NCBI RefSeq assembly: GCF_001194135.2
Contig: NC_068981.1
Location: 124,701,772-124,765,771, forward strand
DNA: 64,000 bases
Reading direction: 5' to 3'
DNA from: Octopus bimaculoides
Taxonomy: Eukaryota
The translations under genes and the position numbers were made by a program. Position 1 is the first letter of the stretch. The number at the start of each line of letters is the position of its first letter. The notes below the pieces were generated by a model. It was not told the origin of the DNA. It searched no databases and saw only the letters and a list, made by a program, of their open reading frames with translations. Shown piece by piece: positions 1 to 64,000 of this stretch.

Positions 1-735
1 ATGTAATTTCATTAATTTCAATCTTGCAAACGTGTATGTTTTATTAACCAATTAAGCTGTGATTTGGGCTGTGTAATCTGTTTGTCTCATGCAGTACACA
101 CACGCATGCACACATACACACATTATGTGAATGAAAATGCCTATGAATGGATTTGCTCACTTGCATGCAGTGCTTGCTTCTCATTACTTCATTTCAATCT
201 ATGTAACAGTTTCTTTTCTGCCTGGAATCAATGGTAATAAGTTAGCTCTTTCCTCAAAATTGCAGGCCATATGTCTAAATTATTATTATTATTATTATTA
301 GGAGCAGCAACAGCAGTAGTAGTAGTAGTAGTAGTAGTTTTCTAAGCATCAAACACAAACACACATTGTCCCAACTGCAGAACTTATTTAACTAGGTAGC
401 TACAATATTTAACTTCCAGCTTTGGCCATTATCATCATCATCATCATTGACATCATATTAACAGACCAATTAAATATGGCTTACATAATAAGTCATTGTA
501 CTATAATTATCATTTCTTTATTATAATCATCATCAAAATTGTTATTAATCATCATTTTTTCATAATCATCATCATCATTATTTTTCCATATTATTGCTGT
601 TTTTGATAATGTTACAGTTATTTGCTTTAAACTTGAAGTTTTATTATTTTTTAAATTATTAAATTTATTCCAGTCTCATATCTGTATTAAAGTTGTGTGT
701 GTGTGTATATATATGAGTGCTTGTGCATGTCTCAA

Positions 736-782
<47 letters not shown>

Positions 783-1009
783 CATGTGTGTATGAGTGTT
801 TGTGTACGTGTCTCAAGTGTGTGTGTGTGTGTGTGTTTGTACACATATCTGTTGTGCTTTAAAAATCTAAATTTATTCAATACAATAACACCAACCTCCC
901 TATCCCCGCCCCAAACCCAATCTCTTTGTTTCTTTCTCCCTTATATAGTTAGAGAATAATTTTTAAGTTAAAACAGATTATCACAGAATTCCTAAATCAG
1001 AAGCCAGGG
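1..1009 (-). other. Probable 3' UTR or downstream region of the kinase gene, rich in microsatellites
   Basis: Follows the TAA at 1010-1012. Minus-strand AATAAA candidates at about 872-877, 664-669 and 40-45. The true end is unknown. Confidence 0.5.
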
Positions 1010-1108
1010 TTAGAGGGAGCTGTTGCCCGCTAAGTCGTTTATTGTCAATTGCGCAAATCCTACCAGGGATTTATCATCAGGTGCTTCAGTGGGTCCGAAT
1101 CCGGAATT
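1010..1108 (-). CDS. OXSR1: OSR1/SPAK-like kinase, last coding exon (end of CCT domain): NSGFGPTEAPDDKSLVGFAQLTINDLAGNSSL*
   Basis: Acceptor ttgtctttgtag, 99 nt = 33 codons ending TAA, phase 0. Matches the OSR1/SPAK C-terminus (human OSR1 ...IPDDGKLIGFAQLSIS). The symbol denotes the OXSR1/STK39/fray family; orthology to one vertebrate paralogue is not resolved. Confidence 0.95.
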   Translation of the reverse strand, partial: NSGFGPTEAPDDKSLVGFAQLTINDLAGNSSL

Positions 1109-1264
1109 CTACAAAGACAAAGAAGGAAAGAAAAAAAACATATAGAAGTACAAACAATTAGTAACAGATAGACAGCTGAAGCACTTGCATACAAGAATTT
1201 CTCATAATATAGATATACAAACGTAGACTATTAAATACATACAGAAACATACACACACTCATAC

Positions 1265-1460
1265 ATCATCATCATCATCATCATCGTTTAACATCCGCTT
1301 TCCATGCTAGCATGGGTTGGACGATTTGACTGAGGACTGGTGAAACCAGATGGCTACACCAGGCTCGAATCTGATTTGGCAGAGTTTCTACAGCTGGATG
1401 CCCTTCCTAATGCCAACCACTCAGAGAGTGTAGTGGGTGCTTTTACGTGTCACCGGCACA
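1265..1460 (+). mobile_element. Family B short repeat (catcatcatcgtttaac...ttccatgctagcatgggttggac...tttctacagctggatgcccttcctaatgccaacc)
   Basis: Further copies at about 7890-8290, 10160-10395, 11695-11860, 15885-16130, 37555-37640 and 39130-39330 (minus). Confidence 0.8.
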
Positions 1461-1762
1461 TATATATATATATATATATGCACATGTAAGTGTGTGTGCA
1501 TGAACATACATGTATATATGTGATATATACACATATGTCTGCATGTGTATATGTAAATATATGTGTGAAACTGAGAGAGAGAGAGAGAGAGAAATTGTGA
1601 TAAACATAAGGTTATATTATCTGTTTTCCACATATATTTCATGATTTTGGCTATCTGCAACCTCTGCAAGCTTAACAACAACCAACAGTCAATGTCCATG
1701 TTCCATGCTAGCATGGGTGGGGGACACACACACACGCACACACATATATAGATGTGTATGTG

Positions 1763-1885
<123 letters not shown>

Positions 1886-1921
1886 CAGGTCTGTACATGA
1901 AAATTTCAGAATGCATCTTAC

Positions 1922-1986
1922 CAAAGCAAAAGTAATGTTTTTATTTTCAGTCGGGTTATCCAACACTTTCTGCAAATTAGCAGCAA
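1922..1986 (-). CDS. OXSR1: OSR1/SPAK-like kinase CCT exon: (V)[21 protein letters not shown]
   Basis: Acceptor ctctatttccag, donor gtaaga, 65 nt, phase 1 to 0. Matches VAANLQKIV...TFKL of OSR1/SPAK. Confidence 0.96.
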
Positions 1987-2329
1987 CTGGAAATAGAGGA
2001 GCAAATTAATATTATTATTTATTTGTATCGTATTGTCCTGAATTCTATTACGCTGTAGAAATTATGATTGTTCAACTAGAGTCCAAGAACGAAAGAGAGA
2101 AAAGAATTCTCACATTTTAAAACAAATAAATCTTAGATTATGTAAAGTTTAAAAGTTTGGATAAGTTTGAAAGCATGGGAAAAGTGGAATCTGTCATTTC
2201 AAGACTGACTCAAGACTAACTCAGCATCTTTGAAAAAAAAAAAAATAGAAAAATGATTTATGAAGGGTTAGTCCCTACACTAAAAAACATCAGTTTCATC
2301 TTTTCCCCATCACCAGTTAACTTATCCTG

Positions 2330-2850
2330 GATAGGACTTTAAACTGCATCAGGGAGTGGGATCCTTGCTAAAGATATCCAGGGTCTGATGGGTGCAGTAC
2401 CATCTCTTAGCCACGATTGTCCCCAGGTTTATTCTGACTCAAAATAGTAGCACCTGTCAAGGTCCAAGCTATAGGTTTAAATAGCATCTAACCACCCAAG
2501 CCAAGGTGCATCAAAATTACAAAATGCAGCAAAGTGGATGTGGACTATTTCAGCAAATGAACTTCTTGAGTCAAAGGCAAACATTACCAGATGTTGAAAA
2601 GATAAACAGATAACAAACTGTCAACAACCAGGATCAACCAGTTCAGTTAGCAAACTATTACTATCACCTGCAGTCATTGCTTGCACAGGTAAGATACTTT
2701 AGCTAATGAAAGACCTATGTGACTAAAACATAAGCCAAACATCCAAGCAACATCATTCAACCAGGACATCTAGTATAGAAGAGTTGCATTGGTCTGGTCA
2801 AGTCATAAGTGATGATGATGCTGAACTCATCAAAACTCATGAACTTCACT
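2330..2850 (+). mobile_element. Highly decayed LINE reverse-transcriptase C-terminal remnant
   Basis: LHWSGQVISDDDAELIK resembles the LRWFGHVLRMDD motif. Confidence 0.4.
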
Positions 2851-2867
2851 GAATAATGTTTGCTAGT

Positions 2868-3245
2868 GGAGGCGTAATGGCCCAGTGGTTAGGGCAGCGG
2901 ACTCGCGGTCATAGCATCACGGTTTTGATTCCCAGACCGGGCGTTGTGAGTGTTTATTGAGCGAAAACACCTAAAGCTCCACGAGGTTCCGGCAGGGGAT
3001 GGTGGTGAACCCTGCTGTACTCTTCCACAACTTTCTCTCACTCTTACTTCCTGTTTCTGTTGTGCCTGTAATTCAAAGGGTCAGCCTTGTCACACTGTGT
3101 CAAGCTGAATATCCCCGAGAACTACGTTAAGGGTACACGTGTCTGTGGAGTGCTCAGCCACTTGCACATTAATTTCACGAGCAGGCTGTTCCGTTGATCG
3201 GATCAACTGGAACCCTCGACATCGTAAGTGACAGAATGCCAACAA
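2868..3245 (+). mobile_element. tRNA-derived SINE, family A (full length)
   Basis: Head with A/B-box-like tggcccagtggttagg / ggttttgattcccag. Body with gagaactacgttaagggtacac...cacttgcac.ttaatttcacgagcagg. The same element recurs at 36015-36401. Confidence 0.85.
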
Positions 3246-3426
3246 ATGTTTGCTAGCACACACCAGTACCATTTCCTTTGGACTCTGTCTATATATGTCA
3301 CATCTTTAAAAAGACTTTTTGTGTTGAGCTGCTACCTAAAATTAATGTAAAGAAGGCAAACCTTTCTGTTCAAATTATTTGTAGAGTACTAAGACAACAT
3401 GGGTAGTGAATAAATTACACACACAC

Positions 3427-5587
3427 GCTAATAGCTTAGGAGTGAAATTTAGGATTTCTTGGGTTTCCTCCTGAATTGATTTTGATAAAACCTTTCCCAC
3501 TGGTTTGTACCCTATGACAACAGCATTGTTATGTTTTCATTATTCTGTGCAATGTCCTTTCTTTTTTATTTCAGATTCTTCAGTTTTAGGGTGAACCATG
3601 CTAATAGCTCTTGAATGAAAATAGCCCATTGAGACATTTTTTGTCCGAAAATGAAGGCTAATGATACATATTAAGCATACATTGAGTATAGATTTAACAG
3701 AAAACTATAATGATATTATAACATTTATTGACATAATGAATTATTTAACCACATGAGCACCATTTCAATGGATAACTTCAAAAACCCCTATTAGTCATGG
3801 AATCTGTCAATTTCTTAATAGTAGCAGATTGGACTGCCTCTGCCGCAGCTTTGATGGTAAATTGGTGTCCATCAGCATAAACATCTTGTTTAATGATGGA
3901 CCGAAGATTTTCGATAGGGTTGAGATCCAGAGATGCTAGCAACCACATTATCAACCTTTCACCTTGTATACTCTAAGATCTTAGGAATGTTTGGGTGATC
4001 CTAGCAGAGTGGGAGGGAGTATTGTCAAGTATGAATACAAATTCCTTAGAAGTGACAGCAGTGCCATCTAGCCAGGGATCCTAGAACTCCTTCAGGAGAT
4101 TGCAGTAGGCAGCTGCAATTACTTTAACTCCTTCAGGCACCCTCACTAGGCCAACAAGTCTGTCCCCAATGATACTAGTCCACAACACGACTCCTTCACC
4201 CTGGTGTTGACGTCGTAAACGTTGGTGAAACTCAACTCTAAAATAGACTCAACCATTTTCCAAACCGTCAGGTTCATCAAGGGTTGCCCTGGCTTCCTCA
4301 GTGAACAGAACACAACTCATGTCTAACGTCATACTTTTGGGCCCATGGAAGCCTCAAACTCAAGTGAAGAGGCAGTTTCAGGGATTCTCACAAGGAAGTC
4401 ATGGTCCCAAGGATACAATTTCTGGTTTTTGGTACATGAGGAATTCTGGAGGCGGTGAAAATAGCTTTGCTCGTTTGTCCAGGTTTCCTATGTAACTTGT
4501 GGCCAATATTCTTTAAATCCTTAGCTGTCACAGCTAAATCATTCATTATGTCAATAAATGTTATATTATTATTGTGGTCTTCTGTTAAATATAAACTCAA
4601 CGTATGCTTAATATGTATCATTACCCTTCATTTTCTGAAAAAAAAAAAAAAAAAATGTCTAGCTAGGCTATTTTTATTCAAAAGCTATCAGCATGGTTCA
4701 CCCAAAAACTGAAGAATCTGAAATAAAAAAGGATATTACGCAGAACAACAAAAACTAACTGGACCTGTGAAAAATTCATGGAAAACATAAAAGACGTAAG
4801 CATCTGTAAACAGTGTACTGGTGTCATGAGAAATGTTTGCATATCATGACCGTCTGTCTTTATGTTCTGAGTTCAAATTCTGCCGAGATCAACTTTGTCC
4901 TTTCAGGGTTGATAAATTAAGTATCAGCTGTATACTGGGGTCGATCTAATCAACTGGCTCCCTCCCCACAAAAAATTCAGGCCTAGAAAAGTATATTGTG
5001 ACAGTTACAGAATATAGAAAATAATGTAACACCAATGACTATATAATCCAACCAAAATATCTCAGTTACACAAACGTAGACGGAATTACTATTTAACCTT
5101 AAAATACATCGTACATATTCAAATAAGCTTAATGTACAAATTGAAATGTAAAAGAACGAAATAATAAATGGATTTATGAATGAAAGTTTGGTAATTGCGT
5201 TTATTTCCACCACACGACACTTATTATTGCAAACATGTTTTAACTGACCTAAACTATACACACACACACAAATACATTCATATATCGAGTTGTAGCTGTA
5301 ATTCAAAGGGGCCAGCCTTGTCATATTCTGTGTGAGGCTGAATCTCCCTGAGAGCTATGTTAATGTTATGCATGCTTGTGGACTACTCAGCCATTTGTGA
5401 GTTAATTTTATCGTGAGGTAATAAAAAGTGAAATTGACATCCAATATTTGCTGTGTGTAGGTATCTATGTATGAACTTTTCTTTGGATTTATGTATCTAC
5501 TGTCTCTCTCACTTTCTCTTTCACTTCCTCTGTGTCCTTCTTCTCAGAAAACCAAGAAATCCTAAATTTCACTCCTAAGCTATTAGC
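3427..5587 (-). mobile_element. Decayed Tc1-like DNA transposon (TRT/DD37E-like) with long IR-DR-type inverted repeats
   Basis: Minus-strand fragments at about 3750-4500: VLFTEEARATLDEPDG, RRQHQGEGVVLWTSIIGDRLVG..VPEGVK, FILDNTPSHSA, DLNPIENL. Inverted repeats at 3427-3468/5545-5587 and 3560-3645/4648-4733. Confidence 0.8.
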
Positions 5588-5972
5588 TTCCATCTTTCTC
5601 GTTATTCAAATACCCAATAAACACTGTGAAAGTGAACATGGTTTGCTGGTAAACTATCAGGTGTATACAATATGATTTATTCATTGTGTTCATTACTTTT
5701 TGCATCTGTTATTTATCATTGATCATTTATAAAAATGAAACTGTATCCTTTAATTTGCTGCTTTTCTCTACACAAACTGAGAAGATATCTTGTGGAACGG
5801 TTATTATTTTAATGGGATATATCTTGTAATCACCTGAGGAGACACATCTACACTGTCAGACACTGCTAATTCAGTTGTTAAATATCCCACCTGTGAGGGA
5901 TTGATGCTAGATGGGTCAAAGCATTGCAGTGATTAATAAACATTCTCATGTCTTCCATATCTCTCATTATTC

Positions 5973-5989
<17 letters not shown>

Positions 5990-6004
<15 letters not shown>

Positions 6005-6823
6005 CAAAATGGGACAAGAACGCAATACATCCAGACAGTTAGGTGATACAAAAAAGGAGACAACAAAACATCCAGATAGATGAAACAAAGAAAACAAGGA
6101 TGGGTCATTTGGAGTTTTCTTTCCTCAGTCAAGTTCCAGATTATCTTTGCAATTTTGGCTGGTTATACTCGAGATTGCTCCATCTGGCCAGCTCCAAGGA
6201 AAAACTAAGCAAAGAGCATTAGATTCCTTGGAAGAAAGCAGCAAATGTATACGAAAACAAGGACAGAAAAAAAAACGGAGAATGTTACACAAATACAAAT
6301 AACAGGACATAACAACAGGTGTCTTTTGACTAAGGACAAATTAAATAAAGCTGGCATGTGTGGAAATAAAGCTTTACGGCAGGGATATAAGATTTCACAG
6401 GCACAGGGAGGGATATAGATGTTGCACAGACGACGGCCGAACCAAGAAAGAAAGATCAGGCTTCGCCGAACACCAGTCATATGGGGAGAGAAGAGAAAGA
6501 GGTAGAGGCAGAAGGACAGAAGAATTAAGGAGAGGCGAGAAAAAATGACAGGGACACAGTGAAGTGAAAAGAGGAGGGAAAGCGAGCAAGAAGAGAAGGC
6601 AAGGAAATATGAGAGAGTGGGAACGAAAGGTATATATATATATATATAAATTGTAAATGCAAAAAATAAAAACAAAAACACAAAGGATTCTGCGGTACAC
6701 GTGTTTCAAGCTTTATATCAGTGTATAATTGACAATACAAAGCTATCTTCAGCCGCAAAAGTATTTCTCTCCCAAGAAATTATATCACATCGGCGTTAAA
6801 GGAGGAAGAAGTGTTAAGAAGTG

Positions 6824-6825
<2 letters not shown>
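5990..6825 (-). mobile_element. Non-coding Penelope-like-derived element carrying a hammerhead
   Basis: A discrete block of higher GC between two (TA)n tracts, containing the 6688-6760 hammerhead and no convincing ORF. Confidence 0.55.
6688..6760 (-). ncRNA. Type-I hammerhead ribozyme fold (PLE-type, palindromic stem III)
   Basis: Minus strand reads ttttgcgg CTGAAGA t AGCTTTGTATT-14 nt-GATATAAAGCT t GAAA CACGTG TA ccgcagaa. This gives an 8-bp stem I, an intact core, an 11-bp stem II and a GUA cleavage triplet. Confidence 0.85.
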
Positions 6826-6866
<41 letters not shown>

Positions 6867-8029
6867 CATACAGTAGCCATTTATATATCATAATTAACGT
6901 ATATACAGTCTTGATAGGTCAGTTAGTGTAGTATTTGTCCTGAGATAACATCACTTATGGACACGCTGTATTGAAAACAATAAATGTTGTTATACATCAA
7001 GTATCACACATAGGTGGCTATATTAATTTAATGCTTTCTCAGTTCCATATACTGGATTTATATACAGAGTGGTAGACCACACATTTATTAAACATGTATT
7101 TCAACTTGCAGTAAAACTAAGACTCCATAGTTTAAATGACAAGGTTTGGACAACATGATGTGGTGGTTGGAGAGTAGGTAGCATTACTCTAGGTACCTTC
7201 ACTCCCACTAAACAGTTAATAAGCTAACATAAAGATCACCCAGATGTAATTAAATGTACTTGTTCCTACAAGACTTAGACAAATATTTTTATACAAATAT
7301 TTAAATTAGTAACAATGAAAAGAAAAAAAGAAAATCTACCCTTGGTGGCTTAAAGCAAAATAATATGTGAAAAAGTGCATTAAATATATTTTCCTTTCTT
7401 TCTTCTGATTTGTTTACACATATGTCCCACTTAATGCAATTATTGATGTTAGAAATCAATAACAGAATTAGCATAATTAATGAATTCAATTTGCATTTAA
7501 ACATAAACTATCAACAATGAATGCTATAAATAAACAAGAATAAGATTATAGTGGTTTAGAAACGAAAATGCTGAATGTTGTAAAGTGAGTCTAATCTGTG
7601 AAATGCCAACTCAATTTTTTTTTTTTTTTTTTTTTAAATTTAATAAAAGAAAAAAACCCTGAAAACATTGAATGTTCCTGTTTGAATAAATTACATTTAA
7701 CCCAGGTGGACTATTTCAGTTTTATTTTTGTAATTTTCACATGTCTTATATATTCTAATGGAATTCCAGACAGACTCCATTTGGTTCTTATGCACTTTCA
7801 GAAGAGTCAGACCTTGGCCCTTGTAAAACTCATAAACGCTGCCCATCTTCCTTCATAATAAACTATAAAAAAAATTAAAACATCATCATTTAATGACCAT
7901 TGTCCATCCTGGCATGGGTTGGACAGTTTGACCAGAGTTGGCAAGCTACACCAGACTCCAGTCTGATTTGGTATGGTTTCTACAGCTGGATGCCCTTCCT
8001 AATACCAACCACTTTACAGAGTTAGCTGG

Positions 8030-8190
8030 GTGCTTTTATGTGGGACCACACAGGCACTTTTATGTGACACCGCACAGGCACTTTTACACGGTACTGCATG
8101 GGCACTTTTACAAGGCACCGCACAGGCACTTTTATGTGGCACTGCATGGGCACTTTTACATGATGTCACACGAGTGTTTTTTACATGGCA
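8030..8190 (+). repeat. 24-bp minisatellite (GGCACTTTTAYRHGGCACYGCAYR) inside a family B repeat
   Basis: ggcac starts at 8053, 8077, 8101, 8125 and 8149, an exact 24-bp period. Confidence 0.9.
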
Positions 8191-8559
8191 TCACCACAAG
8201 CAAGATTGATCTTAACACTTCTGCTGTGGGGTATGGGTCTTCTTGAGTGCAACCAGGTGCCAGGTGTCTCAGTCCTTTGTCATCTCTCCTGAACGGTTCA
8301 GTTTTCCAAAGTTATTCTTCAGTACATTATATGTATTTCATAATTGTGTGTATCCTGCTCTTTAGAACAGCCACACTTATATCATAGTATGTTGTAAGAC
8401 GCAATTAAAAGGGGGCTGGTTTCAAAAATGGAATCAAGACATAAAGTCCAATCTGTGTCAGCACAGAAAAGGAAACGTGAAAACAATGATGATAAAGTAT
8501 TTTCTAATTGTAATCAGAATTTAAGATTGTAAAATTTAGAAAACATAAAACAAGCAGCC

Positions 8560-8895
8560 AAAACATGGGATTTCTGGAGTAACGTTACTCAACAGAGTCT
8601 CTCCAGGTTGAACTATTACTTCTCCCCATTGAGAGGTCACAGTTCTGGTACTGCAGACATGATTAAAATGTCACAGAAAAGCATTGCAAGGGAGATTATT
8701 CAAGTCAAGTAAACAGGCAGGAGACCCAAGAGTAAATCAAGAATGAAATGGTTAGATATTATCCATAGTCTCAGTTGATCACACTTGGGGATCCAGTTGG
8801 AAAACCTAATGTTGGTTGCTTCTGACAAGAGCCTATACAGGAGATGCCCAAGAATTCTACCCTCGCAACCCTCTCAGGAATAACTGAATGGAGGG
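8560..8895 (+). mobile_element. RTE-like LINE 3'-end remnant
   Basis: Translates to ...GRRPKSKSRMKWLDII...LGI...RILPSQP, resembling the GRRPRGRP..RWLD C-terminus of RTE-type ORFs. Confidence 0.55.
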
Positions 8896-8929
8896 GATGG
8901 AAAAAAAAGAAATAAAAAAGTTTGCTTAC

Positions 8930-8998
8930 CAACAATTAAATCACGACCATCAACAAGACCAGCTTCAACTAGTTCTCTGGAGACACTATCTGATGTAT
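8930..8998 (-). CDS. OXSR1: OSR1/SPAK-like kinase CCT exon: (D)TSDSVSRELVEAGLVDGRDLIV
   Basis: Acceptor ttattcttttag, donor gtaagc, 69 nt, phase 1 to 1. Matches DTAEGVSQELISAGLVDGRDLVI. Confidence 0.97.
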
Positions 8999-9186
8999 CT
9001 AAAAGAATAAAGTTTTGAATTTAGAAACCAGAAAAAAACACATACACATTCATACATGCATATCTATTGTAAATATGCCCAATTATGTATATTTATTCAA
9101 AACAATTAATTGAATCTGATAGTAGTCAATCACATAACCAAAATTCAGTCTTAGACTTCATCTGTGTCACATTCATAATCATTTAA

Positions 9187-10155
9187 CCCTTTCGTTACTA
9201 ACCCGGTTTTGGTTCATAAGACTAACCCAGCCGTAGCTGGCCGAGCGTACCCATTGTTATTTAAATGTATATTTGAACCCAAATTTCGTTAGTACATTCG
9301 TTCAAACACCTGATTTCACTTTGCAAACAGTTGAGTTATTGTCTCTGAGTTCAAATATCACGCCAAATAATGTCAGTGAATTTTGGAAGATTTTTTTCCA
9401 CATTTTTTGCGGCGTTAATTTTTTTCAACTTTGAAGATGGAGAGGAGTTTCTTGCTATCAAGCAGTGATTCTGAATTTGAAGGTTTTTCAACAGAAGATA
9501 TCGAGATATCGAAGAAAAGAATGAATGAGCTACAAAGGCACGTGGTGAACGATAATGAATCGGATATTTCTGTATCCGAAACTGAAAGCAGCGACGGCGA
9601 CAGCNNNNNNNNNNNNNNNNNNNNNNNNNNNNNNNNNNNNNNNNNNNNNNNNNNNNNNNNNNNNNNNNNNNNNNNNNNNNNNNNNNNNNNNNNNNNNNNN
9701 NNNNNNNNNNNNNNNNNNNNNNNNNNNNNNNNNNNNNNNNNNNNNNNNNNNNNNNNNNNNNNNNNNNNNNNNNNNNNNNNNNNNNNNNNNNNNNNNNNNN
9801 NNNNNNNNNNNNNNNNNNNNNNNNNNNNNNNNNNNNNNNNNNNNNNNNNNNNNNNNNNNNNNNNNNNNNNNNNNNNNNNNNNNNNNNNNNNNNNNGAAGC
9901 TGAACCAATATTTACATGTGAGAGACACTAGCAGTACCCCCCCACCCAGTACGTGGAGAACTTAGAGACAAAAATTATGCAATAGAATTGATTAAGAACC
10001 CTTTCTTTAATTATGTTCCAAATATCACATTAATATGTTGATAAATAAAAAAGTTACAGGTGTTTAATGAGACTAGTCTAAATTCATGATTATTTTAGAA
10101 TTTAATTGAAACTCATGAGGGGTGTATTTTGGCCAGAAATATAGTAACGAAAGGG
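9187..10155 (+). mobile_element. piggyBac-type element, gapped and probably non-autonomous
   Basis: TTAA at 9183-9186 and 10156-10159. Perfect 14-bp TIR CCCTTTCGTTACTA. Acidic N-terminal ORF MERSFLLSSSDSEFEGFS...ESDISVSETESSDGDS runs into an N-gap at 9605-9895. Confidence 0.85.
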
Positions 10156-10759
10156 TTAACATCTGTTCTCCATACTGACATGGGTTGGATTTTTTGACCG
10201 AAACTGGGGAGCTGCCCAGGCTTCATTTGTCTGTTTTAGCATGGTTTCTATGGATGGATGCCCTTACTAACACCAACCATCTTACAGAGTGCATTGGGTG
10301 CTTTTATGTAGGACTAGCATGGGTGCTGTTATGTGGGACCAGCACAGGCGCTGTTACATAGCATCTGCATGGGTGCTTTTATGTACACAAGCACCCATAT
10401 TCCAAATCTGTTAATTTTTTGGAAGAATCACATCAACAGCCACTTTCAATGATTGCATGGATCAGACAGAATTTGTTGAGGAGGATTTTCTATTACTGGA
10501 TACCCTTTCTATTTCCAAGCAACGTAGTATTTCCTCATGGCCAGACATGATTTCACAGAATACTGGAAATGAAGGACAATGGTGATGACACTTATTTACA
10601 ACTATCATGTGAAGTCAAGGCAAGGAGACAACAACATACAAGCATATAAACACACACACACACACACATATATATATATGTACAGACTTTTTTCAGTTTC
10701 CTATTTCTTTACTGCCCACAAGGAGCTAAACATAGAGGAGACAAACAAGGACAGACAAA

Positions 10760-10935
10760 GGGATTAAGTTGATTACATCGACCCTAGTGCGTAACTGGTA
10801 CTTTATTTATCGACCCTGAAAGGATGAAAGGCAAAGTCGACCTTGGCGGAATTTGAACTCAGAACGTAACGGCAGACGAAATACCGCTAAGCATTTCGCC
10901 CGGTGTGCTAACGTTTCTGCCAGCTCGCCACCTTG
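10760..10935 (-). mobile_element. SINE family D (aactggtac...gaaaggatgaaaggcaaagtcgacc...gaatttgaactcagaa)
   Basis: Recurs at about 4795-4990, 21310-21900 (three copies), 22355-22550, 22565-22710, 27800-27970, 42290-42420, 51560-51720 and 51880-52100. Confidence 0.8.
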
Positions 10936-11982
10936 TTTCCATTTACCAGATTCACTCACAAGGCTCTGTTTTTAAAAATATATTCTAAGTAACATCTGTA
11001 GATTTCAATTGTCCTCTCCATTTAATGAGGTTGATGTGATTATGTTAAAATATGAGAAAGATATTAGAAATGCCAACAGTCACAACCTATCAGTTATAAA
11101 ATATTATATGAAAAATAAACAAAAGACACTCTCCACTATATTTATTCAGTTTCTATCATTCAATGTATGAAAGCTGTTTCAGACAGAATTTCAACACACT
11201 GTCTTTTCGATTTTCTATTTAACATACAATTTGGAATTACTGAATGCAAAGGCAGCTGTTCCAACTTATTCAATGCATTAATTTAATAATCAGCTTGAAC
11301 AGCTTTAACTACAAACTAAATTCAATACCTTTTACTTGTTTCTGTCATTGGACTAAGGCCATGCTGAGGCACCACCTTGAGGGGTTTTTAGTCAAACAAA
11401 TTGTTCCTGGCACTTATTTTGTGTGATACTTATTCTATCATGCTCTTTGCTGAATCACTAAGTTATGGGGACATAAACCAACACTGGTTGTCAAGCATAG
11501 GGGGAACACAAACACACACAATGGGTTTCCACATAGTGTCTGCCAATCAAATTAACTTACAAGGCAATGGCCAGCCCAAAGCTATAGTAAAAGACACTTG
11601 CCCAAGGAGACGCAGAGTGGACTGTACCTGAAACCACATGGTTGCAAATCAAGCTTCTTAACCACACAGCTAAACCTGTACCTATGCACCATCATTGTTT
11701 GGTGTACATTTTCCATGCTGGCATGGGATGGACAGTTTGACTTGAAACTGGTAAGCCGGAGAGCTGCATCTGACTCCAGTTTGTTTCTACATCTGGATGC
11801 CCTTCCTAATGCAAACCACTCCACAGTGTGTACCGGGTGCCTAACAGCCACAGGTATGCACCCATTGGAAAATCTCATCATTCTTCAACGAATAAAAACA
11901 ACACCTTCAACCCCTGCCACACGCCCAATATCTTTTAGTCAATGTTCCCGGTAATTTTTCCCAATCACTGAGCAAAACTTAA

Positions 11983-12195
11983 CCCTTTAGCATTCAGATT
12001 ATTCTGTCAAAAGTAATGCTTATTTATTCACATTTGTTTTGAATTAATCAAGCATTATCTTGTAACTTTGAGATGAAGTAAATGTTAATTTTTACTATGA
12101 TATTGTAGGATTGGTGTCAGGGGCCAGGTGCAGCCAATTTGAACATAAAACAGAATATTTTGGCCAGATATGGCTGGTTTAAATGTTAAATCATT
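11983..12195. mobile_element. TTAA/CCCTTTAGCATT piggyBac-type MITE copy
   Basis: Starts TTAA-CCCTTTAGCATTCAGATT. Internal sequence is shared with the other copies; the right end is eroded. Confidence 0.75.
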
Positions 12196-13627
12196 AAATA
12201 TTTTGAGCAAACAAATATTTTAAGTCCAAATCTACTATGCAGCACTTTCATGCAACTCATCAAGCAAATGTTTGTAAAATAAAGTGACTAGAAGCATTTT
12301 GATGCAAGCCACATATATTCAATGAGTGTGCAGCTGCTCAGCTATGTAGATTAGAGGGAACATTGATTTAGAACAAGTCAGCAAGATCATCAGAACTCCA
12401 CTAGTTCTATGTGGTTGATTATCACATAGTAAATATGTTTCTCCTCTGACCCAGCTCAGACACATCCCCACAACCAAATTCCATCACCCTGGCACCTCTC
12501 AATTTTTTTCCACTTCAAAAATTACAACAGAACTGGTATTTTACAAAGAGGGACTCCAATAACTTGGCAGAATCTTTCTACCCGCCATTTCACCTACGTC
12601 ACTAAAATTCATGCTTTCAACAAAACTCTAATTTTCCATGTCCCAAGTGTTAACCACCACATACAGTTTCCATCATCATTGTTTTAATGTCCACTTTTTC
12701 TATGCTTGCACAGGTCAGCTTTTCTACAAATACCCCTTCTGTCACCAAGCTACACTTGTTACCAAGCAAGGAATATTTCACCTTGGCCAGAAGTGTTCTC
12801 CACAGAAGAGTGGAAACAAACATCATTGCTTGTATGATGGTGATGTTCATTGATTCTAAGGTAATATTCCTAGTGCACCCCACCCCCAACTTACCATCAC
12901 AGACATAGACCATTATCTGCAGCAAATTCAAAACAGTATTTCACAAATAAAAACTTAACGTAATTAACCCTTTATTCTGCATATTTTTTTACACTCATTG
13001 CCCCGTTTCAGTCACCCCGTTATCACCTCATTTTTCTTCAATGCCCCCTGGATCTTTTCACTGCCCCCAGAGGGGTAGTACCACCCACTTTGGGAATCAC
13101 TGATTTACAACCATCCCATGATGTCAAGACAAGGATACACACAAACCTGAGTAGTGAGGCATGAATCTAAACTCAGTAAGGCTTTCTTACCCTGCTATGT
13201 TTTCTAATTGTTACTAATATTTCTTGAGGCCAAGTCCTGTTGAGGTCAACTGTGCCATTCATGCTTCTGGAGTCAATAAACTATATCACCAGTCAAGTAG
13301 TAGCATCAATAAATCAATAAGATGTATCATCAGTCAAGTAGCAGCGTCAATTTAAATGACAATACCTGACATTGTACCACTGTTACAGATTAATAATGAT
13401 TTCTTGAAATTAAGTCTAGTAATCTCTTTAATCCATTTTCTCCACTACCTCACTCATGTCTACTGCTGTTAAGTTTTAACTAACATTTATTATGAGCCGG
13501 ATAATGAAGTAGATAAGGGTCCCTTGAGAATATGATATTATTTTCAAGACTTAGGTAAAGTAGGACAGACTAAGCACATTCGGAAGACCGATTATTTTCT
13601 GAGAAAAGAATTTAGTCATTGGAATAC

Positions 13628-13680
13628 CTTGTCCTGGCGTAAAATCAAATTTGATGTCATTTAGAACTCTTTTCTCATTT
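13628..13680 (-). CDS. OXSR1: OSR1/SPAK-like kinase CCT exon: (R)NEKRVLNDIKFDFTPGQ
   Basis: Acceptor tttatttacag, donor gtattc, 53 nt, phase 2 to 1. Matches RNSKKELNDIRFEFTPGR. Confidence 0.96.
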
Positions 13681-15222
13681 CTGTAAATAAACAAATATAT
13701 AATTAAATCTTTGAACAAAATTACTATTGTTATTAACACACACACACACAATGCTGAAAATCTAGTTTCTTCACTGAATGATTTGATAGATTTTTTGATG
13801 TGCCTGGGTAGTATTATGGTATAGAAGACAAGCTGTGTCCATGCAGCATGTCCCCACTCTCTACGTTGCTGATGGATCCAAAGGAACAGCATGGCCATTG
13901 CAATTTGGCACCACTGTCATCACACAACTTGCCAGAATAAGGTTGTAGATAATATCAAACTGCCTCAGGGGCTCCAACTCCTGATTTTTTTCCCCAAGGT
14001 TTACTCCTGAAGCCTTTTCTATATAAGTCAGGTATGGCTGCAAGGCAGTGGAGGTTTGGAACTGGGATTTTTCCTTCTCCTAGAAGGGTAGTTCCCCCAA
14101 ACACACACCCTCTAGCTAATGAGATCTGCCTGTCCAGTATATATATTCTAGAAAACAGTGCTTCATTGAATAAAGAAGTATTTTCCAACCCCACTATAAC
14201 TTTCCAGAAAAATGTATGTCTCACCAGTGGCTAGAAAAAAATTATAGGTGTTCGTATGTTTGTTGCGAAAAAAAAAAAAAAAAGATTTTCACACTTCCAT
14301 GTCCCACTAAAAAAGGAAAAAAATTTAGATTCCATACTCCACCACAATATTCCAAAGGTCCATCGCTGGGATGTGTGCCCAACATTGGAAATCACTGGTA
14401 TAGAAAATAGGGTAACAACTAAATTACATTGGTATTCTGATTGATATCTGGACTATATGTATTCCAGTATTGAAATAGTGAAAATGAGCATGCCAACTAA
14501 TACAGTTTCAGCAAGAAGGCATAAAAGATTTAGCTATTTTAACTTTGCTGTATTTTGCATTTGTCTGGATTGGACAGGTGAAATAAGACAAAATAGTATT
14601 AGCTTTATAGTGAGTCACAACCTAGATGTATACAGATGATTGAAGATAGTTAGATGGGTCTGTATAAAATAAATGATAAACATAAAAGAATATCTTAACC
14701 AACATTTTTCATGGAGCAACAAATTTGGTCACTTAAATAATGCACAAGATGAAACTATAACATTACAGTATTTTAACAGTCACATTTGCTAATACAAGCA
14801 TACACAAACACACAAACAATTATTGTTTGCTACTTTTTTTTATTAAAAAATCTTTTTTAAATTTAAATTCTTTCTCATTACAGATTTGTTACCTGTTTTA
14901 AGTTACATTTCTTTTATAGTGGAAAGATCAAAGACCGAGTTATAGAAAGTGTATTACTTGAATACCAACCATACCAGTTTCCTTGAATGCCAGATTTTAC
15001 CATATTACTACAATATAGTAATAAGTTATTGAAATTGTTTGAAGTTAAGACAACACATGACAAGTGAGATAGTTGAATGTAGCCAAAAGAATAAAGAACT
15101 GAGTTTTTTTAAAATTCACTGCGTTATTAGAAAAAGAACAAAATATACAGCATGAAACCATGAACAAGAAAAGAATAACAATATTTTTTTAAAATTGGAA
15201 ACATGTAGAATAATGCACTAAC

Positions 15223-15263
15223 CTTAATCGCAAGACCAGTCCAATTGGTACCTCTACTGGTTT
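15223..15263 (-). CDS. OXSR1: OSR1/SPAK-like kinase exon at the start of the CCT domain: KPVEVPIGLVLRL(R)
   Basis: Acceptor ctctgttgctag, donor gttagt, 41 nt, phase 0 to 2. Matches KIPISLVLRLR and supplies the AG| needed for the next exon. Confidence 0.93.
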
Positions 15264-17723
15264 CTAGCAACAGAGTGGGGGGAAATAAAAAAAAATATGA
15301 GAACAGTTCATAATATGTCTTAAACAGCAACACAAGAAGTGCTATAAAAATCTGTGGAAGAGATAGCAGTTAAACAATCACTACATGAGAGAATTCATGT
15401 AGCTGCATAAACATAAAAGGTTGAAATTGTCAATATTTCTCCAAGACATTTTTTTTTTTTAAATAAGAACAATGTTGCTTAGTATTCTTTCCTCTTTGAG
15501 ATATACCTAATCTCTGTATAAATACTAATTACATATTCAAAAGTAATATTTTCTTCCCCCATTCCTTTTTTTTTTTTTGGTCTCAAATTTTCTGTAGAGA
15601 TATTAACACCTTTCAATTTGTTTCTTTTTCAGGAGGATTACACAGCTGAGATAGAATAGTTTCTCGAATTTATATGCTACGTTTGCCAGCATATAAGAGG
15701 TACTCTTAGAGAGACATGACCCTATTTTACAAGTATATTTTGTGAAAAAGCAAAAATAAATAAAAACAAATTTTGTCTGTTCCATCATACACTCATTGAA
15801 AGATATTTTAAAACAGTTTCATAAGGTAAAATAAAGTATGATTCTCTAACAATATAATGAAACCACAAATTTATTGTATAATCATCAACACTTAAAGTCC
15901 ATTTTCCAGGTTGGCATGAGTTGGACAGTTTAATGGGCTGGCAAGGCCAGAGACCACACCAGGTCTTTTAGTCTGTTTTGACTTGATTTCTATGGCTGGA
16001 TGCCCTTCCTAATGCCAACCACCCACTTTACAAAGTATACTTGGTGCTTTTTACATGGCACCAGCATCCATGCAATGCTTTCTACATGACACCTTAGTTT
16101 TAAGATCTCAATTCTGTCGTGGTGGGCAGGTCTTCTGTATATAAACTATGTTATGTGAATACCATATTTCAGATTTATCTTCTTTCATATCAACTGTGTA
16201 TATTTTGGTCAGCATGGCCACAGTCTAATGACTGAAACAAGTAAAAGGTAAAAGATAAAGGCAACAGATAATTAAATAATGTAAAATACATATCAGGCAT
16301 GGGTTACGTATGCTGGGAAAGAAGGTATAATGAAATGGTGCAACCTCTCCACATAATTGCCAAAGTACCATAAGCAATCTTTTCATAAATTTCTGCTAAC
16401 AGACTGTGACATTTCAATATTTTATTATTAGTAACAATTATTGTACCTCGTGGACTTGTGTTCATTTGGGTCCCTAGCCACAACACTCAATTTCCCATCC
16501 ATAATACAGCCACAATAGATGGTGGGCAATTTTTTACATATTTAAAAAAAAAAAATTGTGACTTATATGCTGGCAAATACGGTATTCCATACACATCCCC
16601 AAAGCAAATGTTTCACAGCTGAACAACTCTTCCTGATAAAACAAAAATCTGAAAAAGTGATGATCATTTCCCCACTAAGACTAACTGATACAAATGAATT
16701 GTCCCTCAAAGATAAAACAGGACAATTTCTTTTACCATGCATACATACATACATAAATATATATTATTCTTTTTATGCAACTGATATTATCTAGGAAACT
16801 TTATTAGAGAAATCATTAATTGCAGGTTAACACAGTGCTCAACTATCTATTAACCATTTCATCAACTTCAAGTCTGACCAACATAGGGAAAGTTGCCACC
16901 AAAATGACTAACATATCTCTAGTATTATGCTGTCTCAAGCTACTGACAACTGTCATACTTTTGCAATATCAATTGTTACTACACCAGTGACCTCTATACC
17001 ACTTGTATTTTTGCCATCCAGCCCTTGGCACAGTGGGTAAAAATATCAATAGAGAATGATGTTAAATTCAATGACGTACATACACCATTAAATACTATGA
17101 AAGACAGCTGTTTCAAACCAGAGATAGCAGTTTTCCTTATGCTGGTCAAACTGGAAATTGATTAAATGGTCGATTGAACAATGTATGTTAACCAGTAATC
17201 AATGATTTCTTTCATGAAAAGGAAAAAAAAAAGTTTCCTAGAAAATGTCAATAGCACAAAGAAGAATATGAATATATACATACATAACAAATAAAGGGAT
17301 AAAGATAGCTGTATCACATTTATTATCTGGTTATGATGGATTCAAAAACAGCTGAGGTAAGTAAATCGTTTAACATGCTGGAACATGTATAAGAACTTAA
17401 TGCAATATTAATTAAACACAATCCTGCAATTTCATTATGACCTCAAACAATTATCATTAAATGCATGTTAAAGGATTGATCTACTCCAAATTTGTTATCA
17501 AAATGATTACAACCAGATAAATATGATACTAATATCTTCATTCTCTGATTTGCTTTATGTTATACCCTGTGACTGACAAAAATTTCCTGGATTTTCAGTT
17601 TGTGCAGAATATTTTAGATTTACTTCATTGTTTTCCCTTCTGTTAACTATGAATTCACATAAGCGCTGACTGAGTAATTGCTCGCATTTCACAAATCCCC
17701 TTTTGCATATACACATTCACACA

Positions 17724-18896
17724 TAGTGCATTCCAGAAGTTTTGAAACATGTTAAGGAGAGGCAGTTATAACTGTCCTAGATTTTTGTAATTTTATCATT
17801 ACTATACATCTAATAAGCAGATCTGCCAACTTTTGTTATTCCAGATTGAAAGTAACAACTGTAACAGCACTTTAAACACACCCTACCTGCTAAAAACTGC
17901 TTGTCACAGCTGACTAGTTTGCAGAATACAATTGGGATGTGAAGACCATTTGGAAGTGCAATCAAATTTTGGGTTAAACTGGGCAAAACTGCAACAGAAA
18001 CTTGTGAAATGTTCATAACTGCTTATGCATCTGTTTTTCAGTGGCACAAGAGGCCAGCTAAAGTAATTCCAGTGTGATGTTTTATGATGGTCCCCTTTTT
18101 TAACAAGGGTATCATCTACATTCACTGGGCTCCTCTTGTTGATCAGTCAAGTATTTTGTGGAGGTTTTGAAGGAATACAGGAAGAGGTAATATTACAAAA
18201 GACCAGAGCACCTGCACCAAGACAATGCACCAGTTCACAATTCCATCCAGGTAACTAAAAAAGGGTAAAGACACCCGCTTCAGTCACGAATGACCATGAG
18301 ATTGCACCTAGAAAGTCCCCTTCCTAGGCAAAAGACTGGGCAAGGTTGTTTGTGGAAGACCAGCAGTTGCTTATGTATACCAGCCTCTCCTCTCCATACC
18401 ACTGATGTTATCTGAGGGAAAGGCAAAGGCCAATACAGCTTGGCACCAATGATGTTGCAACTCATTTCTACAGCTGAGGGAACTGGAGCAACATGAAATA
18501 AAGTGCCTTGCTCAAGAACACAACACACAGCCCAGTCCTGGAATTGAACTTACAACATCATGATTGGGAGCCTGTTGTTCTAACCACTGAACCACATGAC
18601 TTCATTCATGATTGTGAGCTTGGGTAACTAACTACGAGACAAAGATGGGCATAAAAACTGTCCGTCACATTCCCTACAGTCGGAACTTTGCTCCCTGTGA
18701 CTTTTGGTTGTTCTCCGAACTGAAGGAGAAGATAAAGGAGGCTGTGACACCATTTTGAAGAAAGTAACTGGAGCACTACAAGTACACGGAAGCCAGAGGA
18801 TCCTAGTTTGAAGGAGATTTGATGTTTTATACGTTTCTGAAATTAAAAAAAATGTCTGTCCTGAAAAAAGTCTCAAAACTCCTGGAAAGCACCTAG
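17724..18896 (+). mobile_element. Decayed mariner element with a nested SINE
   Basis: Fragments SAIKFWVKLGKTATETCEMFITAY, HQDNAPVHNSIQVT, KMGIKTVRHIPYSRNFAPCDFWLFSELKEK. Imperfect TIRs tagtgcattccagaagttttgaaac / gtctcaaaactcctggaaagcacctag. Confidence 0.85.
18258..18622 (-). mobile_element. tRNA-headed SINE inserted in the mariner transposase
   Basis: Flanked by a GGTAACTA duplication at 18250-18257 and 18623-18630. tRNA-like head on the minus strand (gtggttcagtggttagaac...gttcaattccagg). Confidence 0.75.
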
Positions 18897-18914
18897 TGTG
18901 TGTGTGTGTGTATA

Positions 18915-18995
<81 letters not shown>

Positions 18996-20978
18996 GTGTG
19001 TGTGTCTGTATATATATAGACACACATGCACACACTTCAATGTTCAGATTTCCATGAGCAAGGTTCCTTATTAACCCCTAATTTACAGACTCACTTTTTG
19101 AAACATCATGAAAACAAGTCAGATTTCTAGTACTTTGTTTGAATTAAACCTTGTGGGACCAGATTTCCAAAGAAAGATACTTTCAATGATTTTCAATTGA
19201 TTTTGAAAATAATTAAGAATTTTAACAGATTTGGTACAGTAACTGATTAGACAAAAGGTTCTTACCTAAAATTATAATGAGAGGTTTTAATTCAAACATA
19301 ACCAGTTAAAAAAAAGAAAGGTTTTATATCATAGAAAATGAAGCAATCTAGAGCAGGTTGATTTCAAAAGATATCAATAAGATATTAATTGGTTCTCTCA
19401 CACTGATGGTGATTAGATTTTGTAATTCGTTTGTGCCACATTTCTGAAAGAATATTTTTTATTCTTCCTTGCTTAACTTATATTTAATTCCAATTAGGCC
19501 TAAATAAAAGTTTTAGTCAGACCTCTCATTCAGAATGTTCAATGGGCATCAGCATGTTCTATATATTAATAGTAAAAGAAATGTATTTGTGGTGGAGAAA
19601 ATATAATTATAATCTATTTTGTAAACTTTCATTTTTCAAATCATATTGAGTCTTTCTTGCTAACAAGGGTTGATTATTTAAGAAAATTTTTATCATTGGA
19701 GCAGAGCAGATCTTAAACAATTGTTGTCCTTCCTCTGGATTACAAAAGTACAAGTTGCATTTTTTCCAACAGAGCAATGAGAGGTAAGTTCAAATAATGA
19801 ACACTACTTGTAGTTGTAAGATTAAAAGTTAAAAACGTTTGATAACAATAACCTTGCATTAATTAAAATTCAAGTCAACAAATCATTTCAATGAAGATAG
19901 TACAAAGAACATCTTATATAAGAGACAACAGGCACAATTTGAGTTGCACAACTAAACCCAACCCTTGAAATATCAAGCAATTTCAATTTCCAGATAGTAG
20001 CAACAACATGTATTTATTGGTTGATTTTTCAGCCAATTAAATCTTGGAGACAATACTGACTTAACTATTGAAACATCTTACAGAGCAACAATAAAACATG
20101 GTAACAATAAATGTAGACATTGTTTTTGTTAATGTAATATATTTAAAAATATGTTCACTTGGATCAAAATGTCTTCACACTGTTGAAGAATTCTACCAAA
20201 TTTCAAAAGAAATTATGGTAAAACTTTACAGAAAGTTTGTTCAGAATCAATATTTAAATATCAAACGTGAAAAAGGTAATTGTAATTATCAATATAAAGA
20301 TGGAGAATATCTGCAGCAAGGCATCATGATTCTGAAATTAAAAGAATTAGTTTGATTGGGAGATAAGTATATAAGAGAAAGAAACAAAGACAGAGATGAT
20401 GAATAAATGACAGGAAGGGAAAGAAAGAATGTCTAAGTATGAGTGCGTATGTGGGCGTGTGAGAATGAGAAAGAGATGTTGGGAGAAGGACATATGTTTG
20501 GGTGAGTGCGCAAATGAGAAACAGAGAACATGTACATGTGTGACAGAGAATGAGAGGGGTATGGAAAAAAAGAAAGAGAGAGTGTGCATGTGTGTATGGA
20601 AGAAAGAAGGTATGCCAGTGTGTATGAAAAAGAGAGCATGTGTATGTGTCAAAGAAAGAACATATACGACTGCATGCCAGAGAGAGAGAGAGACGGACAG
20701 AGGTGAGGAGAGTGCATGTGTGTGCACTTTATACAGGCAGCATAAGTCTCCATTTGGGCTGGCAAAGTTACCAACCAGTGTCTCAAGTTAACTGCAACCA
20801 TTTATTGCTATTTACAATAGCTGGTGTGTCTAGATTCCCATATGCCTGTTCTTGTTGTGGTTTAACTCTAGGTCAGCCCCATCCAGGCATATTAGGACCT
20901 TTTCTTTGTGTATTGTGTATGTATAAAGTATCCCTCCTTTTTTTTAAGCCAGTAGAGAATAGCTTGAGAGAAACTTAA

Positions 20979-21204
20979 CCCTTTAGCATTTAAACCAGCC
21001 ACATCCAGCCCAAGCAGTCAACCTGTTTGATGTTCAAACCAGTCAGATCCAGCCTCTCACCCCCCCCCCCCTATGATGTCGTTCTAAAAAAATAATACTA
21101 TCACATTGTCAAAGTTTTGAAACTGCGAAATAATACATGATTAATTCATAACAATGTGAATAAATAAGCATTACATTCAACAGAGTAATCTGAATGCTAA
21201 AGGG
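20979..21204. mobile_element. piggyBac-type MITE copy (226 bp)
   Basis: TIR CCCTTTAGCATT...AATGCTAAAGGG, with TTAA on the left and TTAC on the right. Confidence 0.85.
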
Positions 21205-22084
21205 TTACAATAAAAAAAACAAATTACGACCAACAAGCTGAAACAAGTAAAAGATAAAAAAGATAACTATTACAATTTGAGAACAAAAGCTTACACATGA
21301 GAATATAATGTGATATTACTAATACTAATTGTTTGCAATATAGGCACAAGGCCTGAGATTTTGGTGGAGGCATTAGTCAATGAATGACCCAGCATTTGAT
21401 TGATACTCTCCAGTACTTTGTTTTAATGACCCCCAGACAGATAAAATAAAAGTTAACTTTGGTAGAATCTGAACTCAGAATGTAAAGAACTGGAAGAAAT
21501 ACTGCAAGAATTTTTTTCCAATGTTCTTACTAGTCTGTCAATCCACCACTTTAAATATAGCTAATGGTTTCAAATTTTGAAACAAGGCCAACAGCTTTAG
21601 GGGAGGAGAGAAGTCAATTACATCAACCCCCAGTGCTCAAACTACTTATTTTATCAACTCTGAAAGGATGAAAGGCAAAGTTGACCTCAGCAGAATTTGA
21701 ACTTAGAATGTAAAGCCAAATGAACTTCTGCTAAGGGTTTTTGTCAAGTGTGTTAATGATTCTGCCACCTGTCATTTCTAACACAAACAGCCAACCTCAA
21801 TTTAACTGATTGGTAAATATTTTATCAACCTCAAAAGGATGACAAGCAACCCCAACAGGATTTTAAATCACAAATAAAAGCAAGCAATTAAACACCACAG
21901 AATATTCTTGCTGAAACTTATTTCTACTGGTCAATACCTTAATTTTGGTATTAACATAGGATAAGATGATTCAGTGGCAGCAACATCATTTCACTGGTCA
22001 CATGTCTCAGTATATCAAATTTATTGGTGGAAGTGTAGATATGTGGGAATTTGCATTAATGTATTAATATACTGGTTTCAAGTG

Positions 22085-22340
22085 GAGGCACATGGCCTAG
22101 TGGTTAGAGCGGAGATTGCCGGTTTGAATCTAAGACCAGTCAATGTGTGTGTTTATGAGCAAAACACCTAAGCTCCATGTGGCTCCGGCAGAAGGTAATG
22201 GCGAACTTCTGCTGACTCTTTCGCCACAACTTTCTCTCACTCTTTCCTCCTGCATCTAGCAGCTCACTTGCAACAGACTGGCGTCCCAACCAGGTGGGGA
22301 ACCTATACACCAATGGAACCAGGAAACCGGCTTTTATGAG
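22085..22340 (+). mobile_element. SINE related to family A, with a different 3' part
   Basis: ggaggcacatggcctagtggttagagcgg head and the gagcaaaacacctaagctcc motif. Confidence 0.7.
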
Positions 22341-23043
22341 AAGGTGGGGAGCTGGCAGAAATGTTAGCACACTAGGCAAAATGCTTAGTGGAATTTTGTC
22401 TGTCTTTACATTCTAAGTTCAAATTCCGTCGAGGTTGACTTTGCCTTTCATCCTTTTGGGGTCAATAAATTAAGTACCAGTTGCATACTGGGGATCAATT
22501 TAATCGACTGGCCCCCTCCCCAAAAATTTCTGGCTTTGTGCCTAGAGTAGAAAAAAAAAAAATACTGGTTTCAAATTTTGGCACAAGGTCACCAGTGCTT
22601 AACTGGTACTTATTGGCTCTGAAAGGATGAAAGGTAAAGTTGACCTCAGCAGGATCTGAACTCAGAATGTAAAGACAGACGAAATGCCACAAATCATTTT
22701 GGCCAGTGTAATGTATTAACATATTAAGAAATCTTTTCTTCGTTATATATTTTATGTCTTTTATCTTTTACTTGCTTCAGTCATTGGACTGTAACCACGT
22801 TGGGGCACTGCCTTGAAGGATCTTAGTCAAACGAATCAACCTCAGTGCTTTGTTTTTTTAAAAGTCTGGTACTTTTTCAATCAGTCTTATACTGAATCAT
22901 TAAGTTAAAGGGACACAAACAAAGCAACACTGGTTGTTGAATAGTGGAGTGGGGTATTAACACAAAGATACATAGACACACATACATATACATAGGTACA
23001 GGAGTGGCTGTGTGGAAAGTAGCTTGCTTACCAACTACATGTA

Positions 23044-23082
<39 letters not shown>

Positions 23083-23475
23083 AACATCACTTGACAACCG
23101 ATGCTGGTGTGTTTACGTCCCCTTAACTTAGTGGTTCGGCAAAAGATACTGATAGAATAAGTACTAGGCTTACAAAGAATAAGTCCTGAGGTCAATTTAC
23201 TCGACTAAAGGTGGTGCTCCAGCATGGCCACAGTCAAATAACTGAAACAAGTAAAAGAGTAAAAGAGAGTATAATATAGGTGGCTATAGCTATAGCAATA
23301 CATACACACAATTGGCTTTCAGTTTCTGTTAACCAAATCCATTCACAAGGCTTTGGTTGGCCTTGAACTATATCAGAAAGCACTTGCCCAAGGTGCCACA
23401 CTGTGGGACTGAAGTTGAAACCATGTGGTTTGGAAGCAAACATCTTACCACACAGCCACACCTGTGCTTATTTAG

Positions 23476-23696
23476 CCCCTTAGCATTCAGATTATTCAGT
23501 TAAATATCATGCTTATTTATTCACATTGTTTTGAATTAATCATGCATTATCTTGTAGCTTTGAGATTTTGATGATGTGATTGTTTATTTTTAGAATGACA
23601 CTGTAGGGTAAGCATGAGAGGCCAAATCTGGCTGGTTTGAACATAAAACAGGTAGAATATTTTGGCCAGATATGGCAGGTTTAAATGTTTAAAGGG
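23476..23696. mobile_element. piggyBac-type MITE copy
   Basis: ccccttagcattcagatt...aaatgtttaaaggg-TTAA, in the opposite orientation to the 20979 copy. Confidence 0.8.
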
Positions 23697-26600
23697 TTAA
23701 AGGATTTAAAAGATTTTAAAAGATTCTAAGAAATCCTTATATTTAGTATATCAATTTATCCTAACTTAGTAGTTGATAAGGGTTACACATAGTGGTGTAT
23801 GATGGTTGGTGTATTGGGTGTGCTGTCACACCCAATGCCACCAAATTTCAAGCAGGGATATAACAAAACTTTTCCATTAGATTTGTGATTAAATTAATGA
23901 GAAATGTTAATATTTATAATGAATTTGCCATTTTCAAATGGCAGAATATATACCAGGGGTATATATTCTAGCAGACCCAGAATATATACCCCTGGCTACA
24001 CATACATAAAACATATTTCATTTCATTTCATTTCAGAATTTGCTGTGCTGCAGATACAATTACCTTTTACTTTAAAGTTTAATACGCCGAAATGATGAAA
24101 TAGAAAGTGAAAAGGATAAGGTTAAAAGAAACAATGTCAACAAATATCAATTATAATGATTCATGTATAAGCTGTGACAAGTTTAACAATTTTTTCTAGT
24201 ACATTCATTTAAAAAGATACAGTGAATAAATGCTTAAATATTAAACTATTGCTATCAACATATACTCATCAACAGACATTTTAATTCTTCCAATTCTACA
24301 ACTTCCAGAGACCACCATTCTTCCTGTACTTACAGTTTGGCTTAGGCACTAGTTTACCAATAAACAGGTAGAAGAGAACGATGTCTTCCAAAAGCAGCAA
24401 AGTTTTTTCTTCGTCATACAGTGAACCTCAATGATGGCTTTAGCAAACAAATGGTAAAAAGCAGTTTTCAAGACAACCATGATTTTAAAATTCTTTTTTG
24501 AAAGACTCAAAAAAAAAAAACAACTCTAAAAACATTTTTGCAGCATAACTATTGTTAGTTTTCGCTTCAAACGACAATCATCAAATTTATTAAAAATTAG
24601 CAAATTTAGACAATGCAGTCAATAAAGTAAGACCTTAAAACAGAAGTGCTTTTAGCATCGTTTAGACTAGCCCCATCAATATCAAGTGCTGCATTCTTCT
24701 TACTTCTAAGCCTGTGCAAGAGGGATTTATGTCAAAGTGGAAAACACTAGCATGGAATGTCTTAACAAAGGAGATGGTCACTGCAGGCCAAGTAAAAGAC
24801 AGCTTCAATATTAAAAAGAGTGAATTTTTTACATTAACCCCAAACTATCTTCCATCCCAGAGAATTCAGTCTGTTAGTTGTTAGCACTTGCATGTATATC
24901 TGGAAATTGCATCTCTCATCAACCATTTCATTAGCTGATAATATAATAACTACGTTACAGACATTAAAGAAAAACACCCATGTTAGATCAAGTATATGTC
25001 AATATAACTGCCACATTTTCATTAACTTTTTAATGCTCCCAGCATTAGATAAATTAACAGTGACTTCACTAATAGTTTATTCCTTTTTTTATTTTCAAAT
25101 AAAGGTTCACAGCTAATTTAAGATTAATGTAGAAAACAAGAAATCAGGAACTACAAGCTTTCTCCAAACATAGTTAAATGAAATTTGGGTCACAAAACTT
25201 GGTCTGTGAAAATATTGTGGCTACATGTTAGTGACAACTATGTAAGTTAATAATCAATAATTATTCTAAGTATCAGCTAAAGTTTCCTGTCACTAGAGAA
25301 CAAAATAATGATTGTCTTGAAAACAAATACTTCATTCAAGAAATAATTTTAAAAAAAATATAAAACTGACATTCCTGTGTGTGCATGAGGGTGTGTGAAT
25401 AAACTGCTTCAACAAAATAGCCCAGCCTTGAGAGTCACCTCAAGTTCCACAGTTGCTATAATAATATGAACTGGTTAAGACAGTGGATTTCTAGCAACAA
25501 GTAACCAGAGGAAAAGAAGAAGTATAATTAAGAAACATAAACAATAATATTTAAAAACAAAACAAAACAAAACAAAACTACAACAGAACAATTGCATAAA
25601 CAGTGTGTAATAAGGCATATATATATATAAGCAGCAAACGTTTAGCAATTGTTGTTTGATGTATTGCTTGGCAGCGCAGTGGGAGGTTTTTCAGCCAGCA
25701 GCGATGCTTGCAATAAGGTGATTAACAATGATAATGATAGAAGCAAACTGAAATAGTGATAATTAAAAAGGGTTTCAAAATGGGATGAAGGGTATAGCAA
25801 AAGAAATAGATATGAATGGGAATAGACATAGTGAGGAGAGGCAGGATAACATTTTTTTGTTTACATTAAAAAAATAAAATTATGCATAAGCAGATATTCT
25901 TAACGAGGGATATGATATAATAAGGAGGTGAGAAATATTAAGAAATAAAAAATTAAACTTATATAATTATCTGTGGCCTGGTGAACTACCTATGCATATT
26001 CATTAAATCTAAGGTTTTTTAAAGATGAAACAAAGAAATAAGTTAAAGTAAAAAAAAATATAAAGATACTCAAAGCCCTACTAATTACTTATAAAATACC
26101 AAATTACTTTTCAGTGCAGTTGTTAACTTCTTTCAGAGAATATCTTCATTATCAGAAATGAGTAAAAAAAACTTTACATATGAGTTTTAAATAACATCAC
26201 AAAGACATTAAAAATTAAATTCTCAACAAGCTGAAACAAATCCATATATTCTTTTTCACCCTGCCTTTAAATCCCAAACCAATTTTATTGGTAGACTTCA
26301 TATACTACTAACTAATATAGATTGATGGCTGATTACAGTACACTACTATGTCGTAACCTGTTGGGTGACTAACTACAGCATCTTTGTTGAATGTTCTCAA
26401 TTAGCTATTTCAATAATACTTGTTCTAAATTTGAATTCTGTTGGTTAGCTTTTACTTTTTTTATTATCAGTTTTTAACCTTTTGGCTAAATTAAAAGTAA
26501 CCTTAAGAAAATATATGCAGTGGTGAGAATTTTACCTGACTGAATAAATTCCCTAAAATGAAGGATGGGAGGGGAAAAAACTTTTTAAAAAAATCCATTT

Positions 26601-27990
26601 AAAATAGAATTTTAACAACAATTAAAAGAGAAAATATTTTTATGAAAAATTATATGCAAATGTAGACAAGCTTGGCTGGAGCTCATGTTTCAACAAATTA
26701 ACAAAGGAAATGACAGAAAATGACCATTTCATAAGTGAAAGAAAATAAAAAGCTTTGCCCACTCTCTTTCTCTCACTTCTTTTATGTCTTGATTTCCCAT
26801 TGGTTTTAGACAACAAATAATAAATATTAAATTTCCATATAACTTTTTTAGAATCACTTTCCACTACTACCCATTCCTCTGGAAATATCAATTACAGACA
26901 AAATTGAATTTTAGACATTTCCAAAATTTTAAAGCACTAAAAAACAATTCCTTTCAAATGATTAACCCACCATAAAAGATATTTTGTGATCATGTTGTAC
27001 ACTAAAGTTCATGGTTGTCCTGTTAAGCTATAACAATTCTGAAATAAAAGACATCATTTTTTTTTTCTCTTTTTAATATTTGGAAATATCCTCCTACTTT
27101 CTTTTTCTTCTTTGAAATGCTTTTGTTCTGTTTTGTTCTTAATTAGGGTTTTTCTAAAGCAATAAAAAAATTTATCAAAAATCAAATTAGGAACTGTTTT
27201 GGGTATTTTGAATAATATATGATTGGTACCAATAAATTTCGAGTATTCTTGGAATATTAACAATTGATATTTCAGACTTGGATTCCCATTTTAAAAATAC
27301 TTAGAGCTTTTTTTTTATCTTTCTTTTTTTATTAAGACTATATTCAGAGTTTCAGTTTTTTTTCTTTCTTCTTTCTTGTTATGTACATGTATTATTTGAA
27401 ATACTTTTATCAAATTCTAATGCAAGTAGTGACTTTTACAAACTGAAACAAATTACTTTCATGTTTTAAAGTATATATTCAAACATAATGGACTGCAGAA
27501 AAACCAAAATGATCAGAGGTTACAGAAGCGAACAATGACCCTGTGTTTTACCCATGAAACAATATCAAATGCCTGATTTCCTTTGTGTCAAATACTAGGT
27601 ATGGCTTTCAATGTAGCTTTAACTTAAATTATTTCCACTTTTAGAACAAAAACTTGTTAATCATTAAGACTAACAGAAGTTTTACAATTATATAACAATA
27701 AGAGACCATAACATTTAATCCTTTCACCAATGATAAATGTATCTTAAAATCTTCCAATCATTTTTACATTATTCTTCTTTTGTCTTTTTCTTGGTTATGC
27801 TGCCATGCTGGGGCATTGCTTTCAACAGTTTAGTCAATCATATCAAGCCCAGTACTCAACTGGTACTTATTTTTTTAACATCAAAGAGATGAAAAGCAAA
27901 GCCAACCTGGATGGGAGGAATTCAAATACTACCAGGTATTCTGCCTGGCATTATAAATTTTGCCAACCCTACTGATTTATTTTTCATTCA

Positions 27991-28021
<31 letters not shown>

Positions 28022-28921
28022 CTGAAATCATATCCTTTAAGTTTCATTAAATAGATATTTATTCAAAGTTCAGAATAAATTTATGTTACTTCATATTTAG
28101 AATATAACTATCATATTGTGAATTTAAATCAAATAAAAACTGCTAATTTTTTTTAAATACTTCAAACCAGTACAATCCAACAATCTCTTTTCCAAATCCA
28201 ACAGCTGATCAAACATAAAATTTTTGAATAAATGTCTCGATTTATAAACTTCCCTGTTCAAGGTATCTCCAGTTTGTAAGAATGGAAGATATACACTTGA
28301 ATCAATTCTTTATCTACACAAAGGGTAAAAAGTTCAATAGGATAAAAGACTGAAAAAAGTGATTACTACCATAGAAATAGTTTCAAATGACAAAGTTTTT
28401 GAAAGCTACAACACCTAATATGAAAACCACTATCTGTCATATTCCACAAGACAAAATCAAAGCAGAGTAATAGAAAAGTCTAAATATATAAATGTACTAA
28501 TGAGAGAAACAATGGTTAACTTTCAAAACACAAATACGCTGCCATGACACTGGTAAATTAAGAATAAGAAAACAATTTAACTATAAATGATATATGTAAA
28601 CTAATTTGCTTAATGAGAGTAACTTATATAATTTAAATAATGCACAAATAATAAACAAGACCTTATAAAAAATAAACTTCAATAAAATCTACAACAGATT
28701 AGTAATGTGGGACAGCAAAAGAAATAATAATGAGAACATATTAAATTAAGAGTTTTTGAAGAATTAGTATTATGTAAATTAAAGAAAATAGGGAGACTTG
28801 GTGGGGTTAGTATTAGTACAGGGGGGGAAATGGAAGCTACCTTATAAGTATAGAGCTAACACATATATGTATGTATGTATGTTTGTATGTATGTGTGTGT
28901 CTATACATGTGTGTGTGTGTG

Positions 28922-28953
<32 letters not shown>

Positions 28954-28987
28954 GATAGATAGATAAATAGATAGAGATAGATAGAGA

Positions 28988-29045
<58 letters not shown>

Positions 29046-29749
29046 TCATGCTTGTGTGTAGAAAATCAGTGTCCTGTACAGAAAGTGACATAACAATACA
29101 GATAGAACTTTAAATCTCAATAACAATAATAACAAAGATCTAGAAATGTTTCCTTAAAAATTTCTAATAGTCCTGATATTCTGAGTTAAAAACTCATTTT
29201 CAAAGACTTTAAAGAACCCTAATCCTAAAGAACAAGAGAGAGTTACAAATTGCAACAAATGTTACACTGGCAGTACAATTTGGCTTTTACAAATCTGAAT
29301 CAAATCACATCTTCAGATATGTGCTCTATACTTTTAAAATAATTGAATAAGTTCTTCCAAATGGTACCATTTAAAGGAATAGGTTATAACTATGCCACTG
29401 ATAAAAAAAAAAAATACATTAAGCACTGCAATTCCTAATTTAATTCCTGACTAAATCCCAATGGAACAAAATCCATAACCCCAGATTCTAATCACCTCCA
29501 TATGTGTGGCAATTCTAATGCAACACACAATTCATTGAAATGCTTACATAATCTATAACTCTCTCAGGATTTCTTGAAAGCTTTTGTAATGAAATTTTTA
29601 ATTGGAACTATTAGAACTAATTAAACATTTTAAAGGTAACATTTCAATAACTTCTTCATTGTTATTTTTTTATATATTTAATGGTCCATCTGCAATACTA
29701 TCACCATCAATAGCACACTGTTTTTCAGTATATTCCATAATGCCTCGAA

Positions 29750-29927
29750 TAGAATACTCATGTGTGTGTGTGTGTGTGCGTGCGCATCTACATATCCATA
29801 TAAGTATACAAATACAGATATATATATATATATATATACTCAAACCCATACAAATATATACGTATATATACACATGCATGCACAAGCATAGACTTACACA
29901 ATACACACACATATAGATTTACACAAT

Positions 29928-29988
<61 letters not shown>

Positions 29989-30326
29989 ATCACTAGCAGC
30001 AAGCAAATATCAGCCATACAGGCAAATAAAATATGTATGTTTTATATATACACACACACACACACACACACTGCATGTGTTTACATTCACATACAGAAAT
30101 ATATACACGCATACACACATACATAGATGCATGCATGTATGCACATACACAACTATATACTAACAAATATACATACACATATACAAATGTAAATATATGT
30201 GTGTATACACACACACATATCTACACACTCAAACACACTTACATGTCTACATATCTATACACACATAAATACATAAACATGCATGCACATATGTATATTC
30301 ACATATCCATACAAATACATACATGC

Positions 30327-30381
<55 letters not shown>

Positions 30382-30448
30382 GACACACACACATTTAAAT
30401 ATGTACAAATATATGCACACACACAAGTTTAAATACACCCACACACAC

Positions 30449-30523
<75 letters not shown>

Positions 30524-30525
30524 CG
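29750..30525. repeat. Compound microsatellite field of (TA)n, (CA)n, (TG)n and (TATG)n
   Basis: Read directly. Similar fields at about 700-840, 1730-1885, 18895-19035, 28860-29045, 34420-34653, 37900-38000, 40658-40890, 42430-42630, 58400-58630 and 63170-63240. Confidence 0.95.
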
Positions 30526-30620
30526 TGTATAGAATATTTTGCTTATATCATCACCAATTGTTTGAAGTGTAGTTTTGTTTTGTTTTGTTTACTTAAGTTA
30601 CTTTGTACCTATGTTCTCAC

Positions 30621-31334
30621 CTGCGATGAAGTTTCCCCGGCTGGTAATCCAGAGTGGGGTAACTGTTTAACTGCAGAGGAAGGAGTGCTTTGACTGGTTG
30701 CATTAGCCGCAACACTGTCATCTGAGGAGATGCCAGTGGTAGCAGCGCCAGTAGTATGAGACGTAGCAGTAACAGTAGTATTAGTAGTAGTCAGAGCGCC
30801 AGCATTTTTATCTAGATTTTGGTTGCCTGCTGCCATATCAGTCACAGTTGTCAGCAAAGAAGAGTGCTCATTGGGGAGTTGACCTGTAGAAGGGATAGCT
30901 GATGAAGCTTGGGGCAATGATGATGTCGCTGGTGACGGCGATACAGCTGCTTCCTGATCCTTTGAATTTTCAGGTGCGCTATTAGTTGACATCGGTGATT
31001 CCGTTGATGGCATTGGTGTTGTTGATGCAGCTGAAGAAGCAGCACTTAGCTGTTTACTGGTTGTGGCAGTGTCAGCCTGTGGCGGCACAGTACCTGAAGA
31101 TGGTGCAGGAACTTTAGCATCTTCCATCAATGGTTGCGGAGACTGCTGTGACCGGGGCATGGTCTGTGGGGTGTCAGAACTGGTAGTTTCGCTTGGACTA
31201 GTGTTATTGGGCACCTGAGTGTCATTGGTGTTAGATGTCACTGCAGGGGAAGCTGATGAAGAAGCAGATGTTGTTGTGGTTCGTGCAGGATCAGAGGCCT
31301 CTGACGTTGAGGGCTGCGATGCATCCCCTTCTTT
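30621..31334 (-). CDS. OXSR1: Large symmetric exon encoding a 238-aa Ser/Thr/Pro/Ala-rich linker (KEGDASQPST...GETSSQ)
   Basis: The only long, stop-free, GC-elevated, non-repeat ORF in the window. Acceptor ttataatacag, donor gtgaga, 714 nt, phase 0 to 0, compatible with both neighbouring exons. Assigned to the kinase by position and phase, not by homology. Confidence 0.85.
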
Positions 31335-31499
31335 CTGTATTATAATGTAAGAGGACTTATGACACACACACAAAAAAAAATTCCTTTGCTATACAACATT
31401 AACAACAAAACATTTCTTAACAATTTTTAAAAATTATCTGTTAGCAATGACAAAATAAAATCTATGATATGGGATGAATTTTTGTGTTCCCCTTCAAGA

Positions 31500-31543
<44 letters not shown>

Positions 31544-32521
31544 CAACAACATTGATAACAATAAAAAAAATATGAAGCAAAATAAAACAATGTCAAAGAA
31601 AACAAAACAACTGAAAGAGCATTAAAGAAAAACAATGCACAACAACTAAGTATATTTGAAATATTTAAAAAAAAAAGCAAATAGAGAAACAATATTAATA
31701 AATATGAAAGAGAGAGAGACAGACAGACAGACAAAGAAGAAAAGAGCTAGCGAGAAGTATTGCTATCAACTCCTTAAGAGTGGATGACTTCTACAGAGAA
31801 TGAAAGAAATCATTTGTCTATGGATTAGTGATCACCTCATATTCATGCTGAAGATTAATTATAATATAACATTCAGTGACAGAAAGCAAATGGAAACAGA
31901 TTGAACAATCTCACAAGACAATTCCACTTTCAACCCTCAGTAGCTGCAAAACTATAAATTAAGTATAACAGCAGTAATACAGTGCTACAAATTGGGAGTG
32001 ATTACAGGTGCAGAGAACCAGAGAAAATATCATTAAATAGTTAATGATTTAAGATTACTTAAGAGAGATTTGAAAGAAGAGCATCAAAGTTGAATTTATC
32101 AAAGGAAAGACATTCATGGAAAGTAGATAAGAGATGTTAAATGCAAACATGTGTGAGGATAGGAGAAATAAAATATGAAAAACATTGCTGGAGCAAATAA
32201 ATGAAAAAGGACATCCAGCTTGAATGTAGACAACTACACCATTATTATTATTATTATCATGAATAGTTTATTTTTAGCAGCCAAAGTTGTTTATCATAAT
32301 CACAGGTAATGTTATTAAAAGCAGTATGGTTATCAAATTAACTGTTCTGCCATATGTTCAGGATTAATGTTGTGTCATCTGGTTAATGTTATCAATTGAT
32401 TATTAATATTATCTAAATGGATCAGTCTCAAAACTATTGTAATATGTGGCTACCAATGGTTTATTTCACGATATCTTTGAAGATATAAAACATTAGATAT
32501 ATGCAAATGTCTGCATGTGTG

Positions 32522-32587
<66 letters not shown>

Positions 32588-32736
32588 TGAATATATATGT
32601 ATATATTATTTATATAATAAACGCAAACATGCTCAAGCATTAAGAATATACCCAAAGACACAAAATTTTTTAATATATACATATATTCATCACACATATA
32701 CAACCACACAATTACGAATTTTATATGTATATATGT

Positions 32737-34362
32737 ATATTGTATTTTAGGATGGTCATTTCTTTTTTTGCCAAATAAACACACACACTATATATTCGTT
32801 CTTCACTCATTTATTACCGCTCTTTCATCACACATCTGTGACCTCCTCAACGATACTTTCTGTCTTCATGTGTGCTCTTGCTCTGCTTATTCCATTACGC
32901 TCTTCTATGATGTGTATCCTTATATGCGCATGCATCTGTGTGTCATTGTTCTTATTAACACTATGACCCTCCCATCAGCCCTGTCCCCTACCCCGTTGCC
33001 GCTGCCCTTAAACCAGACTTATTGTACCATTCTTGTAACTCACTGTGTCTGTGTGATCACCCATGCTGCTGCCATCTTGTTAGTTGCGTTGTTGATATTG
33101 TTGAAACCATCTGCGAAGTTACCATATGTGTGTTTGTGCGTAAATATGGGTTTGCTTCCCATGCTTTTTGTATCTGTGCCCTATATACATTTTTTTTTTA
33201 ATGTCTCTAATTTATTTTTTTATATATTTATCATAGGTATCCTTTTATTCGTTTCAGTCATTTGACTGCGGCCATGCTGGAGCACCACCTTTACTTGAAC
33301 AAATCGACCCCAGAACTTATTCTTTGTAAACCTAGTACTTATTCTATCAGTCTCTTTTGTCAAACCGCTAAGTTACAGGGATGTAAACACACCAACATTG
33401 GTTGTCAAGCAATGGTGGGGGTACACATACAGACACACAAACATATACATATATCACCAGTATCCAAAATCACCAGTTCTGCTTACCAAAAGTGGCCCAC
33501 TTGGCACCATGCATTCGTCGCAATAACACAACTTGCACGGCCGCCTCCAATTGGGAGAGGAGCGCCCTGTTTCTGAGCCTCTACGTTCTACAGAACATAG
33601 AGGCCCAGTCAATAGCAGAGAGGTCAAAGTATTATCAACGCATAGAACTGACATGATACTTAGACAGATCACAGAGGATACACACACAGCAATAGACAGG
33701 CTGAGCCTAAACAGAAACCATGAATGGGACAATAACACCCACCACCACACCACACAAGAGGAGACTAAAGACTGAAGGGAGAAAAAAAAAAGATACAAAC
33801 AGCATAATATTCACACAAAAGACATATATGCACATACCTATAATGAATATTAAAAAAATTACAGACAAAAAAACTGTATAAAGGGCATGGATATGAACAA
33901 CATAGGAAGCGAACCCATATACACACACCACCACAACAATGGCAATAACAACAACTACCATGATGGCAGCAGCGTGGGTGAACACACAAACACAGTGAGT
34001 TACAAGAATGGTACAAAAGGTCGGGTTTGAGGGCAGCAGTAGCAGCAGCAAAGGGGTCGGAGGTCATAGTGTTACAAAGAACAATGACACATACACACGT
34101 ACACACACACACACACACACACAAACATGTGCATATAAGGATACACATCACAGAAGAACAGAATGGAATAAGAAGAGCAAGAGCACACACAAAAACGGAA
34201 AGTGTCGCTGAGGAGGTCACAGATGCGTGCGAAAGATTTCCGGACAATGGACATGAGTTAGAATAAGAATAATAAATGAGTGAAGAACGAACTTATAGTG
34301 TGTGTGTTTATTTGACAAAAACAAAACAAAAAAATAATAATGACCATCCTGAGATACAATAT
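32737..34362 (+). mobile_element. Penelope-like retroelement 3' remnant with an inverted pseudo-LTR
   Basis: 33455-33775 translates to ...LHGRLQ...VKVLSTHRTDMILRQITEDTHTAIDRLSLNRNHEWDN, which resembles the C-terminus of a PLE GIY-YIG endonuclease. 33834-34362 is mirrored by an inverted copy at 32737-33240, and both arms carry a hammerhead-like motif. Confidence 0.7.
34203..34246 (+). ncRNA. Degenerate hammerhead-like motif in a PLE pseudo-LTR
   Basis: tgtcg CTGAGGA g gtcacagatgcgtgc GAAA gatttc cggaca. The inverted copy at about 32823-32856 reads TTGAGGA g GTCACA gatg TGTGAT GAAA, with an intact stem II. Confidence 0.5.
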
Positions 34363-34435
34363 CTGTTACAACACATGACTTCACATCAGAAATCTTGCAA
34401 CATAAATTCATGAACGTACATACATACATATATAT

Positions 34436-34466
<31 letters not shown>

Positions 34467-34468
34467 CA

Positions 34469-34502
<34 letters not shown>

Positions 34503-34653
34503 CATACATACATACATACATATATATACATACATACATATATATACATACATACATATATATACATACATACATATATATACATACATACATATATATA
34601 CATACATACATATATATACATACATACATACATACATACATATACATACATAC

Positions 34654-35595
34654 NNNNNNNNNNNNNNNNNNNNNNNNNNNNNNNNNNNNNNNNNNNNNNN
34701 NNNNNNNNNNNNNNNNNNNNNNNNNNNNNNNNNNNNNNNNNNNNNNNNNNNNNNNNNNNNNNNNNNNNNNNNNNNNNNNNNNNNNNNNNNNNNNNNNNNN
34801 NNNNNNNNNNNNNNNNNNNNNNNNNNNNNNNNNNNNNNNNNNNNNNNNNNNNNNNNNNNNNNNNNNNNNNNNNNNNNNNNNNNNNNNNNNNNNNNNNNNN
34901 NNNNNNNNNNNNNNNNNNNNNNNNNNNNNNNNNNNNNNNNNNNNNNNNNNNNNNNNNNNNNNNNNNNNNNNNNNNNNNNNNNNNNNNNNNNNNNNNNNNN
35001 NNNNNNNNNNNNNNNNNNNNNNNNNNNNNNNNNNNNNNNNNNNNNNNNNNNNNNNNNNNNNNNNNNNNNNNNNNNNNNNNNNNNNNNNNNNNNNNNNNNN
35101 NNNNNNNNNNNNNNNNNNNNNNNNNNNNNNNNNNNNNNNNNNNNNNNNNNNNNNNNNNNNNNNNNNNNNNNNNNNNNNNNNNNNNNNNNNNNNNNNNNNN
35201 NNNNNNNNNNNNNNNNNNNNNNNNNNNNNNNNNNNNNNNNNNNNNNNNNNNNNNNNNNNNNNNNNNNNNNNNNNNNNNNNNNNNNNNNNNNNNNNNNNNN
35301 NNNNNNNNNNNNNNNNNNNNNNNNNNNNNNNNNNNNNNNNNNNNNNNNNNNNNNNNNNNNNNNNNNNNNNNNNNNNNNNNNNNNNNNNNNNNNNNNNNNN
35401 NNNNNNNNNNNNNNNNNNNNNNNNNNNNNNNNNNNNNNNNNNNNNNNNNNNNNNNNNNNNNNNNNNNNNNNNNNNNNNNNNNNNNNNNNNNNNNNNNNNN
35501 NNNNNNNNNNNNNNNNNNNNNNNNNNNNNNNNNNNNNNNNNNNNNNNNNNNNNNNNNNNNNNNNNNNNNNNNNNNNNNNNNNNNNNNNNNNNNNN
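34654..35595. other. Assembly gap (N run)
   Basis: Other gaps at 9605-9895, 42813-43095, 44518-44617, 46803-47458, 53158-53387, 58578-58587 and 60948-61304. Most abut microsatellites. Small exons could be hidden inside them. Confidence 0.99.
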
Positions 35596-35645
<50 letters not shown>

Positions 35646-36014
35646 TACATACAATAAGTATATAAATATATATATACACATAAATTTATAAATATACACA
35701 CATACACTTTAATACTATCTACATATAAACATAATCATAGATACATGCTATATACAAAATTTATTACTGGTATCCTCATTTCTGTAAGTCACTGTTTACC
35801 AGATTGCCTTCAGTTTGGTTTTATATAAAAAACAAATGTGTGAACTTAAATGACAGTCAACTCCCCCTTTTTTGTTATAGTAAACTAATCTTGCTAAGTT
35901 ATTCACATTTATATATACCATTCTTCAAATGTTTGTTTAATCTATAAGGAGAAACCAATAACATCTACTGATTTCGAAACACATGAACAATCATTACATA
36001 CTTTGTATTTATTG

Positions 36015-36401
36015 GTTGTTGTTGCTGGCACTCCGTCGCTTACGACATTGAGGGTTCCAGCTGATCCGATCAACGGAACAGCCTGCTCGTGAAATTGACG
36101 TGCAAGTGGCTGAGCACTCCACAGACACATGTACCCTTAACGTAGTTCTCGGGGATATTCAGCCTGACAGTGTGACGAGGTTGACCCTTTAAATTACAGG
36201 CACAACAGAAACAGGAAGAAAGAGTGAGTGAAAGTTGTGGCGAAAGAGTACAGAAGGGTTCGCCACCATACCTTGCTGGAGCCTTGTGGAACTTTAGGTG
36301 TTTTCGCTCAATAAACACACACAACGCCCGGTCTGGGAATCAAAACCACGATCCTATGACCGCGAGTCCGCTGCCCTAACCACTAGGCCATTGCGCCTCC
36401 A
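36015..36401 (-). mobile_element. tRNA-derived SINE, family A (full length)
   Basis: High-identity reverse complement of 2868-3245. Confidence 0.88.
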
Positions 36402-36510
36402 CCTTTGTATTAGTATGTGTGCACATATGAAGATGGAAAAAACAATCAAGCCAAGATGTTTGTCTTGATGAATAGCAACCAACTTGTCACTGTGACATAA
36501 TATATATGTA

Positions 36511-37305
36511 CAGAGTGCAGTGAATATATTGTCATCTAAATGACGCAAAAATGAAAATATCACTGACAACAGATATGTTTACCAAAATTACATAAAAATA
36601 TCTTGAAATACTAAAGAGTAAATTCATTCAATAAAATTGCCATTGGCATCAACCACAGTTTGCAGATGACTTCAAAATCTCCAGCAGCACTTCTGGATGA
36701 TTTCCTTGTTTAAGTTGGTGAATGTTGCCATAATCCTTGCCTTCAGTTCATCTTTGGGAGCTTTGTTGGTCTCTCACTCAACTGTGCCCCACAGATAATA
36801 ATCAAGGGGGTTTCAGTCTGGAGAGTTAGGTGGCCAGATGGTAGGGGTGATGTGATTATGGAAATTGTTTGACAGCCATGACAGGGCTCTCCTGCTTGTG
36901 TGGCATGGTGCAGAGTTCCAGCAACCACCCTCTTGACCCAGGGCAGCACTACCTCCTCCAGGCACTTGATGTAGGCCTCCGTACTGAGTCTGAGGTCGTG
37001 AAAGAAGATGAATAAAGGCATAACGTCGCCATCACTAGTGATCACTCCAAACACCATGATGTTGACTGGATGTTTGATTCTGATCACTCTCAGTACATGT
37101 ACTCAGATTGACATTCAAACACTCTGAAATGCTCATAATGGAGCTTCCAGCATGAATGCCAAGCAGTACAGCATGTCGTTTCCAAAATTCCTGGCAGAGA
37201 GAATTGCGTTGTGGTACTATTTTTCTCAGACGGTGCCCAACTGACACTACTATACTGCAGGAAATTAAAATTATACAATGGCTACAATTTACCCATTGCA
37301 CCCTG
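36511..37305 (-). mobile_element. Internally deleted maT/DD37D-like (Bmmar1-type) element
   Basis: KHPVNIMVFGVITSDGDVM, WPPNSPD*NPLDYYLWG, VVDANGNFIE*. TA-flanked TIRs cagagtgcagtgaatatattgt / acaatttacccattgcaccctg. Confidence 0.8.
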
Positions 37306-37335
37306 TATAAACAAACACACACATTTAGAAAATGA

Positions 37336-37444
37336 AAGTAGTCAGGATTTGGATAGGAACTATTTATTTAGTGCTTTTGTCCCTTTAAGGGATTCATGAT
37401 AGTGAATTCCTCAAAGAGATAAAAGGACTAAATCCTGACTACTT
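37336..37444. repeat. 109-bp fold-back element with a perfect 15-bp terminal inverted repeat
   Basis: aagtagtcaggattt (37336-37350) / aaatcctgactactt (37430-37444), plus partial inner pairing. Confidence 0.75.
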
Positions 37445-37902
37445 CCTTCTCAAGAATATATAAAATCTGAACACCCTTCAAATAATCTATACATACACAC
37501 ACTAACATATCTACATATATATACATGCACACATACACACACACACATAATAATTATCATTTAACATCCATTTTTTCATGCTGGCATGAGTTGGACAGGA
37601 TCTAGCAAGCTACAGGGCTATGTCAAGCTGCAATGTCAGGTAAAGCTGACATTAATATATACACAAATACATAGTCAACATAGTACACAGGTATAGACAT
37701 ATTCTAGACTCAACTGGAAATAGTTTGGCATGTTCAATTCAGTTTTCCACAACATGAGTTAACTGAAATCTCCCAGCCATAATCTAGTTGATATTTTTTT
37801 ATTCTTTTACTTTTATTTCTGGATGGGATGTTTACTTTACCATTTATGCAAACTGTCAAATTCATCCCAAATGCCCTGTATAGACCTGTATCTACAAACA
37901 CT

Positions 37903-37978
<76 letters not shown>

Positions 37979-38259
37979 CACACACACACATATATATATA
38001 TCAAAAACAACTTTAAAATAATGGTCATTACATATTTTTTCCATTTTGGGGCAATTTTGGATTACAGCCGGATTGATAATCCCTCACTATTTGTTCTAAA
38101 TATATGTGTCTGTGTGTACACACACACAAGTGTTATCTCAAAAGTAAGGCAAAAGAGGGCTTATTTTTTCTATTAACTCAGATAGGTCAGTCAGATTGCA
38201 CAAGTTAGAATAACTCTTCTACAGTAACTCTTCATCCAGGGGTTCCAAAGCAGAATCAA

Positions 38260-39040
38260 CACGGAATCAAAGAGTACTTCACAAAGAACAGGTAGAGGCT
38301 GTCTATAATAAAGGTTTCAGATTGCTTACAGAAAGGACAGTATTGACAAGAGTATTATGCACATGTGGATGGTAAATTTTAAAGACAAACCATGCAGTGG
38401 GAGACCATCAACTGTGATGACTGACATGAATCATCAGTGGTAATTGAACCAAGTCACACAGATGAGTCACAATCCATAAGCTTTCAGCAAAACTGTACTG
38501 TGGTTACAATACATTACAGAAGATGTGGAAGACTGGGGGTATTGGAAAGTACATGCAAAGTGTGTACCTCAGCAGTTAACATCCAATTTGAGGGAGAAGG
38601 ATGGATATTTGTTCTGACCTGCTAGAAGCCAGTGCTTTCTTTGTCCTCCTTTTTTTTTCTGAATTGGTAATAGAGGATGAGACATGGGCATGTCTTTATG
38701 ATCTGGAAAGGAAAGGTCAGTTCATGGGATGGCATTACACTGCTTTTCCAGGCCTAAGGAGTTCAGGAACCAGCAATCAGCACAGAAATTTATGGTGACT
38801 GCTTTCTAGAAAGACAAGGGAGTCATTCTATTTCATTTTGTGAAATGCAGTGGTACAATGAAACACTCATTAAGACTCTTACACAGATTAGTGACCGAAA
38901 TTGGAGACCAAACAATAATCTGAAAACAATCCACATTCAACATGATATGTGACTACATAAATCTTGGGTAACATATGAGGCAACTGGTAAATTGGGCTGG
39001 TCAGTAGTCCCACAAATAGCACACAGCCCAGATCTAGCAC
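38260..39040 (+). mobile_element. Decayed mariner transposase remnant
   Basis: Fragments DKSIMHMWMVNFK, VIEDETWACLYD, KFMVTAF*KDKGVIL, KLGWSVVPQIAHSPDLAP. The 3' end is truncated by a SINE tail. Confidence 0.75.
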
Positions 39041-39355
39041 CATTTGCTCGACTAAAGGCGGTGCTCCAGCATGGCCACAGTCAAATGACTGAAACAAGTA
39101 AAAGAGTGAAAGAGAGAGTAAAAGAGAATATAAATGCCTTGAAATGCCACATAAAAGCACACATGAGATGCTATGTAGAAGTGCTCAACACTCTCTGTAA
39201 AGTGGCTGATGTTAGAAAGGGCATCCAGCTGCAGACACCATGTCAAATGAGTCTGAAGTCTGGTGCAGTTCACCAGCTTGCCAGCTCTGGTCAAACTGTC
39301 CAACCCACACATACACAATTACATATACAAACATATATACACACACTACACCCCC

Positions 39356-39386
<31 letters not shown>

Positions 39387-39389
<3 letters not shown>

Positions 39390-40654
39390 GCAAGGGTTGG
39401 ACAAAATAATGGAAACACCTTAAAATTTCAAACAAATTTATTTTAAGATGGGGTAGGACTGCCTTTGGCAGTAATTACAGCTTGAATTCTATGAGGTATG
39501 AACTCGTACAAAGTTTGAATTGTTTGCAATGGAATCTTTGTCCATTCTTCAGTTAAAACAGTCTCCAGTTCTTGTAGTGATAATGGTAGAGGATATCGAC
39601 TCCTTACTAGTTTTTCTAAAATGCACCATAAATGTTCAATAATATTGAGATCTGGGGACAGTGGTGGCCAAATAAGATGTTCAACTTCACTAGAATGTTC
39701 CTCGTGCCATTCAGTAACAACTTTAGCTGTGTGAATTGGTGCATTATCATCATGAAAGATTCTGTGTTTCCCTTCGGAAACAGTTCCACAACCACAGGGT
39801 GAATTTGATTAGATAAAATGCTTAAATAGTCTTGACTATTAATTCTGCCATGAAGGGAAACCATTGGGCCAGTAGATTTCCAAGATATAGCCCCCAACAG
39901 ATCATCACAGATCCTCCTCCATGTTTAACATTTGGAAGAAGGCAGTTTGGGTCAAATGCTTCTTTTGGCTGTCTCCACATGCATACTCAGCCAGTGGTTG
40001 GAAATGAGGTAAAGGATGACAAGTCCGAGAAAATAATAATCTTCCACTGTTCTAGGGACCAATTCTGTAGGTCTTTACTCCACTCTAAATGCTTTGCAAT
40101 GTTTGTTTTTGAAAGCAGTGGTTTTCTGATTGCAGCCCTCCCATGAAATCCAGCTTTGTGCAGCTCCTGGTGAACAGTTTTTGTGAAAACTGGGTTCTCG
40201 AGAATGTCATTAAGCTCTGCAGTAATTTTGGGAGCTGTACTTTTGTGATCCTTTCTAACTATTCGCATAAGAGTCCTACAGTCCCTATCTGAAAGTTTTG
40301 GCTTTCTTCCAGAGTTTTATTTCGACAAGGAAGTTTCTCCCCGTTTCCCAAAGGCTGTCATTACTTTCAAGACAGTACTTCTTGATACACCAAACACATC
40401 GGCTGTTTTTGTTATGCTAGCGCCTGCCATACAAGCACCAATAATCTGACCTCTTTCAAAGTCAATAGATCTGTTATTTTAATGAATTTTAATTACCTTT
40501 TTTGATGATATATGAAAAGAAACGGCAATTTTAGTGAAACATATTAAACAACACTAATAATAAATCAAAAGGCATAAAAATAACCAAGCTTTTGATTATT
40601 TTATAGATATTTCAAAATTATGATGCTAGGTGTTTCCATTATTTTGTTCAACCC

Positions 40655-40657
<3 letters not shown>
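39387..40657 (-). mobile_element. Near-full-length Tc1 (DD34E-type) element with a disrupted transposase
   Basis: About 30-bp TIRs (cac...ggttg[g/a]acaaaataatggaaacacct) with TA at both ends. Fragments GFHGRAAIRKPLLSK, WKIIIFSD, KHGGGSVMICWGAISWKSTGP. Frameshifts are present. Confidence 0.92.
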
Positions 40658-40715
<58 letters not shown>

Positions 40716-42578
40716 GATATATATACTCACACACACATATACATATATATACACACACACACACATATATATATACACACACATAAATATACATGCATAC
40801 ATATATATAACACACATATACCTATACAACTAAACATACAAATACTCACAGATGCACATACATACATACATACATACATATATAAACCTAAATATTGTTC
40901 ATTTTTCTGAATTTTCTCTGCATGCATACTTTAGATGAATATGACAGAGCATTGTTTGATGTCCATTCCGTTGCAAACCCAGTTTTTCAACTAAGAGATC
41001 TCCAATTTCCCATGACTTCAAAGATCAAAACCAAAAAATGATTCATAAACAAAGTAAATTCTGAATCACTACCGGTAACTGCTTTTGTATTTTTATTTTT
41101 TTAATTTTTAAGGAGATTTGTAAATAAACAACACAAGAACCACACTAACATGCACAAATATATAAGACACACACACATACATATCAAAACAAAAGACGGG
41201 GAAATTCGGTATATTTTTAATTCCATATTACACGCATTTCCTTATATCAAATTTTTCCAGGGTTCTGTTTTGATGTGTAATTACTCTGCAGAAAGAGTTC
41301 ACTAGAAATTTCAATTGCTATGTATATCACTTTCAAAATAAAGCATATGTACATTTGATTTATGTGAAAATGTGGAAGTGCTTTGCAAGGATACGGCTGG
41401 GATAATAACCCCTTATATACATACACATACAAATGGCTTCTTTCTGTTTCTGCCTATCAAGTCCACTTACAAAACCTTGGGTAGCCTATGTTTATAGTAG
41501 AAGATACATGCCAAGGTGCCACAAAACCATCTGCTCAGGAAGCATACTTCTAAGCACAAAGCCATGTTAGCATCAGTTTACATACACGCACCACTTACAA
41601 ACACACACATATACACACAAAAATATATATACGTAAACACACAAAATTAGTAAGTTTGGCGCAACTCCACATTACTTAAGTTTCATGGGTGTAGGACACA
41701 TCAACCTCTTAAGATGTTCAGAGACAAAGTCACATGCTTGGAACTTCAACCAAAGAAGCGAACTGCTACATTCTTTCGCATTTTCACTTACTGGTTTGTG
41801 GATGTGTATGTAGACAGATATGCATGCATATATGTAAGACTATACACATATAGATACTCACACAAATATGCATACACATATATACTTATATGTATATGCA
41901 CAAATGTGAAAGTCTGGCTTACTGGTAACAGTGTAGCAGTCATGTTCATAAGAATGTGGTTTTGATTCCTGGACCAGGAGATGAGTTGTGTTCTTGAAGA
42001 AAACACTTCATTTCACATTGCTCCAAACCATGCACCTAGCAAAAATGAGTAATCCTGTGACAGACTGGCATGCTGTCCAGGGTGATGGGGAATATATGTG
42101 CCACAAAATCCAAGACACCTGCCTTATGAGCCTTATGAGCTCGGGAAGGGCCTTCGATCCTTTATCTTTATATACTTATATGCATAGACACATACACAAT
42201 ATGTCTTGGATATTTTTAGACTTAATAATGTCTGATCACAATTCATATTTGTTTCGGAAAGTGAAGCAGACAAACAGAAAGAAAAATGAGGTGAAAAAAC
42301 AAAATGACCCCAGTGCAGCAATGATAAGCTATATATTGAGCTCAATAAAAAGCAAAGATCACTTTGTTGAGGTCTGAACTCAGGGTACAAAAGACAGAAG
42401 AATTACTGCAAAGTAATTTAAACAATTATGCCACTTGACAGGATTACATGTGAGTGTATGTGTGTATATAAGTGTGCATGCACACACAAACATGTATATA
42501 CAGACACATATATCAACATATATGTATATATGCAGGCATATTTTATACAATATCTACATTCATACAAGTCTGTGTGCA

Positions 42579-42635
<57 letters not shown>

Positions 42636-43095
42636 TTATATATTTGATCCTTTATATTGGACACTCAATATTTCATCTACATTCAATTCTTTATTTCATG
42701 GTGCCATCCATTTTTATTTTATTTTATTTTATATTATATATTGTATATTATATTATATATTGTATATTCCATATTCTATACCCTACATTGGTTCTGCAGG
42801 AATATAAATAAANNNNNNNNNNNNNNNNNNNNNNNNNNNNNNNNNNNNNNNNNNNNNNNNNNNNNNNNNNNNNNNNNNNNNNNNNNNNNNNNNNNNNNNN
42901 NNNNNNNNNNNNNNNNNNNNNNNNNNNNNNNNNNNNNNNNNNNNNNNNNNNNNNNNNNNNNNNNNNNNNNNNNNNNNNNNNNNNNNNNNNNNNNNNNNNN
43001 NNNNNNNNNNNNNNNNNNNNNNNNNNNNNNNNNNNNNNNNNNNNNNNNNNNNNNNNNNNNNNNNNNNNNNNNNNNNNNNNNNNNNNNNNNNNNNN

Positions 43096-43132
<37 letters not shown>

Positions 43133-44473
43133 CACACCCACCCACACATTCACATGTTTATATGCATTATATATACAAAAATAAATGGATGAATATATTT
43201 AAATGGGCATTGTGAGTGTATTTCTCTGTCCAATATTTCAAACACTTTTTTCATACAACTTCAAAAAAATACTATTCTATTACACCTCAGTAGTCTTATT
43301 TACACACACACACACAAAAAAATTCACTTGAAATTGTATCCTGTAAAAGTCTACATTTAAGAACATGAAACCACTGGACGAAATTATATATGAATTATAG
43401 GTATGTACATGGTGTGTGCATTTGAATGCATCAGTATATGTATACGGGTGTCTATATATGTAGGTATATGTGTATGTATACACACACAAATATATGAAAT
43501 GAAAATGAACTAAAAGATATAATTCAGCATGGCCAGTGGGATGTATTTGAGCAACGAAGATGAATAAGCATATATTAAATGATATACAAGATAAATTCTT
43601 CATTTATTAAAATTAACCTCTGCTTCCTGAGAAAGGAGACCAGTTGCTTCATGACAACTGGTACCAACTTGAAATGAAAAGGGGAGATAGTTTCCAGAGT
43701 CAATATTTTCCAGAACTGACATGGCATCCAGAAGGCATTATGACTATCTGAAAACACAAAGATGCTTGTCAACATGTGTTAGCAGCAACACAGTTGTCGT
43801 GTCATTACTTCATAAGATGAGACAGTCACATTCAAAAAAGCATAGAACACATTCATGGCCAATATGATTTGCATAAATGAAATGAAAATCAGCCAAGAGA
43901 AATAGATCAAAGTAGCCAGAGCAGCTTGTGCAAACAAATACAAAAAAGTAAATGTATGTAAATGTCTATACAATCACTTTGTTTGCAGAAAACAGAGAAC
44001 TGGTCATATTTGGGGTAGCTCATTACAGACAATGTATCTGCCTGAGTTTATCTTCAGAGAAATACATGCACAGTCACTGCTATTATGGATTTCACTAAAC
44101 CAGAAAATCTGATTTGAATCAATACCACTTTACTGGCTGGTAAGACAATTAATGAATTATCAATGTAGTAAACAGTATGTTTTGGATACAGTAAACGTAC
44201 TATAGACTACATCTGCAGCAGTAATACAAGTTTTAACTAGCACTGCATATTTAATTGAATAACTTGTACAAATTTTAACATTTAGTTCATTTACGTTATA
44301 AAAGCATGCAGCTTAGCTAACTGGTAATTATCTGACCCGAAGAAAGACTGTAGAAATAAATTATGAACAGAATTGTATATATGAATGTTCTAAGGATGCC
44401 AAGTGGGAATTTGTATCTTAAGCTACTGAGATATACACTTAGAATACATAAAAGACTAAATTAGGTGATGTGG

Positions 44474-44517
<44 letters not shown>

Positions 44518-44727
44518 NNNNNNNNNNNNNNNNNNNNNNNNNNNNNNNNNNNNNNNNNNNNNNNNNNNNNNNNNNNNNNNNNNNNNNNNNNNNNNNNNNN
44601 NNNNNNNNNNNNNNNNNCATAATAATATTAGGGATAAAAATTCAAAATTACAGGTCAACACTCAAAATCAATTTATAAAATTTAAAATTAAATTAAGTTT
44701 CACAGTATTGAATATATATAAATATAT

Positions 44728-45088
44728 AGTTTTAGGGAAAAGAACCAAGATTGATGAACTCATCGATGAAAATCCAGTCACATATAGAAAAATTAGTAAG
44801 TAAAAGCACAATTCTTTTATTACTATTATTATTATTGTTGTATTTTGACCTGGCGATTAGCTATATTTTTTAATAGAATTGATTTTCAATAGTATTAACC
44901 GATTTAAATGTTCTTTCTATTTGAAAATAGGTTATGAAACACGTGTAGTCGTTTTATTATCTTTATCTTATATTTACTTTGTATTATATTATACTTATTT
45001 ATTGTGGTTTTACTTATTAATTTTTCTGTATGTGACGGTGGATTTTCATTGAAGAGTTCATGAACCTTGGTTCTTTTCCCTAAAACTA
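44728..45088. repeat. About 85-bp inverted repeat enclosing a degenerate hammerhead
   Basis: tagttttagggaaaagaaccaag...aagtaaaagcaca (44728-44810) is mirrored at 45003-45088. Confidence 0.85.
44846..44951 (+). ncRNA. Degenerate type-I hammerhead (A6 to G change in the core)
   Basis: tgac CTGGCGA t tagctatattttttaatagaa...ttctatttgaaaataggtta t GAAA CACGTG TA gtcg. About 20-bp stem II, 4-bp stem I. Confidence 0.6.
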
Positions 45089-46292
45089 TTATTTCTATAT
45101 ATACATATATATATATATAGATCCAACTTAAGTTGTGCAATGGAGCAAGACTGATTGTCAGGCAAATGCATCCACATCTTTTGGAAGCAACAATCCTCAA
45201 TGGACAAGGAAAGGCATGCCTTTTGAATTCAAGAGACTTCAATTTCCAGTAATAATATTGCAGTGTCAATTAACAAGAGTCAACAACAAACACTCAAAAT
45301 TGTTGGACTTTACATCATACAGCCCTGCTTTTCCCATGGTCAGGTCTATGTTATTTGTTTCAGAGTGGGAAATGACAATAATCAATTCATGCTCTCACCA
45401 AATGGTAAAAACCAAGAATATTGTTTATCCTGCTGCTTTACAGTGATCTCCAAAAGTCACAGTGATACAAAATTCTCCAAATGTGATACTCTGTGATATT
45501 AATTTTTGAAGGTAGGATACCAATAAATGCTTTATTATTATTTCTCTCTCTAGTTTTGGGCCACAAGCCCAACTAGACCTCTGCAAGAGCTAGCTGAAAA
45601 GTCCAAATGGAGTGCAGCTTTTAAGCTAGTATGTATAGTTTGTATGTACACACACACACACACACAGTTTCCAAGACTGGGAATGTTGTTACTTGGAGTT
45701 TCCTCAAATGGTTATACAATGTCTTTGTTACATTTATATGACAGACTATACACATTTTAGGCAACTGAAATACACATACATTGTAGTCATTAAATGGCCT
45801 TTTTGGAAAGCTTGCTTTCTGTCTTAAAAAACACATTGCAAATACAATGATTTACTTTTTAAGTTGTAGAATGCTTCCTTTGAGTTAACTAAATAATAAA
45901 TTGCAGAACTCATCTGCCACCTATAGAAATTAATGAAAAAAAAAAATTCAACAGAAAGTGGTTACATTGAATGCCAGGAGTAGAAATGAAGAGTGTAAGC
46001 TCATAACGATTTAAGTCAGCTTTTCATGTAATCATATGATCATAAGTTCACATAAGTCGTTGCATACCATTTTGGATACAGCTGTTTTAGAACTTTATGA
46101 GCCAACCTTCTTCAATTCATTCTAACTCCATTCTTCCTTTATTGCTATCAATCTTCCTTTACAGGAAACAAACACACACACATTTGAGTCCCACTGAATA
46201 CATTCATTCATCACTGATTCTCATTTATGAGTGTGTATATACATACATACACACACATAGAAAAGCACTAATAATCATAATTTCCAACTTAA

Positions 46293-46433
46293 CCCATTAA
46301 CATTTAACTGACCATATCTAGCTCAAATATTCTACCTGTTTTATGTTCAAACTGAGCAGATCCAACCTCACACTAATTCAAAACAACATGAATAAATAAG
46401 CACTACATTCAACAGAATTTGAATGCTAAAGGA
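46293..46433. mobile_element. piggyBac-type MITE copy, internally deleted
   Basis: TTAA-cccattaacattt...gaatgctaaagga-TTAA. Confidence 0.7.
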
Positions 46434-47458
46434 TTAAACCTAAATACCAGTATCTACTGAGAAAATATAAATCATTTATATTTTAAAAACCCAGAGAAAT
46501 TTGTGCAAGAACACTGTGCATGTATGAAGCAGCAGCAACACTAGTTTTGGCTTTGAAAGTTAAAATATTGGCAATATTCATGAACAAACTGAAGTGTTGA
46601 TATGAAGCTTTATCATGTCTAGCCTTTCCTTTTTTAGTTAATCCCTAAGCAATGATCATGAGCTAACTCAATGTGGTTAAAATGACATTGATCCCTGATA
46701 ACATGATAAACTATGCAAGAAAACTGCTAGTAGACAGCTGATCCAAGGATGTTATAAATGTATGTACTTTGATAAGACTGTTATTTTTTTTTTTTTTTTT
46801 TTNNNNNNNNNNNNNNNNNNNNNNNNNNNNNNNNNNNNNNNNNNNNNNNNNNNNNNNNNNNNNNNNNNNNNNNNNNNNNNNNNNNNNNNNNNNNNNNNNN
46901 NNNNNNNNNNNNNNNNNNNNNNNNNNNNNNNNNNNNNNNNNNNNNNNNNNNNNNNNNNNNNNNNNNNNNNNNNNNNNNNNNNNNNNNNNNNNNNNNNNNN
47001 NNNNNNNNNNNNNNNNNNNNNNNNNNNNNNNNNNNNNNNNNNNNNNNNNNNNNNNNNNNNNNNNNNNNNNNNNNNNNNNNNNNNNNNNNNNNNNNNNNNN
47101 NNNNNNNNNNNNNNNNNNNNNNNNNNNNNNNNNNNNNNNNNNNNNNNNNNNNNNNNNNNNNNNNNNNNNNNNNNNNNNNNNNNNNNNNNNNNNNNNNNNN
47201 NNNNNNNNNNNNNNNNNNNNNNNNNNNNNNNNNNNNNNNNNNNNNNNNNNNNNNNNNNNNNNNNNNNNNNNNNNNNNNNNNNNNNNNNNNNNNNNNNNNN
47301 NNNNNNNNNNNNNNNNNNNNNNNNNNNNNNNNNNNNNNNNNNNNNNNNNNNNNNNNNNNNNNNNNNNNNNNNNNNNNNNNNNNNNNNNNNNNNNNNNNNN
47401 NNNNNNNNNNNNNNNNNNNNNNNNNNNNNNNNNNNNNNNNNNNNNNNNNNNNNNNNNN

Positions 47459-47523
<65 letters not shown>

Positions 47524-48184
47524 ACGCGAATGCATGCACGCACACGCACACACTACACATGTACACTAATTCTGCTAAACTACTAATATTCTATGAAAGA
47601 AAAAAGTAAAAGAAAACACCATCCATGAATATTTTCCAGACTGATTATTTTCCATCTATAAGAAATCCTAGGTTATATCATGTAAACAATTTCTGAAAAG
47701 AATGAAATAGAGCTATACATGATTACCACTTATTAAAAATCTTTTTAACTTCATAATAAGTAAACAAAAACAAAAAATTTAGTACATGCACTAGATACAC
47801 CTTTTCCATTATATTCTTAATTTAAAATTCAAATTTCTAACCCTGCTAAATATTATGAAAATGATTATCTCTCTTGTAATAACTGTTCATTAGGAGATAG
47901 CACATGTTTGAAAATATAAAGTTAGCAGACCTATGTAATGAAGAATCCTTTTGTCATTCCATATAGGTATTCTTAAATTATATACACTGATGTGTGACAG
48001 TAGGGGTACTTAATCATTGGTAAGAAGACATAATGAAAATAAGTCAAATACAATTTAAATGAAATAATATTAAAGCTTATTGAAAATTTCAGATCTAGAT
48101 AGAAAAGGGAAGCTAAAACAAGTTTTCTCTGTTGGACTAGTAGCCTGATTATAAGGAAAATAGAAAGTGACAAAAATCATTTAA

Positions 48185-48382
48185 CCCAGCCAGATACTCG
48201 ACTTGTTTTATGTTCAAACCAGCCAGATCCAACCTCTCATATCTACCCTACAATATCATTCAAAAACTAAACAACCACATCAATGAAATCTCAAAGTTAC
48301 CAGATGATAATGCATGATTAATTCAAAACAATGTGAATAAATTAAGCATTGCATTTGATAGTGTAATCTGAAGGCTAAAGGG
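48185..48382. mobile_element. piggyBac-type MITE copy
   Basis: TTAA-ccc...tctgaaggctaaaggg-TTAA, with the shared internal motifs ttttatgttcaaaccagccagatcc and ttaattcaaaacaatgtgaat. Confidence 0.75.
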
Positions 48383-51300
48383 TTAAAGTATGGTAGATGA
48401 CATGAGCTAATCAAGAGTTGTAACATTTAACTTTACTACATGGTTTATTTTCTTGATGTGTGTGTGTGTGTGTGTGTGTTCCTCTTAAGATTTTGATTCA
48501 AAGTTTATAATAAACCTACATACTTAAAACTCCTAATTTTTTAAATAACATTTTTCTAGCATTAGAAAAAAAAAAACAATGTATTCTCAATAGAATAGAA
48601 ATATTTTTACATAATTTTGCATTGTTGAAATTACAAGAATGTTGATAAAACAGAAGCATCAAGAAATACTTATTAATGTAAGAGTTAAAAATCTACTTCA
48701 GACAAAAGAAGACAGCTTATTCTGTTAATCTGCTCATGGAGTTGTAAAGAAAAAAGCAGTCATAGAACTTTAACAGATTCCATTTCAAAATCATCAACTG
48801 CTGCATTTATTTTTCATATCAAACTGGTTTTCAGAATGTAACAAAAGATTGCTGCTTAATATTATAATAGAACATTTACATTTAAATATGAACACTTTAA
48901 AATATGTAATTACTATCGAAGAACCAGAGACAGTTTCACATGGCTTAAGAGTTAGATATGGAAAGAGAAAAAGAAATACTATTTTGAAATGATCCATTCT
49001 AAAGAAACTTTAAAATCTTTGCATCCAATACTTGTCAACATTTGGAACCATTCTGAACAAAACAGCTTACTCCTTCTTTAAGATACATGTTAGACATAAG
49101 ATGAGCTTACAAATACGACAGGCAGACAGACAGAGAGAACTAGGAAAATATATATCTATACAACAAGAAGCTCTAAAACTAACAAAAGATGATAAAAAAA
49201 AACAATACAACAATAAAAACAGTAAGAGACAATGAAATTCATGCAAATCAAGAACCATAACACAAGCTAAACAAAATATAATCACTTCATTGTAATGCAA
49301 TCACTTCATTGTAATGCAAAGTTCAGCATGCCATCAAAAAATGTTGGTGTAAAATACATTATCAATGTGGAAGAAAAAAATGTATTTTAAAATATAAGCA
49401 AGAAAAATAACAATCCAAACTATCATTGGATTAAGTTTCATGAAAGTTTTGCTTCTAAGTTGTTTTGACTTGTTGAAATTATATAGAAAATTATACCAGT
49501 AAATTAACTGACCAATATTTTAAGTACAAAACTTTTAAACTGTATCAATTGTCACTGAATAGTTTGGTTTCTGATTGATAAGAAAAATACTATGTATATA
49601 GACAGATACACACACATATATACATATATTAATGAGTATAGTCTGATACACATTAATTTGAGTGGAATGAAGAGGGGTAACATATCCTAGCCATAATTTT
49701 TGTTCAATCATCTCTTCAGTCAAACAGAAATATTTCTTTCCACTGATGTGTACAGTTGACCAGAATGATTGATTAAATAGAAACTGTGGTCTGGATGTGT
49801 AATCCTTGCTTATTTCACATATAAATTGACATATATCTTTTAGCTGAATCTTTCACAAAACTCTGAAATAATAAAATTTACATTTTGCAAGTCACATTTA
49901 CAGTCAACTAGTTTGAAATTCAAGTTGAATTAAGATAAGAGCACACGTTATCTTCTAAATCTCCACATCTCTCTCTCTCTTCCTGTTTTTATTAAACTTA
50001 TATACTGTTGGTGTCATTTCCTGTTGTGACTGGCTAAGAGAGTACACTGACACAATACTCATTTAAACTACATTGTCAAACTGCTAATCACAACAATGGT
50101 CTCAGAATTTCAGACTTTTCACAGAATAACCACCCAAACATTAATCTTATCAAACCATCTCTCTTCTTTCTGTCATTCTATCTAAAGTCTTACATGCAAA
50201 ATCACTAATTAAAGACATTTCTCAAAGCTTTCTCCTTCAAAACAACTTAATGCAACCATCACTATGTTCATGTGTTATTCTCAACATATAATCTAAAATT
50301 GAATTTTAATTACATTAACTCCCCCAGTTACTCCTGCCCTTTAAAAAAGAAGCAGGTGGTGGCATGAAATAGTTGTAAGTAATACTACTCACTTTTAGGA
50401 AAATTTACAAAAAAAAAAAAACTACTCCCTAATGGAGGAGACAATGACAATTTTAGCTACTCCAATAAAAAGAGAAACAAATGTTCATACATATAACAAG
50501 ATCTCCTCATCTCTAGATTGAATTTCAATCAGGGAATTTTAGGTTTCTCATGAACAATGAAAGGAGGAAATTTTCATAGCTAGGTGGCTAATTTACTCTA
50601 AATACATCACTTTAGCATTTTGCCTTCATGTTAAAACTTTATAACCAAGTAGGGAGTCACTATCATTTAAACAAACATTTTATTATCCTTAGAAGAGTTA
50701 TGCATCTAAATTGGTATTGATGTTTAACCAGAGATCAACAGAGTGAGCAGGCTTATGATGGAAAGAGTTCCAGATGTGACAATCCCACCTTTTAGTTAGA
50801 CATAGTGTATATCTTATGTCAGCTCTTTTATAAAGGTGTGATTAAAGAAGATGCTTGGTTACTATTTCTAGCAGGCCAAGGCTTTATTATAAGCTTCTTA
50901 TTGAAAGACAGGATTATAAAAACCTATAAGGACTGATTGAGAAGGAATCTATATTAATCACTTTAATTATTTTTAAAAAATTGATGTTGCTGCTGTCACA
51001 TACAATGGACCAGGTGGGTAGTGGATGGAGGAAGGTAAGAAAGTGATGGAGAAAATGATATAAAGATAATAATTAAAGATATGAAGCTTGGGCGAGACAG
51101 AATGAACTAAATAAACAAAACAAAATGGAATTTTAAAAAATGATTGAATTAAAGTCCTTCCTAATATACAAAGTCAGAAATTTTGGCAACAATACAGTGG
51201 ACTGAATTGACTCCAGCATGTAAAGAGGTATCCATAAAGCAAAGTTGGCCCCTGCAGGATTTGAAATTTGAACATATCGAAGAGACATGCTATATTTTCC

Positions 51301-51849
51301 AGCAAACAAGTCAAATTTTTCAGATAAAAGCAAAAAAGGGTTGATCAATGTTTATACTAAGACACTTTTGGAGGAACAAGACTTCCATGTTTTAAACTTA
51401 GCAAGATTTGGAAAGATAGCAACAATGATTGAAGGTTTACACTACGTTAACTTGTATGCCAAAAAATGTGGTAACTAAATGCCATATGAGATTTGGTCTA
51501 AAGCTTTACCAATTCCGTGGACCCTGACTCTTGATAATGACAAAAAAATCTGAGTGAGGAGGATCAGCTGAGTATTTCAACACCCAGCACTAGACTGGTA
51601 CTTTATTTTATCAACCTCAAAAGGATCTGAACTCAGAGTCATTACAAAATCCTACAAGACATATTCTGCAATGCTTTTACAATTCTACCAATCCCCTGCC
51701 TTGCCGCCTTGGCATGGCCAGAATAATCAGGAAAGAATTAAATATTTGAAAAGAACAGATAGCATGGTACCGTAGGCTGCAGGCAGCAAGCCCGCTATGT
51801 ATGCAAGACTCCAGGAGTTCCCACAAAACCGGAGTTAAAAAGAACAATA

Positions 51850-51883
<34 letters not shown>

Positions 51884-52989
51884 GTTTCAAATTTTGGCAC
51901 AATGCCAGCAATTTTATGGAGAGGAGGTTAGTTGAATACATCTACCCCAGTGCTCAACTGGTACTTATTTTATCAACCCCAAAGGGACAAAGTACAAAGT
52001 TGGCCATCGCAGAATTTGGACTCAGTATAAAAGAAACTGGAAGAAATGCCACTAAGCATTATAACCAACATGCTAACAGTTCTGCCAGTTTGCCACCTTA
52101 ATAATAACATTTAACATAGGCACAAGTTCACAAATTTTGGGGTTGGAGGCAGATTCAATTAAATAAGCTGCAGTGCTTGATTAACTTTCCCTTCATTCTT
52201 TGTCCAACTAATCCATAACAACAGATAAAAGAAACTGCATCAGTATTCACCTATCCTAATCTTGAAAACTTCAGATGACCTTAAATATGATGCCTAGCAC
52301 CTGTTTATTTGAGATATATATTGCAAAAAACAAATAAAAACTATTTTTTGTTGTATTTATTATATCTGCTTTTTAATCGATTAGAAAGCCCAAACAATGA
52401 GGCTAAATAAAACAGTTAATATTTTAATTTTTCGACCACACAAACATCATTTTCAAAAATGAAAGATGTACAGAAAATTCACCAAAGAAAGATATTTCAG
52501 TTGGTCTTCAGGCCTCAGATGAATTTCAGTGCATCATTCATCTTCTAAAAGAGCCTTTTGTTCAGTCAAAAGCGATAAAGAAGAAAATGAAAAATAAATA
52601 ATGAAAAATTATTTTCTTAATCTACATTGAATAGGCTTTCTGATCAGTTAAAAATCACCTAAACATAATGCTTCTATGTAACACATACTTTATGCTCTAG
52701 TTAAATATATAGTGTATGAATGTGTGCGTGTGTATAAAAAAATATACATACTACTCACACATACTTTAGGATTCAATAAATTATGTGTATAGACAAGGAC
52801 TGGTAAAAGGAATGTCCTATATGTCTAGATACTTTGAGTAGACACAGGTGTGAGTATCTGTGATGAAAGACACACATATCAATAACATGACATAACACAC
52901 AGGTGACTGACCCAAAACCATAAGACATCCAAACTACTTTACAAATATTAAATATGGTAGTTGCTAAAGTATAGTGTAATTCTTAATTA

Positions 52990-53607
52990 TAGGTGCAGGA
53001 GTGGCTGTGTGGTAAGTAGCTTGCTTACCAACCGCATGGTTCCGGGTTCATTCCCGCTGTGTGGTATCTTGGGCAAGTGCCTTCTACTATAGCCTCAGGC
53101 CGACCAAAGCCTTGTGAGTGGATTTGGTAGACAGAAACTGAAAGAAGCCCATCGTATNNNNNNNNNNNNNNNNNNNNNNNNNNNNNNNNNNNNNNNNNNN
53201 NNNNNNNNNNNNNNNNNNNNNNNNNNNNNNNNNNNNNNNNNNNNNNNNNNNNNNNNNNNNNNNNNNNNNNNNNNNNNNNNNNNNNNNNNNNNNNNNNNNN
53301 NNNNNNNNNNNNNNNNNNNNNNNNNNNNNNNNNNNNNNNNNNNNNNNNNNNNNNNNNNNNNNNNNNNNNNNNNNNNNNNNNNNNNNNTATATATATATAT
53401 GTATATGCTTGTGTCCCCCCAACATCGCTTGACAACCGACAGTGGTGTGTTTACGTCCCCGTAACTTAGCGGTTCGGCAAAATAGACCGATAGAATAAGT
53501 ACTAGGCTTACAAAGAATAAGTCCTGGGGTCAATTAGCTCGACTAAAGGTGGTGCTCCAGCATGGCCACAGTCAAATGACTGAAACAAGTAAAAGAGTAA
53601 AAGAGTA
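52990..53607 (+). mobile_element. tRNA-derived SINE, family C (full length, with an N-gap in its internal microsatellite)
   Basis: Head gcaggagtggctgtgtggtaag...ggttccgggttc; tail ggtgctccagcatggccacagtcaaatgactgaaacaagtaaaagag. Other copies at about 11330-11680(-), 22760-22960(-), 22990-23270(+), 23300-23465(-), 33245-33445(-), 39045-39125(+) and 41420-41560(-). Confidence 0.85.
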
Positions 53608-53950
53608 ATACAAGAATGAGAGGAGGGGGCACCATAAAGAATTTCAACGGAAAAAATATTTTCATACATTTAGAACAAGTCAGTCAAGTAAACCACCATC
53701 TTTTTCTATGTGTTATTCAAGAAAGGATTTCAACTGAGAATTTAAACCAACAAAATACATCAGTTGTTCAATACTACCAACCTCACTACTGAGATACACT
53801 GTAGTTTATTAAGTTAAACTATACTTTCCAGCAATAACATTATTAAGTTAAACAATATCTTCCAGTAATAAACTGTAGCTTCCAGCAAAGAATTGCAACT
53901 TACTGGATGAAATGTACCTTCCAGCAATGAGCTGCACCTTATTTAGTTAA

Positions 53951-54160
53951 AACCTTTAGCATTTAAACTAGCCAGATCCCACCCAAATATTCTACTTGTA
54001 CTATGTTCTAACTGGCCATAACCAGCCTCTCACACTTACCCTGCAATGTCTAAAAATAAACAATCACCTCATTGAACTCTCAAAGATAATGCCTGATTAG
54101 TTCAAAACAATGTGAACAAATAAGCATTAAAATTTGACAGAATAGTCTGAACACTAGAAG
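53951..54160. mobile_element. piggyBac-type MITE copy, eroded
   Basis: TTAA-aacctttagcatttaaac followed by the same internal motifs. Confidence 0.65.
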
Positions 54161-57100
54161 AACCTTGTACTTTTCAGGAGTGAACTGCACATTACTGAGC
54201 TAAACTGTACATTCCAGCTATGAACTGAGTAAAACTATATTTTCTAACAGAAAGCTGAATCTTCCATCAGTGAACGGCACCTTTTATCAGAAATAGGGAT
54301 ACGGTACAAATAAAGAGCCTTTTGAATGATGGGCCATTAAACCAGTATTAAATCAGCTAAAAACTCACAAAGTAGGTAGGATATGAATGAAAAGAAATTA
54401 AAAATGAAATCCAGAGTTTAAATTAATTGACACTTGAAGACATTTTCATCAACAACTAAGTTAGTGTAATTTAACAGTTTACATACCAGGAGCCCTAATG
54501 AACTACCTTGGTAAATATTTTATTTCTATTGTAAAGCATTCATTATTCAAGATTTGTGTCATAAAATAGACAGAAAGATGTGACATCTGGTATCATTGCT
54601 TAATATTATTAGATAACTGTATTTCTATCTGAAATATATTGTAAATGTAGAATTTGCAAGGGATGATATATGTAAATGAAGTTGCAAATGATAAGCTACA
54701 AAGGAAAATCTGTGGAATAGATTTCTTTTTTGTATATGAAGTCAGAAATTAAAGATTGTGGATTTATAATTTCAGAGTAAGCCAATTACTATTATTTCTT
54801 TTTTTTTTTTTTTTTTTTTTTTTTCTCACATAATTCTGTAAAAAGGAGCATGTATTCATACAGACAGAAACTAATTAATGTGTAACATGTATATGTAAAG
54901 CAATTCTAAACAATATCATTTTGCAGTTCAAGGCTGAACAAGTAATGTAGTAAACAGAACGATTGCAAACAAAGTTTTCATATACTAATGTGTCTATCGT
55001 GAATTTACCAAGTGTTTTTTTAACAAAGTATTATTTTACTTCATCAGTGCAATAAATTAAAAGCAGTTGCTAATGACAACATATTTGTACATCTTTAAAT
55101 GTTTTAAAAGATATAGGAGACTTTTCATTGGATAATACGTTGGTTAGCAAATACATCATGATTATTTAAAGCACACAAATACTATTGAATTTGTGGCAGT
55201 ATTATACATTACAATGCATAAAAAGAAATAAATATCTATCATGTGTTTGTCATTTGGTCATTGGTACTATTCAATAGATGCAAAGGCACAGGGTCAGTAA
55301 ATTATAAATGTACCACATCTGTTAACACTTTATAGTATATATTAAACTATTACTAAATGAAACAAAAGGGATTATATTGTGTGTTTTAATATTGTTATGC
55401 TGTCTCTTTCATGATGTAATTGTTTCAGTTTCAACACAGTGTCGGGTTAAATCACTTGTCAAACATGTAGACCTCTGAAATCATGTTATGTTGCTTTTCA
55501 ACAAATGTGATGGACTCTAATTATAGGTAGAAAGAAAAATAAATAAATAAATAAATGAAAACACACAAAGTGACCAAAATAGAGAGAACATCTAACTAGA
55601 AATAAACAGAGAAAAAAATGATTGTATGATTAAAGATTGAAGCAGACCATAGACCATCCAATTAGAAGATGATTTTCTAAGAAGTAAATCAGTAATGACT
55701 ATGTTATGAAGCAAAGGAACCATTTCTACTCAATAGTTAGAGGAATGAGAAAATATAAACATAGCCATCATCATGGATGGAAATTAATGAAATTAGTACA
55801 AAAGACTTTGGGGAAATAAGAGTGACATTGGTTTTTTTTTTTTTTTTTTTTAAATCATATTTCCATTTGTTTCTTCCTTCAGAATTAACAAACATCACCC
55901 ACATGTATATCTGTAGTCCACATATACACTACTAAGTGTTTTCAAGAGTGCAAGGGTTACAATGTAATTACATCATGTATATAATGAATGTCTAAAGTAA
56001 TGCTTTCTTTGACTTTGGTGGGAGTCTATGCATCAATACTAAGTTGTTTATGTAGTAGTTTCTGCACTCACTCTTATCAAGATGCACAGTTTCCACAATT
56101 TCGGAGACCACTAAACAATAGATACTAATCCTTATAAGGTTGAAAGTCCATCTGGTTGGAGGAAAAAGAATATGTGAACTCTTCTTTAGTTACAAAGGGG
56201 CTGCACAATTGGGATATTTACACAGATTACTTGTGAGGACCAATGACCCACTCTCTTCTCTATAGGTGGTCAATACTGTCGCAACTGCTATAACATGTGT
56301 TTGCATGTGTATTCCTAAAGCACACCTGAAACAACTTTTCAGGCACGTTATCACATGCCAAAATGCGTGATAATTTCACTACCGCCTTGTACTATGAAGG
56401 AAAAAGATAACTATGTTGATCCAGTTAATACACACTTATGAATACATAAATATTTGCAGACACATATACACGAGATTGAAAATACTTAATTTCTGTAGCA
56501 TGAATCAAAGTATCAAAATCTGTGTCTGTCTTCTAAAAATAATCACAAAGCAATCTATCAGACATTCATTGACTGAATAACAAGAAAAATAAGTTGAGAA
56601 AGGCACACACAGATTTTATATATCATGATCATCATATATATATGATTTAATAGCTAGTAAAATATTATTTGAAAATAGTACCTTTCCACATATCTCTTCA
56701 GTCTCAGTTTATCTAGAAGGAATACTTTCACTGAGCCCCATGTTTGAAAGAGACTTGATGTGTTTATGTTACGAGAGGCTAGCAATTACATAAGTTTCCC
56801 CACTTCTTCAGGCATCATAGCTTTACTGAAGGTCAGCATTTCAAACCTTAAAATTATTTCATCAATCTCGACTCTTGAAATACATAAGGTCACACTTAAT
56901 AATCTACAGTAAATTGTAACATAATTCTTTACAAAAAGGATTCAAAAACAATAACTATGTTTAGAGAAAATATAATGGCAACAGCAAAATATGTAATGCC
57001 TGAAATTAAAATAAAGGAAAACATATCTCCAAAGAATGGCTAGCGCTACGACTTTATTTACTACTTTTAGACCATTCAGGGTTGAAATAAAAATTTATAG

Positions 57101-58149
57101 GCAATAAAGTGAAAAAATTAAAATTGTGCTGTTTAAAATATAAAAAAAAAAATTTTTTTAATTTTGAAAAGAAACAGAAAAAAAACAAATCAAAAATGTT
57201 TTTAGTCATTATATCCTAATTCTATTGAAAATTAACTCAAGTAAGCCAATGTTGTTTTACAAACATGAAACGTTCATTTTTCCCAAAAGGAAAGAAAGAA
57301 AAACAGAAAATAAGTAAAATTAAAAAAAAAAGGAAAAAAGGCTGAAGCTAAGCAGGCAAAAGTCAGTTATAAATAACATTAATCATCTAAAAAGATCATT
57401 TCTTTATAATTAACCTGCTGATCTGAAACAAAACTCATAAAGCAAGCAGAAAATAGATGGTATGGTTGCGTGAATTTTAAAATGTGTAACAGTAACAAAC
57501 AAATAAATTTATAATAGATAATTTTGTAACAGAAGACATCAAAATTGTATATGAGCAGAGATAAAGAGAAAGAGTGAGCCGAGCAAAATTAAAACAAAAT
57601 TTGGTTTGAAAATAAAGAATTCTGGATTGCCAAGTCTAAATTTGCGTGGATAATGTAAGTTGTTTAGATTAATGGGAAATACTCAGAATATTAGAATTTG
57701 CTAATTTTGGCAAAGTTATGAACTGAAATACAATGGCAAAAATGAAAATAACAATAACAACAACAAAGATAGGGGATGTTCTAATGTCAACAGTGTCCTA
57801 ACATCCAACAAGGTAGGTAAGAGAGATTTGAACCTGTGAGAAACCAAATTCTTGTTGTTTTGGAAGGAGGAAGAGAATAACAGGAAGACGAATAATCAAA
57901 ACCACAATAGAACAACCAATGATGATGAATATAAACCAAGTAACAAAACAAATAATTGCAAAACTCAAGAACTAATACTACTAAAAGACTGCTAAAAGTG
58001 GGAGACAGCAACATAAGATATTAAATGGTTGAAAAAAATATAATAATAAAAAAATAAATAAATCTATTAGCAGCTTTTTTTTTTTTAAATCTTTATTTAT
58101 GCAGCAATAGCAGTAGCAGCAGTTGTGTTGAAGTGATCAAACAATAAGT

Positions 58150-58159
58150 AGTGGTGGTG

Positions 58160-58234
<75 letters not shown>

Positions 58235-58270
58235 ATAGTAGAAGAAATGATGATGATGATGATGATGATG
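58150..58270. repeat. Trinucleotide microsatellites (GGT)n(AGT)n(GAT)n
   Basis: Read directly. (TAA)n(CAA)n also occurs at 31500-31555 and (TAA)n at 51848-51882. Confidence 0.95.
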
Positions 58271-58543
58271 TTTATAATAAACTACAGACATAAACATAAA
58301 AATGAAAAACTATGCATGTGTAGCAATCAAAGGAGAATGAAAAACAGGAAAGAATCATCATACAAAAGTTAACAGAAAAAAATGACAATGAATAAGTGTG
58401 TGCCTAACCTCTGTGCATGTTTATATGTATGTATATGTATGTATGTATATGTACATATATACACACATACTTGCATACATACACATTCACACACACCCAC
58501 AAGCACACACGGAGCAACACATACACACAGGCATATATACATG

Positions 58544-58577
<34 letters not shown>

Positions 58578-58587
58578 NNNNNNNNNN

Positions 58588-58632
<45 letters not shown>

Positions 58633-58724
58633 AGGTAGGAAGACTGAGAACAATCACTGGAGGGAGCGCAGTGTGACTTGACTGACAAGGGGATCACTTG
58701 TTGTCCAGATCAGGGAACACTTAC

Positions 58725-58751
58725 CTCAACGTTATTCAGCACTCGAGGGGA
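58725..58751 (-). CDS. OXSR1: OSR1/SPAK-like kinase 27-nt exon: SPRVLNNVE
   Basis: Strong acceptor ctcctttttcag, donor gtaagt, phase 0 to 0. Corresponds to the short SPRVKESISNSE segment that follows the WEW motif region in human OSR1. Confidence 0.88.
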
Positions 58752-60322
58752 CTGAAAAAGGAGTTATAATGAAAAGAAATGGTGAGTACATTAAACACTT
58801 GTGGGGATTAATGGAGGGGAGGAGAAGAATGAATAAGAGAAAGTGGAGAAGGGAAAGTCATATTTACACATCATTAACTTCAGCACAACAGATACCCTAG
58901 CCATGGAACCAATCAAAACACTCAGACACACATTTCAGTACTTTATATGTTCATTACAAAAGATTGCATCTTTCTGTGACTTACAGTTATCATTACAAGC
59001 ATACCTTATGGCATCAACACATCACAAAAAAAGTCTGCAATTTTGACTTTGACTACACACACATACACACACACACGCACGTGTATGTGTGTGTGGTTTG
59101 TGTATATGCTTTTGTCACCAATCACCTAATTTGAATTTCACTTTGGATTGCAAATGAAAGCATGGTGATAATTTATATCAAAAGAATAATAAAATGCATT
59201 TAGGAAAGTAGCATTTGTCAAATATTGATTTGAGATACGATAACTCAGAAAATATATGAGTTACCTTTAAAAGAAAAAGAGACAGTATATATGAGTGTGT
59301 TTTATCTTCAATGTTTAAATTGGCTCTGATGCATTATTCAATTCATGTGCAAGTTACATACGATGATCTGTAATAATTAGCCAATAAACAGGTTTTTGTC
59401 TCAATACCAGCTAGAAATTTTCTGCATTTTCTTTAAATGAATATTTATATGACAATCCCAATGGTTGCCTGAAGGAAACTCAAGAGTAGCAACAGAGAAG
59501 ACATAAATAGAATAAATTTAATAACTATGCTTTATAAAATGTATTGAGTACATAGAAGAGTTATACCATGATATATAGGATACAGAAAGGCAACTTAAGT
59601 TTCATGAGGTGGCATGTTGACTATCCTCAAGAGCACAATTTTTGACTGTACCAACATTTATTATGCTAAAAACAAATATGGTTACAAAGGGTTTGTGAAA
59701 GTGACTGCTAACGAAGATGAAAAATTTATCAAAAGTAAGAAATTGTGTAAATGTAAGAGGGGCAATAACAGCTTGAAAGTCAGTATACATGAGACGTAAT
59801 CTGACAAAAAAAGTACATAAATAAGAGACACTGACCTTCATACATTTACTCAATTTCTCATATCTCATTCACCTGTTTTCATAGTCAAATACTGTTTTTC
59901 ATGAGTACAATCAACAAGCCAAAAACACCTCAGAGAAAAAATGACATCAGACCTTCTGTATCCAGAGTATTATAGAAAAACTATACATATGTTGAATATA
60001 TATGTATATGCACATAAACATACACACAAATATATATATTATCATCATTTTAATATCTACTTTCCCATGATTACAGGGAGCAGATAAGTTTCTTTGTATG
60101 CATTACATATATATACACACACAGACACACACACATATGTATGTATATGATGACGAAGATGATTAAATGATCTACAAAACCACTTTCCATATAGATTCAA
60201 CAAATAGTCTAAAATGTGTGTGTGTGTGTGTAGATGTATCACACACATGTACATTTGATTTAAACATTAAAACTATATAAATTACAATGATTTCAACTCT
60301 TTTAAACCCAGAATGATATATA

Positions 60323-60361
<39 letters not shown>

Positions 60362-60914
60362 TATCATATCACAGGATGAAACTGAAACAACACAAAAAAA
60401 AAAAAATTAACTGTTCAACTGTTCAGAAATGGAAACCAATTGATAAGCGTCTACATACAGCAGAACAAATTATAATTGAAAATGTAGAGGATATATAGGT
60501 ATAAATGCCGCCCTTAACCATCAATAACTTATATGCAACACCACTTTGCATACTCATATGTGCATGTGTTAAAGCACATACTCCAATGCATGTATATATA
60601 CAAATACAATATGCATATGATGGTTCTTTCACAAAACATACTTTTATGAAAATAACAAAGCCATAACATTATATGTAATCCATTTGGCTTGCATCAAATT
60701 CTACTAACGCATGACAACTGAGAGCTGTGGTGTATACTGTGCTCTCTGATAGATAATAGTTTTAAGGCACTAACATGCTGTAATAAGTGCCAAGCAGATC
60801 AGAAATGTACTGCAAAATAATAACAAAAACAAGTAGCCTCAAGCAAAGTAGCACAAAAACAAATCCACGACGACTCTTAATCATCATTTAAAAAAAAATA
60901 ATAGTATATTCAAA

Positions 60915-60947
<33 letters not shown>

Positions 60948-61304
60948 NNNNNNNNNNNNNNNNNNNNNNNNNNNNNNNNNNNNNNNNNNNNNNNNNNNNN
61001 NNNNNNNNNNNNNNNNNNNNNNNNNNNNNNNNNNNNNNNNNNNNNNNNNNNNNNNNNNNNNNNNNNNNNNNNNNNNNNNNNNNNNNNNNNNNNNNNNNNN
61101 NNNNNNNNNNNNNNNNNNNNNNNNNNNNNNNNNNNNNNNNNNNNNNNNNNNNNNNNNNNNNNNNNNNNNNNNNNNNNNNNNNNNNNNNNNNNNNNNNNNN
61201 NNNNNNNNNNNNNNNNNNNNNNNNNNNNNNNNNNNNNNNNNNNNNNNNNNNNNNNNNNNNNNNNNNNNNNNNNNNNNNNNNNNNNNNNNNNNNNNNNNNN
61301 NNNN

Positions 61305-61340
<36 letters not shown>

Positions 61341-61358
61341 CATTCATCCATATAGATA

Positions 61359-62247
61359 AGAGGTCTGATCAATAAATACCTGGACTGTTGCCATAGAAAT
61401 GAATTTAATGCACACAGAGTGAAGCTGCTTGGCAAAGATTGGCCTTGAACTCTACTGTGCATGTGCACTAAGTTTTAACATTCTAGCTCACTTCCGCTGT
61501 TTACAGCAGTGCTTGGAAGGAAGGTGTGGAGGAAATGATTGTTGCAATGACCATGACAGAGAAAGTTGTCATGGCGATACCTGCTCAGAGGCCTATGCAA
61601 AGTTGCAGAAAGTGTATGGAGAGGAGTGTATGAGCCACAAACAAGTGTACGAGTGGTTGAGACATTTTCAAGATGGCCGAAAATATGCCGATATTGACAA
61701 ACGTTCTGGGAGACCCACAACCAACAGAACTGAGAAAAATACAGCTCAGAGGAAATCATCGAATCACCATCCAAGAATTATCAGAGGATGTGTAGATTAA
61801 TTATGGTTCAGTTCAGAGCATTATGACTGAAGATTTACGCATGAGATGTGTGTCTGCCAAATCTGCGTCAAAACTGTTTTCGGCTGACCAAAAAGACACA
61901 CGGGCTTCAGTTGCACAAGATCTTGATTGATTGTGTTGAGAACAATGAAAACTTTTTTAAAACTTTGCTATGCGTAAAACTTTGCTACGAGTAAGTATTA
62001 CCAAGCTTTTGGCAAAATCTGATGCAGATTCTCTGCTCAACTTCCTCTATCATGGTTAATGTGTCAATCACACACTACACACCTTTCTTTCAAGCATTGC
62101 TGTAAACAGCAGAAGTGATCTAGAACATTAAAACTTAGTGTGCATGCACAGCAGAGTTCAAGGTCAATCTGTATCAAGCAGCTTCACTCTGTGTGCTTTA
62201 GCTTCGTTAATATAGTAACAGCTCAGATACTTATTAATCAGACCACA
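61359..62247 (+). mobile_element. Non-autonomous mariner derivative with about 170-bp inverted repeats
   Basis: TA at both ends; arms at 61359-61528 and 62078-62247. The interior encodes only an N-terminal transposase: EAYAKLQKVYGEECMSHKQVYEWLRHFQDGR...KRSGRPTT. Confidence 0.88.
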
Positions 62248-62954
62248 TATGCACATATATAGACACACATATGTGCATAGATATATATGCACACACAAAT
62301 ATATATACACATACACACACAAAACTTATACGTAAACATACATTTACAAAAATACACACATATACAGATGTGTACAAACATGAATAAGCACACACATGTA
62401 GATACACATAAAATATTTACATTTATACACACACACATATCATTAGCTTTAAGTCAGTTTTTTTCCTTGATTGATCTCAGCTAAGTGATTATATTAATTA
62501 ACTTTTCTCACAAGCAGATACCCTTCTTATCATTAACCTTTACCTGTGTTTCAAATAAGGGATACTGCATTGAGGGTATGAACTGAGTGCACAACTTCTC
62601 CAAAATTAACACTGTTTACTATGAGAGGTTTGCATACATAGCAAATATAAACAAGCACACATGCACATATATACATATGCATGTACAAATATATGTATAT
62701 GTATACATATACACATATTCAGTTGCAATGTAAGATTTTATAACATTATAAATTGCATTATCATTACACATATTTCACTAGCAAACATTAGTATATTATG
62801 CAATAATTGTTATGAAGACAATCACATAATCTCCCTATACATCAGATCATCATAAGAAAACTGTAATTTAGTTCATTGTTGGTTATCAATGTTGCGAGGC
62901 AAATATAAAATATTGTTTACATCTGCCTACCTATAATGGATTTACTTACAATTC

Positions 62955-63051
62955 TCTTCTGATGATCAAGCATATAGAGTGATAATGCAATTGTCTTTGT
63001 AGTGAGTATTGCACAGTATACTGGTGTATGCTAGGGAAACACGTGTAAAGA
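62955..63051 (+). ncRNA. Type-I hammerhead ribozyme fold (PLE-type, palindromic stem III)
   Basis: tctt CTGATGA t CAAGCATATA...TGTATGCTAG g GAAA CACGTG TA aaga. Perfect core, 4-bp stem I, about 10-bp stem II base with an inner tgcaat/attgca helix. Confidence 0.75.
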
Positions 63052-63163
63052 CTCTTGAGATTTATGATATAATAATGATTAAAAAATTGTTTCAAATGAA
63101 TCCTGTGTTTTATTCTGATCTTGATATACACAAGCACAGATAGAAGGGGATACATATGCAGAT

Positions 63164-63246
<83 letters not shown>

Positions 63247-63938
63247 AAAGTATCGAATAGTGACAGTGAGTGCACATTGATGGATAGATATTCTTTACAT
63301 GTGGGTTAACAAGGCTACCGTTCATTTCATGCTAAGACACATTTCTCAGCAATTATCAAGCCTGTCACATGGGATATTGGCACTCATCTCCATCTTGGAA
63401 GAGAATACAAGATGCTACACAAGACTGTACAGGATTCAAGAATAAATAAGTAAATATACATATTAATCGAAATAACTTATTAGAAAATCTTAATTGTTGT
63501 AGTCCTGGAATTTTTCTTACAAGTTGCATGCACCATAGATTGATAAAGCTGATATCAATTTTGTGTCAAAATATATGAAATTACTTAATTATGTGTAACT
63601 ACTCAAACACAAACAAAAAACATACGGCAGGTGTGTGTTTGTGTGCCTCTGCATATGTGTGTGTAGTGTTTTCTTTGCTCGAGGACCTACATTCTCAGAT
63701 ACTTTCACAGGCAACACCAGTATGAAAAGTTTTCATTCTTATCATTCATGGTGTGAAACTGAGAATTACCATTTGTTAATAACTGGCAAAGAATTAGGGA
63801 CCATCTGAGTTTGCCACCCATCAGTATACATGTTTTTTAATGTGTTTATTTAATATGCATTTTTAATTTCTCAAGTAATGGTACGCAAAGCACACCCAAC
63901 CTTATATGTATTAATATATAGAAGCATACATATATGTA

Positions 63939-64000
<62 letters not shown>

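What the first reader, a model, noticed from the sequence alone, without database searches (positions are those of the whole stretch)
6688..6760. Intact hammerhead in sense orientation inside an intron of the OSR1/SPAK pre-mRNA
Seen: an 8-bp stem I (uuuugcgg/ccgcagaa), an intact CUGAAGA and GAAA core, and an 11-bp stem II. It lies on the gene's strand in the 6.9-kb intron between the two CCT exons at 8930-8998 and 1922-1986. The predicted cut is between 6696 and 6695. Inference: cleavage before splicing would separate the kinase from the end of its RFxV-binding CCT domain. The palindromic stem III probably needs a second molecule, so activity may be low or depend on transcript concentration, which could give a self-limiting switch.
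Basis: partly seen in the sequence, partly recalled or inferred. Interest (0 to 1): 0.7.

Follow-up and report, generated by a model that had tools for sequence, protein, structure and literature searches.

The report
Repeat-borne hammerhead motif in kinase intron
The hammerhead ribozyme motif is really there, in sense orientation inside an intron of an OSR1/SPAK-type kinase gene, but it is one truncated copy of a repeat present hundreds to thousands of times in this genome, and nothing suggests it regulates the kinase.

Summary
The motif at 6688-6760 (minus strand) is real. It has an 8-bp stem I, the CUGAAGA and GAAA core boxes, a 10-12-bp stem II and a GUA|C cut site at 6696|6695. It lies in the 6,943-nt intron that splits the OSR1_C (CCT) domain. 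No shuffle of the window (0 of 600) gave comparable stems.

Three details change the picture:
- The base of stem II is a U·U mismatch.
- No Rfam hammerhead model detects the motif.
- It sits in a ~165-bp unit flanked by (TA)n on both sides. This unit is a 5'-truncated copy of a repeat with about 400-800 full-motif copies, and it is also present in two other species.

Its architecture matches the dimer-dependent type-I hammerheads of Penelope-like elements and animal retrozymes: a long helix II, a mismatch at its base, and a 2-bp palindromic helix III.

Family RNA reads cross the cut site with flat depth and no pile-up of ends. The monomer forms stem III with about 5% probability. The predicted dimer Kd is 30-70 nM. 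In wider intron context stem I is predicted to be lost. Slow intronic ribozymes are known not to impair splicing.

Verdict: an ordinary transposon-derived hammerhead copy. The proposed self-limiting switch is not supported, but it has not been tested directly at this locus.

The parts
6688..6760 (-). Type-I hammerhead motif: stem I 6753-6760/6688-6695; core CUGAAGA 6746-6752; U·U mismatch 6745/6708; stem II 6733-6744/6709-6720 with loop 6721-6732; GAAA 6704-6707; palindrome ACACGUGU 6697-6704 (stem III); H17 = A6696; cut site 6696|6695
   Evidence: Sequence and dissection; fold; 0 of 600 shuffles with comparable stems
6648..6813 (-). This copy of the repeat unit carrying the hammerhead. It is 5'-truncated at about 6810-6813; other copies continue upstream with a shared sequence. 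Its 3' end lies at about 6648, next to (TA)n
   Evidence: Depth profile and loose ends. At 6810, 40-170 reads per run continue with AGATGAGATATAAGAGG... or AGGTGTGATATAAGAGG...
6826..6860 (.). (TA)n tract flanking the unit on its 5' side (gene strand). It is preceded by a 20-nt AACACTTCTT x2 stretch (6806-6825) whose outer part, 6814-6825, is not shared with the family
   Evidence: Sequence; family depth falls to 0 at 6814-6825
6630..6650 (.). (TA)n tract flanking the unit on its 3' side. Other copies also abut TA- or TG-rich microsatellite sequence here
   Evidence: Sequence; loose ends before 6662
8930..8998 (-). OSR1/SPAK CCT-domain exon upstream of the intron (DTSDSVSRELVEAGLVDGRDLIV)
   Evidence: Expressed at about 50x with the flanking intron at 0, and spliced to the exon at about 13.65 kb
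1922..1986 (-). OSR1/SPAK CCT-domain exon downstream of the intron ((V)[21 protein letters not shown]), 4,709 nt from the cut site

Best explanation
The motif is the hammerhead carried by a high-copy interspersed repeat. It is of the dimer-dependent type-I class found in the terminal repeats of Penelope-like retroelements (PLEs) and in their non-autonomous derivatives, the animal non-LTR retrozymes. The copy at 6648-6813 is a 5'-truncated, roughly 165-bp 3'-terminal fragment that inserted into a (TA)n microsatellite in an intron of the OSR1/SPAK-type gene, by chance in sense orientation. Shown: the motif; its repeat nature and copy number; the truncation; the (TA)n flanks; presence of the family in other species; and flat RNA coverage over the cut site. 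Inferred: the parent element is a PLE or retrozyme. In that element's own life cycle the hammerhead acts, if at all, as a dimer between tandem copies or with the element's protein. As a lone intronic monomer it cleaves too slowly and too rarely to change output of the kinase mRNA.
For: Repeat nature. In DNA contigs the word depth is 65-90 thousand over 6718-6810 and about 560 thousand over 6682-6711, against about 50 in the unique flank. In raw genomic reads the depth is about 300-540x over the full motif and about 750-1,300x over its 3' half, against about 0.7x in the unique flank. That gives about 400-800 and 1,000-1,800 copies.

Truncation. At 6810 other copies continue into a shared upstream sequence that is missing here.

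Other species. Organism B has a transcript contig that matches 6667-6810 with 2 mismatches and carries the same upstream extension. Organism C has more diverged copies.

Architecture. The motif matches published descriptions. [quoted passage not shown] They work as dimers and show low activity in vitro (PMC4209133). Axolotl HHR_Amex2 has a 2-bp helix III with a tetraloop and a U·U mismatch at the base of helix II. It cleaved 22% in 1 h as a monomer and far better as a dimer (PMC7229834). PLEs also show (TA)n or AT-rich targets, 5' truncation, tails, and hammerheads near their 3' ends (PMC8557442, PMC11167929).

Activity. Monomer stem III forms with probability about 0.05. The homodimer of lowest free energy is the double hammerhead, and the predicted Kd is 30-70 nM. 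Predicted stem I probability is <= 0.03 in 341-1,051-nt context. Family RNA depth is flat across 6695/6696 (87.5, 88 and 87.7) and no ends pile up there. The same absence of ends was reported for an Anolis PLE hammerhead, which also needed the element's protein to cleave (PMC11167929).

Host gene. Exon A is expressed and spliced, with its flanking intron at zero depth. Slow intronic ribozymes do not impair splicing (PMC2995048, PMC10919898).
Against: No reverse transcriptase or GIY-YIG open reading frame, and no tandem arrangement, could be linked to this family, because the other genomic copies could not be read. The PLE or retrozyme assignment therefore rests on architecture and insertion signature alone. 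No Rfam hammerhead model recognises the motif. No compensatory (two-sided) base changes were seen in the family; all changes were one-sided. The absence of variants at >= 10% in the 13 core positions is not statistically significant (about 1.6 expected). The RNA libraries look unstranded and are probably not enriched for nascent RNA. Standard libraries do not capture 5'-OH or 2',3'-cyclic-phosphate ends well, so flat coverage does not exclude a small cleaved fraction. This intron itself had no reads.
Confidence: 0.8

Rival explanations
1. One reading: the intronic hammerhead is a gene-specific, concentration-dependent switch. It would cleave the OSR1/SPAK pre-mRNA before splicing and so limit production of kinase with a complete CCT domain.
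For: The geometry is right. The motif is in sense orientation, inside the intron that splits the CCT domain, with an intact core. An intronic ribozyme that tunes mRNA output is a known mechanism, shown for the CPEB3 HDV-like ribozyme (PMC10919898). The dimer fold is thermodynamically favoured once two copies meet.
Against: The motif is one of hundreds to thousands of repeat copies and is 5'-truncated, so it was not built for this gene. The predicted Kd of 30-70 nM is far above pre-mRNA levels: less than 0.01% would be dimeric at 1 pM and 6% at 1 nM. The summed RNA of the whole family is only about as abundant as one exon of this gene. Stem I is lost in wider context. No read ends occur at the cut site in family RNA. 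The polymerase needs only a few minutes at most to cover the 4,709 nt to the next exon, whereas related hammerheads cleave 6-22% per hour as monomers (PMC7229834). Slow intronic hammerheads leave splicing intact (PMC2995048).
Confidence: 0.04
2. The family is a catalytically dead relic. The hammerhead-like sequence is kept only because the repeat amplified recently, and the U·U mismatch at 10.1/11.1 together with the lack of loop-loop tertiary contacts abolishes cleavage in every context.
For: U·U is the family consensus, with no variant at 6745 or 6708. No Rfam hammerhead model matches. There is no covariation and no significant core conservation beyond what the family's youth would give. There are no read ends at the cut site. 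PLE min-hammerheads are barely active in vitro (PMC4209133).
Against: A natural hammerhead with the same U·U mismatch and 2-bp helix III does cleave (PMC7229834). In organism C the only listed change inside the two conserved core boxes is at N7, the one free position; a minority of copies also have G at H17. Indel subfamilies alter the distal part of stem II or its loop (a 21-nt deletion, an insertion of about 16 nt) while the base of the helix is kept. The palindrome that allows dimerisation is retained.
Confidence: 0.12
3. The parent element is not a PLE or retrozyme. It is a SINE-like element transcribed by RNA polymerase III that carries a hammerhead, like the Sm-alpha and Sj-alpha elements of schistosomes.
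For: The unit is short and high-copy. T-runs (UUUUU, UUUUUU) follow the motif on the sense strand and could act as polymerase III terminators. SINE-like hammerhead carriers are known (PMC6765202).
Against: No tRNA-like or promoter part is visible, since this copy is truncated upstream. There is no A-rich 3' tail. The (TA)n flanks, the 5' truncation and the non-family 'tail' fit PLE insertion signatures (PMC8557442, PMC11167929).
Confidence: 0.08

Closest known systems
Minimal type-I hammerheads of Penelope-like elements (Cervera & de la Pena 2014, PMC4209133; Frangieh et al. 2024, PMC11167929)
   Same: Type-I topology, a helix II longer than usual, an unpaired or mismatched nucleotide at the base of helix II, a very short palindromic helix III that implies dimer action, very high copy number, AT-rich or (TA)n insertion sites, 5'-truncated copies with a non-templated 'tail', and no RNA-seq ends at the cut site.
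   Different: Helix I here has 8 bp, against the 4-5 bp reported for schistosome PLE motifs. Helix II (10-12 bp with a 12-nt loop) is longer than the 6-8 bp reported. No PLE open reading frame or pLTR pair has been linked to this family.
Animal non-LTR retrozyme hammerheads, especially axolotl HHR_Amex2 and the mussel family (Cervera & de la Pena 2020, PMC7229834; Li et al. 2026 preprint, 10.64898/2026.07.22.740005)
   Same: A 2-bp helix III capped by a tetraloop, a U·U mismatch at the base of helix II, weak monomer activity with stronger dimer activity expected, low G+C content, thousands of copies, and dispersed solo monomers that are often intronic.
   Different: Retrozymes are defined by head-to-tail tandem units of 150-450 bp that are expressed as circular RNAs. 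Neither tandem units nor circles could be examined here, and this copy is a solo truncated fragment. The conserved loop 1-loop 2 contacts of canonical type-I motifs are not recognisable.
Conserved intronic ribozymes of vertebrates: HH9 and HH10 hammerheads (de la Pena & Garcia-Robles 2010, cited in PMC6765202) and the CPEB3 HDV-like ribozyme (PMC10919898)
   Same: A self-cleaving motif in sense orientation inside an intron of a protein-coding gene.
   Different: Those are single-copy elements, conserved at orthologous sites across amniotes or mammals, and active as monomers on a time scale of minutes. This motif is a repeat copy, needs a dimer, and has no evidence of orthologous conservation. 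The Rfam HH9 and HH10 models do not match it.

Membership tests
Hammerhead ribozyme (general consensus) | Core nucleotides C3 U4 G5 A6 N7 G8 A9 and G12 A13 A14, the A15.1-U16.1 pair, and H17 not G | tested here: met
   CUGAAGA at 6752-6746, GAA at 6707-6705, A6704-U6697, A6696
Hammerhead ribozyme (general consensus) | Three helices around the core in the correct order (type I: open at helix I) | tested here: met
   Helix I has 8 bp and helix II 10-12 bp. Helix III has only 2 bp as a monomer and 8 bp in the dimer. 0 of 600 shuffles gave comparable stems
Hammerhead ribozyme (general consensus) | Watson-Crick pair at 10.1-11.1 (usually G-C) | tested here: not met
   U6745·U6708 mismatch, which is the family consensus. 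The same deviation is documented in the active axolotl HHR_Amex2 (PMC7229834)
Hammerhead ribozyme (general consensus) | Site-specific self-cleavage that leaves 2',3'-cyclic phosphate and 5'-OH ends | not testable with these tools
   Only indirect data: no read-end pile-up at 6695/6696 in family RNA, and no coverage of this intron
Rfam hammerhead families (Hammerhead_1, Hammerhead_3, Hammerhead_II, HH9, HH10) | Covariance-model score at or above the family's gathering threshold | tested here: not met
   No hammerhead hit at gathering threshold on the whole window, nor at E <= 10 on 701 nt or on 89 nt
Dimer-dependent type-I hammerheads (newt, PLE and retrozyme class) | Helix III of 1-2 bp with a palindromic loop that allows an extended intermolecular helix III | tested here: met
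   ACACGUGU is self-complementary. The homodimer of lowest free energy is the double hammerhead (-46.5 kcal/mol against 2 x -16.8), and stem III forms with probability 0.05 in the monomer
Penelope-like element | Open reading frame encoding a reverse transcriptase (with or without a GIY-YIG endonuclease) flanked by pLTRs that carry the hammerhead | not tested
   Other genomic copies could not be read. No such reading frame adjoins this truncated copy. Contig-collection scans found nothing usable
Penelope-like element | Insertion signature: AT-rich or microsatellite target, 5' truncation, short non-family tail | tested here: met
   (TA)n on both sides, truncation at about 6810, and a non-family stretch at 6814-6825, compared with PMC8557442 and PMC11167929
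Animal non-LTR retrozyme | Head-to-tail tandem units, each with a hammerhead, expressed as small circular RNAs | not tested
   There is only one unit in the window. The family's upstream part is unknown, so tandem junctions could not be recognised
OSR1/SPAK (STK39/OXSR1) kinase gene (host gene) | C-terminal OSR1_C/CCT domain | tested here: met
   Pfam PF12202, E = 2.2e-17; PDB 2v3s and 7o86; SPAK-like homologues at 70-76% identity
OSR1/SPAK (STK39/OXSR1) kinase gene (host gene) | N-terminal STE20-type kinase domain in the same gene | tested here: inconclusive
   No kinase exon lies in the window; it presumably lies beyond 64,000

The most novel reading that the evidence does not exclude
Because hundreds of copies share the same palindromic stem III and the same stem I, transcripts of the family could pair in trans with sense-oriented intronic copies such as this one. 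Host pre-mRNAs would then be cut in proportion to the total level of family RNA. That would amount to a transcriptome-wide sensor of transposon activity built from double hammerheads.
Probability: 0.03. Interest if true: 0.7.

Novelty: new member of a known kind. Interest (0 to 1): 0.22.

Why it matters
As a regulatory switch of a chloride-transport and osmotic-stress kinase it would have been notable, but the evidence points to an ordinary transposon relic. What remains useful is modest. It documents a cephalopod repeat family of roughly a thousand copies that carries a dimer-type hammerhead with an unusually long helix II, and two literature searches combining hammerhead ribozymes with octopus or retrozymes found no description of such a family. 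It also shows that hammerhead hits in introns of invertebrate genomes should be checked for repeat membership before a gene-specific role is proposed.

Tried and rejected
- Rfam at gathering threshold, and at E <= 10 on 701 nt and on 89 nt, gave no hammerhead model, only noise hits such as microRNA models on the TA tracts.
- Self-BLAST of the unit and its neighbours against the window found no second copy.
- Exact 22-mer scans of the metagenome and viral contig collections gave 0 hits.
- A structural core pattern in metagenome contigs gave 31 hits. All lacked stems, so they are chance matches and served only as a negative control.
- A homologue search with the 95-residue CCT peptide returned hits mostly on short contigs (best identity 76%) and no cephalopod gene locus, so the orthologous intron could not be examined.
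- A run search with the unique intron flank returned only organism A.
- Laying RNA reads on the locus showed zero coverage of the unique intron, so cleavage at this locus is untested.
- The joints between TA tracts (for example 6651 to 6824) were rejected as evidence of an empty-site allele. Their depth far exceeds single-copy depth and they arise from microsatellites elsewhere.
- Lunse et al. 2017 (PMC5785218) is not held in the library.

Full report
OBSERVATION. On the minus strand, 6760-6688 reads UUUUGCGG-CUGAAGA-U-AGCUUUGUAUUG...(loop)...UGAUAUAAAGCU-U-GAAA-CACGUG-U-A|CCGCAGAA. Stem I has 8 bp. The two core boxes are intact (N7 = A). A15.1-U16.1 is present. Stem III has only 2 bp closing an ACGU loop, and ACACGUGU is self-complementary.

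The motif is the only descriptor hit in the window. Twelve of 100 shuffles gave a hit at loose thresholds. None of 600 gave stem I >= 7 bp together with stem II >= 8 bp. In the metagenome contig collection, 31 sites match the linear core pattern and none has the stems. No Rfam hammerhead model reports the motif, at gathering threshold or at E <= 10 on 701 nt or 89 nt. It therefore satisfies hammerhead rules by descriptor and lies outside the curated models.

HOST GENE. Exons at 8930-8998 and 1922-1986 (minus strand) have AG/GT borders and encode DTSDSVSRELVEAGLVDGRDLIV and (V)[21 protein letters not shown]. Joined, they match the CCT domains of OSR1 and SPAK (2v3s, E = 1.3e-12; 7o86). Together with the neighbouring exons (about 15.25 kb, 13.65 kb and 1.07 kb), the 95-residue peptide hits Pfam OSR1_C at 2.2e-17 and SPAK-like proteins at 70-76% identity. 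The intron is 6,943 nt. The cut site lies 2,234 nt from the donor and 4,709 nt from the acceptor. No kinase-domain exon is in the window. In RNA-seq, exon A has about 50x depth in the roughly 6% of each run that was read. Its flanking intron is at 0, and spliced reads join it to the exon encoding LNDIKFDFTPGQ. The exon A-exon B junction reads were not displayed.

THE MOTIF BELONGS TO A REPEAT. Genomic contigs of three runs pile up on 5,000-6,920. The bin holding the motif has a word depth of about 225,000, against 50-90 in the unique flank. At finer scale, 6718-6810 is at 65-90 thousand and 6682-6711 at about 560 thousand. Raw genomic reads give a less inflated estimate. The unique flank 7070-7311 is at about 0.7x per run, 6718-6805 at about 300-540x, and 6674-6717 at about 750-1,300x. 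That is roughly 400-800 copies of the whole motif and 1,000-1,800 of its 3' half at >= 85% similarity. No second copy lies in the window, which is expected at that density.

Family similarity stops at about 6810-6813. There, 40-170 reads per run continue with a shared sequence (AGATGAGATATAAGAGGTGA... or AGGTGTGATATAAGAGGTGA...) that this locus lacks. This copy is therefore truncated at its 5' end in the sense of the hammerhead. At the other end the family runs to about 6648 and abuts TA- or TG-rich microsatellite sequence in other copies too. The unit is thus about 165 bp and sits between (TA)n tracts at 6630-6650 and 6826-6860. A short stretch not shared with the family (6814-6825, part of the AACACTTCTT duplication at 6806-6825) lies at the truncated end. 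This copy differs from the majority letter of the family at about 5-6 of 162 positions.

The neighbouring segment 6003-6629 is a different and older repeat, with many positions that differ from its family majority.

OTHER SPECIES. Transcriptome contigs of organism B include a 211-nt contig that equals 6667-6810 with 2 mismatches and runs on into the same upstream extension. Organism C has several more diverged matches. In organism C the only listed change inside the two conserved core boxes is A-to-G at N7, the one position free to vary. A minority of its copies have G at H17, which would inactivate them.

VARIATION IN THE FAMILY. Among RNA reads at >= 10% share, variants fall at 6691, 6701, 6716, 6731, 6735, 6736, 6738, 6742 and 6760 within the motif. 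None falls in CUGAAGA, GAAA, U16.1, H17 or the U·U positions. With 9 variable positions among 73, zero among the 13 core positions is not significant (about 1.6 expected). Most stem changes are one-sided transitions that keep a pair or a wobble. Those that break a pair lie at helix ends. No two-sided compensatory change was seen. Indel subfamilies remove 21 nt (6718-6738), which would leave a 6-bp stem II hairpin, or lengthen the loop by about 16 nt. Both keep the base of helix II.

ACTIVITY. In the isolated 73-mer, stems I and II form with probability near 1, but stem III forms with probability of only about 0.05. The homodimer of lowest free energy is the double hammerhead, with an 8-bp intermolecular stem III and swapped stem I (-46.5 kcal/mol against 2 x -16.8). 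The ensemble estimate of Kd is about 30-70 nM, so less than 0.01% would be dimeric at 1 pM and 3-6% at 1 nM. In 341-1,051-nt context the predicted stem I probability falls to <= 0.03.

RNA reads of the whole family (>= 90% similarity) cross the cut site with flat depth (87.5, 88 and 87.7 in the three bins around it) and no place where molecules begin or end. Summed family RNA is about as abundant as exon A of the host gene, so partner molecules are scarce. The unique intron flank has no reads in the RNA libraries used, so cleavage at this locus itself is untested.

COMPARISON WITH KNOWN SYSTEMS. [quoted passage not shown] Cervera and de la Pena (PMC7229834) describe the axolotl HHR_Amex2. [quoted passage not shown] It cleaved 22% per hour as a monomer and much better as a dimer. 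The same paper reports about 5,000 type-I hammerheads in a mussel. Craig et al. (PMC8557442) and Frangieh et al. (PMC11167929) report (TA)n or AT-rich targets, 5' truncation, tails and hammerheads near PLE 3' ends. The latter found that the Anolis PLE hammerhead needs the element's protein to cleave and leaves no RNA-seq ends at its cut site. A 2026 preprint (10.64898/2026.07.22.740005) derives animal retrozymes from PLE pLTRs and finds dispersed monomers, about 43% of them intronic in Xenopus.

For the switch idea, the relevant precedents are the HH9 and HH10 hammerheads and the CPEB3 ribozyme. Those are single-copy, conserved at orthologous sites and fast. Work summarised in PMC2995048 and PMC10919898 (Dye 2006; Fong 2009) shows that slow intronic ribozymes leave splicing intact.

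CONCLUSION. The best explanation (confidence about 0.8) is a 5'-truncated solo copy of a repeat of the PLE or retrozyme lineage that carries a dimer-type hammerhead and has a negligible effect on the host gene. The specific link to a PLE is inferred, not shown. The regulatory switch is not supported (about 0.04). Novelty: a new member of a known kind. Interest is low.

Noticed in passing
window 6003-6629: A second repeat with even higher copy number (word depth 134-940 thousand) lies directly beside the hammerhead unit, also bounded by (TA)n tracts (5970-6002 and 6630-6650). This copy differs from its family majority at many positions, so it is older than the hammerhead unit. Its class is unknown.
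   Followed up: partly
window 7877-8150 (also 11.6-11.9 kb and 39.05-39.3 kb): An extremely abundant repeat (word depth up to 6.7 million at 7877-8013). ORF translations at three places in the window share an LQLDALPN / LHLDALPN-like stretch, which suggests copies of one interspersed family. Pfam finds nothing.
   Followed up: partly
window 30609-31373 (-): A 254-residue open reading frame rich in Ser, Thr, Pro and Ala, on the gene's strand and upstream of the CCT exons. It may be a long linker exon of the same kinase gene. It has no Pfam match.
   Followed up: partly
window 39987-40268 (-) and 61429-61800 (+); also 36743-37087 (-) and 39616-39897 (-): Remnants of Tc1/mariner transposases: HTH_Tnp_Tc3_2 (E = 7e-14) and the Mos1 HTH_48 domain (E = 3e-7). 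The other two ORFs look transposase-like by eye but have no Pfam hit.
   Followed up: partly
window 5289-5408, 3059-3175, 36092-36206: Three copies (72-78% identical) of another interspersed repeat within the window.
   Followed up: no
window about 9.5-9.9 kb, 34.4-35.6 kb, 42.8-43.1 kb, 44.5-44.6 kb, 46.8-47.5 kb, 53.1-53.4 kb, 60.9-61.3 kb: Runs of N (assembly gaps), mostly next to TA or CA microsatellites. Parts of the gene's introns are therefore not resolved in this assembly.
   Followed up: no
window 6700 (family variant): About a quarter of family RNA reads carry an extra GT after 6700. This lengthens the stem III region to ACACACGUGU and breaks the perfect palindrome, so it may mark a subfamily with different dimer pairing.
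   Followed up: no
window 6894-6981: A low-copy repeat (about 20-80x in raw genomic reads, against 0.7x for unique sequence) lies between the (TA)n tract and the unique intron sequence.
   Followed up: no
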